From the IMG/VR virus record IMGVR_UViG_3300025066_000021: DNA of 64,000 nt; one strand, written 5' to 3'. Of this stretch, positions 1 to 64,000 are shown piece by piece. Each line of letters opens with the position of its first letter. Within the stretch, counting starts at the first letter, position 1. The notes below the pieces were generated by a model that was given only the letters and a program-made list of their open reading frames with translations, was not told the DNA's origin and made no database searches. This DNA is from an uncultured virus (IMG/VR IMGVR_UViG_3300025066_000021). Taxonomy: Duplodnaviria; Heunggongvirae; Uroviricota; Caudoviricetes. The position numbers and the translations under genes are program-made.

Positions 1-191
1 CTCACAATATTTACACGCTTGTAAACTATGTGTATAAGGAGTATATGCGCATTCCCGGTGAACATAAACCGTAGTACTACGGTTCTTAAGACCATATAAA
101 CAAGCCTCACTAGTAATAGTAACTCCACATATACAACAAACTTTTTTGTGTTCGTTTGACACACTAGTTTTTTTGGTATTTGCGTTTATCA

Positions 192-524
192 CTATATTCC
201 TAGGGAAGACCACGCTTTAAACTGAGTTAATTCATAAAAATTATAACCATCACTCCAGCGATAAGTTTCGTGATCTACAGCAACTTGTTGTACTACAAAT
301 GGTATGTCACTAGAATCTTTTACTAAAATAGGACCTTCTATTTTACCTATATTTTTAAAGCAGGTATTCCATGTTACACGAGTATCCCACTTTTCCTGGG
401 CGTGTAATTCCCCATCGCACATTGGTCCGGTGGCATGACACCCAGTACACCGAATCACATTCATATCATACTCGTTAAAACTGGGCTTAACCTTACTACT
501 ACCACAAAATGGACAAGTCTTCAT
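192..524 (-). CDS. Lar-family restriction-alleviation-like zinc-ribbon protein with C-terminal extension
   Basis: N-terminal CPFCG...CxxCxATGP...W(D/N)xR pattern typical of the Lar family. Confidence 0.65.
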   Translation of the reverse strand: MKTCPFCGSSKVKPSFNEYDMNVIRCTGCHATGPMCDGELHAQEKWDTRVTWNTCFKNIGKIEGPILVKDSSDIPFVVQQVAVDHETYRWSDGYNFYELTQFKAWSSLGI

Positions 525-526
525 TA

Positions 527-880
527 CTACCTCTTTATTTCCTGGTACACCTTAAACACGGAACCCTGATTTTTATTAAGAACATCCCGGTAATCCAGGG
601 CATCCTGTTTACTGGGAGTTCTGGAAAAAACCTCGATTCCTTTGGAAACCACGTGTTCCCTAGCCACAATATACGTAGCAGTATCTAGGTCTTGTTTCCC
701 AGATTCTTTGGTAAAAAAGCAGTTAATCCAGTTTGCCTTAGAAAATTTATGACCTGCTATACCACCCAGATTAAAATTAATCATATCAAGCTCAGGACGT
801 ACTCCTGCAACCTTTACTCCACGGTTTGCTACACCTTTTGTAATGAATATTTTATCCCCTATGCACGGTAAAAAGGCCAA
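527..880 (-). CDS. hypothetical phage protein
   Basis: 117-aa ORF tightly packed in the minus-strand operon 1104->192. Confidence 0.6.
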   Translation of the reverse strand: MAFLPCIGDKIFITKGVANRGVKVAGVRPELDMINFNLGGIAGHKFSKANWINCFFTKESGKQDLDTATYIVAREHVVSKGIEVFSRTPSKQDALDYRDVLNKNQGSVFKVYQEIKR

Positions 881-1104
881 TGCTCAGGTTTAGTATTCTC
901 AGGAATATCTAATTCTACGCCAAACATTTTAATATGTAAATTAACTTGTGAAGACCAGAATTCATTATTTATAGACAAGTTAACAAAATTGTTAACAAAA
1001 CTCACAAGTTCGTCTCCACCATTCGAATAAGCAGATGTTTCCAGGTTAGCAAGTATCCCGGCTTTTTGAATAGCGGTTAGTTTGTCTAGGTCAGTCGTCT
1101 TCAT
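859..1104 (-). CDS. hypothetical protein, probably leaderless
   Basis: ATG lies just downstream of a minus-strand ATGACA-N17-TATACT promoter (~1110-1139). Confidence 0.55.
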   Translation of the reverse strand: MKTTDLDKLTAIQKAGILANLETSAYSNGGDELVSFVNNFVNLSINNEFWSSQVNLHIKMFGVELDIPENTKPEHWPFYRA

Positions 1105-1172
1105 ACTCTAAGTATAACAGATAATCCAGATGTTGTCATGCCCCTGTGTTTATTAACTGGTTGGGGGTTACC

Positions 1173-1420
1173 GTGGAATCAGGGTTCCCGAGATTAATAG
1201 TACTGTTATGTCGATAGAATTTAATTATTTGTATAGCCTGGATTTTTTGGATAGTTATTACAGGGAGGTTGGCGTGAAAAACAGTTATTTCAGTGGTAAA
1301 AGAGTTATTTCTGCGGGGGTTTCGTGAAAAACAGTTATTTTGCGTGGGTGTAAGAGAACGGTAGAATCAGGGTTACCAGGATTAGTAGTACTCTTTTCTC
1401 GGTAGAATTTAATTATTTGT
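1173..1420. repeat. degenerate 60-bp direct repeat pair with an internal 18-bp repeat pair
   Basis: 1173-1232 resembles 1361-1420 (GT(G/A)GAATCAGGGTT...TAGAATTTAATTATTTGT); CGTGAAAAACAGTTATTT occurs at 1273 and 1323. Confidence 0.8.
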
Positions 1421-1658
1421 CTACCTTTTAAGAGTCCGGATTTACTTTTTTTGAAAAATCGAAATTTTATATATGTGACCCGAGCCACATGTTTTTCGAA
1501 AAAAAGGGAAAAACTGCTCTAGAGGGGGGTACTTAGTTCTGGACGTACATTACCAGGAACGTGTGTACAACTCTAGATCAGTTCAGTTTTGTACATATGA
1601 GGAGGGTCCGGTTCCGTACTCATCGCAGGAACCGGACCCTCCTATTTGTTGTCAAAAG

Positions 1659-2003
1659 TTAGTAAACATGATTTCCTCCTTCTTCTTGGTTAGGCCCAAC
1701 TAAGACTCGAATTGTGTATACCTCACCTTTATGCGTGAGGCTGTATTCTCCAGCGATTGGCCCCAGATCCTTTTGATCTTGGTTAACAATATCCATTCTG
1801 GAGTTTTTCAAGTAAAAATTAATGACCCTCTTTTCTTCTGGGTCACCGTTAGGAATCTCGATAATCATTCGGTACTGATTATCAAAATCTTCGATGATTC
1901 GATACATAACGGTTTCACTTTTAAATTCCGGTTTGTGGAGCATGGCCTCTCTAATGAAAAATTTTTCATTAGCAGTAACCACGAAGCGAGTTTTAGTATT
2001 CAT
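1659..2003 (-). CDS. hypothetical protein
   Basis: AAAGGA RBS and N12-type promoter immediately upstream. Confidence 0.7.
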   Translation of the reverse strand: MNTKTRFVVTANEKFFIREAMLHKPEFKSETVMYRIIEDFDNQYRMIIEIPNGDPEEKRVINFYLKNSRMDIVNQDQKDLGPIAGEYSLTHKGEVYTIRVLVGPNQEEGGNHVY

Positions 2004-2424
2004 AACACCATCCTTTCAAAACTAGTATTCCGAATATTCGATCAAGTGGGAAAATCGAGGCTGACTTACTCAAGTATTCCTTTGCTAGTTCTGTATGATC
2101 GTGGATCATCATTTCCCCTTCCTAAAAATTTCAATGTCCTTAGTACTGCTCGTCGGTTTCTTTGTAGGCAACGTATGCAAAGCCCCGGCGATATGCTTGG
2201 TTAAGTGTTTAGCGAGGACCATCCCCGATAAACTTGTGTTTTCTTTGTCAGGCCCATATATGATTCTGCAGACTTTTTGGCTCATTTCAGTTTCTCCAAT
2301 TCTTCCAAAATTTTAACATGACAACGAGCCGAGATTGCGCAGTAGCTAGATATGACTCTCAGAGTTATATATGCTCTGAGAGTCTGAATACCAAGGATAA
2401 TTAAGCCCAAAACCTCAAGTACTA

Positions 2425-2763
2425 TCATACCGCCTCGAATCCCGTTGGAGCCACGTACCAGCGGAATCCTTGTGGATCTTCAATCACATTACCGACTGAC
2501 ACGCTAGTCATCGGCTGGAGTCTAGTTATCGAGTCTTCTGGACCGATGTTTCCTACTTGAAAAACTCCCTCCAGACTATTGGCATCAATATTAGCTGTGT
2601 GCTCGAAATAGCTCCAGTTTCTACGGATTAAATCTCCTACGGGTTCGTCGCTCATAGGCATAGCAACCTGCTTGTAAAATTCAAACCTTGGAATCTTGAC
2701 ACCCGAATTTACAAGGGCGGATTCTGCCTGAGTTAAATTGACTTGAAAAACTTTGTATAGCAT
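2425..2763 (-). CDS. YodL-like domain phage protein
   Basis: LExVFxxGN...SVSVG(N/D)VI motif; related to 14459..14809. Confidence 0.5.
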   Translation of the reverse strand: MLYKVFQVNLTQAESALVNSGVKIPRFEFYKQVAMPMSDEPVGDLIRRNWSYFEHTANIDANSLEGVFQVGNIGPEDSITRLQPMTSVSVGNVIEDPQGFRWYVAPTGFEAV

Positions 2764-2776
2764 GGTTTCCCCTTAA

Positions 2777-3103
2777 TTATACCACGACGGGTATATTGTA
2801 AGCGTGGAGCATATAGTCCACAGATTCAAACCCCTCGGAATCAGCTAGCCACTTCATAGCTTGCTTTCTGGATTTTGCGCCTAGTTCAACTATTTTTATG
2901 ATTTTCTCGTTGAATTCTTGACGCTTTTCTGAGTCGTACTCAGCTCGATTCGCCTCGGTTTTTTTGGCTTGCACGGCAAGCCTTGCTATGATTACTTGCT
3001 GTCTAGGCAAGCTAGCGTTTAAGAACTGTCCCCAGAATCTTGGGGAACATACGTATCCGTGTGCCTTCTTATGTAAACTAATTAAAAAACTCTTGGTATT
3101 CAT
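2777..3103 (-). CDS. hypothetical protein, paralog of 3204..3593
   Basis: Shared GAxxRxxA(M/L)xWxADxE motif. Confidence 0.65.
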   Translation of the reverse strand: MNTKSFLISLHKKAHGYVCSPRFWGQFLNASLPRQQVIIARLAVQAKKTEANRAEYDSEKRQEFNEKIIKIVELGAKSRKQAMKWLADSEGFESVDYMLHAYNIPVVV

Positions 3104-3203
3104 AACACCATCCTTTCAAAACTAGTATTCCGAATATTCGATCAAGCGGGAAAATCGAGGCGAGAAACAAAAAAAGCCGGGGATTAGCTCCCCGGCCAAT
3201 TTG

Positions 3204-3593
3204 CTATGCTGCTCGAAAGGAGTCGTCAATTTCCTTTTTATAGGTTCCGTAAGGAAGTCCGAAGCTATAGCATAAATAGCTTCCAGGCTCGCAGTGTGCT
3301 TGAGAACTTTTGTCCTGTATTTCCCCATCAGCAATCCACCGTAAAGCTGTGGACCTGTTTTCAGCCCCATGCTCCATGGTGCGAAGAATCAGGGCTTCAA
3401 ACGCTTTGATTCTTCGTGCCTCGTCTTCCTCTTGCCTTGCGAATTCTAGTTCGCAAGACTTTTGAAGGTTTTCCCAATAAGCTTGTTTTTGCTCATCGGT
3501 ATAATTCGACCATGCAATCCTGGGCCGAAACCCGTATGCGTCCTTGTGCATATCAGAGATAATACCGAATTCAGGAAAAGTAAAATTGGTCAT
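3204..3593 (-). CDS. conserved phage protein (SDxHKDAYGFRPR type)
   Basis: AGGAGG RBS before ATG at 3593; ISDMHKDAYGFRPR motif recalled from large-phage ORFs. Confidence 0.65.
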   Translation of the reverse strand: MTNFTFPEFGIISDMHKDAYGFRPRIAWSNYTDEQKQAYWENLQKSCELEFARQEEDEARRIKAFEALILRTMEHGAENRSTALRWIADGEIQDKSSQAHCEPGSYLCYSFGLPYGTYKKEIDDSFRAA

Positions 3594-6146
3594 TGTAAAT
3601 CCTCCTGGAAATTTAAATTTATGTGTTCTATACGTATAGGATTCAAGATGCCGGATCAAGTGAGAAAAGTAAGGTGAACAGGGTTACTTTCGGCATGATA
3701 CCTTGCAGCCAGTTTTTGGCTTCCTCGGGATACATTGAATGGAAACTTTCGAAGGTTTCCTATAATTTATTAGCTGCTTCCTCTTTTTTGTTAGCCTTAA
3801 GTTTTTCGGCCACAGCTTTTTGCCACTCGTCATCACCCATTAAAATTTGTAGGTCAGACAAAAAAATCTTTTTATCGTGTCCATTTTTAAGGTGTTGAAA
3901 TACAACCATAAATCCTGCTACTTTATCTTTGGCAGATGGATTTACAGAATTAAGGTCATAATCCCTGAAATCTATGTCAGGTTGTTTGATACTCAAAAGA
4001 TCTATTGCTTTATGCCATACAGAATTTTTGTAGTCTGTAAGTAGTTAGCGATAGAGATTTAAGTAATTCCGAGTTTATAATTCCGGTACTGGCTATCAAT
4101 CCCGAGGCCATGCCAACGTACCAACTCCACACGTCATCAAAGCAGGTGAACGTGGACTGATTTCCTCTATTGTCAGTAAGAAACCACTGCTCTCCTTCTT
4201 TGCCTACGTGATAGTTCAATACATTTCCGTTGAAAACTTGCTTAGGGTAAGCAAGGAATTCCTCTTGCAGTCCTTCTTTTGTGGACATAATTCCTCCTTT
4301 GTTCCTTCATACTCAATAGCCCGGATACTCGGTCAAGTGGGAAAAGTGAGAAAACAAAAAAAGCCGAGGAAATTAATCCCCGGCTACTTCGTTTCTTGTT
4401 ATTATCCACTGCTTTTAAGCGATGGGGGTCATCCGTATTCCCGTATAGCCTGAATTTTCGGGAAGCCTATTCGTATTCCTTTGAATACTTTATTGGCCAG
4501 TATATCAGCTCGAAAACTCTTGGACGGTTCACCTTCTTTCACGGCAAACTCAATGGGAACCTGGATGTTAGTCCTACAACTACATATCACTGCAACCATC
4601 TTGTGCTCTAACGCATGAGCATCAAGAGGGAAGAATAACATGGCTATCATGAATATTTCCATTGGCATCCTTTCGGGGGCAACCTTTTGGCCACCCCTTT
4701 CTATCTTACTCTATCTCATCTCCAAAAGGCAAATTCGGCAAGCCCTCGATTGGACCCGTTAAACTTGGCTACGTGATAGCCTTGCTCCGCTACCACTTGG
4801 CCTATCCCTGTGTTTTCAGGGAGAATCAGTGAAATCTGCTCACCTTTCTTTAAGTCCTTGATAACCTGTCGGGCCAAAGTCCTTTCTTGAGATGTTGGAA
4901 TTATTACCGAAATTCCCACGGACTCAACCAGAGTCTTGTGTTTCTTGAAAAACCTAAAAATTGACTGGAACATTTGTGTTCCTCCCTTCCTCAAAACTAA
5001 GATTCAAGATGCTGTGTCAAGTGAGAAAAATCGTGTGGGTTTTACCGGATTTCTAAAGAAGTTAAAGTTTCACCACCAACAGCAGTAAATTCCACTTCTT
5101 GTTGTGCTAACCAACGGAAAGCGATTCGATTATGCTGACTTGGGATAACCGTTGATAAAGGGTTCCCAGTTTTCATTACTTGATTAGTGATTTTGGATAT
5201 GCTTTTGATCGTTTCTAATTCCTGGCTCATCATTCCTCCTGGTTAAAAAGTCCGTCTGCACAGGCTTGCGCTAGACTCTCTTCTACCTGACCAGAAAATT
5301 CTGGATCAGTATTTTCCTGGACGGAAGCGAAAAACTCTTCTCGCTTCTCCTGTGTGCTCAAATCCCCGTTGACCTCTTTAAGGCCAGCGAAAAAACCGTC
5401 TAAACTAAATAATTGCATACACACTCCTTTGTAGGGGAAACAGAATTGTTGTTTCCCCTTGCGAAAGGAACGGAGGATCGAGGCACCCTGCCTCAATTGT
5501 TTACCCGTTCTCATACATAATAACCGAGATCCTGTGTCAAGTGACCAAACTCAGTTGACCCAAAAATGGCCCGTACTGATAAAAATCAGGGGGCCATTTT
5601 AGGTTTCGGAATTTCGGTTCCAGGTTCAGAATTCCTGGTTCCTCATCCTAGTCACGTCCCACAGTTTTCACTACAGGGACACCACGTCGTAAGAACCTTA
5701 CAGGAGCGGAATAATATCCAACTCGATGCTTGAGGCGTTTTTTCAGGTTAGTCACCAGTCTATTAGGCTTGGTGATTGTATAGTAACCTGATTTTTTCTT
5801 GAGCTTTCGCTCAAGTTTTGTGAGGCCAATTACTTCCTTGAAGGAAGGTGACCTGTATCCGAAGTTGAATACTTTTTTCCAGAAACTCATTTGATTCCTC
5901 CCTCTTTCATAACTAGTATTCCAGATATGGGATCAAGTGAGAAAAACACGGTCAAAATATAATTCTTCGTGTTCTTCGTGTTCTCTGCGGTTTTTGATTT
6001 TGGATATGTCTACGCAAAACCAAATTAATTTTAGTTTGGTATCCAGGGCCACTAAAGAAATCTAGGATTTCTTTGTCGAGTCTGATTGAAATAGCTTGTT
6101 TTGCCATATCAAAGGGGAGAGGGTCGAAGCCCTCTCCCCTAATCCC

Positions 6147-6668
6147 TTAACCCGTGACCTTAATCACTGTAGAGGACTCAAAAGACTTTCGATCTTTTGC
6201 TTTGACCGCCTCAAATTCTGCGACGTTGTAGACTTCAATCGCATTTCCTGCGTCATTGAGCATCCAGTCATACCCATTGGCTACATATGGTGCCACATGG
6301 GATTTTGCGTATGCTCTAAGAGCGGAGCGGGTATTTACCCCACAATGCAAGGACTTATTGCCCAGGATTCCAGCGGGCTTCCTGATTGCCCTAGTTTGAG
6401 TTATCTGCCAGTCATCGGCATTAAATTTCCCGTCGGACTCATAGCCCAAAGGAAGTTTGTTCACTAGACCAAGAAGCTCTTTGCGGTTGAAAGCAATTAC
6501 TACGTGCTTCCTGTAGTAGCTTCCCAGGAGATGTTGGGGGTAATTTCGCAATTCCAGGGTGAATAGATAGTTGATGCCTTTGCATCGCCTACACAAACCT
6601 CCATGCTGAATGAAATCTTCGATCTTTTTGAATACGAGTGATGCACACCCTTTACATAAGCAATTCAT
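6147..6668 (-). CDS. hypothetical Cys-rich protein
   Basis: 173-aa ORF, AGGAG RBS, followed by a strong hairpin at ~6113-6140. Confidence 0.65.
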   Translation of the reverse strand: MNCLCKGCASLVFKKIEDFIQHGGLCRRCKGINYLFTLELRNYPQHLLGSYYRKHVVIAFNRKELLGLVNKLPLGYESDGKFNADDWQITQTRAIRKPAGILGNKSLHCGVNTRSALRAYAKSHVAPYVANGYDWMLNDAGNAIEVYNVAEFEAVKAKDRKSFESSTVIKVTG

Positions 6669-7537
6669 AAGTAAACTCCTGTTTAATTTTTGTGGGGACC
6701 GGACTCGATCCCCTTGTGTGTTTAGTGTTCGAGATATCCGGTCAAGTTAGAATAATCGAGTGAAACTAGAATTATTCGATACGAGTTTTACAAACTCGCT
6801 TGACCAAAAAATTTGGTCAGGTTTTTCCTGAAAAAGAGCAGTCGCCCTTTTCAAACTTATTTCTAGTCTGCCACAGCTCACGTCGAACTGTCCTCCGGCT
6901 TGATAGATAAGCGGAAAATCGCTCTCATGTATAACACCTAGCAAAAGGGATTTCATCGGTGGATTCGAGCTTAAATCCACCAAGTCCTGCGTAAAAATCT
7001 GCGTGAACATATTTCCTCCTTGTTCCTACGTATCTAGTATTCAAAATACCGGGTCAAGTGGGAATAACTTGTTGAAATAGAAATTATTTTGATTGCTAAA
7101 AATTTATTTTTTATGAAATTATTTGTGTTAATACATTAATCTATGAGCAAATAAAACTACCTGCTTTTCTCGAAAAATTTATTTTTTATGAAATCGCTGG
7201 CACCAATACATTAGTCTATAAACCACCTATAGACCTCCTGAGGAAAACAGGGATTTGATGCAAATTGAGCAGACCTTGATATGTATATACACGTATCGCT
7301 ATTTATTGTGGAGTAGTAAGGGACCAATTTCTAGGAGAATTAAAAGGAGTTACAACAGAGTTAGCCCAAACACTTAACAAATTAGTCAATCCCTGGTTCT
7401 CAAACCCTTATTTACAAACGATTTTTTATGTTTACACCTAGAAATCGAGACTTATTAATAAAAATTTAAAAAATAGTCTTAGTTCACCTTGTTATTCTCA
7501 CTTGACCTAGTATCTTGAATATTATAAACGAGAAACA

Positions 7538-7629
7538 TCAGGGGTTCAACTAGACTTTGGCCCTTGAGAACATGGATTGCAGAGTCCATGAGTCTAGGGC
7601 CGTGCTTGCAGTTAATTGCTTGTGAGGCC
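7538..7629 (+). ncRNA. candidate pseudoknotted small RNA
   Basis: ORF-less, directly after promoter 7492-7525; three helices plus loop CTAGACT complementary to AGTCTAG. Confidence 0.45.
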
Positions 7630-7708
7630 ACAAAATTTTATTCTGAGATTAAATTTAGAATAAAAATAATTTTTTTGGGTCCAGGAATCGAGATTTTGAT
7701 ATCATAGT

Positions 7709-8344
7709 ATGTACGTTGTACTCATAGGAGGGTATATGGGCGTTTGGGTTTACCACTTAACGAATAAATCAAGAGTGATTAAACAAGGCGACACTAAGTT
7801 AAAAGTGTGGATGATGCGGTATGGCTTTTTAATGCAGGACTATTACAGGGCTCAGGATTACCGAGATGACCCTAAGTCGTGTTTTATTAGTCAGTGGGCC
7901 AAATCTATTTATCGTGGTATCAACACTAAAGTTGATAATGCTTATAAACGGATGAAAGTTTTGGAAAGAGAATCCGAAGAAACTGGAGATCCTGTTTATG
8001 TGATTTTCAGTTCAGACGGCAAATGGAACAACGAGCGTATCTTTAAGCTCACTCGTTTTGATGCTCTGTGGTTTGATACTGACAGACATCCCGGAGAAGA
8101 AGTTGGATATTTTTCTAAGGATAAAGGGATGCAGAATATTGGACTACGTTTTTTAAATAAGAATGTATGTGATTTGGATTGGAAAATAACCGGACTGATA
8201 AACGACAAAGATTTTCTAGTCCCTAGAGACGAGTCAGCTACTCGGGAAAATCTTGATGTTTACTTGGGGCCAAGGAAGTTTAACGGTTTAAAAGCAATCA
8301 GGATTATAGACGAAGTTTTTACGGTTAAGGAACTTTTAGCTTAG
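7709..8344 (+). CDS. hypothetical protein (start probably ATG 7736)
   Basis: Long ORF; AGGAGG precedes ATG at 7736. Confidence 0.7.
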   Translation: MYVVLIGGYMGVWVYHLTNKSRVIKQGDTKLKVWMMRYGFLMQDYYRAQDYRDDPKSCFISQWAKSIYRGINTKVDNAYKRMKVLERESEETGDPVYVIFSSDGKWNNERIFKLTRFDALWFDTDRHPGEEVGYFSKDKGMQNIGLRFLNKNVCDLDWKITGLINDKDFLVPRDESATRENLDVYLGPRKFNGLKAIRIIDEVFTVKELLA

Positions 8345-8694
8345 AAATAATTTATTCGCCCTGTTATTCTCACTTGACCCAGTATCCGGGCTATTAAATA
8401 TAACAAAGGAGTTATTATGAATTTTTTAATTATTGATGTAGAAACTCATTCGGCAAGTTTCTTGAGACTAAGGCTTAGTAAATTAGCCAGTACAATCGAA
8501 GTTAGGGACGGCGGAAAATATAGGGAAGATCAATTTTATAGTCAAGTCCATGTTGCCACCGAGAAAACTGAAAGCGAAATGGATGACTGGTTATACAGTA
8601 TTAACGGTGTTGATTATGTTGGTGCAGTAGAAACTACTGCCGAGAGAATTGGCATGGAATATCTTAATGAAATGCCCTAACTCTAAACAACCAT

Positions 8695-8720
8695 AAAGCC
8701 GGGAAACCGGCTTTTTTCTT
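8695..8720 (+). terminator. intrinsic terminator, representative of the GCCGGG-loop-CCGGC-T-tract family
   Basis: GCCGG-GAAA-CCGGC-TTTTTT; related hairpins at ~11201, 13600, 15233, 16961, 18857, 20386, 22850, 24108, 28298 and 36816. Confidence 0.85.
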
Positions 8721-9489
8721 TTGTATATAAAACTTGTGTTGGAGTTCCTTACTCTATGAACACAACTAATACCCCACAAATCTAAAAAATAATTTCTATT
8801 TCAACAAGTTATTCCCACTTGACCCGGTATCTGGGTTACCATATATGAAAGGAGAAAAATATGAAAGCTGTAATTGCGGTACAAATAGAATTTGATGATT
8901 CCGAAGTGGATCAAACTAATATTCATGAAGTCCTGAAAGTTGGGGACAATTTAACTAGCCCTTTAATTAAAGAGGCTAAAGTCGTTAGCATTCAGTATTT
9001 TCAGATGAAAGCTGGCCAAAACTCAAGGAAAAGATAATCATGTTAAAAGATTTAATCTTGAAGCTGGGTTACACAATTAGATTTTATGATGGGGGTGTTC
9101 ATTCTGAACATTGGACACAGGACGGAGATTATATTGCTGGGTATGACTTGGATACTATGTCTGACACAGAATTATCAAGTCTTTTCTCGTCAATGTCATC
9201 TACTTTGTGTGAAGTGTTGAGAGAGGAATAAAAAATGAGAGATTGGGAATATAAAGAACTTCAAAAAGCAAGCCGTGTCCTGGAAGAGAAAGGCTATTCC
9301 CTTATAACCGACAAGTTCGGGTATAAGGTAATGTTTGGAAAAGAATTTATTGAAGCTGCCGGAATAAATCGAGCTGCCAGAATGAAGCCAATGCATTGGC
9401 GACACGCCAATGCAAACGTCAGAGATAATTTGGGTTATGCCGTTAGGGCTGCCCAAGCCCATTTGATTAAAGCAACTGAAAGGTGAGTT

Positions 9490-10713
9490 ATGAACGAGCA
9501 AAAACTTAAAGATCAAATCAAAAACTTGGGCGGTAGTTTGTATCAAGTAGGCGGTTGCGTTCGTGACTCCCTGCTTAACCGTCCATTTAATGACATAGAT
9601 TACGTTGTTGAAGGCGTAGCGACCCAAACCCTAGCAAAAGAATTTGGTGAGCCTGTAGGCCATGATTTTCCTGTATTCTTGGTTAATGTAGACGGAGAGA
9701 GCAGAGAACTCGCTATGGCTAGGATTGAAAAATCTTTGGGTGATGGTTACCACGATTTCAGCGTTGAGGTTAACGGTGTTACTCTTGAGCAAGATTTAAG
9801 CCGTAGAGACTTGACGATAAATGCTATGGCATGGGACGGGCGCAAGATCATTGACCCTTTTAACGGTCAAAGAGATTTAGCAAGCAAAAAACTGCGTCAT
9901 GTTTCCCAAGCATTTCAAGAAGATCCACTTAGAATCTTGAGAGTTGGAAGGTTCGCAGCTCAACTAGGCTTTGAAGTTTCCCAAGAAACTAAAGATCTTT
10001 GTAAGAAAATGAAACCCATGCTAACAGAGATTCCAGGTGATCGAATTGTTAAAGAGCTTGACAAAGTTCTTTTGAGCCCTTTTCCTTCCAGGTTCTTTGA
10101 CTTCTTGCTAGAAGTTGATTGCTTGGATGTGCATTTTCCTGAAATTCAAGCCTTGCTAGTTCCAGATAAACATGACGGAACGGCTTATAGGCACGTTATG
10201 AATTTGTTGGATCGTGCCAAAGGTAGATTTGACCTCAAGATTCTTTATGGTTTGTTGTTGCATGACTTAGGCAAAGGGGTAACTCCTGCTGAAAATCATC
10301 CTAGCCACTATAATCATGATAAACTTGGAATCGAGCTAGTCAGAGAGTTCGGGTTGCGTAACCGTCTTCCTTCTAGTATCCGAAAATTTAGTGAGCAGTG
10401 TTCCGAGTTTCATCTAGTACTCAGGAAAGTACCGGAGATGAAGCCGGGTAAAGCTCTTAAATACCTGCTAAAAAAGGATATCGAAGACCTTATGCTAGTA
10501 GCTTTTTTGGATGCTGTTTACAGAGATGGAGCCGACCCGGTAGTAGAGGCTGACCTTTACGCTGACATGAAGAGGTTGTACTCACTTGCCAAGGAAACCG
10601 AGCAGGAAATCCGTGGAGACGAAATTGTGGCACTAGGCTACAAGGGAAAACAGATAGGGGACATTCTTTTGATGAAGAGAATTGAACTGTTTAAAACTAA
10701 GTTGAGCGGGTAG
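9490..10713 (+). CDS. cca: CCA-adding tRNA nucleotidyltransferase with HD domain
   Basis: VGGCVRD..DIDYVV, ELAMARIE, DLSRRDLTINAMA, FQEDPLRILRVGRFAA and LLHDLGKG motifs. Confidence 0.93.
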   Translation: MNEQKLKDQIKNLGGSLYQVGGCVRDSLLNRPFNDIDYVVEGVATQTLAKEFGEPVGHDFPVFLVNVDGESRELAMARIEKSLGDGYHDFSVEVNGVTLEQDLSRRDLTINAMAWDGRKIIDPFNGQRDLASKKLRHVSQAFQEDPLRILRVGRFAAQLGFEVSQETKDLCKKMKPMLTEIPGDRIVKELDKVLLSPFPSRFFDFLLEVDCLDVHFPEIQALLVPDKHDGTAYRHVMNLLDRAKGRFDLKILYGLLLHDLGKGVTPAENHPSHYNHDKLGIELVREFGLRNRLPSSIRKFSEQCSEFHLVLRKVPEMKPGKALKYLLKKDIEDLMLVAFLDAVYRDGADPVVEADLYADMKRLYSLAKETEQEIRGDEIVALGYKGKQIGDILLMKRIELFKTKLSG

Positions 10714-11366
10714 AAATATCCGCTTTCACTTGGTTATTCCCACTTGACCTGTTATCTCGGTTACTAGTTCTGAAAGGAAGTGAGCATGAATTTTGAATAT
10801 ATATTTATTCGCCCTGTTATTCTCACTTGACCCAGTATCCGGGCTATTAAATATAACAAAGGAGCTAGAATGATACCGTTTAAATTAACTACCGATGACG
10901 AAATAGGATTTAGTGTTGAAATAGATTTTGATACTGTGTCTGAGAGGTTAAAGAAAAACAGGCCAATGGCCACAGAGGAGTTAGAATGATATGGTCAATC
11001 GACATTATGAAAACAACAGTTGAAACTCAAACGATTCTAGTATCAGGCGACACTAAAGATAAGGCTAAAGAAAAGGCTGTTTCATTAGTTGATGCTAACA
11101 GGGTTAAAATGAGTTTCGATAGAGATGATGTCAGTATTGAGATCATTGAAGAAGCCAGCGAAGAAGCAATCCAAGATAATGAGGTATTAGAATAAGATTA
11201 AGCCGGGAAACCGGCTTTTTTCTTTTAGATATAAAACTCGTGTTGGAGTTACCTTGTTCTACGAACACAAATAATATCAAAAATAATGTTCTATTTCAAC
11301 AAGTTTTTTCCCACTTGACCGAGTATCCGAGTTATTATATATAAGAACCAGGAAAAAGGAATTGAT

Positions 11367-12212
11367 ATGCACGAACTAAATTCACCGAAATTTAAAGACT
11401 TAGTTAAGAGGGCCATAGCTTTGTGGGGTCAGAATAGCCAGTTTGATATGCTTCATGAGGAAATAGGGGAACTAATGACGGCTATCTCTCATTACAGGAG
11501 AAACCGAATTTCTAAGGGCCAAGTCCTTGAGGAAATTATGGGAGTGGAGCAGATGTTGTTTGCTATTGCTAATATATACGGATTTAACACCGAAAACATG
11601 GGAGCCCAGCGAAAAATCGAGTTAGCCAAATTCGAGAGGAATTTATTACTCGCTGAAGCCAAAGCACTAGCAAGCGAAAGACATGAGGGACAGACTTACC
11701 AGGACAAGCCCTATACATTCCATTTAAACAAAGTAGCCGAAGTAGTAAAGAGATTCGGATTTGACAATCCCGATTTGTATGTGTCTGCATGGCTTCACGA
11801 CATTATAGAAGACACTGATACTGAATTAGAAGAGATAACCGAGAAATTCGGAGCAAAAATATCCTCGATTGTATGGGCTGTGACTGATGAACCTGGAAAA
11901 AACAGAGCTACTAGAAAAGCCTTGACATACAAGAAAATTAAGTTTAACAGAGATTCTACAATCGTAAAACTAGCTGACCGAATTGCTAATGTAGAAGTTA
12001 GCCTTAGCGAACCTAAGTTTTTGGCTATGTATAAAAAGGAGCACCCCAAATTTAAAGAGGGCATACGTACAAATGACCCACTACTTGAGCCGATGTGGAA
12101 AGTCTTAGACGAATATCTAAAGGATGATTCTCATAAAGTTAAATCTTTTAAGTCACAATTAAAACACGGTAATTCACATAAACAACCTAAATACCCGCCG
12201 AAAGGGGACTGA
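11367..12212 (+). CDS. MazG-like NTP-pyrophosphatase fused to RelA/SpoT-type HD hydrolase (small alarmone hydrolase-like)
   Basis: N-terminal EEIGEL...EEI helical motif; C-terminal HxGQxY..PYxxH, AWLHDIIEDT, VKLADRIAN. Confidence 0.8.
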   Translation: MHELNSPKFKDLVKRAIALWGQNSQFDMLHEEIGELMTAISHYRRNRISKGQVLEEIMGVEQMLFAIANIYGFNTENMGAQRKIELAKFERNLLLAEAKALASERHEGQTYQDKPYTFHLNKVAEVVKRFGFDNPDLYVSAWLHDIIEDTDTELEEITEKFGAKISSIVWAVTDEPGKNRATRKALTYKKIKFNRDSTIVKLADRIANVEVSLSEPKFLAMYKKEHPKFKEGIRTNDPLLEPMWKVLDEYLKDDSHKVKSFKSQLKHGNSHKQPKYPPKGD

Positions 12213-12566
12213 TGGAAACTACATTTCATTTTACTAGACAACAAATTGATTTAATTTATGTTTGCACAGAACTCCAAAATCATTACTTAGCTGATGAGTC
12301 TGATAACTTAAATGCTTTCGCTTCACTAGGTTTACTCGCTTTCTCAGAAAAACTTAGTAGACCTAGTTCACACCACTTACCCGGAATTCCTAACCAAGAG
12401 TTGACTTGTAGCAAGGAAACACTTTTGGAAATACTAAGAGTTTCGTTGTGTGAGCGACAATGGTTACAAATGTATAATAATCAAATTCCTGTTCCCACAA
12501 AGTTTGAGACTGCCAAGGAATTAAGGAAATTGTATAAGTCACAACGCAGAATTTGTCAACGAAGCT

Positions 12567-12794
12567 GTGGAGAATGCTATTAGCATAACTCGAAATACTT
12601 TTATGAAAAGAGTAGGACGAGCCATGCTCCATGACTTCGAGGAAAATATGGGATACGAAAAAAGATCCGATAAAGGTTTAACAATGGCCGATGATTTTTG
12701 TGTTAGCTACGGAAGAGCTAGGGTTGACGGAAAGCTAATTTATTTTATTAGGCATTCCTGTATAGAATATTTTTACCGGGAGGTAGGATGCTAG
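12567..12794 (+). CDS. hypothetical protein, paralog of 28499..28792
   Basis: Shared ExxxGY...GxTMAxDxCVxY motif. Confidence 0.6.
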   Translation: MENAISITRNTFMKRVGRAMLHDFEENMGYEKRSDKGLTMADDFCVSYGRARVDGKLIYFIRHSCIEYFYREVGC

Positions 12795-13049
12795 AAATTC
12801 TGAGAGACAATATCGCAGAAATGTTAAATTGTAAGGCAAATGAGATCGAGGAATTTGTTAGAGTCAATTCTCATAATAGCCTAGTAGTTGAGATTGCTAT
12901 TGACAAAATTACGGTAGGTGCTCCTCATTTGTCGGGCCAGCCAAGCGATACTTACGTTATAGGTCAGGATGCTAATCCTGGGTTGTGGGTACGGGAAAAG
13001 TCAAAAGAGCTAGATCAATGGATTGCTGAAATGTTTGGAGAGACTATTT

Positions 13050-13595
13050 ATGGATTTAAGTACTGAGAATCCGATATTATTTCTGGATATCGACGGAGTC
13101 CTTAACAGGCTTTGCGGTCCACAGAGAACTAATAGTAAGGGGCCAATTGGACTGGAAAAAGACCTAGTGGATAACTTGGGTGTAATTATGGATAATATTC
13201 CTGATCTTCAGATAGTAATAAGCTCTACCTGGAGAATTTGCGATATGGCGAGACTTTATGCTGAGTTGAAGGACAAGGGTTTCAAGTATTCTGATCGAAT
13301 TGTGGCGACTACTCCGATAACACAAGAAAGAATCCGGGGATTTGAAGTTAAACAATTCCTGGAAGAGAATAGTATAATGCACGATAATTATGCTGTGGTT
13401 GACGATGAAGTCGTGGACATCGAAGGGCATATACCACTTAATAAGACTGTTCATGTAAGTAATGCGTCGGGATTAAAAGAGAATAGCTTGTTTCGAGTTC
13501 TCAGAATTTTAGGCATGGATGGTAGCGAAGCTTATTCTATAAGCTACGAAGAAAAAGAGGAAACCAACGAAAGAGATGTTTTGAAGTATCTATGA
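13050..13595 (+). CDS. HAD-superfamily phosphatase (Swiss-Army-knife RNA-repair type)
   Basis: FLDIDGVLN, IVISSTWR, RGxEV and YAVVDD motifs. Confidence 0.85.
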   Translation: MDLSTENPILFLDIDGVLNRLCGPQRTNSKGPIGLEKDLVDNLGVIMDNIPDLQIVISSTWRICDMARLYAELKDKGFKYSDRIVATTPITQERIRGFEVKQFLEENSIMHDNYAVVDDEVVDIEGHIPLNKTVHVSNASGLKENSLFRVLRILGMDGSEAYSISYEEKEETNERDVLKYL

Positions 13596-14458
13596 TCATG
13601 CCGGGATTAATTTCCCGGTATTTTTTTATTTTTATTTTTATTTTTTGAAAAAACAATCCTGGAGTTACCTTATTCTATGAAGAAAATTTAAGCTGTGATA
13701 CCAAGAGTTAAAAATAGTTTTTCACTTGATTATTCTCACTTGACCCGGTATCTAGGCTATTAAGTATGAGAGAACAATTAAACGAAAGGAAAATAATGAA
13801 TTGGACAACAAGTTTTAAAGTCGTATTGAACACATTTCTGGCTGGGATCAGTAATTTCATTGAGTTAGAGCCGAAGGCTAAAGCAATTGCAGTAGGGTGT
13901 ATTGCCCTTGAGTACGGCATAGCTTTGACAGTAGGATTTCTGTTAGGGAGGATTTAGAGATGGGCACTAATTATGTGCAACAACATACAAAGAGAGTCAA
14001 TTCTCTGCTAACAGAAATCAGGAAAACAGCAAGAGAGAACATTACGAGAAATTTTTTTTAGAGATAAAACAAAAGATCCTGATGGACTGAAAACTTTCAG
14101 CGATTTTTTGAGGGGGGTAACAAAGCCTGCTGGAGCTATTAACACGCCTAATATCATTGTAACCATTGTTACCGAGGAAGCAAAGGATTTGTTCGTAAGA
14201 TTCTCCGAGCAAAGATTAATCAGAGAAGTTCCCGAGTCATTTGAGTTTTTCGCTGAATTAGGAATGTATTTTGATGCAATTGAAAAGCATTTCTTTACAA
14301 GAGCGGATCTAGAGTCTGATACAGATCTTGGGAATCTTGGAATCTCTTTGGCTGACATGGTAGATTCTGATAGGGAAGTTCCTCTTTACATCACTAACAG
14401 GATAATTGAATTAACAAATGAGTGGAGTTTTGAGTAAACATAATTAACAGGAGGCGGA

Positions 14459-14809
14459 ATGCTAGCATTTATACTTTTTCATTCGCAGGATACCAGAGAA
14501 TCCCACTGGTTTAAGGACGAAGGAATTGACAAGCTCAAGTCTATTAAGTATGACTTAGTAGGGAGAATCGAAACTGATTCACTAGACAATGTCTATAGCC
14601 TCACTCAAAACTGGGATGGCTCCTGGACAAATAATCCAGAAGTTACTTATCTGGGAAGAAAGCCCGATCACCAAAGAAGTTCGGTGATAGGTGACCTAGT
14701 AGCAGAGGTTGAAGATGGGTTTCTTAGGGCTTTGTGGGTTATAAATTCTGTGGGATTTGTTCAAGTTAAAGATCCTAAATTCCGGGCTAAACTAGGATTG
14801 CAACCATGA
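14459..14809 (+). CDS. YodL-like domain phage protein
   Basis: LDxVYxLTQNxxxSW...RSSVIGD motif. Confidence 0.55.
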   Translation: MLAFILFHSQDTRESHWFKDEGIDKLKSIKYDLVGRIETDSLDNVYSLTQNWDGSWTNNPEVTYLGRKPDHQRSSVIGDLVAEVEDGFLRALWVINSVGFVQVKDPKFRAKLGLQP

Positions 14810-15542
14810 GTACAACAGGAGGTACTAAATGACACTCCAAGAATTAGCAGAAAAAATTTTAGAACTGCCGGAGGGAACATGAAAAACTTCGGCACTAATA
14901 AGTGATAGTCAAGGGGATTTCTGGAAAGCTGTTTTAGTAACAGAATCAGGACAGACCCCATTTTTGTATGCACGAATTAACGCAGAGGAAGAGGAATGAT
15001 GCAAGAGCATAAGATTTTTGTGGGAATCCATGTGTTTGAAGTGAAAGAAAAGTTTTACAGAGAGCAAATCGAATTTGATACTAATCTTTCTGATGAAGAG
15101 TTAGAGGAGCGTGTCAATACCGAGGATAAGTTGGATGCTGTGCTCGAAGAGTATTTTTGGGGATACCGGAGAAGGTGACGGGGATACTTTTAATATTGAA
15201 CCAGATTTTATTGAACTCTAAAATTAAACAGGGCCGGGATTAATTTCCCGGTCTTTTTTATTTTTCTAAAAAATCTTTTTTGGAGTTACCTTACTCTATG
15301 AACAAGAATTAAGACAGAGTTTAACTTAAAAATTAAATTTATTTCACTTAATTATTCCCCCTTGACCAGATATCTTGATTATTAAGTATGAAAGGGGGCG
15401 ACATGATACGCCTAGATTTAGTACGAAACAATTTGAAAATAGGATTACCTAGATTATCAGGGATTCAGGACGCTTTACAGGGTTTATATAAACCAGGAAT
15501 ACCAACTATTATATCCAAAATGGATTTACAGAAAGGAAACCA

Positions 15543-16616
15543 ATGAAACAAAATATTAAATTTTTCCATCATATCGAAGAATTCCAGGGGTTAAAAAAGG
15601 ATTTAAAAGCTCTTTCTAGTATGCTTCGGAATGTTGAAAGACTTAATTCGTTCAGAAGAGAATTACGGGGCATTAAGGATGTAGACGAGTCTTCAACTGT
15701 ATGTATGATGGTAGGATCTACTAGGTCTGTTAGAGATGAGCAAGGATGGCTTAAGAAATCTAATGATCTTTTTGACTTTGTCCGGGGCAAAAAGGTTACT
15801 CTAGAATTACTTCTTGAAGTGGCTCAAAAAGTCAAGGAAATTCAAGACGATCATATGCCCATTGAAGATAATAGACAAACTCAAGAGGAATATGACAAGA
15901 AAAATCTTGAAGCCCAAGAAACCAGGAAAGTTTTGGAAGCACGAGCTAAAGAAAAACTAGACAGGTTTCTGGCTGAGTTCGCTGATTCCTCGGAATTAAT
16001 CAGTATTCCAGAAGGCCAAAGGGCTGTTATACTTAAGGTGACTTACGATAACTCCGATGTAATGACTGATTATTTTGATAGTCATGCCAGCATTGGAGTA
16101 CCTTTGCTACTAGGGATTATTCCTAAAGGACGAGAAGACGAGTCTTCATTACGAAGAGTTCTTGAGAGATTTGAAGAACTAAAAAATATTGCTTTTTCTT
16201 GGCACACTCAGAAGTATTCAATGGGCCACGGTAATTTTTTAGATTCTGTTAAAACTCAGGGGACCATTACTGCAACTGTTTACAGAACAGGGGTGCAGGA
16301 AGTAGGGTTTTCCTTTGAAATTAGGCACGACTCTTACACCAAAGCGGTTAGACCGTTTCGAGGTTATCTAGAATCAGCTAAACAAACAGAACATGAGTCC
16401 ATTGGAAGTATCGAGCCAACTGGTATTCAGGTTACAAGGAATCCCGATAAAAACGGAATCGAAGTTAAGTTTCCGGGTAAACCAGAACTTCAAGTGCTCT
16501 CAGCATTGAAAGAGAATAGATTTCGATGGCATCGAGGAAAGAAAATCTGGTATGCTCGTGAAACTCCTGCGACCCTGGAGCTTATTAAGTCACTAGGAAT
16601 TGAGGCGAGCCAATGA
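15543..16616 (+). CDS. polyvalent-protein-associated-like protein
   Basis: DNSDVMTDYF motif (LPD29-like) and C-terminal NGIEVKFPGKP...LKxxxFRW...WYA domain seen in MGE early proteins. Confidence 0.45.
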   Translation: MKQNIKFFHHIEEFQGLKKDLKALSSMLRNVERLNSFRRELRGIKDVDESSTVCMMVGSTRSVRDEQGWLKKSNDLFDFVRGKKVTLELLLEVAQKVKEIQDDHMPIEDNRQTQEEYDKKNLEAQETRKVLEARAKEKLDRFLAEFADSSELISIPEGQRAVILKVTYDNSDVMTDYFDSHASIGVPLLLGIIPKGREDESSLRRVLERFEELKNIAFSWHTQKYSMGHGNFLDSVKTQGTITATVYRTGVQEVGFSFEIRHDSYTKAVRPFRGYLESAKQTEHESIGSIEPTGIQVTRNPDKNGIEVKFPGKPELQVLSALKENRFRWHRGKKIWYARETPATLELIKSLGIEASQ

Positions 16617-16960
16617 AAAACTTTTTCCCATGTTTTATATGATTGTGTCCACCACGATACAGACGAATTATATACAGACAAAGACTTTAACGGTTTTTGG
16701 TATAATGGGTCTAATAAGTTTCAAATTAGGTATGGATTTCTAGGGAGTATTCCCGGAAAGGAATACGCAAATTTTTCGGGTGCAAGAAAGGCTGCATTGA
16801 AGGAAGCTAAAACAGAGTTGATTTCTTTGTTCAATGAGTTTCTCGAAGAGCCTAGCAAATCTGATGCACTAAGGTTTTGTTTCTTGGCCTGGACTTACTT
16901 AAGAATTCACAAATCCTATATTGGAAGCGTGTCTGGATGGTTTGGAAAAGAATGAGGAAA

Positions 16961-17113
16961 GCCGGGATTAATTTTCCGGCTTTTTTTATTTCTCTAAAAA
17001 ATCTTTTTTGGAGTTACCTTATTCTATGAAACAAATTATAGAGCCCCGAATTTTACCTGCTTGAAAAATAAATTTATTTCACTTAATTATTCTCACTTGA
17101 CCTGTTATCTCGA
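16961..17113 (+). repeat. 153-bp terminator-box-promoter cassette, copy 1 (copy 2 at 20386-20538)
   Basis: Near-identical sequences; one difference seen by eye, in the terminator hairpin. Confidence 0.9.
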
Positions 17114-19036
17114 CTATTAAGTATGAGAGAACACTAACTAGAAAGGAATTCGGGATGAAGAAATTTGAAATAACTACAGATATAACAGCTCTGTTACCAG
17201 GACTGTTTATCACAGCATTTGAAGGCGGAATTAGTCATTGGTGTAAATCGGTTAGGATACTTCGCACAGAAGTTCATTCTTCCAGGAATCGTATCTGGTA
17301 TAACAATCTAAGATTTTGGAGCCAAGAGGATTTTGCGATTGAATTTTCAGACGCTGAATCTGATGATACCTGGATTTTTACCCAGGACAATTTCAAAAAC
17401 TTAGTGCATTTGAGCAAGGTTCCTAAACGTCATATTGATAGCATCATAGATGTTAGCTATGACTCTGAAGCTGCTGACGTGTTTGTACAAGTATTATTAT
17501 TTGGTGAAATAATTTTTGGATAGGGGGGGAATGATGGATTCTGTGTATATAGAAACCGCTGGAATTGTAGACCCGGAAACCGGGAAAGTCGTAAGACTGG
17601 AAATCAGGAAAGATGAAACCGGAAAACTTTTTGGAGTAGAGTCTTCTTGGTTGCACGATTCCAACGAAGTTTTCAATCCTTACACTAAAAAAGCTGTAGA
17701 GCTTGACCCTAGTATTATTGAAACAAAGTCTTTTAAGGCTCCTGTTATCTCGGTTATTGCTATGGAATGTTTTGATAGTACAGGAAACTCTAGTTTTTCA
17801 GCTAGGATAACTGTGGGCGGTATTTTGGTTGCATCTTTGCCGTATCAATACGGGTATGATTCCCATTATATCGAAGTAGCGAATAAGAAACTGATGGAAC
17901 TAGGAATTCTAGAAAAAAGTAAGAACCCTTTACATATTGGAGCCGAAAAAGCTGGCTTCGTTTTCAATAATGAGAAGCAATCTAATTGTTCCGCTAGTAC
18001 TGTGTTAGACTGGGGGTTAATATGAGTAAAACTTTTGAAGTCCTTGTTACAAGGACAGCATATCAAAAACTAACCTTAGCTATTCCAGCAGATAACGCAG
18101 AGGAAGCGTCTAGAAAAGCTCTGGATGTTTCGGGAGATGTAGAATTCCCTGCCGCTTTTGATGCTGACTACGAAGTAGAAGGCTGTATAGAAAGGAAACG
18201 AAATGAAGAATAAAACAATACCTGTTAAACCCGATAAATTTATGTTGATTATTACAGGGGGAGAAACCTCAGAAAAGATTCCCTATGATACCGAACAAGA
18301 AGCCTTAGACGCAATTGAAAGGATTAAAAATTTCTACTTGGAGAGAAGGGAGAGAATTACTAAAACATTCGAGATTGTCGAATTACTGCCTAAGAAGGTT
18401 TTCCGGCTTGCTTGTGCTTGGCAGATGTACGGAACCCTAGAAATAGAAGGCGATTCTTTGGAAGATGCAATCAAAAAAGCACATGGTTCTAACGTGGGGC
18501 TACCTCAAGGTGAGTACTTAGATGATTCTTTTGAAGTTGATCTAGATGCCTCAGAAGAAATCGGAGGTGAGTAGAATGGGATCTAAAGTTTTGAATATGG
18601 ATGAATTGGCCGAGATTGTTAAGAAATCGGTTGACTATATTGATGATGCAGATCAAATGAAAAGGTTTACTTATGGAATTGCGGAAGTGATTACTGAGCA
18701 TTTCGGGGGAAGGATTTACGTAGTTAGTAACGCCGAAGATCCTTTAGTTCATATCGAAGCCGATGAATGTATTCCTAAAGACGGAGGCATTTATAGGGAT
18801 TATGATAAAGATATTCCAGCAGAGGAATTCATGGAAGATACAGAGTAACAATGAAAGCCGGGGAAACCCGGTTTTTTTATTTCCCTAAAAAATCTTTTTT
18901 TGGAGTTACCTTATTCTATGATCAAAAGTTTAGCTAACTGATTTAAAAAATAAATTTATTTCACTTAATTATTCTAACTTGACCTGTTATTCCGAGTACT
19001 AGTTATAAGAACACTAACCAGAAAGGATTCGGAATA

Positions 19037-19708
19037 ATGTATTTACAAATTACTACGAAATGTAACATGACCTGCGAACATTGTTGTTTTGCCTGTGAAT
19101 CTAAAGGCGACATAATGACTCTCAAAACAGCGGAACGAGCATTGAAATTGTTTGCTAACTATGAATCTCGTTGTACTATTGGAGGCGGGGAGCCCACACT
19201 TCACCCCCAGTTTTTTGAACTCTTGGGATTAGCGTTAAGCTATAACGCCTATAATTTTGATGACGTGAAAGTTTTAGTGGTAACTAATGGTAAAGTTAAG
19301 GAAAGAGCTTTACGCCTAGGAAAAATGGGAAGGGCTGACATACTTCATGTTGAGTTATCACAAACAGATTTCCATGACCCTATTTCTGATGAAGTCCTAG
19401 ATTTTTATTCTAAGCGAATAGGATCTACAGGAATTCGACGTATTGAAGGTGACCGAGTTATAGCAACTGGACGTGCTAGCGATTGGGGACCCATAAAGGG
19501 CTGTGCCTGTAATACTCCCAGAGTTACACCTACAGGGAATATTCATTTTTGCGGTTGCTTAGAAGCTCCGGTATTAGGGAACATCAACGACAAAAACGCT
19601 GAGGATATCATATCAGATATCCTCAACAAATATATTGACTATGAAGCTGATTGCTTTAAAGATCTAGAAATTAATATGAACGATGAAACTTTTGATTTAG
19701 TCGCATAA
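19037..19708 (+). CDS. radical SAM protein
   Basis: CNMTCEHC (CxxxCxxC), GGGEPTLHP, VTNG, C-terminal Cys cluster. Confidence 0.9.
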   Translation: MYLQITTKCNMTCEHCCFACESKGDIMTLKTAERALKLFANYESRCTIGGGEPTLHPQFFELLGLALSYNAYNFDDVKVLVVTNGKVKERALRLGKMGRADILHVELSQTDFHDPISDEVLDFYSKRIGSTGIRRIEGDRVIATGRASDWGPIKGCACNTPRVTPTGNIHFCGCLEAPVLGNINDKNAEDIISDILNKYIDYEADCFKDLEINMNDETFDLVA

Positions 19709-20385
19709 AGGAGAATAGTATGAACATAATTTCTAAACAGATCAAAGACTGGAATACCAAGGAAAACGGGAATCCAGATATATACGATTTAAAAATAGAA
19801 CTTTTAGAGAGTTCGGTTTCAGTTATTACAAAGAACAAAGAAACCGGCTTATTCATGGAAGCCATTATTGAAATTCATAACGGTATTCCTGCGGTTCATG
19901 TCTACGGGCAAGAGGGTGGAGATCCCATTGTTCATGCTCACAGGAATACAGACGGATTAGTTATCAATCCTGAAAGATACTCTGAAATGCAAACAATCGT
20001 AGACCCAATTTATCCTGTGTCTACACCAGAACCTGCTTTGTTTTTTGGTGATCCTCATGTCTGCGAGTATTGCGGTCAAGATTGTTTTACCGGAGAAGGT
20101 TGCGACGAGCATTTAGCTGGAGGTTTTCAAAATGAGTCTTAAAGAATTGATTATAAACAGTATTCCGTATGAACTAGAATCTAAGGGTTATAAAAGGCGG
20201 TTAGCAAGACTAAAAGTGGAGTCTTTTAGTCAAGCCGAAGACCTTTTAACTTTTGCTACTGACCTTTTAGAAACATTCTACCAACAAATGGATGCTCAAG
20301 AATTTAAAGAAGTTTTAACAGGTGACCCAGATCTTATTCAACTTCTTATAGATTCCGAAATTCAAAAGGATTAGGAATAGATTGG

Positions 20386-20538
20386 GCCGGGATTAATTTC
20401 CCGGCTTTTTTTATTTCTCTAAAAAATCTTTTTTGGAGTTACCTTATTCTATGAAACAAATTATAGAGCCCCGAATTTTACCTGCTTGAAAAATAAATTT
20501 ATTTCACTTAATTATTCTCACTTGACCTGTTATCTCGA
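20386..20538 (+). repeat. 153-bp terminator-box-promoter cassette, copy 2
   Basis: Matches 16961-17113. Confidence 0.9.
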
Positions 20539-20671
20539 ATACTAGATACGAGATAACCTAGAAATAATTTTTACTTTAAAAATAAATTTATTTCACTCGA
20601 TTATTCTCACTTGACCGAGTATCTGTGCTACTATTAATGAAAGTAATAACTATTTCCTAGGAGGAAACGAA

Positions 20672-21769
20672 ATGACAGAGCCAAGACTAATCAACGCAAA
20701 ATCCAGTAATATCAGCCTGATTAAGCCAACTATTGACGAAGTCAGAAGCGTATTGCATGAAGAATTTAATAATGTGGCACTAGTAAATCCTGGGCTTGAT
20801 GGATTCATTAGTGATGAAGGACTGGTTAACGGTGAACTGAAATTTACCGAAAACGGTTTTGTGGCCTTTGCTACTTTTCTAGGATGGAACGCTAGAACCG
20901 TGCTAGATCAATACGATCATGATTCAGATCATATTACCGCACTACTTAATAATAAAATGCAAAAGGCTCTTGACGATGACAGGCTCCGATTTATTGCTCA
21001 GGGTGATAGAATTGAAGGCGTAGTCACAGATAGCTACGGTGAAATTCCTACTCCTGATGTTCTAGAGCATTATATATCTCAGAATACTGGAGCTTCGATT
21101 GAGTCGCTAGGTATTAAGGGATTAAATACCAGGATTATAGCCATGCCAGCTAATCCTGTAGTTATAAGTAATGAGGACAGACAAGTAGGGGATATCATGA
21201 AAGTCGGCCACGAAGTTTCTAATGGCATGGCGGGTAAAATGTCCTGTTCCTACAGTTTGATCCTGTTAAGGCTGATTTGTTTGAATGGTATGATTATTGC
21301 CGACAAGGGCATGACTCAACGAGTTAAGCACGTAGGCAGTCAAGCGTTAACAAGGGCTTTGAATTTGGTTCAAAACGCCGATCTTAATATTGATAAGATC
21401 TCGGGATTAATTCAATCCAGTCAAAACCAGGAACTTCAAGGCAGAAGACTAGAGTTTCTTAACACCAAGGTCCAAGCTAAGCTAGGCAAGAAAATCGCTG
21501 ATGCAGTAATCGAAGAGTACGATGTACCCCGGTGCAGATCTAGAAAAGGACAGCCCGGAAACACTCACTATGATTACTGGAACTCACTGACTTTCACAGC
21601 TAAAGATGAGGCTTTTGCTGATAAGCGCAGGGATACCGAGAAAGAGGCGTTCAAAGTCTTGACTCTGGCTCCTAAACTTCCCGTTGAAGATATGCCTAAC
21701 CGGGAAAGGGTCAAGCGGGAATTGCTCCCTAGTGATATAGCAGAAGCACAGTTTTTACGGCTTTACTAA
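20672..21769 (+). CDS. DUF932-like phage/plasmid protein
   Basis: G(V)VTDxY, SNxxxG, RLICLNGM, HVG and YDxxNxLT pattern. Confidence 0.65.
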   Translation: MTEPRLINAKSSNISLIKPTIDEVRSVLHEEFNNVALVNPGLDGFISDEGLVNGELKFTENGFVAFATFLGWNARTVLDQYDHDSDHITALLNNKMQKALDDDRLRFIAQGDRIEGVVTDSYGEIPTPDVLEHYISQNTGASIESLGIKGLNTRIIAMPANPVVISNEDRQVGDIMKVGHEVSNGMAGKMSCSYSLILLRLICLNGMIIADKGMTQRVKHVGSQALTRALNLVQNADLNIDKISGLIQSSQNQELQGRRLEFLNTKVQAKLGKKIADAVIEEYDVPRCRSRKGQPGNTHYDYWNSLTFTAKDEAFADKRRDTEKEAFKVLTLAPKLPVEDMPNRERVKRELLPSDIAEAQFLRLY

Positions 21770-21777
21770 GATAATTT

Positions 21778-21804
21778 AAGCAGGGGCTTCGGCCCCTGCT
21801 TTTT
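21778..21804 (+). terminator. intrinsic terminator
   Basis: AAGCAGGGGC-TTCG-GCCCCTGCTTTTT. Confidence 0.9.
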
Positions 21805-22999
21805 AAAAAAGGATAAAATGGACACACCAGGATTATATGAGGATGAAAATTTGGTAGTTTCTGGAAAAGCGGAGAGTGTGTTGTGATTGATCTTGAAAAT
21901 CAGGATCATACAGTAGCCTTGGTTCTTCCCTTCGACTCTACCCTAGACGAAGACACCGATCAAGCAGGGCTGGCAAATTTGTTCGCCAGTTCTCCTGATT
22001 ATCCGTCTTTTATTTCTCGAATAAAAGACGGAGTTATCACCCTTAAATCTGAGGGACTTATTGAGTATTCCTGGGAAAAACATTTGATGTAAACGGAAAT
22101 TGTTTGAGCCATAAGGATTCTTATGGGTTTTCACAGGAAAGTGTTTATAAATATTCTGATAAAAACCAGCTTTTAGAGATAATAGAAAATAACAAGGTTG
22201 TACTAAGTATCCCTGAATTTTGAAAAGATTATTCCGACTTGACCTAATATCTTGAATACTAACTATATAAAGGAGGCTGTAATGGCAAAACAAAAAACTG
22301 AGTTAAAAATAAAAAAGGTTTCCAAAGCAAGAAAGGAAGCTGAGGAAGGAATTGTAAAAGTTACCGAAGAAAATAAGCTCGAAGTCATCGAGGCTATTAT
22401 TTTGGTACTCCACCAAACCGCAAACGACGGGGTAAGAGAGAAGAGTCGAATTGCCCTCACAAACTCGGGCTTGAGATACATTCAAGCACGGGCTAACCAT
22501 TTCGGGATCAGCAGTACAAGCGTTAATCCGTAATGAAAAAGGTAATTCATTTAACAGACTTGCAAAAATTGCAGGCCCAAGACTCTTTTGCTGGCAGACC
22601 TAATGAGAAAGACGGAATAATTCTGTTTGAAGTTACCGGAAAATTTGAGAACGGTTTTGAAATGGATATTCAAATTCCTAATTGTAGGGACACCGAATCC
22701 AACGGTAATGAGAATTATTTCAACATAGTCTTGTTCAGTGAGCACGGCGAGGAGCTTGGGTGTGATGTCGGGGACATTGGAGAAATCGAAGGTGAATACA
22801 CAGTGTATGATGGAAACACCGATTACACTGTTGTGTTGGAATAGAAATTAGCCCGAAAGGGCTTTTTTCTTTTATATATTTGTTTTGGAGTAACCTTATT
22901 CTATGAATAAAGATTGTAGGTGAAAATTAGTTTTTGGCTCACTTAATTATTCCCACTTGACCTGATCTCTTGGATATTAACTATACAAAGGAGGTCGTA

Positions 23000-23515
23000 A
23001 TGACCAATTTAAATCAAAGATGCACCGAGGCATTTAATCAAGCCGTTGAAAAAGCGGAGAAACATTTCGGAAAGAAATTTCCTATGAGGCTAGTAATCAG
23101 GAGTTGTGGTTATACTCGGTTAGGAACTGCACAACCGATTTCACGAGTTGTTACCATAAATACTAGGGCGCTTCAAGCTGACCCTGTGTATGTATTAAGC
23201 AATACAGTACCCCATGAGGTTGCTCATATTGTGGACTACATGGTACACGGAAACTGTGGCCATAAGCGAACCTGGAAATCAATAATGGTAGCTGTGTTCG
23301 GATTAAAACCTGAAAGACTAGCTACAGGATTTGCTGGAATGGCTAAGCCTGAGTCTAAGCTTTCGAAAAATTTTATTTATAAGTGTGATTGTAGAGATCA
23401 TGTGCTCACAATAAGAAGGCACAACAAAGTGATCAAGAAAGGAGTGAACTACACTTGTAGAGAGTGTAAAGGAAGTCTTTTTTTCCATAGAACATGGAAT
23501 GGCAAACGAATTTAA
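23000..23515 (+). CDS. sprT: SprT-like zinc metalloprotease
   Basis: PHEVAH, GHxxxWK and YxCxC...CxxC ribbon; GGAGG RBS before ATG 23000. Confidence 0.85.
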   Translation: MTNLNQRCTEAFNQAVEKAEKHFGKKFPMRLVIRSCGYTRLGTAQPISRVVTINTRALQADPVYVLSNTVPHEVAHIVDYMVHGNCGHKRTWKSIMVAVFGLKPERLATGFAGMAKPESKLSKNFIYKCDCRDHVLTIRRHNKVIKKGVNYTCRECKGSLFFHRTWNGKRI

Positions 23516-24483
23516 TATGATTTCCAGGCCACAAAAGACTCGTTCCAGGTTTTTCAGTGTAATTGGATCTGTGTTAGAAGAGATCACTGTTATAGGAGAA
23601 ACCGTGCAAACCAGGAGAATTAAACAGACCTCGGGTATAAGGAAAACGCAGACAATTACCGATAGTAAAGGTAACAGGAGCAGTATAACCAAATACGAAA
23701 GGAGAGGGTATGCAAGACCTTATTAAAAAATATAAAACAGTAAAACCAGATATGATATCTGATAAAATTCTCAGGAAACTTAAGCAAGATTTAAGGATCA
23801 AGTGAATTTAAAAGACCTAGAGTATAAAGAGTTCTCAGACGGATACTACGGAGTATTCGAGGGAACTCTTTTATACGTTCCAGCACTCTTAAAGGGTTCA
23901 TATGATCCCGAGGATATCTGTGAAGTGGTTTGTATGGAAAACGAATCAGTTCTTCAAGAGATCAACAAGGAGTTCGGGACTAGTTTTAAAGTCACCGACT
24001 TTCCAGGGAGGTAGCATAGAAATAGAAGATCATCTAGAGGAGTTCGAGTTAATAGATCCAGAAGGAACTTTGAACGAGTTTACCAGTTTGAGTTTCGCTT
24101 AAAATTTGGCCGGGAGTTTTCCCGGCTTTTTTTATTTTTTTATAAAAATAATCCTGGAGAAACCTTATTCTATGAATCTAACATAAAACACTAGAAATCC
24201 TCGGAAATCTAAAAACTATTTCTACCTCGGGTTACCCAGAACTATGTAACCAGAGCTTCGATAAATTCGCAGCCCATGATCTGTAGTCTTAGTATACCAG
24301 AAATTTTAGAACCCCTGAAATCTAATTTATAAATTTTAAATTACCACAAAAATAAAACCTTTGTGCCACAATCAACAAACTTTATCCACAAATGACCAAA
24401 ACTCTGAACAAAATCTTTTTGCTTGGTCACTCTGATTATTCTCACTTGACCGGGTATCCCAGATATTAAAGATAACAAGAACA

Positions 24484-24643
24484 GAGAACTTTAAAGCTTT
24501 GCCTTGTGATTAGTAAAGCCTTTTTAAACTTCAAGCTCCTGGGAACAAAGAACTTGGGAGCAACCTATTGACAGTTAGTAGTATTCGTACTACAATAAAG
24601 GTCTGGGTAGGATAAACTTTAAAAAGGAAGTCAAAATGTTTTC
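24484..24643 (+). ncRNA. candidate multibranch structured RNA or long leader
   Basis: ORF-less region after promoter 24446; nested helices with G-U pairs and a UUCG-capped hairpin. Confidence 0.45.
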
Positions 24644-25235
24644 ATAAACTTTAACCGAAGAAAGTAACAATCACTATAGAGTACAGTGTACATAGGAGAG
24701 ACATGGAACTTAAAACAAGAAACTTAGATACCAATTCGGCTAACCGAGAATCAGGAATTTATGTTAGAGCGTTATGCGTGACTACAGAAAACCCGGAAGG
24801 AAAATGGGGGGCTGCGGATATACTGGATTTAGATAACGAATCTTTTCAGGTATTCGTTCAAGAGAAGATTTCCCAAAATCCTTATAATGCCGTGATGTTA
24901 ATGAATGCTTTAAAGGGAATGATACTGGAAGAATGATTATTACAGACACGCTAAGCGTTTATCACGAATTACAAGCGGAATTAGATAAAAGGCTTTTGAA
25001 TTTTGAGTATGACCACTACGAACTGTTTCTAGATCTTCACCCGACATGTGAGATTGACTATACACCGGGCATGTTGAAAATAGCGGTAGAGACTTTTGGT
25101 TCGGCTGTTCAAGAAGAAGAAGACGAAATGCCTAAAAGTATAAATTAAATTTAACTCACTTAATTCTTCTCACTTGACCGGATATCTCGGTTATTAGTTA
25201 TGAGAGAAACATTAACTTAACCAAAGGATAGCACG

Positions 25236-25802
25236 ATGATTCCACAGATTTTAGCAAGCCTAGGAAATGATTTTAAAGTTGGTTGCCCAGAAGATAAACT
25301 GGTCGAAGTTGTGAAGACCGATAAAAATGGACGCAACCGAACAACCAAAGAGCCTGTTCTTTTAGAAGGAATTGCTCAAAAAATGAGGATTGTGGCAGTT
25401 CGATACCGTCAGGAAAGAACGGCTCAAGATTACAGTCATGACGACGGAGTCTTATATACGGGTTCCGATCTCAAAATTCATGAAGGCAAATTAGTTAGAG
25501 TCGGGGAAAACAAGAAAACTAAGTTGCCTTATCTTACTATTGTAGATTCAACACGCCTGAAAGTTACTGAGACTGACGAGAAAGGTTTTGTAAAACTAAC
25601 TCCTCAGTACAGGAGCGTCAAGCAAAGTACTCTCAGTTTCCTGGAAATTAATGGTGTCAAAATCATTGAAGACGGAAAGCTGATTGAAAATCCTAAACCT
25701 AACCTGTCATTTGTAATGCAGTTGGCATGGGAGATTCGTAGGGAGTACGGATTGCAGATGGGTAACGCTCTCCAGTTAGCATGGAGAAAAGTGAGGGCCT
25801 AA
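25236..25802 (+). CDS. hypothetical protein
   Basis: 188-aa ORF with own promoter and RBS; C-terminal MxxAWxI...ALxxAW helical motif. Confidence 0.7.
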   Translation: MIPQILASLGNDFKVGCPEDKLVEVVKTDKNGRNRTTKEPVLLEGIAQKMRIVAVRYRQERTAQDYSHDDGVLYTGSDLKIHEGKLVRVGENKKTKLPYLTIVDSTRLKVTETDEKGFVKLTPQYRSVKQSTLSFLEINGVKIIEDGKLIENPKPNLSFVMQLAWEIRREYGLQMGNALQLAWRKVRA

Positions 25803-26212
25803 TGGATCTAGAACTTAGAGAAACAGTCCTCTGAGCTAGAAAAAGAACTGTAAACAAAAAGCGGGTAGAAATATCCGCTTTCACTTATTTATTCCAACTT
25901 GACTTGATATTTCGGTTATTACTTATATAAAGGAGGCAACATGAAAAAGACAACACTTGAAGAACTGAGGACCGAAGTTTTGGAGTGGTTACAAAAGGAC
26001 ATCCAAAATGACCTAGAAAGAGTTAGACAGGCTTTAGTAGCCCATTTGTATATGACCCCGGATTCCGAGGAAGTTTATGTATATGATCTAGACACTTGCT
26101 CTAATCATTTCCAAGAATTACGGGAAGCTATTACCCAGTCTTTTGAGGGAGTAGAAGTTAAAGAGTTTTATGTGGGAAACGATTCTGTAACATTATTAAT
26201 TAAGGAGAACCA

Positions 26213-26856
26213 GTGAGTTTTAAGAAAATTCAATTTTCTGTAACAGTTATTACAGATGCCCCTGATTACGACCCCGATGATTTAGTCCAATTACAAGAAG
26301 ATATACTTGGCTCCTTAATAGCCGGGTCTATGGAAAAAGTAAGCTCAAAATAGCTAAGCGATATTGATGCTGCGGACGAATTAATTGAAATTAGTTATGA
26401 CCCAGGATTCTTTGAGGATCTTGAGACTTTCATTCCCATCGCAACGGGGATATAGTTTGGTTTAACGATCCTGACGATGGAATTAGCTCTGGAGTATATC
26501 TTGTTGTTAACGCAGATCATCCAGAAGTGATTGCTACTATTAATCAAGCGGGAAGTGAGCTTGAAGCATTACCTCATGAATTGACAGAAATTTCTCTTGA
26601 TGATCTTAACAGAGCGGATAATATGTCACACTTTAGTAGTAATATATTTTGGGAATCTGTTGAACCGCTGAGAATGAAATATACCTCGGAATGGTTAGCT
26701 GACCTGGAATTCTCGGATATGATACAATTAATCTTGGATGAAGGTACAGACCACGAAACCGAGGATGAAACTCCAGGAAAAGAGTTACTTAAAATTGCTA
26801 GTTTACTAGATGAGGAACTCGAAGTGATGTTTGGAGTTAACCAAGACGAAGAGTAA
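26213..26856 (+). pseudogene. interrupted gene(s)
   Basis: RBS plus GTG at 26213, in-frame TAG at 26351, then an apparent frameshift near 26430-26450 into the GDIVWFNDPDDG frame that continues to 26856. Confidence 0.55.
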
Positions 26857-27750
26857 GTACAACGGAAGTATTGACAGATAAGAATAGTTTTATATAATGT
26901 AGTTATAATTAATTAGGAGGAACCGTGAAAACCAAGTCTAAAAATAAAAAAACTAAACGTGCCCGTGTCCTAGTTCCTTTCAATACTGGGACACGGGTCC
27001 ACAAAAACAAAAAAGCTTACAGTCGTAAGGACAAAAAAATTAATACCCAAGATTACTAAGGAGAAATTATGGCAAAAAAACCGATAAGTGATTATGAGGG
27101 TAAGGAATACTACACTACAGACCTGGACCCTCTAGGAATACCTTACCCAGATGCCGTACCACTAGGGAGCGATTCCACTGCAACCGAGACTCTTTTACCG
27201 TGTCCTGGTCACTGGCCTTTTATCCCGGCTGTCGGATCTGTTATCACTCTTGTGATGCCAGCGTTATTCGGAAGTCTAAGTAAAGAGTTGGTAAAAGTTG
27301 TGAGTGTTAATCTTATAAACCAAGAAATAAATTTTAGTTACAGTGGAACCAGCAATCACAGCATCCTTAAAGCCGGTGTAATAAGGCTGAATTCTGTGAA
27401 TTGGAACTCAGGATTTATATTTGAATAAGGAGAGTTATGTCAGACCTTTATATTGACTTAGTTACATCTACCCCAATAACCGGAGAAGACAGCGACCAAA
27501 ACTATTTACTCAGATTAGCAGATTCCGAAGATGTTTCTCATATCCACTTGGGCAGCAGAGATTCCGCACTCCAATTCATACAGGAAATCCAAGGAGATTT
27601 AAATACTCTTAAGGATTACTGCCATATCTCGGGTAGCTTAGCTTATTATGATAGAATAATAATTCTAGGTGCAGAGGCTAAAGTATTCTTCTGTAACTCT
27701 AATGGAGTTGTGTTAGATTGGGCTAATCTAGTAGAACTGGATATCAAGAT

Positions 27751-28290
27751 ATGAACGGACTGAAAAAACATAGCTCTAGTTTTAAAGAGGCTGTGAAGAA
27801 ACTTGCGAAAAATAAAACCGGAAAGGTTCTTCCTGATGCTGTGTATCTTCACTACAATTTGTGGAGAAGCGTGGAACAAAGCTTTCCCGAAGAGTTTGCT
27901 AGAGATTTAAATTTCTTTATTTATATGCAAGGGGGCCGAGACTATTCGGGTAGTGTGGTTATAAAATTTAGTAGAAAGAAGTTTGTTGTTTCTATTTTAT
28001 ATTACGAAGGCTTTTTGACAAACCCTCACCCATATCTACTCTCTTCTAAACTAAGAGACTACAGTAATAATACTTACAAAGTGATGAGTTATAGAACAAG
28101 AAAAAATAAACCTGTTCTTCATAGAACCGAACAGATGATGCTGAACTCTGATTTAAAAGATGAGAGACAGCGTTTGACTAAGCTAGAAGAATCTCTTGGT
28201 TTGTATGAAAACACCAGAACCATAGGAACTCAAAACGGCTGGAACAAAGCTCTTGAAACGAAAGGAGTTAGTATGCGGGACATCCTATAA
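27751..28290 (+). CDS. stand-alone N-terminal domain of DNA phosphorothioation-associated putative methyltransferase (TIGR04096-like)
   Basis: GKVLPDAVYLH, YxxFxxxPHPxL, NxPVLHRxE and EExLGLYENTRTIG...W motifs. Confidence 0.75.
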   Translation: MNGLKKHSSSFKEAVKKLAKNKTGKVLPDAVYLHYNLWRSVEQSFPEEFARDLNFFIYMQGGRDYSGSVVIKFSRKKFVVSILYYEGFLTNPHPYLLSSKLRDYSNNTYKVMSYRTRKNKPVLHRTEQMMLNSDLKDERQRLTKLEESLGLYENTRTIGTQNGWNKALETKGVSMRDIL

Positions 28291-28793
28291 AGCTGAGCTG
28301 GAGAAATCCAGCTTTTTTTATTTCTTTATAGAACTCGTGGTGGAGTAACCTTATTCTATGAATTAAACTGAGGATTCCTGGGTTACAAAAAAAGTTTTGA
28401 GTTCACTTCATTTTTCTCACCTGACCTGATATCTTGGTTACTATACATGAATACGGAAGGAGATTATTTATGTATTCTAGGTATGAAGGCGGGATAATAT
28501 GAGCAAAAAAGAAATGTTTTATACAACCAATACTCTTGCGCTGCCTGCTAAAGTAGTGCAAGAACTTACTGAGAAACGAGTTATAATAACTAGACAAACT
28601 CTAATTAGGAATGTAAGTCTGAAGGCGCTTAGGAAGCTGGAAAGCCTAGTTGGATATGCTTCTAAGCCGTCCGAAGGAAACACTATGGCCAACGATCTCT
28701 GCGTTATTTACTTTAAATCATTTTTACAGGATGAAGTTTGTTACGGAATCTCAGATTCCCTTATCTCTTACTTATTTACAAAAAGGAGTTAAC

Positions 28794-29120
28794 ATGATTT
28801 TATTTACTCAAGCGTTACTGAGAAAACTTCCTAGAATAGAGGAAACCGCCGAATATGACATGGAAGAAAGTATTGTGTATGTCAAGTTGTTTGATTGTAT
28901 GGGAGGTAGTACATGGTATATCTATGCTTACAACCCCGAAACCGAGGAAGCCATGGCGTTTGTTCGTTTGAATAATGATTATCAATTCGCTGAAATAGGT
29001 TATGTGAGTATAACAGAACTTAAGGAAGCGTTAGGATGGAGATTGGAAAGGGACAGACATTTTAGCCCTAGAAAGTTAAGTGCGATTTATGATACAGTAA
29101 AAGCAGGCGGTCATGTTTAG
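28794..29120 (+). CDS. DUF2958-family protein
   Basis: VKLFxxxGxxTWY...AEIGYVSxxEL...LERDRHFxP. Confidence 0.8.
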   Translation: MILFTQALLRKLPRIEETAEYDMEESIVYVKLFDCMGGSTWYIYAYNPETEEAMAFVRLNNDYQFAEIGYVSITELKEALGWRLERDRHFSPRKLSAIYDTVKAGGHV

Positions 29121-29593
29121 AAAGGATTGTAATGACAGAACAAATTGATGTATACACAGTTTTATACCTGGATAAAGACGGACTAATAGAAGTCTTTGAA
29201 ACATTTGCAGCTAATGACGAAGGGTTTCAAGAATCTCAGGATAGATTCAAAGAGCTTTTAGACGACAAGGACCTTGATAACGAAGACTACGAAGCAGCTC
29301 TTCTTAGCGAGTATCATTCTGATTGTAGAGGGACCATGTATTGGATGAGTTCGAGATGAGAGTTGAACAGAACCTGTGAGTGATATGTGGAATTATATTA
29401 AAAATTTTTTTAAAAAGAAACCTGTAATAGTAACTGTTAGAATAGACTCAGAACACTTTGTTATCAATCCGATAGCGAAATGCGTGTGGTGTAGTAAGGA
29501 TATAGATACTTGTAAGGGCCATATAATGGCCTACAAAGGCTTGTGGCATCCCAAGTGTCACCAAGCATACCAAAAATCAAAGGAGCTAGAGTA

Positions 29594-30166
29594 ATGGATG
29601 CAATCGAGTCATTTAAGATGCCTAATAATTTAACACTAAACATTCTGCATGATTTTGATCCTGAGAATCCCAGAGACTGGAGCAATACCGGCAAACTGTT
29701 TTTAACGGATAAACACGGAGTAAATGTTAATGAGCTAGATTCTTGTGTTCATCCACGAGACTACAATTCTTGGGACGAATTGGAAGAGGCGTTAGTAAAA
29801 GAGAACAATGTCAAGGCCATTCTTCCGGTTTATAAATATGAACATTCTGGAGTTATCTATAACACAACCGGATTCAGTTGTCCTTGGGATAGCGGACAAG
29901 TAGGATTTATTGTCGCAACCCAAGATGAGGTCAGACAATCTTGGGGCTGGAAAAGGGTAACAGCAAAAAGAAAGAAAAAGTTAGAAGCTAGTTTAGCTAA
30001 GGAAATCGAGCTTTATTCTCAATGGGCTAGCGGTCAAGTTTACGGATTTGAGGTTGTGAATACCGATGAAGAGGTACAAAGCTCTTGTTGGGGATTCTAT
30101 GGGGGCGACTGGAAAACTAACGGGCTGTTTGATAATGCCGGATATGAGGAGACTTGTAATGGATAG
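29594..30166 (+). CDS. conserved phage protein
   Basis: NPRDWxN, LPVYxYEHSG, FSCPWDSGQVG and SCWGFYG motifs. Confidence 0.7.
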   Translation: MDAIESFKMPNNLTLNILHDFDPENPRDWSNTGKLFLTDKHGVNVNELDSCVHPRDYNSWDELEEALVKENNVKAILPVYKYEHSGVIYNTTGFSCPWDSGQVGFIVATQDEVRQSWGWKRVTAKRKKKLEASLAKEIELYSQWASGQVYGFEVVNTDEEVQSSCWGFYGGDWKTNGLFDNAGYEETCNG

Positions 30167-30435
30167 AATTTATATTGGATCTGCGACACAACTAGTTCAA
30201 ACTAGAAGCGAGAAAGAAGCTTGTGAACTAGCAATTGATGCCGGAGGGGACTTAGAATTCAGCACATATTGTTTTCTGGATGGGGATGAAGTCGAAGATA
30301 TGGATATTCCTGAGCACGGAGACGTGCTATGTACACTGGACCCAACTGTACATGACGGAGATAGATTGTACAGTGTTTCTATGTTAAGATATGAAATGGG
30401 AGGAGAATCATTACGAGTAGTTGAATCAGTTTGTA

Positions 30436-30464
30436 TTGACAGCACGAATCTTTAGGTATAGAAT
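30436..30464 (+). promoter_or_regulatory. canonical sigma70-type promoter, representative of the second promoter class
   Basis: TTGACA-N17-TAGAAT; similar sites at 24568, 26871, 43562, 45984, 46896, 47091, 47615, 55835, 58141 and 63941. Confidence 0.75.
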
Positions 30465-30792
30465 AGAATAACTTAACAATAACTTAGGAGAATAATGTTA
30501 GCAATTAAAATTCAAGACTGGAAAAATCAGCCCCATCTTATCACGTTTCAAGAAGGGGATAACGTGTTAGTCAAGGTGACTCAACATAACAAAAACCCGA
30601 AAGCAGGAGTTGCTACTATTACGGTAGTAGGACAGCATTCTGGTAAAGAAACTCCGTTTGTAATTTATGTGAACTGGAGTTTACGAGATGAAATTATTGA
30701 TTCAATCGAAAATTTCCTCATGAATTCTGAGGAAATGGGGCTTGAGATTGACGCTGTCCTCCCGGAGAGCATGAACAAAACGAGATATTAAT

Positions 30793-31386
30793 ATGGGAGC
30801 CAGAGGCGCAGCAGGTTTTTATTATGGTGAGGGCAGTAGTTTAAGAAAAAACCATAAAGTGATGTACAATCACTTTGATTCTTATCCCGATTACTTAGGA
30901 GTTAATGTTCTTGAGGGGTGTAGAAAATTTTCTATTAAAAAGATGAGAGAAATTTTTCCTCAGATTTTATTAGTAGACGCTCAAGACATACCTAGCCAAG
31001 AAGAATTAGAGAGCTTAGAAGTTCAATTAGGAGGGAATCCTAATACCAATGGAGATAACAACTGGTATTGGCTACTTCGTGATTTTCAGGGTGGCCTAGA
31101 AAAAGTCCTTGAGCATAAAATTATGACCAATGGATTTGACTTTTTGGGTGACGGTTTGTTTTGTGAGTATGCTTATATCATAAATCTTAATACCGGAGAA
31201 CTAGAAGTTTATAGAGGATTTAGTCGAGGAAATACTGCGGTAGGTAGATACACAAGCTTAAAAGACAAAAACGATGATATGAATTATGACAGCGTTACTT
31301 TCTTAACAAGCTTTGATTTGATGGAATATATTCCAAGTGACCAAGAGTTCTTGGATAAAATAAAGTCTCTAGACCCAGACGACTAA
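30793..31386 (+). CDS. conserved phage protein
   Basis: MGxRG...YNHFDSYPxxLG...FCEYAYIINL...LEVY. Confidence 0.7.
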   Translation: MGARGAAGFYYGEGSSLRKNHKVMYNHFDSYPDYLGVNVLEGCRKFSIKKMREIFPQILLVDAQDIPSQEELESLEVQLGGNPNTNGDNNWYWLLRDFQGGLEKVLEHKIMTNGFDFLGDGLFCEYAYIINLNTGELEVYRGFSRGNTAVGRYTSLKDKNDDMNYDSVTFLTSFDLMEYIPSDQEFLDKIKSLDPDD

Positions 31387-31493
31387 TAACCGAAGTTTTT
31401 AAGGGCCAACAAAATAGTTGGTCCTTTTTTTATGCTCACTTAATTATTCCCACTTGACCTGTTATCCGGGCTATTAGCTATGAAAGGAGACAT

Positions 31494-32315
31494 ATGTTTA
31501 GATTTTTTAGTTCCAATGTAAAAACCGGGTTTAGTTATGATTTCGGGATTTGTCCTTTAATGAAAGAAGTTGAAGGAAAATACCGTGCTGTCTGCGGGGT
31601 CGAGAAATGTTACTCAGCAATGAAGCTTAATTCTCACCAAGGTGGGGGTTTAAAAACTAAGTTGCAAAATATTTCTGGCTACATAAACAAGATTGAACAA
31701 GAAGTCAAGATTTTAAACGCCATGAGCACGGGGGGTCCTGTGTTAGTGCGGGGCTTTAGTTTTGCTGATTATATCCCTGAGTTTAAAGAAGAGTTCTTAT
31801 ATTTGGTTAGAAATTTAGTTACCAGACATATTATTATTTCTAAGACTCTTTGGTTGTTAGCGCCTGAGTTGATCGAGGAAGTAGGAGAGGCCACTGAATT
31901 AAGCTTAGGATTTACTAGACAACTGTATCCCAAGTTTAAAAAGTTTTTTTCTGAGCACCAAAATTTAAAATTTAGCGTTGCTTACACGTACTCGAATCTA
32001 GAAGACCTGGAATGGTTTAAGCAAAAAGATCCAGAGTTATTTAGTCAAACCGATGTATTTCATGATGAATTTATTCATCTCAGAAAAGGAAGGCAGTTCT
32101 CTAAACTAAAGGGAACCGATCAATTCACGCCTTCCGCACTGGGAATGCAAAGAACATTTCGAGCAAGACTTGATGCGCTTAACGAGTTACACGTTAATGC
32201 AGGTAGCAGGCAATGCAATGTTTACGGGGCCGACCAAAAAATAAAAGCTTGTGCAGCTTGCACGGGATGCGGAACAATAAGCAGGAAAAACCATTTTCCT
32301 GAGTTAAGGAGATAA
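31494..32315 (+). CDS. Cys-rich protein, possibly GP88-like
   Basis: CP...C..KCY N-terminus, C-terminal CxxCxxC; own promoter and RBS. Confidence 0.4.
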   Translation: MFRFFSSNVKTGFSYDFGICPLMKEVEGKYRAVCGVEKCYSAMKLNSHQGGGLKTKLQNISGYINKIEQEVKILNAMSTGGPVLVRGFSFADYIPEFKEEFLYLVRNLVTRHIIISKTLWLLAPELIEEVGEATELSLGFTRQLYPKFKKFFSEHQNLKFSVAYTYSNLEDLEWFKQKDPELFSQTDVFHDEFIHLRKGRQFSKLKGTDQFTPSALGMQRTFRARLDALNELHVNAGSRQCNVYGADQKIKACAACTGCGTISRKNHFPELRR

Positions 32316-32566
32316 AGATGATCAGCACAGTTAATGTTATTTTATTAGATCCAGAATCAACAGTTCTTCAAATGGCTTCCTTCGAGGACAATCCTGAGAA
32401 CAACGAAAAAGCTGAGAAACTATTTCTATAGTTTATTGAAGAAAGTTTTCCAGGAACATTTGAAAGAGAAGATTTAAGGGAGTTCTATTTGAACGAAAGT
32501 CTATTTGAGAGTGATGGGTACACCATACTCCTTACTCATTCCACAGAAATTTAGTATAATGAATAC

Positions 32567-32639
32567 AGGGGAGTAGCTCAGCGGTTAGAGCATCCGACTC
32601 ATAATCGGCAGGTCGAGAGTTCGATCCTCTCCTCCCCTA
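32567..32639 (+). tRNA. tRNA with CAT anticodon (Ile2-like or Met); CCA not encoded
   Basis: AGGGGAG/CTCCCCT acceptor, TAGCTCAGCGGTTAGAGCA D-arm, CCGA-CTCATAA-TCGG anticodon arm, GAGAG-TTCGATC-CTCTC T-arm; discriminator A is followed by CTT. Confidence 0.93.
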
Positions 32640-32660
32640 CTTTATAGAAAGGAATTATTT

Positions 32661-33221
32661 ATGTTACTAGTTAGATTATCAATTAAGCATGTCCCAGGAA
32701 AAATAGTAGAGCAACTACCATTTGAATTTGATTTAGAAGAACTTCTTACACCTGATCAAATCAAAAGAGCTACAGATATCCCTCTTCGACCTACGGTTTT
32801 AGGTGCCTATATTTCTAAGTTTCTTTATAGAAAAAATAAAAATCCTACTGAAGCTGATTATATAAAGAGATTCCGAGAACTATACAATTTTTCAAGTAGG
32901 TATCATGAATTAGCACTTCTCCATAAGAATAGAGGGAGCTTACATTTATACGCTGAAATCGAAGAAGATAAGTTAGTTGCTTGGGCTGCTAAGAATAATG
33001 TTAGATATACATTAGATCTTACTAAAAATTATGTAACCCGTTCTGGGAAAAGGGTTACGCATTTAACAAGGGATACGGAAACCCAAGCTTCTATGAATAT
33101 CTCGGGCCTTATTGTTACCAAGAAATCACCCCTTAAAACAATAGGAATGCTTTGGGATGAAAAAGGGTATGCGGTATTTACGGAAGACAGTCCATTGGAT
33201 CTTATTCTGGAGGAGAAGTAA
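32661..33221 (+). CDS. hypothetical protein
   Basis: 186-aa ORF with AAAGGA RBS. Confidence 0.7.
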   Translation: MLLVRLSIKHVPGKIVEQLPFEFDLEELLTPDQIKRATDIPLRPTVLGAYISKFLYRKNKNPTEADYIKRFRELYNFSSRYHELALLHKNRGSLHLYAEIEEDKLVAWAAKNNVRYTLDLTKNYVTRSGKRVTHLTRDTETQASMNISGLIVTKKSPLKTIGMLWDEKGYAVFTEDSPLDLILEEK

Positions 33222-33357
33222 TGGGAATTAGAGAATTAAATTGTTCGATTAGTGGTTTGGTTATTGAGTTCGGGGAACCTTTTTATTACTGGAAAGAAGA
33301 GAAAATTCTCCTCACTCTCCCATCCACCCCTACTTTTATAGAAAGGAATTGTTTAAT

Positions 33358-34167
33358 ATGGGTATAGCACCTTTTATCTGTAGTGCAAGTAAAATTGAAA
33401 TTCCGTTCAACACAAAATTTAAATTAATAGTTTTAACTGGAATCAAAACCCAGTTTCTTCATAGTGCAAGCAGGTTTCCGGGAGGGCTGTTCGACGCTCA
33501 CACAACTCCTTTAGATGTTTCCTATAACGAGGAAACTGGATTGAGATGTGATAAAACTCCTATGTATGAATGGTTGCTGGAATCTGTGAAGAAAGATGGG
33601 ATCATAGGAAAAGACAACGAAAGAAAACGACTGGAAGATCTAGAGATTCCTATAACTTTAAATTATATCTTAGAGGAAAGAACCTTGAAGATAAAACACT
33701 TCAGTTTCTCGAATAAAGAAGATCCTTTGTATTTTTATGCTATTCATAACGATATTTTTGATTTGATGATGGCAACATTCGAAGATTCTGAGACACCAAG
33801 GAACCAAACATTCGATAAAGTTTTTGATGGTTACTTAGAAATTTATAAAGAGCAGGGATCTATTTCTGATGAGGTAGCTCTGGAGCTTACCAATGCTTCA
33901 CTGTTTGAAGCCACAGATGTTTATGGAATGGGAATTTTACTTCCAGGTGCTAACAGGTATCACTATGTTAGGGAGCACTTTGATTTCTTTAGAACAGAGC
34001 TTGAGAAATTAGATAAGGTTCTGATGTATTTAAATTATGCTGGATTTGATTTAGTTCCGGTCACACAATCTTCTTTTAAACAGTTCATTCTTAGGCTCTT
34101 CCATTCTGAGTGTACGAAAATCTTGGCAAAACAAATTCAAGCTGAACAAGAAAACGAAGATTACTGA
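33358..34167 (+). CDS. hypothetical protein
   Basis: Long ORF with AAAGGA RBS. Confidence 0.7.
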   Translation: MGIAPFICSASKIEIPFNTKFKLIVLTGIKTQFLHSASRFPGGLFDAHTTPLDVSYNEETGLRCDKTPMYEWLLESVKKDGIIGKDNERKRLEDLEIPITLNYILEERTLKIKHFSFSNKEDPLYFYAIHNDIFDLMMATFEDSETPRNQTFDKVFDGYLEIYKEQGSISDEVALELTNASLFEATDVYGMGILLPGANRYHYVREHFDFFRTELEKLDKVLMYLNYAGFDLVPVTQSSFKQFILRLFHSECTKILAKQIQAEQENEDY

Positions 34168-34929
34168 TTTAACAAGGAGAATTAGATGGCAGGAGTAATT
34201 TTTGACCAAAACAAAGTGCCCACTATTTTAGGGGGAGATTACCTTCTGAGCGAAGACTCAATATGGGTTGAGTATAACGGTATCTCAATTAATATAACAC
34301 CTAGTGACATCGGGATCAAAGTATCAGCATATCCAAGGGATAAAGAAGACGAAGATCCTATTCATACTTTTACAGCAATATCTACTCAGGAGAACAAATG
34401 AGTTTAATATCTTTTAAAATAACTATTGACATTGATCCAGGAACTGAAGATGAAATGGAAGCTGTAATTCGGGAATGCATTAAAAAAAAACAGCACAGTA
34501 ACTTTGAACTCGTTAGAGATAGCAAGGAAATTAGACCTAAGCCAGAATACTATATAGCTGCTTTTCCAGATCCTTCAGACAATGATCATTTGAAACTGGG
34601 ATATGTGATCTCAGAGAATGAGGAGTCTGTAGAAATCCTGGACTCAAATCTTGGCAGTCATACCGTAAGAAATGAGGACGTAGTCTTTATTCCTTTGGAT
34701 AATATTGCTTGTCTAGAAAATTATTGGGAGGACGATCTCCCTTATAAGATGGCCAAAGATTTTTTACGTTATGATATTGGAGAAGGCGCCATTCAAGACA
34801 TGATGTTTACTGATATCATGGAGGAGCTTTACAGAGTTGACAAAAGCGATCTACTCAAGATTGTGGAATACATGTTTAGCCCTAAACTTCCAAGCCTTTT
34901 AACTCTTGAGGTATTAAAAAAGGAACTCA

Positions 34930-35580
34930 ATGTATAATATACGAGAAATGCACGAAATTAATTGTAAAATTCGAGAAGCTATGAAAAATCCTAGAGTTAA
35001 ACCGGGTGAACACGGTTCTGCCGAGATAGTAGACATCGAGGTCACCAAAGATCAAGGCTTACTATCGTTTATGGATAGAGGTCCCGTAGGTAGTTATTGC
35101 AGCCCTGGAAAGTATTTAGGTCTTAATATTAATGGTCAACTAGTAATGAGCAATACTAACATGGAAAAGAGGACTAACTTTAACTTTGCTTCTGAGGCTA
35201 CCGGGGAAGTTCTAGTAAACGGTTTAGGAATGGGGATGCTGCTAGACGGGCTCCTTCAGAATCCTAGGGTTACCGGGATTACTGTCATTGAAAAAAGTCA
35301 AGACGTAATAGATTTAGTAGGCCCCTATTTTCAAGATCCTAAAATTACAATTATTTGTGACTGTGCTTATGAATATAAAATTCCTAAAGGTCAGAAGTGG
35401 GATTGTATTTGGCATGATATATGGCCAGAAATCTGCACAGATAATTTAACCGGGATTACTAAACTAAAACGAAAATATGCTAAGAGACATAGAGTTTTTC
35501 AAGCTGCATGGATTGAAGATGAGTTAAGGTCCCATAAACGTAAAGAAGACAAAAGGAGCAAGAGATGGAGATATGTTTAG
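34930..35580 (+). CDS. class I SAM-dependent methyltransferase (spermidine-synthase-like fold)
   Basis: GEVLVNGLGMG, ITVIEKSxDVIDLV and WHDIW motifs. Confidence 0.8.
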   Translation: MYNIREMHEINCKIREAMKNPRVKPGEHGSAEIVDIEVTKDQGLLSFMDRGPVGSYCSPGKYLGLNINGQLVMSNTNMEKRTNFNFASEATGEVLVNGLGMGMLLDGLLQNPRVTGITVIEKSQDVIDLVGPYFQDPKITIICDCAYEYKIPKGQKWDCIWHDIWPEICTDNLTGITKLKRKYAKRHRVFQAAWIEDELRSHKRKEDKRSKRWRYV

Positions 35581-36237
35581 AGAAACTAGTCTTAAACTAT
35601 TTTCAAGTTGAAACCATAGAGGAAGCTGAAAAGGCTTTATACGGTAGCACGGAATGCGGGGCTTGGTTAAAAATAACAAATACCAAAGAGCTTGGTCCCG
35701 TATTTTCTATGGGGTCAATCATTGAGGATTGTGAAGCTGAGGTAGGTCCCTATGAATGGGAGTATCTTCAACGAGGTAGCTATATTGAAGGTTTTAACAA
35801 ATGGGCAACAGAGACAATTGAGAATATCGAAAGTGAAGTAGATGAAATTCGACATAACCCAGATCTTTATGATCCAGAGTTATTAGAAGGGGAAATTCGA
35901 CAGGAAGAAATGGAGAATGTAGTTATGAACGAAAAAGACATACACGATAAAATAGCCAGCGGAGCATATGAAACCCTGATTCCTTACCCTGAAGGGGACA
36001 GGCAAGAAAACAGAGAAGAATTTCTAGCATTTCTTACTATTAGAAACAAAGATAAACGTGCATTAAATTTAGTTTTCAGAGCAGACCTGGAAAAAGTATT
36101 TCCCACAAAAAATCAGGATGTCAAAGATAATTTGTGGAGGTTAGCATGGGATAATGGACACTCCAGCGGGTTTACTGATATTCTTTATTGCTACAGCGAC
36201 TACTACGAAAATTTTGTTAAGCCTCTGGGAGGTTAGC

Positions 36238-36810
36238 ATGGAAATCAATCCTACTTGGTATACAAATGTACATGTACTAGGAGAATCCGTGATCACTGAA
36301 TACATAGATTTTAATACCAAAGAAATTCAAATAACCGAAACAGTTACTGGAGATACCAGAGTATTCGAAGATCTCAGGCTTCCCCGGCTAGGTCATGTGG
36401 ACACTGATGTTTATGTGAAAAATGTGTTAACCAAATCAATTAGAGTGTTACACGGGACTAATATCCTGGGTACTACAGAATATTCTTTGTTTACTGGTAA
36501 AGTGTTATCAGAAAAAACTGAGGATATAAAAACAGGTAAATTTATTTCCGAGGTAACTTATCTTTATCACAAAGGTTTCTTAACTGAGAAATCTAGTAAG
36601 GATTCCAGGGGGTTGAGATCTGGGGTCACAGAATATTTTGATGCTAAAGGTAACCTCATAAAGAAAACCGAATTCAAAGATGGCGTTCCTCATGGATTTA
36701 ATGTAGATTACAGGGATGAAGGATTTCCTGTTAGTTCTTGTAGAAATAATAATTTAGGAGAACCAGAGGAAATTCGTAGGTTCAGTAAAACAGGTCTAGA
36801 ATCGAAATAA
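36238..36810 (+). CDS. MORN-variant repeat protein
   Basis: GVTEYFDAKGNL..TEFKDGVPHG repeat pattern. Confidence 0.55.
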   Translation: MEINPTWYTNVHVLGESVITEYIDFNTKEIQITETVTGDTRVFEDLRLPRLGHVDTDVYVKNVLTKSIRVLHGTNILGTTEYSLFTGKVLSEKTEDIKTGKFISEVTYLYHKGFLTEKSSKDSRGLRSGVTEYFDAKGNLIKKTEFKDGVPHGFNVDYRDEGFPVSSCRNNNLGEPEEIRRFSKTGLESK

Positions 36811-37004
36811 AATTTGGTCGGGATGTTTCCCGGCCTTTTTTATTTCTATATAAAAAGCTTCTTGGAGTTACCTTATTCTATGAATCCAGGTCAACTCGTG
36901 TAAATTTCACCAAAAAAGATTTAAGTTCACTCGGTTATTCCCACTTGACCCGTTATCTCGAATACTAGATATGAGAAAGTCTATAATACCCAAAAATCTA
37001 TGGG

Positions 37005-37643
37005 ATGTCAGGAGGAAAAATGTGGTATAATAGAGATATGAGAATAACAGGATTTGCATATCTTTTGTTTACCGGCCTCTTGATTGCTGGCTGGTTTGTG
37101 GATCTACAATACATAAGCCTGATAACCCGAGAATTATACGAAGCTAATGGAGCGGGTATAATCTTGTTGCTTAGTGCTTTGGGTTATGTAGGGCTAAGAC
37201 TGATAAAAGATAAGAAGATAAGCGGGATAAGGAGACAGTTAATAGGGTTTGTCTTTTATCTCTCTTTACTGGGAGTCTTTCAGAGTTTAGGTATTTTTGC
37301 TGGAATTCTGGGAGTCTTTGTTCTTTCGCTTTTTTCTGGAGTAACAAAACTGGCTCTATTTTTTGCGATCCCGGTTTTGTTTTACATTTTAGCCAACCTA
37401 AAAGAGAAACAAAATTTTCAAGTCAGACTAGCCAGAACAAGAGCAAAACGAAAACAAGAAGAGCAAGCATATATAGAAAGGCGAATAGAACCCGTAAACT
37501 CAAAGAAGGAAGCTAGGGAAGAGGCTAAACGTGCCAAGGAAAGCAGGGCTTTCATGGATACCTTGTTAACACCGAAAACTGGCAGTCGAAAAACATCTAA
37601 GAATTATGTCTTACCTAGTGTGGATTTACTGGAGGAAAAATAA
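37005..37643 (+). CDS. membrane protein equivalent to FtsK N-terminal TM region plus linker (start possibly 37038)
   Basis: About 4 hydrophobic helices; ends in YVLPSVDLLE, the motif preceding the FtsK alpha domain. Confidence 0.65.
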   Translation: MSGGKMWYNRDMRITGFAYLLFTGLLIAGWFVDLQYISLITRELYEANGAGIILLLSALGYVGLRLIKDKKISGIRRQLIGFVFYLSLLGVFQSLGIFAGILGVFVLSLFSGVTKLALFFAIPVLFYILANLKEKQNFQVRLARTRAKRKQEEQAYIERRIEPVNSKKEAREEAKRAKESRAFMDTLLTPKTGSRKTSKNYVLPSVDLLEEK

Positions 37644-38704
37644 TGAGTATATTAAAAGAAATAGCAAAAGCTTTTTTTCATCACGGCGTGACTTTAGATC
37701 CTCATGACGAAATAGTAGGGCCTAGAGTTACTTTGTATAGATTTGTTCCGAGTCCTGAAACAAAGTTAGCAAAGTTAGTAAACCTAGAACTAGAAATCAG
37801 CAGGGCCATTGAAAGTTCAAAAGTTAGGATTATTCCTTTTATTCCTAATTCCAAATTTAGTGGTGTCGAAGTTCCTAATAAAGATTCTAAAATCGTAAGG
37901 TTCAAACAAATTGCGGAAAGGCTTCCCAAGAAGTCAGATTTAAAAGTTCCTTTAGGTGTTGATGTTCAAGGTAAGCTTCAATACATGGATATTTCTAAGA
38001 TGCCCCATTTACTTATTGCTGGTACTACAGGGTCAGGTAAATCTGTTTTTATCAATCAGCTCTTGGTATCTTTGTTGTATAAGCATACACCCGAAACTTT
38101 GAGACTTAGTTTAGTTGATCCAAAGCAAGCTGAATTCTATATGTATCAGGGTATACCTCATTTATACGGTGACGATGTTATAACCGAAATGAGTGAAACC
38201 GCTGGATTAGTTAGAAAAGCTGTAGCAGAAATGGAGAGCAGGTATAGCTTGTTCAAAGATTTGGAAGTCAGAAGCCTAGATGAGTACAACGGGAAGGCAG
38301 ACAAAGTTCTTCCTTACTACTTAATAATTGTGGACGAGTTTTCGGATATGATGGGAGCTTTCCCTAAACCAAGAGGACAGCAACATCCTATTGAGTCAGG
38401 AATTGTAAGAATCGCTCAGAAAGCTAGAGCAGTAGGAATTCATTTGCTACTTGCTACTCAGTCACCAAGAGCCGATGTTATGACCGGATTAATTAGAGAT
38501 AATGTTCCGAGTAGAATTAGTTTTAGTGTGGCTGACAGAATCGCAAGTCAAATTATACTAAAACAAAACGGGGCCGAGAATCTTTTGGGGAATGGCGATA
38601 TGCTTTACAAACCTGTAGGGCAACAAGAACCAACAAGAATTCAGTCATCATTTATTTCAAATGGACAAATTAAGACAATTACAGATTTTATCAAAAATCA
38701 ATAG
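37643..38704 (+). CDS. ftsK: FtsK/SpoIIIE DNA translocase motor (alpha-beta), no gamma domain
   Basis: GPRVTLY, GVEVPN, PHLLIAGTTGSGKS, LVDPK, IIVDEFSD, ARAVGIHLLLATQ, GAENLLGNGDML. Confidence 0.9.
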   Translation: MSILKEIAKAFFHHGVTLDPHDEIVGPRVTLYRFVPSPETKLAKLVNLELEISRAIESSKVRIIPFIPNSKFSGVEVPNKDSKIVRFKQIAERLPKKSDLKVPLGVDVQGKLQYMDISKMPHLLIAGTTGSGKSVFINQLLVSLLYKHTPETLRLSLVDPKQAEFYMYQGIPHLYGDDVITEMSETAGLVRKAVAEMESRYSLFKDLEVRSLDEYNGKADKVLPYYLIIVDEFSDMMGAFPKPRGQQHPIESGIVRIAQKARAVGIHLLLATQSPRADVMTGLIRDNVPSRISFSVADRIASQIILKQNGAENLLGNGDMLYKPVGQQEPTRIQSSFISNGQIKTITDFIKNQ

Positions 38705-38844
38705 AGGAGAACACAATGGATAAAATAGTTCTGGGTCTGACTAGAATTGCTACAATTGTGGATTATCACTTTCCACGCAGTCTATATAAAGATCGCCATT
38801 TAGTTATTAATCACCCGCCATTTAGATATTAATGAGGAGTTAGA

Positions 38845-39390
38845 ATGCACGTTCAAGTTGATTGTATATCAGAAGATAAATTACCTAATCCATATTTACA
38901 GGAGCAAGAGATAGAAGGCTTTCATAGGGATTACGTAGAATTCGATTTATCGGATTACCCGGAGTTTAGCCATGAGGAGTTTTTAACTTTTTTAGATGAG
39001 CACTTTGGAAGTAATAACTACAAGTTAGTATACGCTGATTTAGACCGGGCATTTGGAAATCTTAGTCATTTAGGAATTAAAAGAATCTTAGAAATAGCTA
39101 ATGGGTTCAACGAATTTGACGAGCTTCCTTGCAGTCACGTAATATTTGAATTATATCAGGGCTATTGCGATGATGATTTTGATGTTTTGCTAGAAGCTTT
39201 AAAAACTATGCGAACCTATGAAACCAAGGAGCAAGCAGGAAAAGAGTTGGCCTCAATTTATTATCCGGGTATCCCTGCGAACATAGAAGAATTTGTAGAC
39301 TATACTTTAATCTTTGACAAGATAAAGAAAGAAGATAGCCAACAAGTTTTTATAGGTGGATGTACTATTTACCAATTTTTTGTGCCCTAA
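38845..39390 (+). CDS. ArdA-like acidic antirestriction protein (divergent)
   Basis: Highly acidic; C-terminal IPxxIxxFVDY motif. Confidence 0.45.
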   Translation: MHVQVDCISEDKLPNPYLQEQEIEGFHRDYVEFDLSDYPEFSHEEFLTFLDEHFGSNNYKLVYADLDRAFGNLSHLGIKRILEIANGFNEFDELPCSHVIFELYQGYCDDDFDVLLEALKTMRTYETKEQAGKELASIYYPGIPANIEEFVDYTLIFDKIKKEDSQQVFIGGCTIYQFFVP

Positions 39391-40769
39391 TAAAAGTATA
39401 ATCTCACCTAATTATTCTCACTTGACCTAATATCTGGGATACTAGTTATATAAGGAGGCGTTATGCCACAAGAAAATACACCTGAAAAAACTTCAAAATT
39501 TGTTATGCAATTTTTGGTAAATAAAACTTCTAGACTTTCTATAGTTAAAGTGAGAAATCTCTGTAAAACAGACGAGTTTTTTGCTTTAACAACCACAGAA
39601 ATGAATAAGCTAGCCAAGAAACGAGGTTACAAGTTATCTCAAGGAAGAAAGTATTTCTCTCTTAAGCTTATAAGAACCCCTGAAGTAGAGAACAGTATTG
39701 GTGATAAGTACTTGAAACTTATTATTAAAACACTGGACGAGATGGGTGAGGAAAACACAGTAGGGGGCATGGGTGGTTATGAATCCGGATGGAATGAAGC
39801 TACTTTTAGACTTGATAATGTCTTGGATGAATACTACAGAGAAATGAGAGCCTTAGGAGGGTCTAATGGAGTCTGATGAAATACAATTTGCTAGACTGTT
39901 ATCTGAGATTTCTGAGAAAGCTGATTTGTCTCAAGAAATCCTGGAGGATATAGCTAATGCTATGGAGCTAGAAACCTGTGAGCTTCACTCTCTGTTTGTA
40001 CGGGCTTGGTGGAAATACGAAGACGCAAAAACAAAACATCTCACTTAATTTTTCTCACTTGACCTGATACCCCAGTTATTAATTATAAGGAGGAACAAAT
40101 GGAAATTACGATTAAAGATCAAAATTTAGAGTTGAGCATGTGGTTTTATTATTCTGATCCAGGTGACCCCATTATTTATAGGATCACGCAAAGCGAGGAA
40201 ATCGTTGAAGCCGGGGAGCTTCCTGAAACGTGGACAAGGCGAGGGTTCATAAGCTTTGTTAACAAGTATTCTCAAGAATACCTTGAGAAAGCACATATTT
40301 AAGATGAGTGTAAGATTAAAAGCTTTTAAAGCGGCCTCTAGACTCAGAGAAGCATTCGGCTACTTAAGGTGTAATGAATTAAACCACTCTAAGGGTACTT
40401 ACCATTCCATGGATAGCGTATGTCTCGCACAGGAGAAGATAGATGATGACCTCACTTTGATACATTACCATTTGAGAGAGCAAAAGTGTTCTAATAAAGA
40501 GATAGATTTTGCAGGAGGCTTACACGAACTTAGGGTGCTTCGTGATAATCTAGAAGAGCATACTAAGGAAACTTTTCAAAACTCTTTTAATTCCAGAGTT
40601 AAAGTTCTGCTTCAAACAGGAGTTCCAATGTTAGAAGCCAAGTTTAAGGCTTATTTAGAGTTGGAAAAAAACAGAACTCACGGAATTTATAAGCAAGAGC
40701 TATTTTATAGAAAAGCCTTAGAGCATGTTTTACAGTCTATTCAAGATGAACTAACCGAGGAGCTTTGAG

Positions 40770-42200
40770 ATGGAAAAAACAGTTACAATTCCGCCAGGAT
40801 TTTTTCTCAAGCACGTTAAAAATGTGTATTCTGATTTCACCACCGCATTAACACGGGAACTTGTTCAAAACAGTATTGATGCTGGGGCTACTGAAATAAG
40901 GCTCAATTTTAGTGACTCCGGCTATTCTTGCTGGGATAACGGTTACGGAATGAGCAAGCAGAGAATGGAAGAGGCCATGCTCACTATGGGTGGCTCTGTT
41001 AAGTCTGAAGGAAGCGTAGGCGGATTTGGTGAGGCCAAAGTTCTTTTACTCTTTGCTATGAAGAGCTTTACAATTAGTTCTAACGGAATAATGGCTACAG
41101 GACAGCAGTTACAATATAGCTGGTCTGAAGTAAAAAATACTGAAGGCACTCTTATTACTGGGGAATTCGGATATGATTCAGGGTTCTACGGGCATTCCAC
41201 GAGCGAAGTAGCAAAACGATTTATTTCAAAATGCGAAACTAAAACAAAAATTTATGTAAACGACGAGCTAATCCGGCAACCCAAGAATTCAGTATTTGTA
41301 GGAATGGTAGATAAGTTCGGAGTTATCAGAAAAAGAAAGTCTGAAGAAAGCTGCGGATCTATTTGGGTGAGACACCACGGGGTTTTCATGTTCGAGAGAT
41401 ATGTTGGTACGACTAAGGATCAATTTTCTCTAGACCTTTGTGACACCGTAGGAATGCTTAGCTCTAGTAGAGATGGCTTTAGAAAGTATAGTGCATCATC
41501 CAAATTCGATACTTTAATTCAGGAATTAATGATCGAGAAGAAAGTTAAGCCTAAACCTTCTTGCCCTAGAATATTCTTTGGTAAAAATGGAAAGCTTTCT
41601 ACTGTTAAAGAGAGTCCTATTTGTACCGTTGATATTCCGGGCTCAGCCCCAGAAAACTCAGTGCGGTTTTCTACGCTAGAAAAGTCCGAACCTGGAAATA
41701 CAGACCTAGGTTCCATGGGAAAAATGAGAAATTTAGTTGATGATATTATAGACAAGAAATCTTGCAACGATTTTCTTGTCGTACCCGGAGCAGATGATAA
41801 GATTCCTAGAAAGCTCCGTCCTGGAAATATGTCTAGGAAGCACGAAGAGCTAGCGCTACTCTGGAAGGCACTGATTATTAAGTGTATGGAGATCAACGAT
41901 ATTTCCGAGGTTTTCAGCATAGGTTTTACACTAGACCCCAAGGCAGCAGCAACAAGATTTGTCACCGAGAATAACGGGACATTTTATTTGATTAACCCAT
42001 TTTCTAGTTTATTCCAAGGCTCGTTAAGACAAAAGTTTTGGAGTATGTTAGTCGCTTGTACTCACGAGTTAGCTCATATCGACATAAGTTGGCATGACCA
42101 GGAGTTCGTTCAATCTCAAGAACGGCTTTTAACCAAAGTATTGAATACAGGTATTTCCCCTAACAAATTAATTAGTGCAGCCAAAAAAGATCGGCTGTAA
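40770..42200 (+). CDS. GHKL ATPase fused to C-terminal HExxH zincin-like domain
   Basis: RELVQNSIDAGA, DNGYGM and GGFGxAK; C-terminal THELAH...HDxxF. Confidence 0.8.
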   Translation: MEKTVTIPPGFFLKHVKNVYSDFTTALTRELVQNSIDAGATEIRLNFSDSGYSCWDNGYGMSKQRMEEAMLTMGGSVKSEGSVGGFGEAKVLLLFAMKSFTISSNGIMATGQQLQYSWSEVKNTEGTLITGEFGYDSGFYGHSTSEVAKRFISKCETKTKIYVNDELIRQPKNSVFVGMVDKFGVIRKRKSEESCGSIWVRHHGVFMFERYVGTTKDQFSLDLCDTVGMLSSSRDGFRKYSASSKFDTLIQELMIEKKVKPKPSCPRIFFGKNGKLSTVKESPICTVDIPGSAPENSVRFSTLEKSEPGNTDLGSMGKMRNLVDDIIDKKSCNDFLVVPGADDKIPRKLRPGNMSRKHEELALLWKALIIKCMEINDISEVFSIGFTLDPKAAATRFVTENNGTFYLINPFSSLFQGSLRQKFWSMLVACTHELAHIDISWHDQEFVQSQERLLTKVLNTGISPNKLISAAKKDRL

Positions 42201-42209
42201 GGAGTTAGC

Positions 42210-42842
42210 ATGAACACAGAAGAGATAGAGCAAGTTATTGATGCAGCCGAGTTATACGGAAAGCCTGTAATTTTAGACTTTCTAAAAATGGTGGAGAAAT
42301 ATGACCTGGAGAATTGGGGAATCCAAGACTTAGAAATTTACGGTGAAATCAAAGAAGCCGTGGCAAAACAGAATATTTATTATCTTGGTCTGGTCGAGTT
42401 GGACTGGAAACCTTTCTCAATTTTAAGAGCCATAGAAGTAATCGACTTCATAGACGCAACGGAAGGGCTCAAAGATAGCCTTAATGAATTGTCAGCACTT
42501 AACATTTTGGAAGTGATAAAATGTGTAGGGGATCAATCCGAGAAAACTCTAGAAGATTATGCCAACGTATTGATAAGCACCGCCGAGGATGCTGAAGCAC
42601 TAGCTGATCAGATAGACGTTTCGTTTGAAATAGCAATGCAGGCTTTAGATACTATGGATAATCCTGGTGAGTGTTATGCTGGAGAGTACTCTTGTGCTGA
42701 GGATTTCGGGAAAGCGCAAGCGGAAGCCATAGAAACGATTCCAGATAACTTAGAATTTTACTTTGACTTTACAAGATACGGGGAAGATCTAGCTCAAGAT
42801 TTTCATATTATTGACGACACCTACTACTTTAGAATGCAGTAA
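42210..42842 (+). CDS. ardA: ArdA antirestriction protein (DNA mimic)
   Basis: Very acidic; YAGEYxxxEDF...IPDNLEFYFDFxRYGEDL...YYFR. Confidence 0.75.
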   Translation: MNTEEIEQVIDAAELYGKPVILDFLKMVEKYDLENWGIQDLEIYGEIKEAVAKQNIYYLGLVELDWKPFSILRAIEVIDFIDATEGLKDSLNELSALNILEVIKCVGDQSEKTLEDYANVLISTAEDAEALADQIDVSFEIAMQALDTMDNPGECYAGEYSCAEDFGKAQAEAIETIPDNLEFYFDFTRYGEDLAQDFHIIDDTYYFRMQ

Positions 42843-42897
42843 ACAATTTCTACCGATATCTAATTGTTTTTCTCTATTGAAATAAGGAAAAACAATT

Positions 42898-43554
42898 ATG
42901 CTAAATTTTATTAAACAGTGGTTTACAAAAAAGGGTTCAGAACCAGAGAAATTAGAAGAACCAGAGAAATTAGAAGAACCAGAGAAATTAGAAGAACCAG
43001 AGAAATTAGAGAAAGAATGTTGTGTTCCATGCGCACCTCAATTCGCAGAACAGCTACCAAAAGAGTTCACTTTTCAACCCAAAAGCTGCTCAGCTCCTTT
43101 TAATATACTTATAGTTGATGACAGTAGAAGCGATATTTTTCTGTTTAAACGAGCTATGCAAGGGGTGATTGAAAGACTAAAATCAAAATTTTTGATTAAT
43201 GTTACTTCAGTTTCGGGAGGTAAGGCTTTATTTTCTCTTCTTAGAAATCTAGTTGATAATAAAAAGGAGCATTTACTCCCTGATATCATTTATCTAGATC
43301 TTAATATGCCTGTAATTAATGGCATGGAGTGTCTTAAGGTTTTAAAATCTATGGAAGGCTTTTCGTTAATACCTGTAATTATATTGACTACTTCAATAAG
43401 TCAAGACGACATTAATGCTGCTTGGTCGTTGGGATGTCAATCTTATCTGTCTAAACCTCTAGATTTAGATGGCTTTGACGAATTTTCAATATGGCAATTA
43501 AATTACTGGACTCAAGCAGTAACTCTCTCTACAAGACACCCGCTCCCAAGATAA
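42898..43554 (+). CDS. stand-alone response regulator receiver (Rcp1-like) with N-terminal repeat extension
   Basis: ILIVDD, PDIIYLDLNMP, IPVIILTTS, SYLSKP. Confidence 0.88.
   Translation: MLNFIKQWFTKKGSEPEKLEEPEKLEEPEKLEEPEKLEKECCVPCAPQFAEQLPKEFTFQPKSCSAPFNILIVDDSRSDIFLFKRAMQGVIERLKSKFLINVTSVSGGKALFSLLRNLVDNKKEHLLPDIIYLDLNMPVINGMECLKVLKSMEGFSLIPVIILTTSISQDDINAAWSLGCQSYLSKPLDLDGFDEFSIWQLNYWTQAVTLSTRHPLPR
42940..43011 (+). repeat. in-frame tandem repeat, 4 x 18 bp (EPEKLE)
   Basis: GAACCAGAGAAATTAGAA x4; the last copy ends GAG. Confidence 0.95.
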
Positions 43555-44068
43555 ATCCGTATTGACAACTAAATAAAAATCTAGTACTCTATAGAAAGGA
43601 GACTAATGAACTACGATTTTTACAACACCGTACAAACCAGTACACGAAAGTTTGTTGAACTAGAAACGGGGGAACTCTTCACGTTAACTAGATTCAATGA
43701 TATGTATGACCTTTCCGGCCAGTATTTCTTTGACTTGTATTCTAAAGAAGGACCTAGCACAATGAAGGTCTTGAGTTATCCCTTTCCAAAACCGACTTAT
43801 AAAGCTGGTGAGATGATTAACAAAATTCATCATACCCACGAAGTCTTTCCAATTAAACTTTTACTGATTAAACATAAGCTGTATGTTTATACATATAAAT
43901 TAGAAAATAATACTTACGGTTCGTGTTTTAATAAAACAGATATACCTAGTAATGCTGTGGAATCCAGTTGCAAAATCTTTGAATTTTCGGGTCCTATTCA
44001 AGATGGGTCAAGATCTTTTGAGCAATTGACTGAGTTACAAAAATTTATTGACCTAATTAAGGAGAATA

Positions 44069-44644
44069 ATGAAAAAAATACCCTTACTATTCTTGAGAAA
44101 TCCTGACAATTTGAGAGAGATATTTGATGTTCCTAATTCGTTGTGTCAATGGGTTTTTGATGGGGAAGGAGTAGCGACCAGAAAGTATGATGGAACTTCT
44201 TGCATGGTCAGAAATAATAAGTTATATAAACGCAGGGAAGTTAAGCCAGGAAGAGAAATCCCCGAAGACTTTATTCTAGAAGAATTTGATTCGGTAACGA
44301 AAAAATCTTTTGGTTGGGTTAGTGTCTGTGAAGATGATCCCCAAGATAAATATCATGTTACAGCGTTTCGAAATCTTCATGAGACCGGCATGGATTCAGA
44401 CGGGACTTACGAATTACTCGGACCAAAGATTCAAGGAAATCCAGAAAATATAAGGGTTGTTCATATTTTACTAAAACATTCCGAGGCTTTTATTTACGAC
44501 GACGCTCCTAGAACCTATTCTGGACTAGAAGAGTGGTTTAAAAATAAAAATATAGAGGGTTTGGTGTTCCACCATTCCGACGGTAGAATGGCCAAAATTA
44601 GACTTAAAGACTTTAACTTATCAAGAAAGGGCACTAATGAATAA
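44069..44644 (+). CDS. DUF5565/RLIG1-like RNA ligase
   Basis: ATRKYDGTSC (motif I Lys), DGTYELxGPKIQGNP, IEGLVFH, GRMAKI. Confidence 0.75.
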   Translation: MKKIPLLFLRNPDNLREIFDVPNSLCQWVFDGEGVATRKYDGTSCMVRNNKLYKRREVKPGREIPEDFILEEFDSVTKKSFGWVSVCEDDPQDKYHVTAFRNLHETGMDSDGTYELLGPKIQGNPENIRVVHILLKHSEAFIYDDAPRTYSGLEEWFKNKNIEGLVFHHSDGRMAKIRLKDFNLSRKGTNE

Positions 44645-45119
44645 AACCCCAGTTACTAAAGGCGAAGGATGGCAAACCGCTAGACTAAGGAAATCTCTTA
44701 GCGCTCCTATGAGAGCTATCCAAGAGTATGTTAATGATTTGGGATTGAGGTCTTATGTGACCTTGGACTACGGATGTGGCCGAGGCAGCGATGCTGATTT
44801 ACTCAATATGGATAAGTTTGATCCTAATTGGTTTGGACCTAATATCATTACCAGAGAAAACAGGGATGCTTCTAAGGGATATGACATTATCACTAACATC
44901 TATGTCTTAAATGTTATAAAAGACCCGGAATCCCGGTTAGAGGTCCTCAAAAACATACAAAACTTGTTGAGTTCTGATGGCATAGCGTTTATTGCGGTAC
45001 GAGACGACATTCCTGTAAACACAGATACTCAATTTATAGTTGAACCTGATCTGGATCTCATGGTTAAAGTATCCCGGAGATACAGGATTTATAGATTGGA
45101 TAAAACATGCGAACTCTAA
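44637..45119 (+). CDS. SAM-dependent methyltransferase resembling the MTase domain of TIGR04096
   Basis: TAxxRxxLSAPM, LDYGCGRGxD, FDPNW and YVLNVIxDxxxR motifs. Confidence 0.75.
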   Translation: MNKTPVTKGEGWQTARLRKSLSAPMRAIQEYVNDLGLRSYVTLDYGCGRGSDADLLNMDKFDPNWFGPNIITRENRDASKGYDIITNIYVLNVIKDPESRLEVLKNIQNLLSSDGIAFIAVRDDIPVNTDTQFIVEPDLDLMVKVSRRYRIYRLDKTCEL

Positions 45120-45417
45120 TATTATTTGTATTAATCTTTTTTCAAGGGGATTGTGGAGAAATTGTAAACGGATTTACTCCGTTAGTTCTGCATCCCCCGA
45201 CTGTCAAACTAAGTAAGTCGGTTTACCCTAGGCAGCACGTTGGAACTACCAGAGATCCTTTTCTGTGTTTACCAGATTACAGATACGTAGAAAGAACAGG
45301 ACCTGGATACAGATCTAAGTCTTGGAAACCAGTTTATTTTACTAAGCAGCAATACACTATGTATATAAAGCAGCAAACCACGGTGTGTTGGTTACCTGTG
45401 ATGACAAGGAGAACTGA

Positions 45418-46000
45418 ATGAAACACTTAAACATCCCTCATTCGGATCTATTCAAGCCGGTGTTTTACAGAACACCCGAGGACATTTTTTCGGAAGCGAA
45501 ACACCTGCCGATAAAACTGTGAGGCTTGTTATTAATAAAGCTAGTATTTCTAGTAATAGTGTTTTCAGTCACGTCTCTCCAGGAGATCAAGTTATAGAAA
45601 TAGAGATGACTGAGGACCAGTGGAAGAATTTGTTCTTTTTCCAAATCAAAGAATTACTCCGTGTACTATTAAGTGGACAGAAAAAGACGGAAGAATAGAG
45701 GACCCTCCGGAATCAGTCTTCAAATTGACAGAGTGTATCCGAGGATTGAAAAAAGCGTTGCGAGTATCCGAAAAAACAGGGGACATCGCTAAAAGCATTT
45801 TAAACGAGGAGGCCAAGGGCTTATCTGCTAAAAAGCGGGACAGTATTAAAAGAAAGCTTGGGCCTGTCGAATCATCTTTGACTAATAACGGAACTTTTTT
45901 TACTCAAGAAGTTATTAAAACTATTCTTTATCTTGTGGATAATACCGATCAAGAAACCCTGAAAACTTTTTTGGGAAAAGTACTTGACCAGAGTTCCTGA
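45418..46000 (+). pseudogene. frameshifted phage gene
   Basis: Frame HPSFG...FFGS...IEIEMTxxQW lacks an in-frame start and appears to continue in another frame (PCTI) after ~45620. Confidence 0.45.
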
Positions 46001-46089
46001 GTATGTTACACTTTAGATGTGCCTGAGATAAAGAGTTCATCCGGATTCTGATGTGTCTCAGGGATAAGGTAGGGAGGTTCCCTACCCAC

Positions 46090-46221
46090 GAGTCGTCGTG
46101 ACGGACGCTGTTCAGGTGAGATTCCTGGATGTATTGACCGAGACTTCAAAAGCTTGGTTAGTATAGTCTAAGTCGGTTCTTGTGACCGATTGATGAGAGA
46201 GGTTCGAATCCTCTACGGCTC
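46090..46221 (+). ncRNA. oversized tRNA-like RNA 1 (132 nt)
   Basis: 7-bp acceptor GAGTCGT/ACGGCTC stacked on AGAGG-TTCGAAT-CCTCT T-arm; three internal hairpins with G-U pairs. Confidence 0.7.
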
Positions 46222-46227
46222 TTTTTT

Positions 46228-46384
46228 GGTGCATGTCACCTGAAAATACCGAAAGTTCTTCGGGAATTAACGCTTGTGGAGATGTTCCGTTGGGAACGTC
46301 AGTGAAGCAAGAATCTAATAATAGATTTGAATTGAATAGTGCTTAGCACTAAAGATTTAGATTTATGTAAATTTAGAAGAACGG
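46228..46384 (+). mobile_element. non-autonomous IS607 derivative / orphan TnpB omega-RNA scaffold
   Basis: 46243-46384 is homologous to the reverse complement of 50776-50921 (tnpB 3' end and right end), ending ...GAACGG; the 5' part resembles the IS left end. Confidence 0.8.
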
Positions 46385-46482
46385 TTTTTAAGTTACCATG
46401 TCCGCAGAAAACTTAGATACTGTCTCCCGATTTATAGGCGACAAACTTGGCGGTCTAGTCAAATTGAAATCGGGAAGCATAT

Positions 46483-46601
46483 GAGGATGGTATGGCTACG
46501 GGATTCTTTTCTGTTATCGTACCTTGGTTTGTCAAAACTGATGATATCAGGTTATCGTTTATTTTGGTTAAACTCCTTGAAGTTCGATCCTTCACGTCCT
46601 C
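46483..46601 (+). ncRNA. oversized tRNA-like RNA 2 (119 nt)
   Basis: 7-bp acceptor GAGGATG/CGTCCTC stacked on TGAAG-TTCGATC-CTTCA T-arm; three internal arms. Confidence 0.65.
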
Positions 46602-46634
46602 TTATTCCCTTAGGGGAATTATGTTTGCATAAAC

Positions 46635-46673
46635 AAAAAAGACTCTCTTGCCTATCTCAAGAGAGTCTTTTTT
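46635..46673 (+). terminator. bidirectional-type intrinsic terminator closing the RNA operon
   Basis: AAAAAAGACTCTCTTG-loop-CAAGAGAGTCTTTTTT. Confidence 0.85.
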
Positions 46674-46687
46674 CTGTAAAGGAGATT

Positions 46688-46813
46688 ATGAAGAATATCT
46701 TTCCTGTAATATTAATTCTAAGCACAATTATAGCTGGCAGTTTTGTAGGAGAAATTGAAGTAGATATTAACACTAAACCAATTGACAACCACAGTTTAAA
46801 TGTAGTAGATTAA
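46688..46813 (+). CDS. small secreted or membrane peptide (41 aa)
   Basis: AAGGAG RBS, hydrophobic N-terminus. Confidence 0.55.
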   Translation: MKNIFPVILILSTIIAGSFVGEIEVDINTKPIDNHSLNVVD

Positions 46814-47659
46814 TAAATGTAAAACCAGGAACGGAACTTCCGGGTTTTGCGGTTTTGGGAATACGAGCGGGGGAGGGGTCCCCCGCTTTTTTTATTTGCA
46901 TTAAACGAAATGGTATGGTAGTATTAGATGAGTCGAAATAAAGTTGGTTTCTAATCTGGGAGCGGATTTTATAAGACTCAAAACTTTGCTAGCAAGACTT
47001 ACAAAAACCTTGTTAGTAATTTTAGGGTTTTTGGTAGTAATATGTCAAAAACACCAGATCGAAAGAGCCGGAATTTCCGGCTCTTTTTTATTGACCAAAA
47101 ACTTTAGTTACCTTATAATAGAATAAAGGAGTATTTAAAAGAGCAGGTAGCCCAAAAGCCATAGGTAAAACCGGATTCAAATCTTTAACTTATGAAGCAG
47201 AGTTGCCTAACTATGGATCAGACTGTTTTGATGAAGTAATAGTAGACAGACTTCCTAGGTTTGATTTGAGCAAGACTTTTGAAGCAGCAGCATTCTGTAA
47301 ACAACTACAAGAAGCTGAAATTAAGGTTTTAAGACTAGCTTACAAGACTTTTCCTGGTCAAACTGTTTTACCTGAGACAATGAAATTTACTGTTAGTAAC
47401 GAGGGGTATTATGATGAATTTGAAAACCTTGTGGTAACATTTTCTTTCGAGGTAAAAGAAACTTTAGAAGAAAAAGAAAAAAGAGAGCAAACCGCAGTCA
47501 AACGAAAGTTATCAGCAGAAAAAACAGCTAAAACTCGAAAAGACAAGAAAAGGGAAAAACTATTACAAGAACTTAAGGATGATCCTGAATTACTCAACCA
47601 AATAAAAAAGAGTCTTGACACTAAAATAAGTAAGTAGTATAATAAAATAAAGGAGAGTT

Positions 47660-48058
47660 ATGAAAGTACTAATTTTTTTGTTACTAAACACTTTAGCATT
47701 TTCTCAGGGGATTAATCCTGAGAATTATTATCCTCAAACTTATATGCCAATGCCTGTAATGCCGATGTACCAAGCTCAGCCTCAAGCTCCTGTTATAATT
47801 AATATTATTAACGGGCAAGCTCAACCTACACAACAAGCGCAGCAAAACCTCAGGAGACGTGGTAAGAATTTAGGAGTAAGACTCAGAAACATGGGAGCTG
47901 TTTACACAGGGTACTCAGGATATAAACATTACAAGAGAACCGGGGATATCAAGAGCTTTTTGAAAAGCGGTAAAGCTAAAATTGGCGTGGGAACTATGTT
48001 GTTCTCCAAGCCTCTCAGTAAAATTCCAGGGCTCAAGCATTTGTTAAAGCTAAGATAA
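47660..48058 (+). CDS. signal-peptide protein, Q/P-rich
   Basis: MKVLIFLLLNTLAFS N-terminus; own TTGACA-N17-TATAAT promoter. Confidence 0.65.
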   Translation: MKVLIFLLLNTLAFSQGINPENYYPQTYMPMPVMPMYQAQPQAPVIINIINGQAQPTQQAQQNLRRRGKNLGVRLRNMGAVYTGYSGYKHYKRTGDIKSFLKSGKAKIGVGTMLFSKPLSKIPGLKHLLKLR

Positions 48059-48516
48059 TGTTAAGCACTGCTTTCATGTTTATGATTTCGTGCTTTCTTT
48101 GTGTGGGCTACCTGATTCTCAAAAAAAGCATAAACACTCATTTGCTTAATGAGTATTGTAAGCAAGAAATAGATTTTAATGTTTCCCAAGAAATGAAAGA
48201 TCAAGTTGACCAAGTAGCTCGTAGACTGTGGGTTGATTACATATTCGCTGAACCCTATTATATAAATGATTTGAAATACTTTGTTGACGAAGGAATAAGC
48301 TTGGGAACTCTGGAAACTCAGCTAGAACACATAGGAAGCTGTGCTAGACTGTATAGCTATGTTTGTGAGGACTTACTTCCTATAATTCATTTCTTACGAA
48401 ACAAACTTCAAGAAGTTAATATCAAACGAGATCAACTAGGTCTCCAGCTTTTCCAGGACCTTAGTCCCCAGACCCTTTCTTATAATGATGGACCTATCAT
48501 ACTTTTTGAGTCGTAA
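48058..48516 (+). CDS. membrane-anchored protein, tandem paralog A
   Basis: Similar to 48516..48938 (ILKKxIN..LLN..C..EIDF...TLExQL...KLxEVNxKRxQLGL). Confidence 0.75.
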   Translation: MLSTAFMFMISCFLCVGYLILKKSINTHLLNEYCKQEIDFNVSQEMKDQVDQVARRLWVDYIFAEPYYINDLKYFVDEGISLGTLETQLEHIGSCARLYSYVCEDLLPIIHFLRNKLQEVNIKRDQLGLQLFQDLSPQTLSYNDGPIILFES

Positions 48517-48938
48517 TGATAACCACATTCTTTCTATGTATAACCGGGTGTATAGGATACAAGATTCTTAAGAAAAGAATAAATGCTCGTTTGCTTAACC
48601 AATTTTGCATGGAAGAAATAGATTTTAGTATTTCTAGTGAAATGAGAAAAATAGTTAAGGAATCGGCTAAACGAGCTTCTGAAGCCAGTGCTTTCAGCGA
48701 AAACGCTTGGGACCATGATTTACAATATTTTATTACCAACGGAATAAGTTATTATACCCTGGAAAACCAGCTCAAAGAATTAGGGGATTGTGTTAAGTGT
48801 TACTCGCATTCCTGTGCAGACATGGTGCCGATTATTTTTTATTTGAAAGACAAACTCAAAGAAGTTAATACCAAACGAAGTCAGCTAGGGTTACCTGCTT
48901 TACAAGACCGAAGTCCTGAGTCTTACGCCTCCTCTTAG
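48516..48938 (+). CDS. membrane-anchored protein, tandem paralog B
   Basis: Same shared motifs as 48058..48516. Confidence 0.75.
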   Translation: MITTFFLCITGCIGYKILKKRINARLLNQFCMEEIDFSISSEMRKIVKESAKRASEASAFSENAWDHDLQYFITNGISYYTLENQLKELGDCVKCYSHSCADMVPIIFYLKDKLKEVNTKRSQLGLPALQDRSPESYASS

Positions 48939-49540
48939 GCCAACCTTTTTATAAATATATGATAGAAACAGTCTTTGTTATATTTACTGCTCAAGTAATG
49001 ATGTGGATAGGAGCTGGCCATACCGCAGCTAGAAGAGCGGTTATAAAGCGTCATGTCCACGAGAATCTTGACACAACCATACCACCCGACGTTCTTAAAA
49101 ACATGGCTAATGGTATAAAAGAAATAAATAAATTTCCTAGTTGTTTTTCTAACACAATTACCAGTTATGAAAGAGCCCTGGAAAAAGCGCTTTTAGATTT
49201 AATTTCTAAGTCTAAATTTAAACCAGAGAAAATAGGCTCAATAATTGACTTACTAAATGAAAGGTACAATAAAAGTCTTGGCTTGTCTTGTACAAGAAAC
49301 TTTTTTTATAATAAGCGTGACCACGTTATCTTAGAATTATCAAAGTATAAGTATTACGATTAAAAAATTAATAAAATTAATCTTGGAGTTACATTATTCT
49401 ATGAATAAAGATTTTTCCAAAAAGTTTTGCCCAAAATTTTTTTTTGTATAAAACCCTTTTCGGAGTTACATTATTCTATGAAGAAAAAAATCCTGCTCAA
49501 AAAAAAATAATTTGGAGTCACAAATTTCGTTGGAAATTAG

Positions 49541-49996
49541 GCTGACCCGAAAAGTTGGTCGCAGTAAACTGATAACTAGATCCCCCCTAGGCTTCTGGTC
49601 TAACAGATCTGCGGGGTGTTACTCGAAAAGAGCAGTTGACCAAGGGGATAACTCGGAATGCCCAGGAAACGAGTCTTTAGACTTATGGTAGTACTTGCTT
49701 GGAACACTAAAATTCCAGGTGAACATCTTAATCACTGGATTACCGGGGAAAACAGAAAAAAGGATTCTGGCCCCTTACACTACCCTGTAAATACCTCCAA
49801 GTCTTAGTTGAAGTTATTAACGTCCTTAGTTCGCCACACTGACTGAGAAAGACCACGACTACTCTTTCCCACTTGGCCTGTGTAAGGGACCTGCTAAGAG
49901 TCTTTTACTTAGCGAATAAAAAGACTCTTATATCCTTTGCCTTCTTGTTACCTGAGGTGTGCGGGTTCCTGAGGTAACATGAGTACAGTGTACTCA
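49541..49996. ncRNA. candidate large structured RNA
   Basis: About 450 nt, ORF-less, visibly GC-richer than flanks, with a long-range 12-bp helix and several hairpins. Confidence 0.4.
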
Positions 49997-49997
49997 C

Positions 49998-50390
49998 TTA
50001 AACAAACTTTGTCAACTTGTTCTTAATCTTTTGTATTTCTGTTGGAATAGTTGCTCTTCGAATCCACCACTTAATAGAATATTCTGTGATAGTTAATACA
50101 GCAAATGCTAATTGAACATCCCCTAACACAAAATAAAGCAAACCAAAGCACTGAGCGCTTACCCATCCAAAAGTGTAACCTAGGCCACATGTCTTTTCAT
50201 ATTCTTTATCGAATTGATGCTCAGCGTAATTCTCTATGTCCTCTGTTTTAAGTTTAGCTGTATCTTTGATGCTCTCAAGATTAACAACCCCTTCCAGGTA
50301 ATCTTTTTTAAAAGGTTTGTGAAACTTGTGGTGTTCGTATCTATAACAATAAAATAACCACGAGAAGAATAAAAGATATATTGAATGCAT
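49998..50390 (-). CDS. hypothetical membrane protein
   Basis: AAGGA RBS; TAGACC-N17-TATACT upstream. Confidence 0.6.
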   Translation of the reverse strand: MHSIYLLFFSWLFYCYRYEHHKFHKPFKKDYLEGVVNLESIKDTAKLKTEDIENYAEHQFDKEYEKTCGLGYTFGWVSAQCFGLLYFVLGDVQLAFAVLTITEYSIKWWIRRATIPTEIQKIKNKLTKFV

Positions 50391-50808
50391 AGTAATCCTT
50401 AGGTAACTTTTATATAGTATAACCTATTAATTTTAAAAGGTCTACTACTATCAAACCAAAAACCTTAAGGGAAAAACCAGACAACCAGAAAAAACACAGA
50501 GTAATATTGTCCACACCAAAGACTCTCTCCAGCTTTTTATGCCTCCTGATCTGGCTATATTAAAAAGATTGTATATTAAAAACCTTGCTACAAAAATTAC
50601 AAGGCTCTCTAATAGTAATAAAACTATTAATCCTACCATCCTAAACTCCTGTCTAGCTCATTAGTTTGAAAAGGTCTGTTACTATCAAACCAAAAACCCA
50701 AACGAATAATACAAGAGAATATACAGAACAGCAAACTAACACAACCCATACCAACGATTCTCTCCAGTTATTCAGCCGTTCCTCTAAACTTACATAAATC
50801 CATTAAAG

Positions 50809-52050
50809 TCATACAAAAGTACTCCTTTGATTGGAATTATTGTTAGATTCTTGCTTCATAGACGGGACTAATGTTCCATCTCCACAAGCGTTGATTCCCG
50901 AGTGAACTCTCGGTATTTTAAAAACATTATGAAACCACCAGACCAAATTGAGAGCTGCGTTCAGGTCTCGACAGAGGCTTATTCCGCATTCCTCACACTG
51001 GTAAACTCGGGCACTTAATTTCAACTCTTTCTTGACCTCTCCACAGCCTGAACATCTTTTGGAGGAAGGGAAGAATCTGTCCGCAAGGACGATCTCAATC
51101 CCTTCCCAATCACACTTGTACTCAAGCTGTCTTCGGATTTCTCCAAAGGATGAATCTGCTAAACTCCTACTCAGTCTTCTGTTTTTAATCATATTCTTAA
51201 CTGCCAAGTCTTCAACGACGATTGCCCTTGGATTGGTTTTCACCAAGGCAGCAGTCATCTGATGGATAGCATCTCTACGAATACAAGAAATTTGATAATG
51301 AAGTTTAGCTAATTTCTTTTTGGCTTTGGTTCTATTGTTAGATCCTTTTTTCTTCCTACTTAGGCTTCGAGAAAGTCTTTGGAGCTTTTCTAATTTATTT
51401 TTTAAGACTTTTGGATTTTGAAATGGGTCACCTTTTGAAGGCGTAGCCAAGGTCTTAATACCTAAGTCAACTCCTAAGATCTCAGAACTAATTCCTAAAG
51501 GAATTTCTGGGATTTCTTCTTCAACTTGGAGGGAGACAAACCATCTTCCGGCTACGCTGGAAACTGAGGCTGATAATATCTTTAAGTCTTTAGGCAAATA
51601 GCCTTTTTCCTTAACTTTAAGTTTACCTAATCTTGGTAGTTGGATATGGTTTTCATCCAGTACCTTGATTGATCCAGTAAGTCTGAAGCTTTGCTTGGAA
51701 TCATGCTTTGACTTAAATCTAGGGAATCCGGGCTTCTCTCCAGATTTCCTACTCTTAAGTTTTCTGAAGAATCCCTTGTAAGCTTTATCTAAATCTCTTA
51801 GGGCTTCTTGAGGAGCACACTTTGAGACTTCATACATCCAAGGAAATTCAGTTTTCTTTAAGGGATTAAGTTTCTTGTGAAGACTAATAGCATTAAGCTT
51901 CTCTTTAGATTCAGCTTTATAAGCTTCTATTTTAAGATCCAGTCCCCAGTTATAAGTGAACCGAGCTGCACCACAATGCTTTGCAAGCAGAGTGCGTTGC
52001 TTATTGTTTACCTTGAGTTCGGTCTTATAACCTCGGACTATTGTTCTCAT
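50809..52050 (-). CDS. tnpB: RNA-guided endonuclease TnpB
   Basis: GAARFTYNWGL, GFPRFKSK, RuvC residues GVDLG / VEDL / RDLNAA intact, CxxC..CxxC zinc finger. Confidence 0.95.
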   Translation of the reverse strand: MRTIVRGYKTELKVNNKQRTLLAKHCGAARFTYNWGLDLKIEAYKAESKEKLNAISLHKKLNPLKKTEFPWMYEVSKCAPQEALRDLDKAYKGFFRKLKSRKSGEKPGFPRFKSKHDSKQSFRLTGSIKVLDENHIQLPRLGKLKVKEKGYLPKDLKILSASVSSVAGRWFVSLQVEEEIPEIPLGISSEILGVDLGIKTLATPSKGDPFQNPKVLKNKLEKLQRLSRSLSRKKKGSNNRTKAKKKLAKLHYQISCIRRDAIHQMTAALVKTNPRAIVVEDLAVKNMIKNRRLSRSLADSSFGEIRRQLEYKCDWEGIEIVLADRFFPSSKRCSGCGEVKKELKLSARVYQCEECGISLCRDLNAALNLVWWFHNVFKIPRVHSGINACGDGTLVPSMKQESNNNSNQRSTFV

Positions 52051-52661
52051 TTTTTATTCTTTGCTCTTAGAGTAGCGGAACGCTTCCCATAAATCTTATT
52101 ACTAAAGGAGGACATCAAAGTTAAAATATCCTTAACCAGTTCTTCTTCAAAGCTCTTGTTCAAGACTTCTTCTACCCAAACAATTTGAACTCCGTGAGAA
52201 CCAAAGAAGGACTGAAGGAATTCAAAATTAAATCTGGTGAGTCTATCTTTGTGTTCAATGATTACCTTGGTAATATTTTTACTTACTATTAACTTAAACA
52301 AAGCCTTAAGTTTAGGTCTTTTAGAATTCATCCCAGATCCTACTTCTTCAAAACATTGTTTAACTATAAGTTGGTTTTGAATACAGTAATCAAGCAATCT
52401 TGACTTCTGTCTATCTAAGTCTCCCTTTTTCTTTTGGTCGTGAGAAGATACTCTACAATAGATTACTACAGAGTTTTTTCTCTCTGCTAAATTGGGGGTT
52501 AGCCCTTGTAGATTCTGAATGTCAGAAAGCAGGTATCTCCGGTGACCGCCCGCTGTTTTTACAGGAGATATTCTTCCTTCTGCTTCCCAGCCTCTAAGAG
52601 TATTTTGAGACACACCCAGAAGTTTTGCAGCCCTCCCTATGGAAATCAAAACCTCACTCAT
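52047..52661 (-). CDS. tnpA: IS607 serine-recombinase transposase TnpA
   Basis: MerR-like HTH (AAKLLGVS..TLRxW, GGHRRY), YCRVSS, DRLTRF, ELVKD, YGKRS. Confidence 0.95.
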   Translation of the reverse strand: MSEVLISIGRAAKLLGVSQNTLRGWEAEGRISPVKTAGGHRRYLLSDIQNLQGLTPNLAERKNSVVIYCRVSSHDQKKKGDLDRQKSRLLDYCIQNQLIVKQCFEEVGSGMNSKRPKLKALFKLIVSKNITKVIIEHKDRLTRFNFEFLQSFFGSHGVQIVWVEEVLNKSFEEELVKDILTLMSSFSNKIYGKRSATLRAKNKK

Positions 52662-52833
52662 GAGCTTCCTTCATTTTATTAAGAAACTCATCGTAAGTTT
52701 TTTGGAATTCTTCTACAGTAGGTACTTCGCCTTCTTCAAAGGGAACTGGATGAGGAGTAATAGTTCCGTCTGCGAACTCTACTTCATCCTTAGTTACTTT
52801 AATTACTTTCATCTGTAACCTTTTAGTTTTCAT
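52654..52833 (-). CDS. 59-aa ORF inside the IS, coupled to tnpA
   Basis: AAAGGAG RBS; MKTKRLQMKVIKVTKDEVEFADGTITPHPVPFEEGEVPTVEEFQKTYDEFLNKMKEAHE; stop overlaps the tnpA start region. Confidence 0.75.
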   Translation of the reverse strand: MKTKRLQMKVIKVTKDEVEFADGTITPHPVPFEEGEVPTVEEFQKTYDEFLNKMKEAHE

Positions 52834-53803
52834 GATAATCTCCTTTCAAAAGTTATTGTGAAGAAGTTTACCATGTGCTACTATAGTAAGTAAATTAAAG
52901 AAGTATTAGAAAATTGTAACTTTTTGTAAATTTTGGTAGATTTTCAGGCTACTGTCGTGAACCCCCGTACCTATAGACCAAGAAACAAAAAAAATACTAG
53001 AAAAAACAGAAGTAACTAAACCCTCAGAACCTCAAACTATCTTTACCAGTTGCGGTGACCGTGTTTTCATGTACACCAATACAAAGGAAAAGAAAGTTTA
53101 TAGAGTAATTCTTGATAAGATAAGGGTGTTGTTACGAGACGGTGGCTCTGTGGATGTCTATTACTACGATGACACCCGCTCCTTCTTGTACCATCCTAAT
53201 CCAGATCAACTTTACGCAGAAGTGTATAACTGCTTGGATTCAAAGGAAACTTATGAATACAAGTAAACAAGGTAAAATAATAATTGCACTAGCTGTTTTA
53301 ATCCCAGCACTCATTGGACTAGGAATAAAACTATACGACCACAAAGCTGTTTTAACAGAAGCACCTCCTACTAAAACAATCTTCTCTAGTTGTACAAAGG
53401 ATTTATACACAAGAGTTGATACCGAGGACTCAGTAATTTACTTGGTTAAATTGAACCGAGTAATTAAGATACGGGCTTCTAATGGTTATGTGTGTTAAAT
53501 ACATGTCTGGTCACGAGAGTTGTATTAGTAACATAGAGGATGACGGAAAACTTTCGGAAGAAATCTATAATTGTAAGACAGGGTACTAGTGAGATCAAAA
53601 ATTACTTTTCTACAAGCCCTCATCAGTTTCACCGGACTGTTTGTGTCACTTATTTTAAATTCTGAGATGCCAGTTAATATTCATAACACCTTAGCATCAA
53701 TAGGAATTACTCACGGCTTTGTAGGAGTAGTTTTATATTACCAAATCAAAAAACACTGTTGACACTAGATCACCTTTGCAGGTTAATAGAATAAAGGAGA
53801 ACT

Positions 53804-54238
53804 ATGAATTACTACGAGATATTCAATCAATACATTTCTTTAAGGTACGATAAACCCGAAGAAGCTGAGGCTATTCGACACTCTATGATTTCTGGTGTGT
53901 TGTCTGACTTAAAAGAGATGATACAGAATCCTGTTACCTCTAGTGACACTGCTTGTCCAGATGACCAAACACAAATAAAATTCAAGAAGCTTCTTTATAT
54001 GTTAGGAAGTCTATCATTTGAGACAGACTGGAAAGGAAGAAGCGCTGTTGAAACCGATGTTTGCTTTAACGCTATTGAACACTGGAATCCAACTAAAATT
54101 CCTTATAACAGTAGTAGCACTGAAATTGTAGCACTAGCGAGTAGTATAAGCAAATGGGCAAACCAGTTTATCAGTTCTCATACCGAGAATATGACCAGAG
54201 AGCTAAAAAAGTATAAGGAAAAATATGGCGAGATTTAA
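53804..54238 (+). CDS. hypothetical protein
   Basis: AAGGAG RBS, TTGACA promoter upstream. Confidence 0.7.
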   Translation: MNYYEIFNQYISLRYDKPEEAEAIRHSMISGVLSDLKEMIQNPVTSSDTACPDDQTQIKFKKLLYMLGSLSFETDWKGRSAVETDVCFNAIEHWNPTKIPYNSSSTEIVALASSISKWANQFISSHTENMTRELKKYKEKYGEI

Positions 54239-54836
54239 AAACTTACCAACCGAATACACAGAGTTTATTCATCAAGTAATTGAGGCGACTCGTGCAATCC
54301 GAGATATTACCGGAGGAACGAATGCATTTACTCAAGAGAAAGAACACTCAGTTACTCCTGGTGAATACAGAAATAGATACACAAAGCTCCAGAATATAGG
54401 TAGCGAATCAGAGCAGCAATTACTGAGTCTGGAACAACACGTAAACCTAGAACAACATGCAGACCTAGAAACAGAGTTTGACGCATTAGCCGTGGAACCC
54501 GCAGAGGATTTTAAGGGAGAGGCTGTTGAACCAGATTTTAATAAATTCACCCAGGAGTTTGATGACTTTAAAGCTGTTGAACTAGATAAACTCGCAGAAC
54601 AAGCTGGACAAGTAGCAGTAGAATATTTTAAACCTGACTTCTGGGATTGTTTACCCAGGACAGGAGAACAAGTAGAATATTTTATCGGAGAAAACGGTCC
54701 TTGGCAAAACCAAGTATTAGGAATAGATTTATCTTGTGATTGTAAACCAAGTCTTCTATTACATAGATGGGTTGCTTTTACTGAAGCAGACATAAAATCA
54801 GGTTACTCAAATTTTAAGATTGTAGGTAAAAAATGA
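54225..54836 (+). CDS. hypothetical acidic protein with internal degenerate repeats
   Basis: EFDxxxAVE / AVEPxF recurrences. Confidence 0.65.
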   Translation: MARFKNLPTEYTEFIHQVIEATRAIRDITGGTNAFTQEKEHSVTPGEYRNRYTKLQNIGSESEQQLLSLEQHVNLEQHADLETEFDALAVEPAEDFKGEAVEPDFNKFTQEFDDFKAVELDKLAEQAGQVAVEYFKPDFWDCLPRTGEQVEYFIGENGPWQNQVLGIDLSCDCKPSLLLHRWVAFTEADIKSGYSNFKIVGKK

Positions 54837-55097
54837 TTTTCTCACTCTTAGTAACAACACTTGTGTTATCTGTAGTCTTAGGATATTCAGTAGTAGGTTT
54901 ATACGCTATGGCTAAATTAATCAGGATATTCGGATGGAGTAAGATGCCGTGGCAACCTGTGGCTATTTATGCAGCAGGAATTCTGTTTTGTGTGTTAGGT
55001 TTATTTTACTTGTGGTGCGATAAAATCTCGGTGACTCTTTAATACCTTGGGTATTTGATTTTTTGGGCCTGTTTTCCGAGAAATCCCGATTTCTTTT

Positions 55098-55386
55098 TTC
55101 CCTCTATTTAATGGGATTTCTAAACTTTTCTACTAGGGTAAAGCAAAAATATTTAGGGTAACTTTTTGAGTTGGATATCCAGGTGTTAGCTCAGGATATA
55201 AGGTTTTTGAGTAAAACAGCATTCCCGCTTGGCTACAGGGAATGCTTGTAGCTCAGGGAATTGCCTTTTTGTCTTGAATCAGGTGTTTGAGGATCTTTTT
55301 TAGTTTTGAATCCCATAAAAATTAATTCCCTCTATTTAATGGGATTTCTAAACTTTTCTACTAGGGTAAAGCAAAAATATTTAGGG
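55098..55386. repeat. exact 61-bp direct repeat pair
   Basis: 55098-55158 equals 55326-55386 (TTCCCTCTATTTAATGGGATTTCTAAACTTTTCTACTAGGGTAAAGCAAAAATATTTAGGG). Confidence 0.95.
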
Positions 55387-56195
55387 GTTGAGGAGTACGG
55401 ACTGGTTTGACAAGAAATTTGAAAATTATTTTTGGGATTTAAAATTTTGGGGAAAAGTATATTAGAAATTATTTTTTTAAAAAACCCTAAAAAAATAAAT
55501 TTTACAAAACTTGAAAGAAAAAAGAATTTTGTGGGAACGTCCTCGCATTTTCCCGTAATACAAATTTTCAAAAATAGAGGCTTGATTTACAGGTTTTTCG
55601 GACATTTGTGCAAATAGCCTCTATTTACTAGGGAATCCCGTTGTTAATCATGTATCCTGGTTCTCTCGGTAATACTTGTTTACTTAGTTCTTATAATAAC
55701 TATAACTAGATTACTCAGTTTCTGGGCTATATTAATATCCGGTAATCGAAAACCCCAAATTATATAGTTACCCCTTTTTCTCCTAGTAATTCCACAAAAA
55801 GCGCTTGTTACCCTTACAATTTAGTACAATATCGTTGACACACCCTAGTTATCCTTATATACTTAATAAATGACCAATACCTACACGCTCTAAGATGTAA
55901 GGAGTTAGCATGCAAAAAGTAGTTTTTACGGAACAGATTAACCAAAGCGAACTTAGCAGGGACAACTTCATTCTATTTATTCATTACGAATCATCTATAA
56001 CAATGTATTTAGCCCACGATTTTAAAGATAGCATGTACTGGCTTATTGATATTAGTAAACAAGGAATTTCAACAGAAGGTCCATATAAAAACTTAGACCA
56101 AGTTTTTGAATTCACTAAAGATAGTTATCACATATACAAATGTGCTAACGAAAAAGAATTTTTGGAGAGGCTGCATAAGTTCAGGGGTTACTAGT

Positions 56196-56920
56196 ATGAA
56201 GATGTATGAAGCACGGGTATATCTAGGGACAAAAATGGGATTACTATAGACGAGATAGAAGTAGACGGAATACTCGAAGACCAAGGAAGAGTAAAACGAG
56301 GCTTGGCGTAAGAGTTTATTGAAACGAAGTATACCAAGAAGTGCATGACTAGAACTGAGGCAATCGAATTCGTTATAGCCAAACTAGAAAACGAAGTACC
56401 CGGTTTAAAAGAAATGGCTAAATTATATCAAGACTCACTAGACAAGCATATCACCGAGATTAATCTATGGAAACTCAGACTAAATGAATGATACCCATGA
56501 GTTAAAGGCAGTTGAGGACTGATGTTACCACTACGTTTTAGTATAAGCTGTATTAAAAAGAAAACCGGGACACTAGAACAATTCATATACGATTATCAAC
56601 CTTTTAAAATTAAAGATTCAACTGAATTTAGAGCGAGTTTAGCCAGCCTCATAAAGTATATTAAGGAAGAAGAATGATATTACCTGATTGGTGTGACCTA
56701 AGCAGTAAGAAAGAAAAAGGTCAAGATTTTAATCCGTTAGAACAATTTATCTAGGACAACGAACCAGCAGGACAGGACGAACATGAGTTTAGAGCAGGGC
56801 TAGCCAAGTTAATTGGTTATGTCAAAGGAACTGGGGATGAGTAAAGATTTGGAGTCAGGGTATTACTGGGCAACACAAGGATCTGAGGACCTCAAGTTAT
56901 ACTAGAAAAGATTGACGGCA
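56196..56920 (+). pseudogene. cluster of decayed small genes
   Basis: In-frame TAA at 56309; in-frame TAG at 56752 within NPLEQFI*DNEPAG (the neighbouring paralog reads LEQFIYDYQP); apparent frameshifts near 56230 and 56890. Confidence 0.6.
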
Positions 56921-58189
56921 TGTTTCTTATTACAGGGTGTGATACTATGTTTACCCAAGAGTACATTAACATTGAGTATTCTTACTTAACTAAAGTTAAT
57001 GAGCCAGAGCCTCTTTCCTGGACATCAGTTGCAGAAGAACAGGGAGACCTGTTTACTATACAGGAATTCATAGATATGTGTGAATGTGGGGCTTGGCTTG
57101 ATGGAACAGGGTGTTATGCATACCAAGATAAAGTAAGTAACATCTATCTTAGCCCGTCTGACCTGCTTTGCGGTGAGTTAAGAGACGATTTTACACATGT
57201 AATGTGGTATAATCAATAAAGGGTAGTATGAAAAAATCAGTTGTAATAAGTTTAGATAGTAAAAATTTTCAAGAGTTTCTTGAGAAGCACGGGATTTGTT
57301 CTGAGGTCTTTGATACTTATGAACCCAATGAAACCGAGGTAATGTTAACAGAAATTAATCACATAGTTAAACATACACCTAGGTCAGATCAAGAGATAAA
57401 TAAGGAAGTTGAAGACATGTATCAAAGATGTTTGAGCGCACACCCGGATATAACTGCTGAGGATGCCGAAAGAACTCGTGAAGCTTTGTATACAGGCGCA
57501 CACACAACTCTTGTGACGACCAAGCGTTTGATTTAACCGACTACACAAGAACCCAAGTCCTTGACGATATTGCTTGTAGTATTTCTATGGGCGGTACAGA
57601 GAATATCGGATGGCGTAAATCTGATAACGCAACCAAATCTGAGGAAGAATATATAGGGGTTTTGGTATACAAACTATTCCCTGAGTTAGGAGAGTAATGA
57701 ATCTTAGGAAACTTGAGATTAAGTCTAGTCAACGAGGGAACAAGTGCGGTAATACCATAGAAACTAATGCTGGGACTATAGAAGTTTCTTGTTCTGACAG
57801 AGCTGATTTGCCTGTGTATAGCGGTACAGTAATCCATGTTTGTGACCAGGATATTTTTTTAATTGCTGTAAAAGGACTTCACCTAGAAATACCTTGGGAT
57901 GATGATTTCCGGCGTAACAGAGAAAGAGTAAGAGCAGAGATTCGAGAAAGCATAGAAGCAGAGAAAGAAGAGCGAAGAAAAAACCGCAAACCCAGAGAAA
58001 AAGTAATTCCGGGAAGAGAAAAAGTGTTAAGCACGAGAAAAGGGAATACAGTTACCCTAGAATATGGGAAGTTTGTTCATGTATACGGTCTCGGTAAAAT
58101 TGAGAGAATTGAAAGGAAACTAGGTTTAGAATAATAGGGTTGACGTTAGAAGAATACTGAGTTACAATATAATTAATTAAGGAGGAATT

Positions 58190-58996
58190 ATGGAAAAGCT
58201 GGTAAATACCTACGGAATAGAAGTCTCTAACGCCTTTCAGAAAGAAAACGGGAAATTCTATTATACCTCGGATTGCTTGAGATGTTGTGGCGACGGGATT
58301 CTCAGAGGGTTCATGCATATTGACAACGGGGTTTGTTTTCGTTGCTCGGGAAGTCGCAAGGAACAAAAAGCATCCAGGGCTTACACACCCAAGGAATTTG
58401 CTCGTAAACAGGCTAATAAAGAAAGAGCAGCTACTCGAAAAATTAATAAAGCTAACCAGGAACGCCAGGAACGATTGGCTAACCTAGATTCTTTGTTAAC
58501 AAGAGTTGATATAGCAGGCATCATGGCTTACCGGGCTCGTTGGAATTCTACAGAAAAGAAACCCTTTCATTACGACACAGCAATAGAAATGATTGATAGG
58601 GCTGGTACAACAGGACTTAGCCAAAAAGCTGTTTCTTTTTTGGAAAAGATTGTTGTTGACTTTGAAGCTCAGCACTTGAACAGAGAAGCTGCTAATGCAA
58701 ATAAAATTCATGTAGGAACTCCAGGGGTTCGTGAAGAATTTAGTGTAACCATTAAATTTCGCAAAGAACTTCCCTGTCAATACCAAGGTTTCAAAGAGAT
58801 GGTGAAGCTTGAGACCCCTGAGGGCAACGAATTAGTTTACTTTGGTAAAGCTCTTATTGGAGTGCCTGTAGATCATCCACTAGTTATTAAAGCTACAGTC
58901 AAAACGTGGGATGACTACCAAGGAACTAAGTACACTATAGTCACACGACCAAAAGTATTGTCTAACCCAGAGAGTTCTGATATAATAGATATATGA
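58190..58996 (+). CDS. zinc-ribbon protein with putative C-terminal OB-like domain
   Basis: CxRCxGxG...NGVCFRCxG; C-terminal HVGxxGxR...IKATVKxxxxYxGxxxT..TRPK. Confidence 0.6.
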   Translation: MEKLVNTYGIEVSNAFQKENGKFYYTSDCLRCCGDGILRGFMHIDNGVCFRCSGSRKEQKASRAYTPKEFARKQANKERAATRKINKANQERQERLANLDSLLTRVDIAGIMAYRARWNSTEKKPFHYDTAIEMIDRAGTTGLSQKAVSFLEKIVVDFEAQHLNREAANANKIHVGTPGVREEFSVTIKFRKELPCQYQGFKEMVKLETPEGNELVYFGKALIGVPVDHPLVIKATVKTWDDYQGTKYTIVTRPKVLSNPESSDIIDI

Positions 58997-59508
58997 GCAG
59001 ATTACTTCGAGAAGAGCTATGCCCCTTCTTTAAAATAGACGATACACCTTATCTTTACACTGTATATGGAGACAAGATTCCTTTTATTACGGGACCTTTA
59101 CCTGAATCCTCAAGTTCGGTTTACTGTAAAATTGAGGGGAAAAGGAAACCAGAATACTTCATACTAATTAACGGGCTTTCGATAAAGCTTAAAGTCGATC
59201 CACTAGATCTGAGTCACTGGCCTTTTATTCCTAGCAGAAAAGATAAGATAGAAGCTTGGGTAAACGGTACGAAAAATACTCTTGAGGTTTTGGAAATAAC
59301 AAAAGAGTCAGAAGGCCCAGGAATTGTTTATCATTCCTGCGGTTCCAGGGTCACTCAATTCTTTAGTAAGTCGCATTGGTCTGATATCTATTTTACGAAA
59401 GGGTAACATGGAAACAGCGAGATTGCCATATAAACAAGAAACTAAACGGAAATCCTTGAAAGAGCGTCATTTAAAAAGTAGAGAGCAATCTAAAACAAGG
59501 TAAGTAAT

Positions 59509-60604
59509 ATGGAAAGCGATGTAGCCAAGAAATTAATGAAGGGCTGCTACGATATATGTTTTGTATCCGGGGTACTAATAACGGCTCTCATACTCCAGGA
59601 TTTGTGGAACGACACTAGAGATAATTTTACTATAGTATTATCGGCTATGCTAATATTTACAGTGTATTCTTATGTATTCTTAGAATCTAGACTGAAGAAA
59701 TTAAGAAGGTTATAATGGGAAATGGTGTAGTAGAAAGATTGATGTGGATGTGTATAGTCTTAGTCGTAACCTCTGGAGCAGCAGGACTTATATTTTTATT
59801 TCAAGATTTAGGTAATGGAACCAGAGTTAATGGTACAATAATTCTCGCCTCCATAGCAACGTGTATAATTTATTGCGTTGGTCAGATAATCTTGGTAAAC
59901 AAATTGGATAAATTATGATACCGAGTACTACAAGTCTATATGCTTGGCTACTTATTTTAAATTCACTGGCAACTCTGTGTTTACTACTTGGAGGCGCAGT
60001 CATTTACCCTGTGTATTCTGATACACCTAGTACCTATAAATATCTGCTAAACCTAACGTATACTAGTGCTTGGGTGTACGGCTTTTGTACGGTATGTTTG
60101 AGTATGAGAGAAAAATCATGACAACAAGTATAATCCAAAAAATGATTCTACTGAATTTCTTTGTAGTCGTAGTATTATTTTTTGGATTCTCTGCTTTGGC
60201 AATACTAGAGATAGAGGGAATTTCAGTAAACATAAAAGCTTGGTCTAACGGTTTGTTGGCATTATTAATTGCGCATATATGTAATATCAGTTATTTTGTA
60301 GACATAGAAAGGAATACGTATGACTGATACAGAACTTGATTTGGCTGGGTTCACTTGGTTAATACATTCTATTTTACGGGCTTATTAGAGGAAGATTAAC
60401 ATGGAAATAAAAGCACTAGAAAATCTGTTCCTGCTAAGCTTCGGGGTATTCTTGATATCCTGCCTTAGTTTACTAACATTTGCTATACTAGGGCCAGAAT
60501 ACACTGATACTTTTAAATTTTTTCTAGCCCAAACTGGGCTATACTATTGTCTGACTTTCTGGATATGTAATGTAGTCACGTCAAATAGGGGAGTGGTGAT
60601 ATGA
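59509..60604 (+). CDS. run of at least 5 tandem small (~67-85 aa) two-helix membrane proteins
   Basis: Overlapping stop/start junctions, each ORF with two hydrophobic stretches. Confidence 0.65.
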
Positions 60605-61212
60605 AAATACCTGATGAATTAGTAGTAGGAAAAGTAAAGATTAAAAACAAGATGCACAGGCTGCTCAAGCTAGATTCTAGTGATTACAGTTGGATGGCTT
60701 CAGTAGGGCTAACTTTTGTGCCAGGAGAACACGTAGCAAGTCTAGAAGACGAGAACACTTGTTATGATGAGTTTTTTGGAATAACCTATTCTGATGTATT
60801 AAAAGTTGGGGAAGACTGTTCTATTAGCTTTATACACGTTTCGGGGAAAGGGGAGTGTAGTTGGGCAGAACCTGTTATACCACAATTCTTGATGTGGTAT
60901 AACCAACATATCGAAGAAGAGGTTGGCGCTGATTTCGTAAGACAAGCGTTTCAAGGGGAGTCTTGTTACTATTATCACAGAGAGAAAAAGAAATTACAAT
61001 TTTCCAGGAAAGATAAAGGGCATCTCATTGATATGCACTCAAGCTTCAAATCCTGGGCTGTATTAACTCTTGTACAAAACGCTGGATTTGATTACAAAGA
61101 TTTTCAGGTTTATGAGAATGCAAAGTGGTTTGACATAGATTGGTCCGTGCTCAAACAACAACACTACTTAGAAAACGGGATATTCAGATTCAATTGGAGG
61201 GAAAATGTATAA
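60601..61212 (+). CDS. hypothetical protein
   Basis: 203-aa ORF, translationally coupled. Confidence 0.65.
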   Translation: MKIPDELVVGKVKIKNKMHRLLKLDSSDYSWMASVGLTFVPGEHVASLEDENTCYDEFFGITYSDVLKVGEDCSISFIHVSGKGECSWAEPVIPQFLMWYNQHIEEEVGADFVRQAFQGESCYYYHREKKKLQFSRKDKGHLIDMHSSFKSWAVLTLVQNAGFDYKDFQVYENAKWFDIDWSVLKQQHYLENGIFRFNWRENV

Positions 61213-62110
61213 TTTTAATTTTATGGGAATGGCGATAAGTCTTGTGTGTATTGGTGTAGTCCTGGGGGTTATTCTAACTGGTGTATGCGTTGGGATACAC
61301 TGGCTGTTTGTCTCTGGGTATCCTAATGTAGGATGGAGCGTAATTACCGGAGCATTATTAGTGTCATTAGTTGTTATGGCTTGGAAAAATGGTAAGTCAA
61401 TTCTATAGGTCATAAATGATTAATCAAATAAGCTTTTACGATTTAGTGTGCTGTATAAAATGCGGAACTAAGTTATACGTGGATTCTGACCCTGGACCTG
61501 TAGAAACAGAGAAGTCGTGTGGTAACTGCGGTTGGTCTTGTCTAGAACTCGGTGGCCCTCAAGACCCCAAAACTGATGAAGGTAATAAGAAATGGACATA
61601 GCAGTATTGCTTTCTCTAGGAATAGGCTCTTATGTTGGAAGAAGCTTTAAAGCTTATACACGAATTACATTTAGAACCTAGGGATTTTTTGCAGGCTGAC
61701 GTTGATATGGGATGGATGCCCTTTTTAACAGAGATGCCCGTAGTTTATCTGCATAACGTAAAATTCAGATTCTACTGGAACAGAAAATCATGAAAATATA
61801 CCGAGCTATCCAAGATTTAACCGAAGATACCACAGGTGAGAGTGAAGTAGCTATTAAAGCTGTGATTTCTGTTAACGGTTATGAATATGAAGTTGAAATG
61901 GATATATCTAGTATTGAATCCAGCGGAGAGACAAAGGTTATTTGTTGTTCTGGGGATATAGATCATGATCTAGATGAGGAAGAATATCCTTATGAGGAGT
62001 ATTAGTGCAAGCGGATTCCTGTTTGCACCGGAAAAAGACGGAAAAGCCCGAATTAAAAAGAAGTTTTTTGTACAGACACTAATTTACGTTTAGAAAGAGA
62101 AGGCTTGATT

Positions 62111-62839
62111 ATGGATGAGACTTTATTGCCTTGCCCTGAATGTGAAAGTTCTAGAGTGCTTTTAGAATGTATAACTACTCGGTTTGATTTTGATGAATTT
62201 AGAGGCTTATGTTTAAATTGTGGTTTCTCTGGAATGCAAGGAACTATAGAAGACAAAGAGAAGTGTATACAGTTTTGGAACTCTTTGACCAGATCTAATG
62301 AGCTATCCGAGAATCCTATTTCTACTGAGATGTTAGAGTTTTACCATACCAGAACATTTGCTCGTATACACCGAGTGCATAACAGAGCTGTTCAGCTAGC
62401 ATGTTCCTTGCTTAGTGACCCAGAAGAGCAACGTGAGTTTCTAAAACAAGTCCTTAAACACGATTTGTCCAAATACTCTGAACAGCAATACTTAGCATAC
62501 GTAGAATTTTCATGGTGTATGAAGCATAGAGAGCCTCTTAGTGACGACTTGAAAGAGAGGTTTGGGGTTGCATGGGAACACCACTATAATAATGAGAATC
62601 ACCATCCCGAAACTCCAGGGAAATCACACACCAGACTAGAGTGTTATGAAATAACCTGCGACCTTCAAGCAATGGCAGACGAGTTTAATGAGGGCAGTTG
62701 CAGGCAATACTGGGAAAATGTTTGGTTACCTAAACATAAATGGGAAAAAACAGACCAAAGATACTTATGGATGGAGCAAGCAGTTAACAAGTTTGACGAG
62801 ATAACTGCTTCCGAAGAAGATGTTTATGACAAAAAGTAA
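62111..62839 (+). CDS. Lar-like zinc ribbon fused to DUF5662-like HD domain
   Basis: LLPCPEC...CLNCG...WN; KHDLSKYS, AWEHHYxxxxHHPE, ExxCDxxAM. Confidence 0.65.
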   Translation: MDETLLPCPECESSRVLLECITTRFDFDEFRGLCLNCGFSGMQGTIEDKEKCIQFWNSLTRSNELSENPISTEMLEFYHTRTFARIHRVHNRAVQLACSLLSDPEEQREFLKQVLKHDLSKYSEQQYLAYVEFSWCMKHREPLSDDLKERFGVAWEHHYNNENHHPETPGKSHTRLECYEITCDLQAMADEFNEGSCRQYWENVWLPKHKWEKTDQRYLWMEQAVNKFDEITASEEDVYDKK

Positions 62840-63215
62840 ACCTAAAAAAAGTTTGTTTAGGGTAATGGAAGGTTACGCCTTGTTGTATCAAGGACATTCT
62901 GAAGAGATAGCAAAAGAATTTTTTACTCAAGCTGCTTTAAGAGAGCAGGTGACTACTAAATTGCAGGTGTATAAAGAAGATTGGGAAACACTTGATTTTT
63001 CAGAAGTAGTGTTCCCAATAATTTGAGCGGAGGGAATTAATGATAGCCAATATAGTTGCAACTATAACTTTATCAGCCATTCTTCTGGTATGTGTGTATG
63101 TAGGGGGAGTGCTGACTCTCATGGCAGCAGTTACTGCTCAAAAAGAGATTCCTTGGGCAGTTATCCTAGGAAGCTTAGTCGGAACAATAGCCACTAGTAG
63201 GCTACTCTATGAAAT

Positions 63216-63944
63216 TTGGGTGTAGAAACCGTGGAAACTTTGTACAAAGTTAACATAAAAACAGGGAAAGTCAGGCTAGACAGTATAACCGTTGACGAAA
63301 GAAACGAGATGGACAGTCTGTACGGAAACAGCGTATTTATACAGTCGGACTTGTTTTGCAGCTTAAACAGGGCTGGTCTTATGGAGTACTTTCTTGAGTA
63401 TCACAGGAATAAGAGTTTATACCAAGAGCTGAAAAGCAAGATAGAATCGTTGTTGATTTGTGATGTAGAAGGATTCTTTTGTAATTCTGATATTTTTTTG
63501 TGGAGAAAAAATTTATGGTTTGAAGATAATACTCAATTGGTGTTTACAGATCAAACTTGTTTTCCCAGAGGAGAAAACTATATATTTGCTGCTACTAGAG
63601 AAGAGATGATCTCCAGGTTAACTGAGTCTATTAAAATTAAAAATGATTTTTTAATTTCTAGACAGGAAGAAATGTTTGAGGGAATAGAAGATAAGCTTGA
63701 AACTCTGTATATCATTGATACAGATAATCTAGACAAAGGAAAACAAGCACTCAAAATGGAAACTATCCAGGATGCAGATGAGGATTGGTTTTATTGTGTA
63801 AGTGGTAACAAGTATGAGACAGACGGGCTCACCCTAATTGTAGAGCAGGCTTTATCTGAGGCAAAACAGGAGGTTCGCTGGACAATAGACCATCGGAATG
63901 AGATTTTAATAAACCGACTGAAAATAATCAGGGATTCTGGTTGA
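63216..63944 (+). CDS. hypothetical protein
   Basis: 242-aa ORF in operon. Confidence 0.6.
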   Translation: MGVETVETLYKVNIKTGKVRLDSITVDERNEMDSLYGNSVFIQSDLFCSLNRAGLMEYFLEYHRNKSLYQELKSKIESLLICDVEGFFCNSDIFLWRKNLWFEDNTQLVFTDQTCFPRGENYIFAATREEMISRLTESIKIKNDFLISRQEEMFEGIEDKLETLYIIDTDNLDKGKQALKMETIQDADEDWFYCVSGNKYETDGLTLIVEQALSEAKQEVRWTIDHRNEILINRLKIIRDSG

Positions 63945-64000
63945 CGTATTACGTATTTATCGGTTACGATTAATTAACAAAGGATAAACAGTGTTTGGAT

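Follow-up and report, generated by a model that had tools for sequence, protein, structure and literature searches.

The DNA analysed here, a stretch of 64 kb that is referred to below as the window, has a G+C content of about 37% with the majority of its ORFs on one strand, and looks like a portion of a large phage or a similar mobile genome. Its genes include those for a CCA-adding enzyme, an RNA ligase and an FtsK-like ATPase, and the sole tRNA gene recovered by ARAGORN at its default settings is a tRNA-Met (32567-32640). It also carries an intact IS607-type element, the resident element, and at a distance of 4.4 kb and in inverted orientation an RNA scaffold of the same type, the orphan, with no genes of its own (Table 1). 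Related loci recovered in the course of the analysis are cited by number (e.g. L026).

The resident element comprises a 59-aa ORF, tnpA, tnpB and an omegaRNA, with the scaffold of the last overlapping the final ~38 codons of tnpB. The RuvC residues D195, E280 and D362 of the resident TnpB are all present and align with the D/E/D residues of the ISDra2 TnpB, the third of which is presumably D361. The ISDra2 TnpB is also its closest natural relative with solved structures (8h1j, 8bf8; E ~7e-64), though it is outranked as a match by the AI-designed nuclease 9yyg (1.1e-71); the ISFba1 structure 8iaz is recovered with an E-value of 2.3e-53. In the published account of ISDra2 TnpB, D191 and E278 are the residues named as catalytic (PMC8612924). 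The 59-aa ORF has counterparts upstream of tnpA in five related loci (L037, L039, L042, L043 and L051) and may be a third gene that this IS607 subgroup conserves. At the left end of the element a G run precedes subterminal repeats (...ATCTACCAAAATTTACAAAAAGTTACAA...) with the repeated motifs ATCTACC, ATTTACA and AGTTACA, of which each right end holds one inverted copy. We infer the left boundary, placed without an empty site, from the alignment with related left ends. The right end terminates in ...GGAACGG at 50776.

Outside this right end, 50417-50475 and 50651-50709 are diverged copies of each other (59 nt, 78%), and the repeated unit in 50410-50749 encodes small hydrophobic ORFs on the minus strand, such that the resident element seems to have landed within or beside a small tandem gene family. 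In a distinct region (48058-49363) three paralogous ORFs of 152, 140 and 134 aa occur in succession with a repeat spacing of 449 nt.

Table 1. Positions of the features of the orphan locus and of the resident IS607-type element in the window
Feature	Coordinates	Strand	Remarks
Promoter-like site (TTGACC, 17 nt, TACACT, with TG)	45984..46012	+	consensus match only
tRNA-like structured RNA upstream of the orphan	about 46090..46222 (within 46003-46222)	+	fold -48.2 kcal/mol, z -2.6
20-mer proposed as left-end remnant	46228..46247	+	no better than chance
37-codon open frame, TnpB C-terminal tail remnant	46233..46346	+	the one open frame covering the orphan
Orphan omegaRNA scaffold / IS607 right end, 148 nt	46237..46384	+	R2 109.9 bits, E 3.7e-26
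Flank that would be read as guide, TTTTTAAGTTACCATGTCCG	46385..46404	+	adjoins the scaffold 3' end; same placement in the resident copy
Second tRNA-like structured RNA, downstream of the orphan	46483..46607	+	fold -36.1 kcal/mol, z -3.1
T-run hairpin resembling a terminator on either strand	46630..46678	+	inverted repeat 21 nt, 90%
Guide-equivalent flank of the resident element, CTGAATAACTGGAGAG	50760..50775	-	
Resident IS607-type element, intact	about 50776-52963	-	
Resident omegaRNA scaffold	50776..50925	-	R2 97.5 bits, E 4.9e-23
Resident tnpB, 413 aa	50809..52050	-	Pfam OrfB_IS605, Cas12f1-like_TNB, HTH_OrfB_IS605
Resident tnpA, serine recombinase with MerR-type HTH	52047..52661	-	Pfam Resolvase 1.3e-21, MerR 2.2e-12
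59-aa ORF upstream of tnpA	52654..52833	-	no Pfam family
Resident left end: G run (tacggggg) then TTCACGACAGTAGCCTGAAAAT	52940..52966	-	start aligned with L037, L039 and L043 left ends

The orphan lies within a 680-nt stretch devoid of credible ORFs (about 46001-46680). It is flanked on either side by a tRNA-like structured RNA of about 125-135 nt, the 3' half of which displays an acceptor-like stem and a T-arm, the latter containing GGTTCGAATCC in the upstream RNA and GAAGTTCGATCCTTC in the downstream one; in the upstream RNA the stem is GAGTCGT/ACGGCTC, and a T run comes after the T-arm. No Rfam family was recovered for these flanking RNAs, and as ARAGORN calls the folds only at very relaxed thresholds they are not called tRNA genes here; they could be decayed tRNAs or constitute an unfamiliar class of tRNA-like RNA, in a phage whose genes also include an RNA ligase and a CCA-adding enzyme. 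Since a promoter-like site precedes the orphan and a terminator-like hairpin follows it, with the orphan itself in sense orientation, read-through transcription is plausible, and judging by this arrangement the orphan would probably be transcribed together with the neighboring structured RNAs.

Covariance model and structure of the orphan scaffold

Relatives were collected by two scans of IMG/VR. A 16-mer common to both window copies recovered 35 loci, 18 of which have an omegaRNA context, representing 14 distinct loci after merging of identical ones, while the TnpB protein recovered 32 loci with 44-58% identity. Twenty-two TnpB-linked RNA regions from other viral contigs were aligned with MAFFT, and the covariance model R2 was built from this alignment; both window copies were excluded from it, a choice made to avoid circularity. 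RNAalifold predicts five helices with 26 pairs in the alignment. Of the 566 cells, 94.5% pair, as against 37-54% when the partners are slid; two-sided changes occur at 24 of the 26 pairs, and none of 500 shuffles reached any of the observed measures of covariation.

When the whole window was scanned with R2 with filters off, two matches alone were recovered, namely the orphan and the resident copy, with the next-best score in the 64 kb being 9.7 bits; a further model, R1, scores the orphan at 131.3 bits. The helices of the orphan are P1 (46249-53/46259-63), P2 (46273-77/46307-11), P3 (46281-88/46293-300), P4 (46314-18/46373-77) and P5, which is the distal hairpin. All 26 pairs are standard in the orphan and 25 of 26 in the resident copy. 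Given its R2 score with every pair standard, the orphan is a complete omegaRNA scaffold, and it presents a clear example of a structurally complete TnpB omegaRNA scaffold without genes of its own. The original prediction of an orphan IS607-type omegaRNA is thereby borne out, the right end being kept and tnpB being absent. Its 5' start is no more than about 6 nt away from where conservation in the family sets in at the 5' side. The model scans revealed no second orphan copy in the window. A CRISPR-like arrangement or mini-array of scaffold ends was also considered and rejected, as there is a single scaffold without nearby direct repeats of it. Neither an Rfam match for the orphan nor a match to RAGATH-18 was detected, whether in the whole window at the gathering score or in 45500-47200 at E-values up to 5.

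The 3' end of the orphan (...GAACGG) is shared with the resident copy, L026, L037-L039 and a Massilia genome. Over the last 25 nt the two window copies are identical at 23 positions (92%), and they have the common ending ATTTATGTAA(A/G)TTTAGA(A/G)GAACGG. A degenerate 23-nt right-end pattern spanning both copies also fits the last 23 nt of an omegaRNA-like region in Massilia arenae (L069 2900-3023), where at two variable positions the right end has one letter from each window copy. From these comparisons the tip of the right end seems to be strongly constrained across hosts. Massilia arenae is a high-G+C betaproteobacterium, and the window an A+T-rich phage contig.

The region 46243-46384 on the plus strand resembles the reverse complement of 50776-50919, i.e. 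the two are diverged inverted copies, the arms recovered by a repeat search being 64 nt (81%), 25 nt (92%) and 16 nt (94%) long. In the first stem (P1) the orphan has CCGAA/TTCGG versus CCGAG/CTCGG in the resident copy. In the second (P3) the orphan has GATGTTCC/GGAACGTC, in which all 8 pairs form, versus GATGGAAC/GTCCCGTC in the resident copy, with 7 of 8 pairs and one A-C mismatch. Identity between the copies is 46/52 in paired positions, 43/59 in the unpaired core and 15/36 in the distal hairpin. The original prediction had interpreted the differences in the stems as compensatory changes by which pairing is kept. The stretches, stems and end sequences that it described are all present at their places and the changes in the stems are real; however, under the R2 structure only 2 of 26 pairs are changed on both sides and 1 of 26 on one side, which 124 of 500 shuffles equal, such that the comparison of the two copies alone is not significant. 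One or two more double changes in the second stem fall outside the model pairs. Pairing is fully kept in the second stem of the orphan but not in that of the resident copy with its mismatch. As just two sequences are compared, these changes carry no statistical weight, and the evidence for pairing is the family-wide covariation.

The orphan is about 70% identical to the resident copy (103/148; 104/147 of aligned positions), 67% to L026 (99/148) and 76% to L015 (62/82), the latter two being copies in unrelated viral contigs. As the resident copy is about as distant from it as these are, it descends from a different IS607 lineage. The orphan was thus not copied recently from the resident element, and the changes between the two arose in separate IS lineages, in agreement with a caveat of the original prediction that the covariation might come from a related parental IS.

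Lost genes, ends and guide of the orphan

Searches of the window with the resident TnpB and TnpA proteins (tblastn) recovered the resident genes and nothing near the orphan. The orphan adjoins no tnpB 3' end beyond a 37-aa tail remnant, which contains SGINACGD and KQESNN, corresponding to residues 384-391 and 399-404 of the resident TnpB. The start of the scaffold corresponds to about codon 376 of the 413 codons of TnpB, 14 codons past the last catalytic aspartate (D362). As the tail remnant begins beyond this last RuvC aspartate, no catalytic part of the enzyme is left.

At the 5' side, the original prediction had noted a resemblance to the left end of the resident element, and from it had proposed an internally deleted element of 157 bp in which the left end is kept. 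The letters in question are present, but the best local alignment of the orphan 5' flank with the resident left end (52963-52940) extends over the 9-mer CCTGAAAAT alone. Of 2000 shuffles, 7.3% reach its score, as do 14% of 3234 other 68-nt windows of the contig, and the 9-mer itself occurs 4 times in the window versus 1.35 times expected. The similarity being at the level of chance, it was rejected as evidence for a left-end remnant. The subterminal repeats of the resident left end are also absent on the orphan 5' side, and the proposed 157-bp element with a retained left end is not supported. In the IS607 element tested in 10.1101/2023.11.20.567912, 40 bp of left end were required for excision. 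With the left end that TnpA would bind gone, the orphan is, by analogy with this element, probably immobile.

The left junctions of the resident element and three of its relatives have GGGG, AGGG, AGGG and GGGG before TTC/AATC, with right ends in ACGG. In the Clostridium botulinum IStron the corresponding motifs are TGGG versus TCGG, and the G at -3 discriminates between them (10.1101/2023.11.20.567912). From the four junctions, aligned by eye without an empty site, and from this one studied element we infer that RGGG may be the motif of this TnpB group. The possible left junction of the orphan is TTGG. As this falls outside RGGG, homing into the empty allele is doubtful, and should the analogy with the IStron hold, an allele without the orphan would escape cutting by the resident TnpB.

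The orphan guide, i.e. the 16-20 nt past GAACGG, is the adjoining phage DNA. The earlier observation that it has no full match in the window stands; apart from the guide itself, the window contains no match to its 16 nt with fewer than 3 mismatches, and with up to 3 mismatches there are 4 matches versus 1.97 expected. For the orphan and the resident guides alike, these searches of the window returned near matches at the level of chance only. A search of IMG/VR with GG and 18 nt of the orphan guide gave 0 matches.

Searches with the surrounding DNA recovered little. Neither a megablast of 45000-53500 against INPHARED, nor an IMG/VR scan with a 25-mer of the right end (0 matches), nor an IMG/VR search for relatives of the upstream gene (45620-46000) gave any match. 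A 25-mer from the left flank likewise had 0 matches in IMG/VR, and in a metagenome collection it recovered one locus (L068), without an empty site. The latter is an 83-kb metagenome contig that equals the window at all 747 compared positions and begins ~3.3 kb ahead of the orphan, and it may represent the same genome in a permuted form or in another assembly.

Gene-less relatives in other viral contigs

Among the 14 distinct IMG/VR loci found by the common 16-mer, tnpB abuts the RNA in six and is separated from it by an ORF in one (L021), and in the remaining seven (L001, L007, L008, L010, L012, L029 and L030) there is no tnpB beside the RNA. The TnpB remnants in the latter range from 0 to 64 aa, though the sequence available upstream in L001 is just 279 nt. 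The gene-less copies are similar to each other over 84-219 bp only, with unrelated flanks, and their matches end at one common 3' boundary or within about 45 nt of it. These counts suggest that gene-less omegaRNA relics of this group are common. A layout like that of the window is seen in L010, a 32-kb contig with a full tnpA-tnpB element and a gene-less scaffold of another subgroup ~2.2 kb downstream.

The seven gene-less loci, from unrelated viral contigs (L007 equalling L019 and L035), form a sister subgroup ending in GGAGTGTCAC, within which a distal stem covaries (CCACGGGG/CCCCGTGG, CCTTGGGG/CCCCAAGG and CCATGGGG/CCCCATGG). L007 and L029 have in common an extra 5' part of ~85 nt with a hairpin and TTGACA. 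Two viral contigs display an additional ORF between tnpB and the omegaRNA: in L057 (2495-4480) this is a 266-aa ORF with a match to LAGLIDADG_3 (E 1.3e-7), and tnpB ends right past the RuvC motif, while in L021 (2955-5437, minus strand) it is a 331-aa ORF without a family. These might reflect the insertion of homing endonucleases into the tnpB tail or the 5' region of the omegaRNA.

As for the tRNA-like surroundings of the orphan, tRNA genes are found in 6 of 39 related loci. The placement of TnpB elements within or next to phage tRNA clusters is a recurrent one: L047 (985-2466) and L056 (79-2456) are placed at the edge of phage tRNA arrays, with 13 and 8 tRNA genes upstream respectively and the arrays stopping 35-45 nt before tnpB, and in L043 (1331-1594) the element lies just after tRNA-Ser genes. 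As tRNA genes are present within the locus in only one of the seven gene-less cases, there is no general link between orphans and tRNAs.

Origin and possible use of the orphan

We favor, with a probability of about 0.65, the interpretation that the orphan is a deletion relic, namely a right end with its omegaRNA module, left on its own, from a second IS607-family lineage. A second element of this family would have inserted into the non-coding, tRNA-like stretch of the phage, and would subsequently have lost its left end, tnpA, and tnpB as far as ~14 codons beyond its last catalytic residue; one deletion, either internal or left-side, would be the simplest route. What remains is the structurally complete 148-nt scaffold, with its 3' end abutting phage DNA that would be readable as a guide. 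The intact resident TnpB, encoded 4.4 kb away, could potentially process and load this scaffold in trans. No sign of any benefit of the orphan to the phage, or of its use as a guide in trans, was found in the sequence analyses, though the better-preserved scaffold and a start near the 5' edge of conservation would also fit selection for keeping it.

Several previously characterized systems provide points of comparison. Standalone omegaRNAs have been reported to work in trans with compatible effectors (Altae-Tran 2021, per PMC10691335). Like the orphan, these are scaffolds without an effector or transposase gene that occur in the same replicon as an effector-carrying element; however, those described in PMC10691335 are evidently mobilised, whereas the orphan is present in one copy, has no sign of mobility and differs in lineage from the resident effector. 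Gene-less elements of the IS200/IS605 type that carry omegaRNAs have also been described (PATE-like; Meers et al., PMC10055086). These too are protein-less, retain the guide-RNA module and have their TnpB encoded elsewhere, but PATEs, as presented there, have retained their two ends and fall into the Y1-transposase (IS605) group, in contrast to the serine recombinase (IS607) of the present case, in which the left end is not demonstrable. The C. botulinum IStron shares with the resident element its gene order, the xCGG end of the scaffold at the GG core and a G-rich motif before the left end. Its scaffold, as reported, ends in UCGG with a GG core dinucleotide, that of the orphan in ACGG; no group I intron is seen here, and the orphan, though it keeps this type of right end, has neither tnpA nor tnpB nor the 40 bp of left end required for excision in that system (10.1101/2023.11.20.567912). 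In ISDra2 (8h1j, 8bf8, 8ex9, 8exa; PMC8612924) a scaffold of ~150 nt, which is close to the 148 nt of the orphan, overlaps the 3' end of tnpB and is followed by a guide of ~16 nt from the flank, as here. As a member of IS200/IS605, however, ISDra2 has a Y1 transposase and a TTGAT motif, as opposed to the serine recombinase and G-rich ends of the present element. Finally, the ISFba1 reRNA (8iaz, PMC11061315) is, like the scaffolds in the window, the guide RNA of an IS607-associated TnpB, but it is described as lying fully outside the coding sequence and matching RAGATH-18, while the scaffolds described here overlap the tnpB tail and lack such a match. Among the matches listed in a literature search there was no paper on phage-borne orphan omegaRNAs, from which their absence does not follow. 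Gene-less omegaRNAs are an already described kind, to which the orphan adds one more case.

One alternative to a deletion relic is that the orphan represents a non-autonomous mini-IS (157-166 bp) in which the tip of the left end has become joined to the right end, and which the resident TnpA would mobilise in trans and the resident TnpB would retain by cutting the empty site. GG indeed precedes the 20-mer GGTGCATGTCACCTGAAAAT, 17 of the 20 letters of which agree with the tip of the resident left end once a gap of 4 nt is permitted, and a microhomology (AAAAT) is present at the would-be joint of the deletion. Precedents exist in the gene-less omegaRNA elements of IS200/IS605 (PMC10055086) and in a mini-IS that was reported to provide TnpB with its guide in trans in E. 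coli (10.1101/2023.11.20.567912). Against this, the left-end similarity is at the level of chance and an alignment of these bases to the tnpB coding sequence is about equally plausible; the TTACA/CTACC motifs of the left end are missing, and so is anything equivalent to the 40 bp needed in the tested IS607 element. With just one orphan copy in 64 kb and a left junction (TTGG) outside RGGG, we regard a mini-IS as unlikely. An inversion between the two copies can also be envisaged, as their inverted right ends (46384 and 50776) bracket 46385-50775 as inverted repeats and TnpA, being a serine recombinase, might use them as sites to invert this 4.4-kb segment and thereby swap the guides. This is a topological possibility only; IS607 TnpA is known to pair one left end with one right end, no trace of an inversion is seen in the sequence, and we consider it highly improbable.

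The completeness of the scaffold, which scores above that of the resident copy, raises another alternative to the relic, namely that the orphan is a selected extra guide RNA for the resident TnpB, expressed from a tRNA-like operon, released by tRNA-processing enzymes together with TnpB and directed at a target other than its own site. Its sense orientation between the promoter-like site and the terminator with tRNA-like folds on either side is in line with this proposal, as is the activity in trans of standalone omegaRNAs with compatible effectors (PMC10691335). However, no target was found in the window, nor in IMG/VR with GG and 18 nt of the guide, and this guide is mere adjacent DNA, as it would be at any right end; we hence hold this proposal, like the mini-IS, to be improbable. 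A broader version, which we consider a rather long shot, is that large phages retain gene-less scaffolds as added guides for their resident TnpBs, with the orphan being a functional second guide and the tRNA-like folds allowing its release by processing of the RNase P/Z type, akin to engineered tRNA-guide arrays. Suggestive of such retention are the more canonical scaffold of the orphan in comparison with the resident one, its beginning almost exactly at the 5' edge of the scaffold, the one common 3' boundary in the gene-less 7 of 14 IMG/VR loci, and the common 5' extension of L007 and L029 with its TTGACA.

If the orphan is a deletion relic and a scar only, it would be of little import, recording a second, older IS607 invasion of this genome and a guide-RNA module that outlasts its genes. 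The independent covariance model and the five-helix structure may in any case help in annotating this group of omegaRNAs in viral contigs, for which Rfam gives no match. If the orphan were a functional second guide, it would represent a step from a transposon towards a CRISPR-like system. Should the resident TnpB load it, a single phage nuclease would be served by two scaffolds of different lineage with two guides, and such a use of two guides, if true, would bear on how single-guide transposon nucleases become multi-guide systems.

Follow-up and report, generated by a model that had tools for sequence, protein, structure and literature searches.

To our knowledge, the oversized tRNA look-alikes found on phages and plasmids have gone unexplained ever since RNAC and RNAD of phage T4 were described. 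These two RNAs (species 1, 139 nt, and species 2, 119 nt, respectively) are the nearest precedent for the genes reported here: they are adjacent, larger than a tRNA and carried by a mobile genome, and their roles are still given as unknown in the available portions of the literature (PMC3014915, PMC9697503). The nearest functional analogues are the t-elements of plant mitochondria and haloarchaea, which the partial accounts at hand describe as non-decoding acceptor/T-arm look-alikes lying between transcribed units. They are cut by RNase P and RNase Z, and by analogy the RNAs described below would be expected to be cut likewise. The literature found, as far as its available parts go, places t-elements in organelles and archaea, with none on bacterial mobile elements. 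The acceptor/T-arm half of a tRNA is the part recognized by RNase P, RNase Z and the CCA-adding enzymes.

The stretch of DNA analysed here (the window, 64,000 nt) looks like a plasmid-like bacterial mobile element. Its mobile-element features comprise FtsK/SpoIIIE, ArdA, DUF932, SprT-like and DUF2958 proteins and a serine recombinase with TnpB; its expression signals are bacterial (sigma-70-type boxes and hairpin terminators), and one neighbouring protein is recorded on a 347 kb contig. Two oversized tRNA look-alikes, here called mimic 1 and mimic 2, lie on the same strand, 260 nt apart (spacer 46223-46482), in a region (about 46000-47200) where no convincing long gene was found. The features of this locus are given below in order of position.

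45984-46012, plus strand: promoter-like site (TTGACC, 17 nt, TACACT; TG before the -10 box)
46019-46089, plus strand: 71-nt leader with two hairpins ahead of mimic 1 (-32.8 kcal/mol, z -4.38; one shuffle in 200 folds as well)
46090-46222, plus strand: mimic 1, 132 nt (46090-46221) plus a discriminator U, with U6 after it
46243-46384, plus strand: relic, recognized by sequence similarity, of a tnpB 3' end (guide-RNA scaffold region) with the start of the right end, inside the spacer
46483-46602, plus strand: mimic 2 (acceptor 46483-46489 / 46595-46601; T arm 46578-46594; discriminator U 46602)
46489-46523 and 46526-46574, plus strand: long arms I and II of mimic 2 in the predicted fold
46604-46619, plus strand: small predicted hairpin directly 3' of mimic 2
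46635-46673, plus strand: intrinsic terminator (10-bp G+C core stem, 46641-46650 / 46658-46667, then T6)
46688-46813, plus strand: ORF of 41 codons encoding a hydrophobic peptide (codon-usage score +0.163 per codon; 1% of null segments score as high)

Mimic 2 spans 119 nt at 46483-46601, plus the discriminator U, and encodes no CCA at its 3' end. Much of what a preliminary description had proposed for it holds. The acceptor GAGGAUG/CGUCCUC is paired at 7/7 positions, with one G.U; the T arm UGAAG-UUCGAUC-CUUCA lies directly before the acceptor 3' strand and has a 5-bp stem, a closing G53-C61 pair and the canonical loop UUCGAUC; and the discriminator is indeed U, at 46602. The arm proposed at the D position is elongated as described, with 13 bp in two segments at pair probabilities of 0.79-1.0. 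In the predicted MFE fold, a cloverleaf-like four-way junction, this arm I consists of 7 + 6 bp around a 2x2 internal loop and carries the apical loop UUCUU. A 2-nt linker joins it to arm II, which has 6 + 5 + 7 bp (18 bp, RNA positions 44-92) and a 6-nt apical loop, UCAGGU, and a 3-nt linker leads from there to the T arm. Pair probabilities run from 0.68 to 1.0 overall, and the fold is unchanged within a 296-nt context, both as MFE and as centroid.

One part of the earlier model fell away. The anticodon-position hairpin UGUCA-AAACUGA-UGAUA and the accompanying short variable arm have pair probabilities of 0.0002-0.0004, and a fold constrained to the AAACUGA loop reaches -30.9 kcal/mol against -36.1 for the favoured one, a cost of 5.2, with an ensemble share of 1.4e-4 (0.014%). 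The single 18-bp arm is favoured in place of the 7-nt-loop hairpin and variable arm, and the proposed loop has A at position 33. The description of mimic 2 as a tRNA mimic is thus upheld in a particular form, with the top half intact and the decoding module absent, and mimic 2 is probably a non-decoding tRNA look-alike.

Comparison with shuffled controls, by which the earlier proposal was to be judged, came out in its favour. The MFE of mimic 2 is -34.9 kcal/mol (z -3.81, 0/200 shuffles as good; in a second shuffle set, z -3.98, 0/300). The interior alone (RNA positions 8-95) gives z -3.23, with 3/500 as good, and the reverse complement z -0.55, with 81/300 as good; the fold is strand-specific because 9 of its 42 pairs are G.U. 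Folded as single-stranded DNA, the plus and minus strands give z -1.01 (28/200 as good) and z -1.06 (31/200), respectively. As modelled, this strand- and RNA-specific fold points to an RNA made from the plus strand. A z of -3.5 or lower was also reached by 3 of 62 background windows of 120 nt, so that the fold energy of mimic 2 is not in itself rare. It is the tRNA signature that gives mimic 2 its significance. Both strands of the 64 kb were scanned for a strict top half, defined by a T loop TTCGANN, G53-C61, 5/5 T-stem pairs, 7/7 acceptor pairs with at most two G.U, and a span of 60-260 nt. Three matches were returned: the element's tRNA-Met, mimic 1 and mimic 2. Resampled windows held a mean of 0.03 matches, with any match at all in 8/300; under a looser scan the window held five matches against a mean of 0.67.

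Mimic 1 has the acceptor GAGUCGU/ACGGCUC, the T arm AGAGG-UUCGAAU-CCUCU and three or four predicted interior hairpins, and its fold scores z -3.0 to -3.07 on the plus strand and +0.22 on the reverse complement. As first described, G1-C72, A2-U71, G3-C70 and U73 are common to both mimics, and alignment confirms that their interiors are unrelated. Six of the 12 top-half pairs differ between them on both sides, and all 12 are paired in both. The further proposal of a family selected for acceptor-end recognition is not borne out, the two members coming from one element; plain inheritance from a duplication could account for U73 and the three pairs in common.

Relatives were sought widely. No match to 45900-47200 was found by blastn among phages and plasmids, and both mimics alone, searched against 50,697 phage records at E <= 10, returned T-arm-sized pieces only. 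Rfam gave no match to either mimic even at E <= 10. The exact top-half pattern of mimic 1 had 0 matches in viral contigs and that of mimic 2 had one, which lacks the T stem and which we take to be a chance match inside coding sequence; roughly one match to such a 21-base pattern is expected there by chance, by our estimate. In a set of 5.8 billion clusters each flanking ORF is an orphan that matches only itself, and neither occurs in viral contigs; the upstream ORF had no usable match in the ESM Atlas. The 80 loci of TnpB relatives held ordinary tRNAs only. A second contig carries a 99.96% identical copy of the element, with 0 differences in 46000-46700.

Several other genes of the element bear on RNA ends, and one canonical tRNA is encoded.

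9490-10713, plus strand: CCA-adding enzyme with an HD domain (PolyA_pol 6e-22, RNA-binding domain 2.6e-13, HD 3.8e-06, phrog_2244 9.5e-94)
11367-12212: HD_4 hydrolase with a MazG-like N-terminus
13023-13595: HAD_SAK_2 RNA-repair domain
32567-32640: the sole canonical tRNA, Met(CAU), with an A1-U72 pair and no encoded CCA
44069-44644: RNA ligase of the DUF5565/RLIG1 type, overlapping a methyltransferase gene by 8 nt

The RNA-end and repair gene set spans 9490-13595 and 44069-45119. The RNA ligase has relatives at 2 viral, 11 metagenome and 13 plasmid places; the ligase is all that these places share with the element, and no mimic lies beside any relative examined. Among the 67 window ORFs scanned, PADLOC found no tRNA-targeting system. 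Elsewhere in the window, a radical-SAM protein at 19037-19708 gives viperin-like PADLOC matches (1e-11) in an element otherwise rich in anti-restriction-type genes, and at 48058-49363 three paralogous ORFs stand in tandem, each 134-152 codons long and unmatched to any family (repeat families D1 and D3). About 6 nt separate the end of a TATAAT box from the first base of the tRNA-Met, so that its transcript may have almost no leader.

We propose that mimic 2 is a tRNA-derived RNA that is trimmed by RNase P and RNase Z, tailed with CCA and acts through its acceptor end, perhaps as a decoy, and we put the probability of this reading at roughly 0.4. Its parts are held with different degrees of confidence: that mimic 2 is a real structured tRNA-derived RNA seems fairly probable, while a role as decoy or ligand is doubtful enough to be offered as a suggestion. 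RNase P, RNase Z and CCA-adding enzymes read the top half, so the most economical account is a non-decoding tRNA-derived RNA matured by them. A single plus-strand transcript, begun at a promoter near 46000 and ended by the terminator at 46641-46673, would carry both mimics. RNase P would cut at 46482/46483 (with a U at position -1); trimming after U 46602 would fall to RNase Z or exonucleases; and CCA would be added by the CCA-adding enzyme of the host or by the element's own (9490-10713), which would complete the CCA-less 3' ends of both mimics. The product would be a stable RNA of 119-120 nt plus CCA. Because two long arms replace its D and anticodon arms, it cannot read a codon, and it might instead be bound, as a decoy or substitute substrate, by a protein that recognizes the acceptor stem and CCA end of tRNAs. 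Candidate targets would be tRNA toxins that read the acceptor, or repair enzymes, at work in element-host conflicts. Toxic alarmone synthetases, according to the accessible part of one report, read acceptor-stem base pairs and modify a bare minihelix, and the modification is reversed by a phage small alarmone hydrolase (PMC11559606). The existence of toxins that read the acceptor end, together with the tRNA-end repair genes of the element, makes a decoy or substrate the function that we prefer, tentatively.

In favour of this proposal we count the 12/12 top-half pairs kept across the mimics despite six double changes, and the presence of the CCA-adding enzyme, HD_4 hydrolase, HAD_SAK_2 domain and RNA ligase in the window. 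Against it, searches of phages, plasmids and viral contigs gave no relative of mimic 2, the sole other copy being identical; the repair genes lie 2-37 kb from the mimics, and their relatives elsewhere have no mimic nearby; the promoter-like site at 45984-46012 is a weak consensus match; and the U6 run after mimic 1 might end transcription before mimic 2. No candidate start other than that site was returned upstream of both mimics by the scan, which registers consensus matches only (8 sites against 4.4 expected in shuffles). On the plus strand of 46013-46482 no promoter-like site was found, so mimic 2 would depend on read-through. The terminator was recognized from an inverted repeat (I5), the context fold and direct reading; a simple scan did not list it, probably because flanking A/T runs lengthen the stem and consume the T run.

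A first alternative, which we regard as unlikely, is that the mimics are processing punctuation in the manner of t-elements, cut by RNase P and RNase Z to define the ends of neighbouring RNAs. Those neighbours would be a 260-nt relic of a TnpB scaffold between the mimics and a 73-nt hairpin-plus-terminator RNA after mimic 2. The presence of a TnpB 3'-end (guide-RNA scaffold) relic flanked by the two mimics is a new observation, made by alignment with the intact gene.

50809-52050, minus strand: intact tnpB (Pfam), 4.4 kb from the relic

The relic at 46243-46384 matches, at 75% identity, the reverse complement of 50776-50919, a segment made up of the last ~110 nt of intact tnpB and 33 nt past its stop. 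Of 21 residues in the relic peptide, 16 agree with TnpB residues 384-404; nothing else of the transposon is present. In characterized TnpB elements the guide-RNA scaffold is encoded by this region, and published abstracts are in agreement. Relic and intact copy have 33 predicted pairs in common, with five compensatory changes, four one-sided changes and none broken, which indicates that constraint on the RNA structure of the scaffold acted at least until recently.

Several observations thus fit the punctuation account: the relic has a mimic on either side and no candidate promoter separates the two, it keeps 33/33 scaffold pairs, the spacer folds with z -3.77, and t-elements act in this way in plant mitochondria, as far as the partial source goes (PMC1920247). 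On the other side, a minimal acceptor/T-arm hairpin would suffice for such a purpose, which leaves two long, well-paired arms unexplained; the 3' half of the relic has no convincing alignment to the intact copy; and the compensatory changes may predate the truncation. A more specific version, in which RNase P and RNase Z cut the mimics to free 46223-46482 as an orphan scaffold used in trans by the TnpB 4.4 kb away, is very unlikely. In that tRNA-guide-tRNA array, cleavage by RNase P at 46482/46483 would set the 3' end of the 260-nt scaffold RNA. Were it true, engineered tRNA-gRNA arrays would have a counterpart in nature, and the spacer RNA, if expressed, would link tRNA-processing enzymes to guide-RNA maturation.

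Further features were noted around the two tnpB copies and downstream of mimic 2. A word of 9 nt at the start of mimic 2, AGGATGGTA (46484-46492), recurs at 50632-50640 on the minus strand, beyond the intact IS copy's right end and at a roughly equivalent offset; the chance of coincidence is estimated at 2-9%, and the recurrence may reflect chance or a shared insertion flank. Downstream of intact tnpB, 50426-50532 and 50660-50767 form a tandem duplication of ~108 nt (74% identity) with two right-end copies. An RNase Z cut after mimic 2 would leave a 73-nt RNA (46603-46673) with a 5' hairpin, an A/U-rich single strand and a terminator, the shape of a small regulatory RNA. Two further short non-coding units with strong terminators (46865-46893 and about 47062-47090) occupy 46820-47100, and their matches to Bacillus small-RNA models are weak and sub-threshold.

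Equally open to doubt is the view that the mimics are decaying tRNA pseudogenes with insertions in the D and anticodon regions, functionless and kept only through youth. They are orphans with no relatives found, no decoding features are left, and the transposon relic between them implies that the locus has been rearranged. Decay should break helices, however, and each of the two genes retains all 12 top-half pairs and both long arms whole; moreover, the interior of mimic 2 beats its shuffles (z -3.23, 3/500) and has strand-specific G.U pairs.

The likelihood is lower again, and slight, that mimic 2 is a DNA-level element (a single-strand promoter, an origin hairpin or an integrase attachment site) or a chance match. 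Mobile elements often carry tRNA 3' fragments, and this one is plasmid-like (ArdA, FtsK, DUF932, SprT). Neither DNA strand beats its shuffles, though (28/200 and 31/200 as good), an attachment site has no need of the 5' acceptor strand, and the full signature, expected 0.03 times per window, occurs twice on one strand with 260 nt in between.

That mimic 2 is a functional decoding tRNA of an uncommon form, with an intron or expanded arms, is highly improbable. The top half of mimic 2 is perfect by the standard of the Rfam tRNA model RF00005, with a 7-bp acceptor, a 5-bp T stem and a UUCRANY loop, and archaeal loci also hold oversized spans, which we take to be intron-containing tRNAs. The anticodon arm of that model (5-bp stem, 7-nt loop, U33, purine 37) is absent from mimic 2, however, and a 13-bp arm whose loop lacks G18-G19 replaces the 3-4-bp D stem. 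The T loop thus lacks a GG loop to pair with, which makes it doubtful that a tRNA-like elbow forms. Neither long-arm tip of mimic 2 carries a 7-nt loop with U33 and purine 37, nor does any arm tip of mimic 1. On inspection alone, no bulge-helix-bulge motif was seen, the internal loops being 2x2 and 1x2, not 3-nt bulges 4 bp apart. The context is bacterial (-10 boxes, ribosome-binding sites, hairpin terminators). At its default threshold ARAGORN made no call at mimic 2, with introns disallowed or allowed, and called the control tRNA-Met; Rfam tRNA gave nothing at E <= 10, with the same control scoring 69.3 bits against a gathering score of 29 bits. Calls by ARAGORN at lowered thresholds were mutually inconsistent and are regarded as spurious.

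The archaeal spans, found in two MAG loci reached via TnpB (L078, 1544-1676 and 2657-2805, minus strand; L088, 4742-4845, plus strand, and 5467-5603, minus strand), are 104-149 nt long, encode a CCA and show a top half that is perfect for a tRNA; ARAGORN did not call them.

Two other RNA classes were considered for mimic 2 and rejected. A tmRNA is contradicted by the third acceptor pair, G3-C70 and not the G3.U70 alanine identity pair, and by the lack of an Rfam match; the tmRNA mode of ARAGORN found nothing at mimic 2, also at a lowered threshold. In bacterial Y RNAs (YrlA) the 5' and 3' ends pair in a long Ro-binding stem, with the tRNA-like module inside; the T arm of mimic 2 abuts the 3' end, and no such match was returned by Rfam at E <= 10.

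Two frames run over mimic 2, ORF 46481-46813 (110 codons) and ORF 46492-46632. Over mimic 2 the first scores -0.143 per codon, a value equalled or exceeded by 51% of null segments, and 0/173 true-gene windows score as low. By codon usage the overlapping frame is non-coding, and 46688-46813 is its sole gene-like part. Least probable of all is that mimic 2 belongs to a protein-coding gene, for both frames are open with an ATG start but score -0.143 and -0.096 per codon, have no Pfam match and, in the longer frame, contain a strong terminator and gene-like codons only from 46688, with a separate ribosome-binding site. That site is strong and directly follows the terminator. The 46688-46813 peptide has a hydrophobic N-terminal half and an acidic tail, and could be a small membrane peptide or the product of a type I toxin-like gene.

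Returning to the described systems, the proposed tRNA-derived RNA resembles each of them in part. T4 RNAC, like the mimics, carries a canonical T arm, CCGGG-UUCGAAU-CCCGG, adjoining the 3' end, although its end-to-end acceptor pairing is imperfect in the annotated span. Alignment revealed no sequence similarity of mimic 2 to rnaC or rnaD, the T-loop region being all that it has in common with rnaC. RNAD has no T arm and, unlike mimic 2, folds no better than its shuffles (z -0.83). A tRNA array precedes the T4 RNAs, which lie at its end, whereas the window of the mimics holds a single tRNA, 14 kb off. The element of mimic 2 also encodes functions for the repair of tRNA ends (CCA-adding enzyme, HD hydrolase, RNA ligase), and this setting turns an acceptor-end decoy or substrate into a testable idea. 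The role of a t-element does not need the long extra arms of mimic 2. From a canonical tRNA (RF00005), mimic 2 differs in its length of 119 nt, in the 13-bp D-position arm without GG and in the 18-bp anticodon-position arm with its 6-nt loop; it shares with that model the 7-bp acceptor, the 5-bp T stem, G53-C61, the four-way junction and the short linkers, and its CCA-less 3' end is like that of the element's own tRNA-Met.
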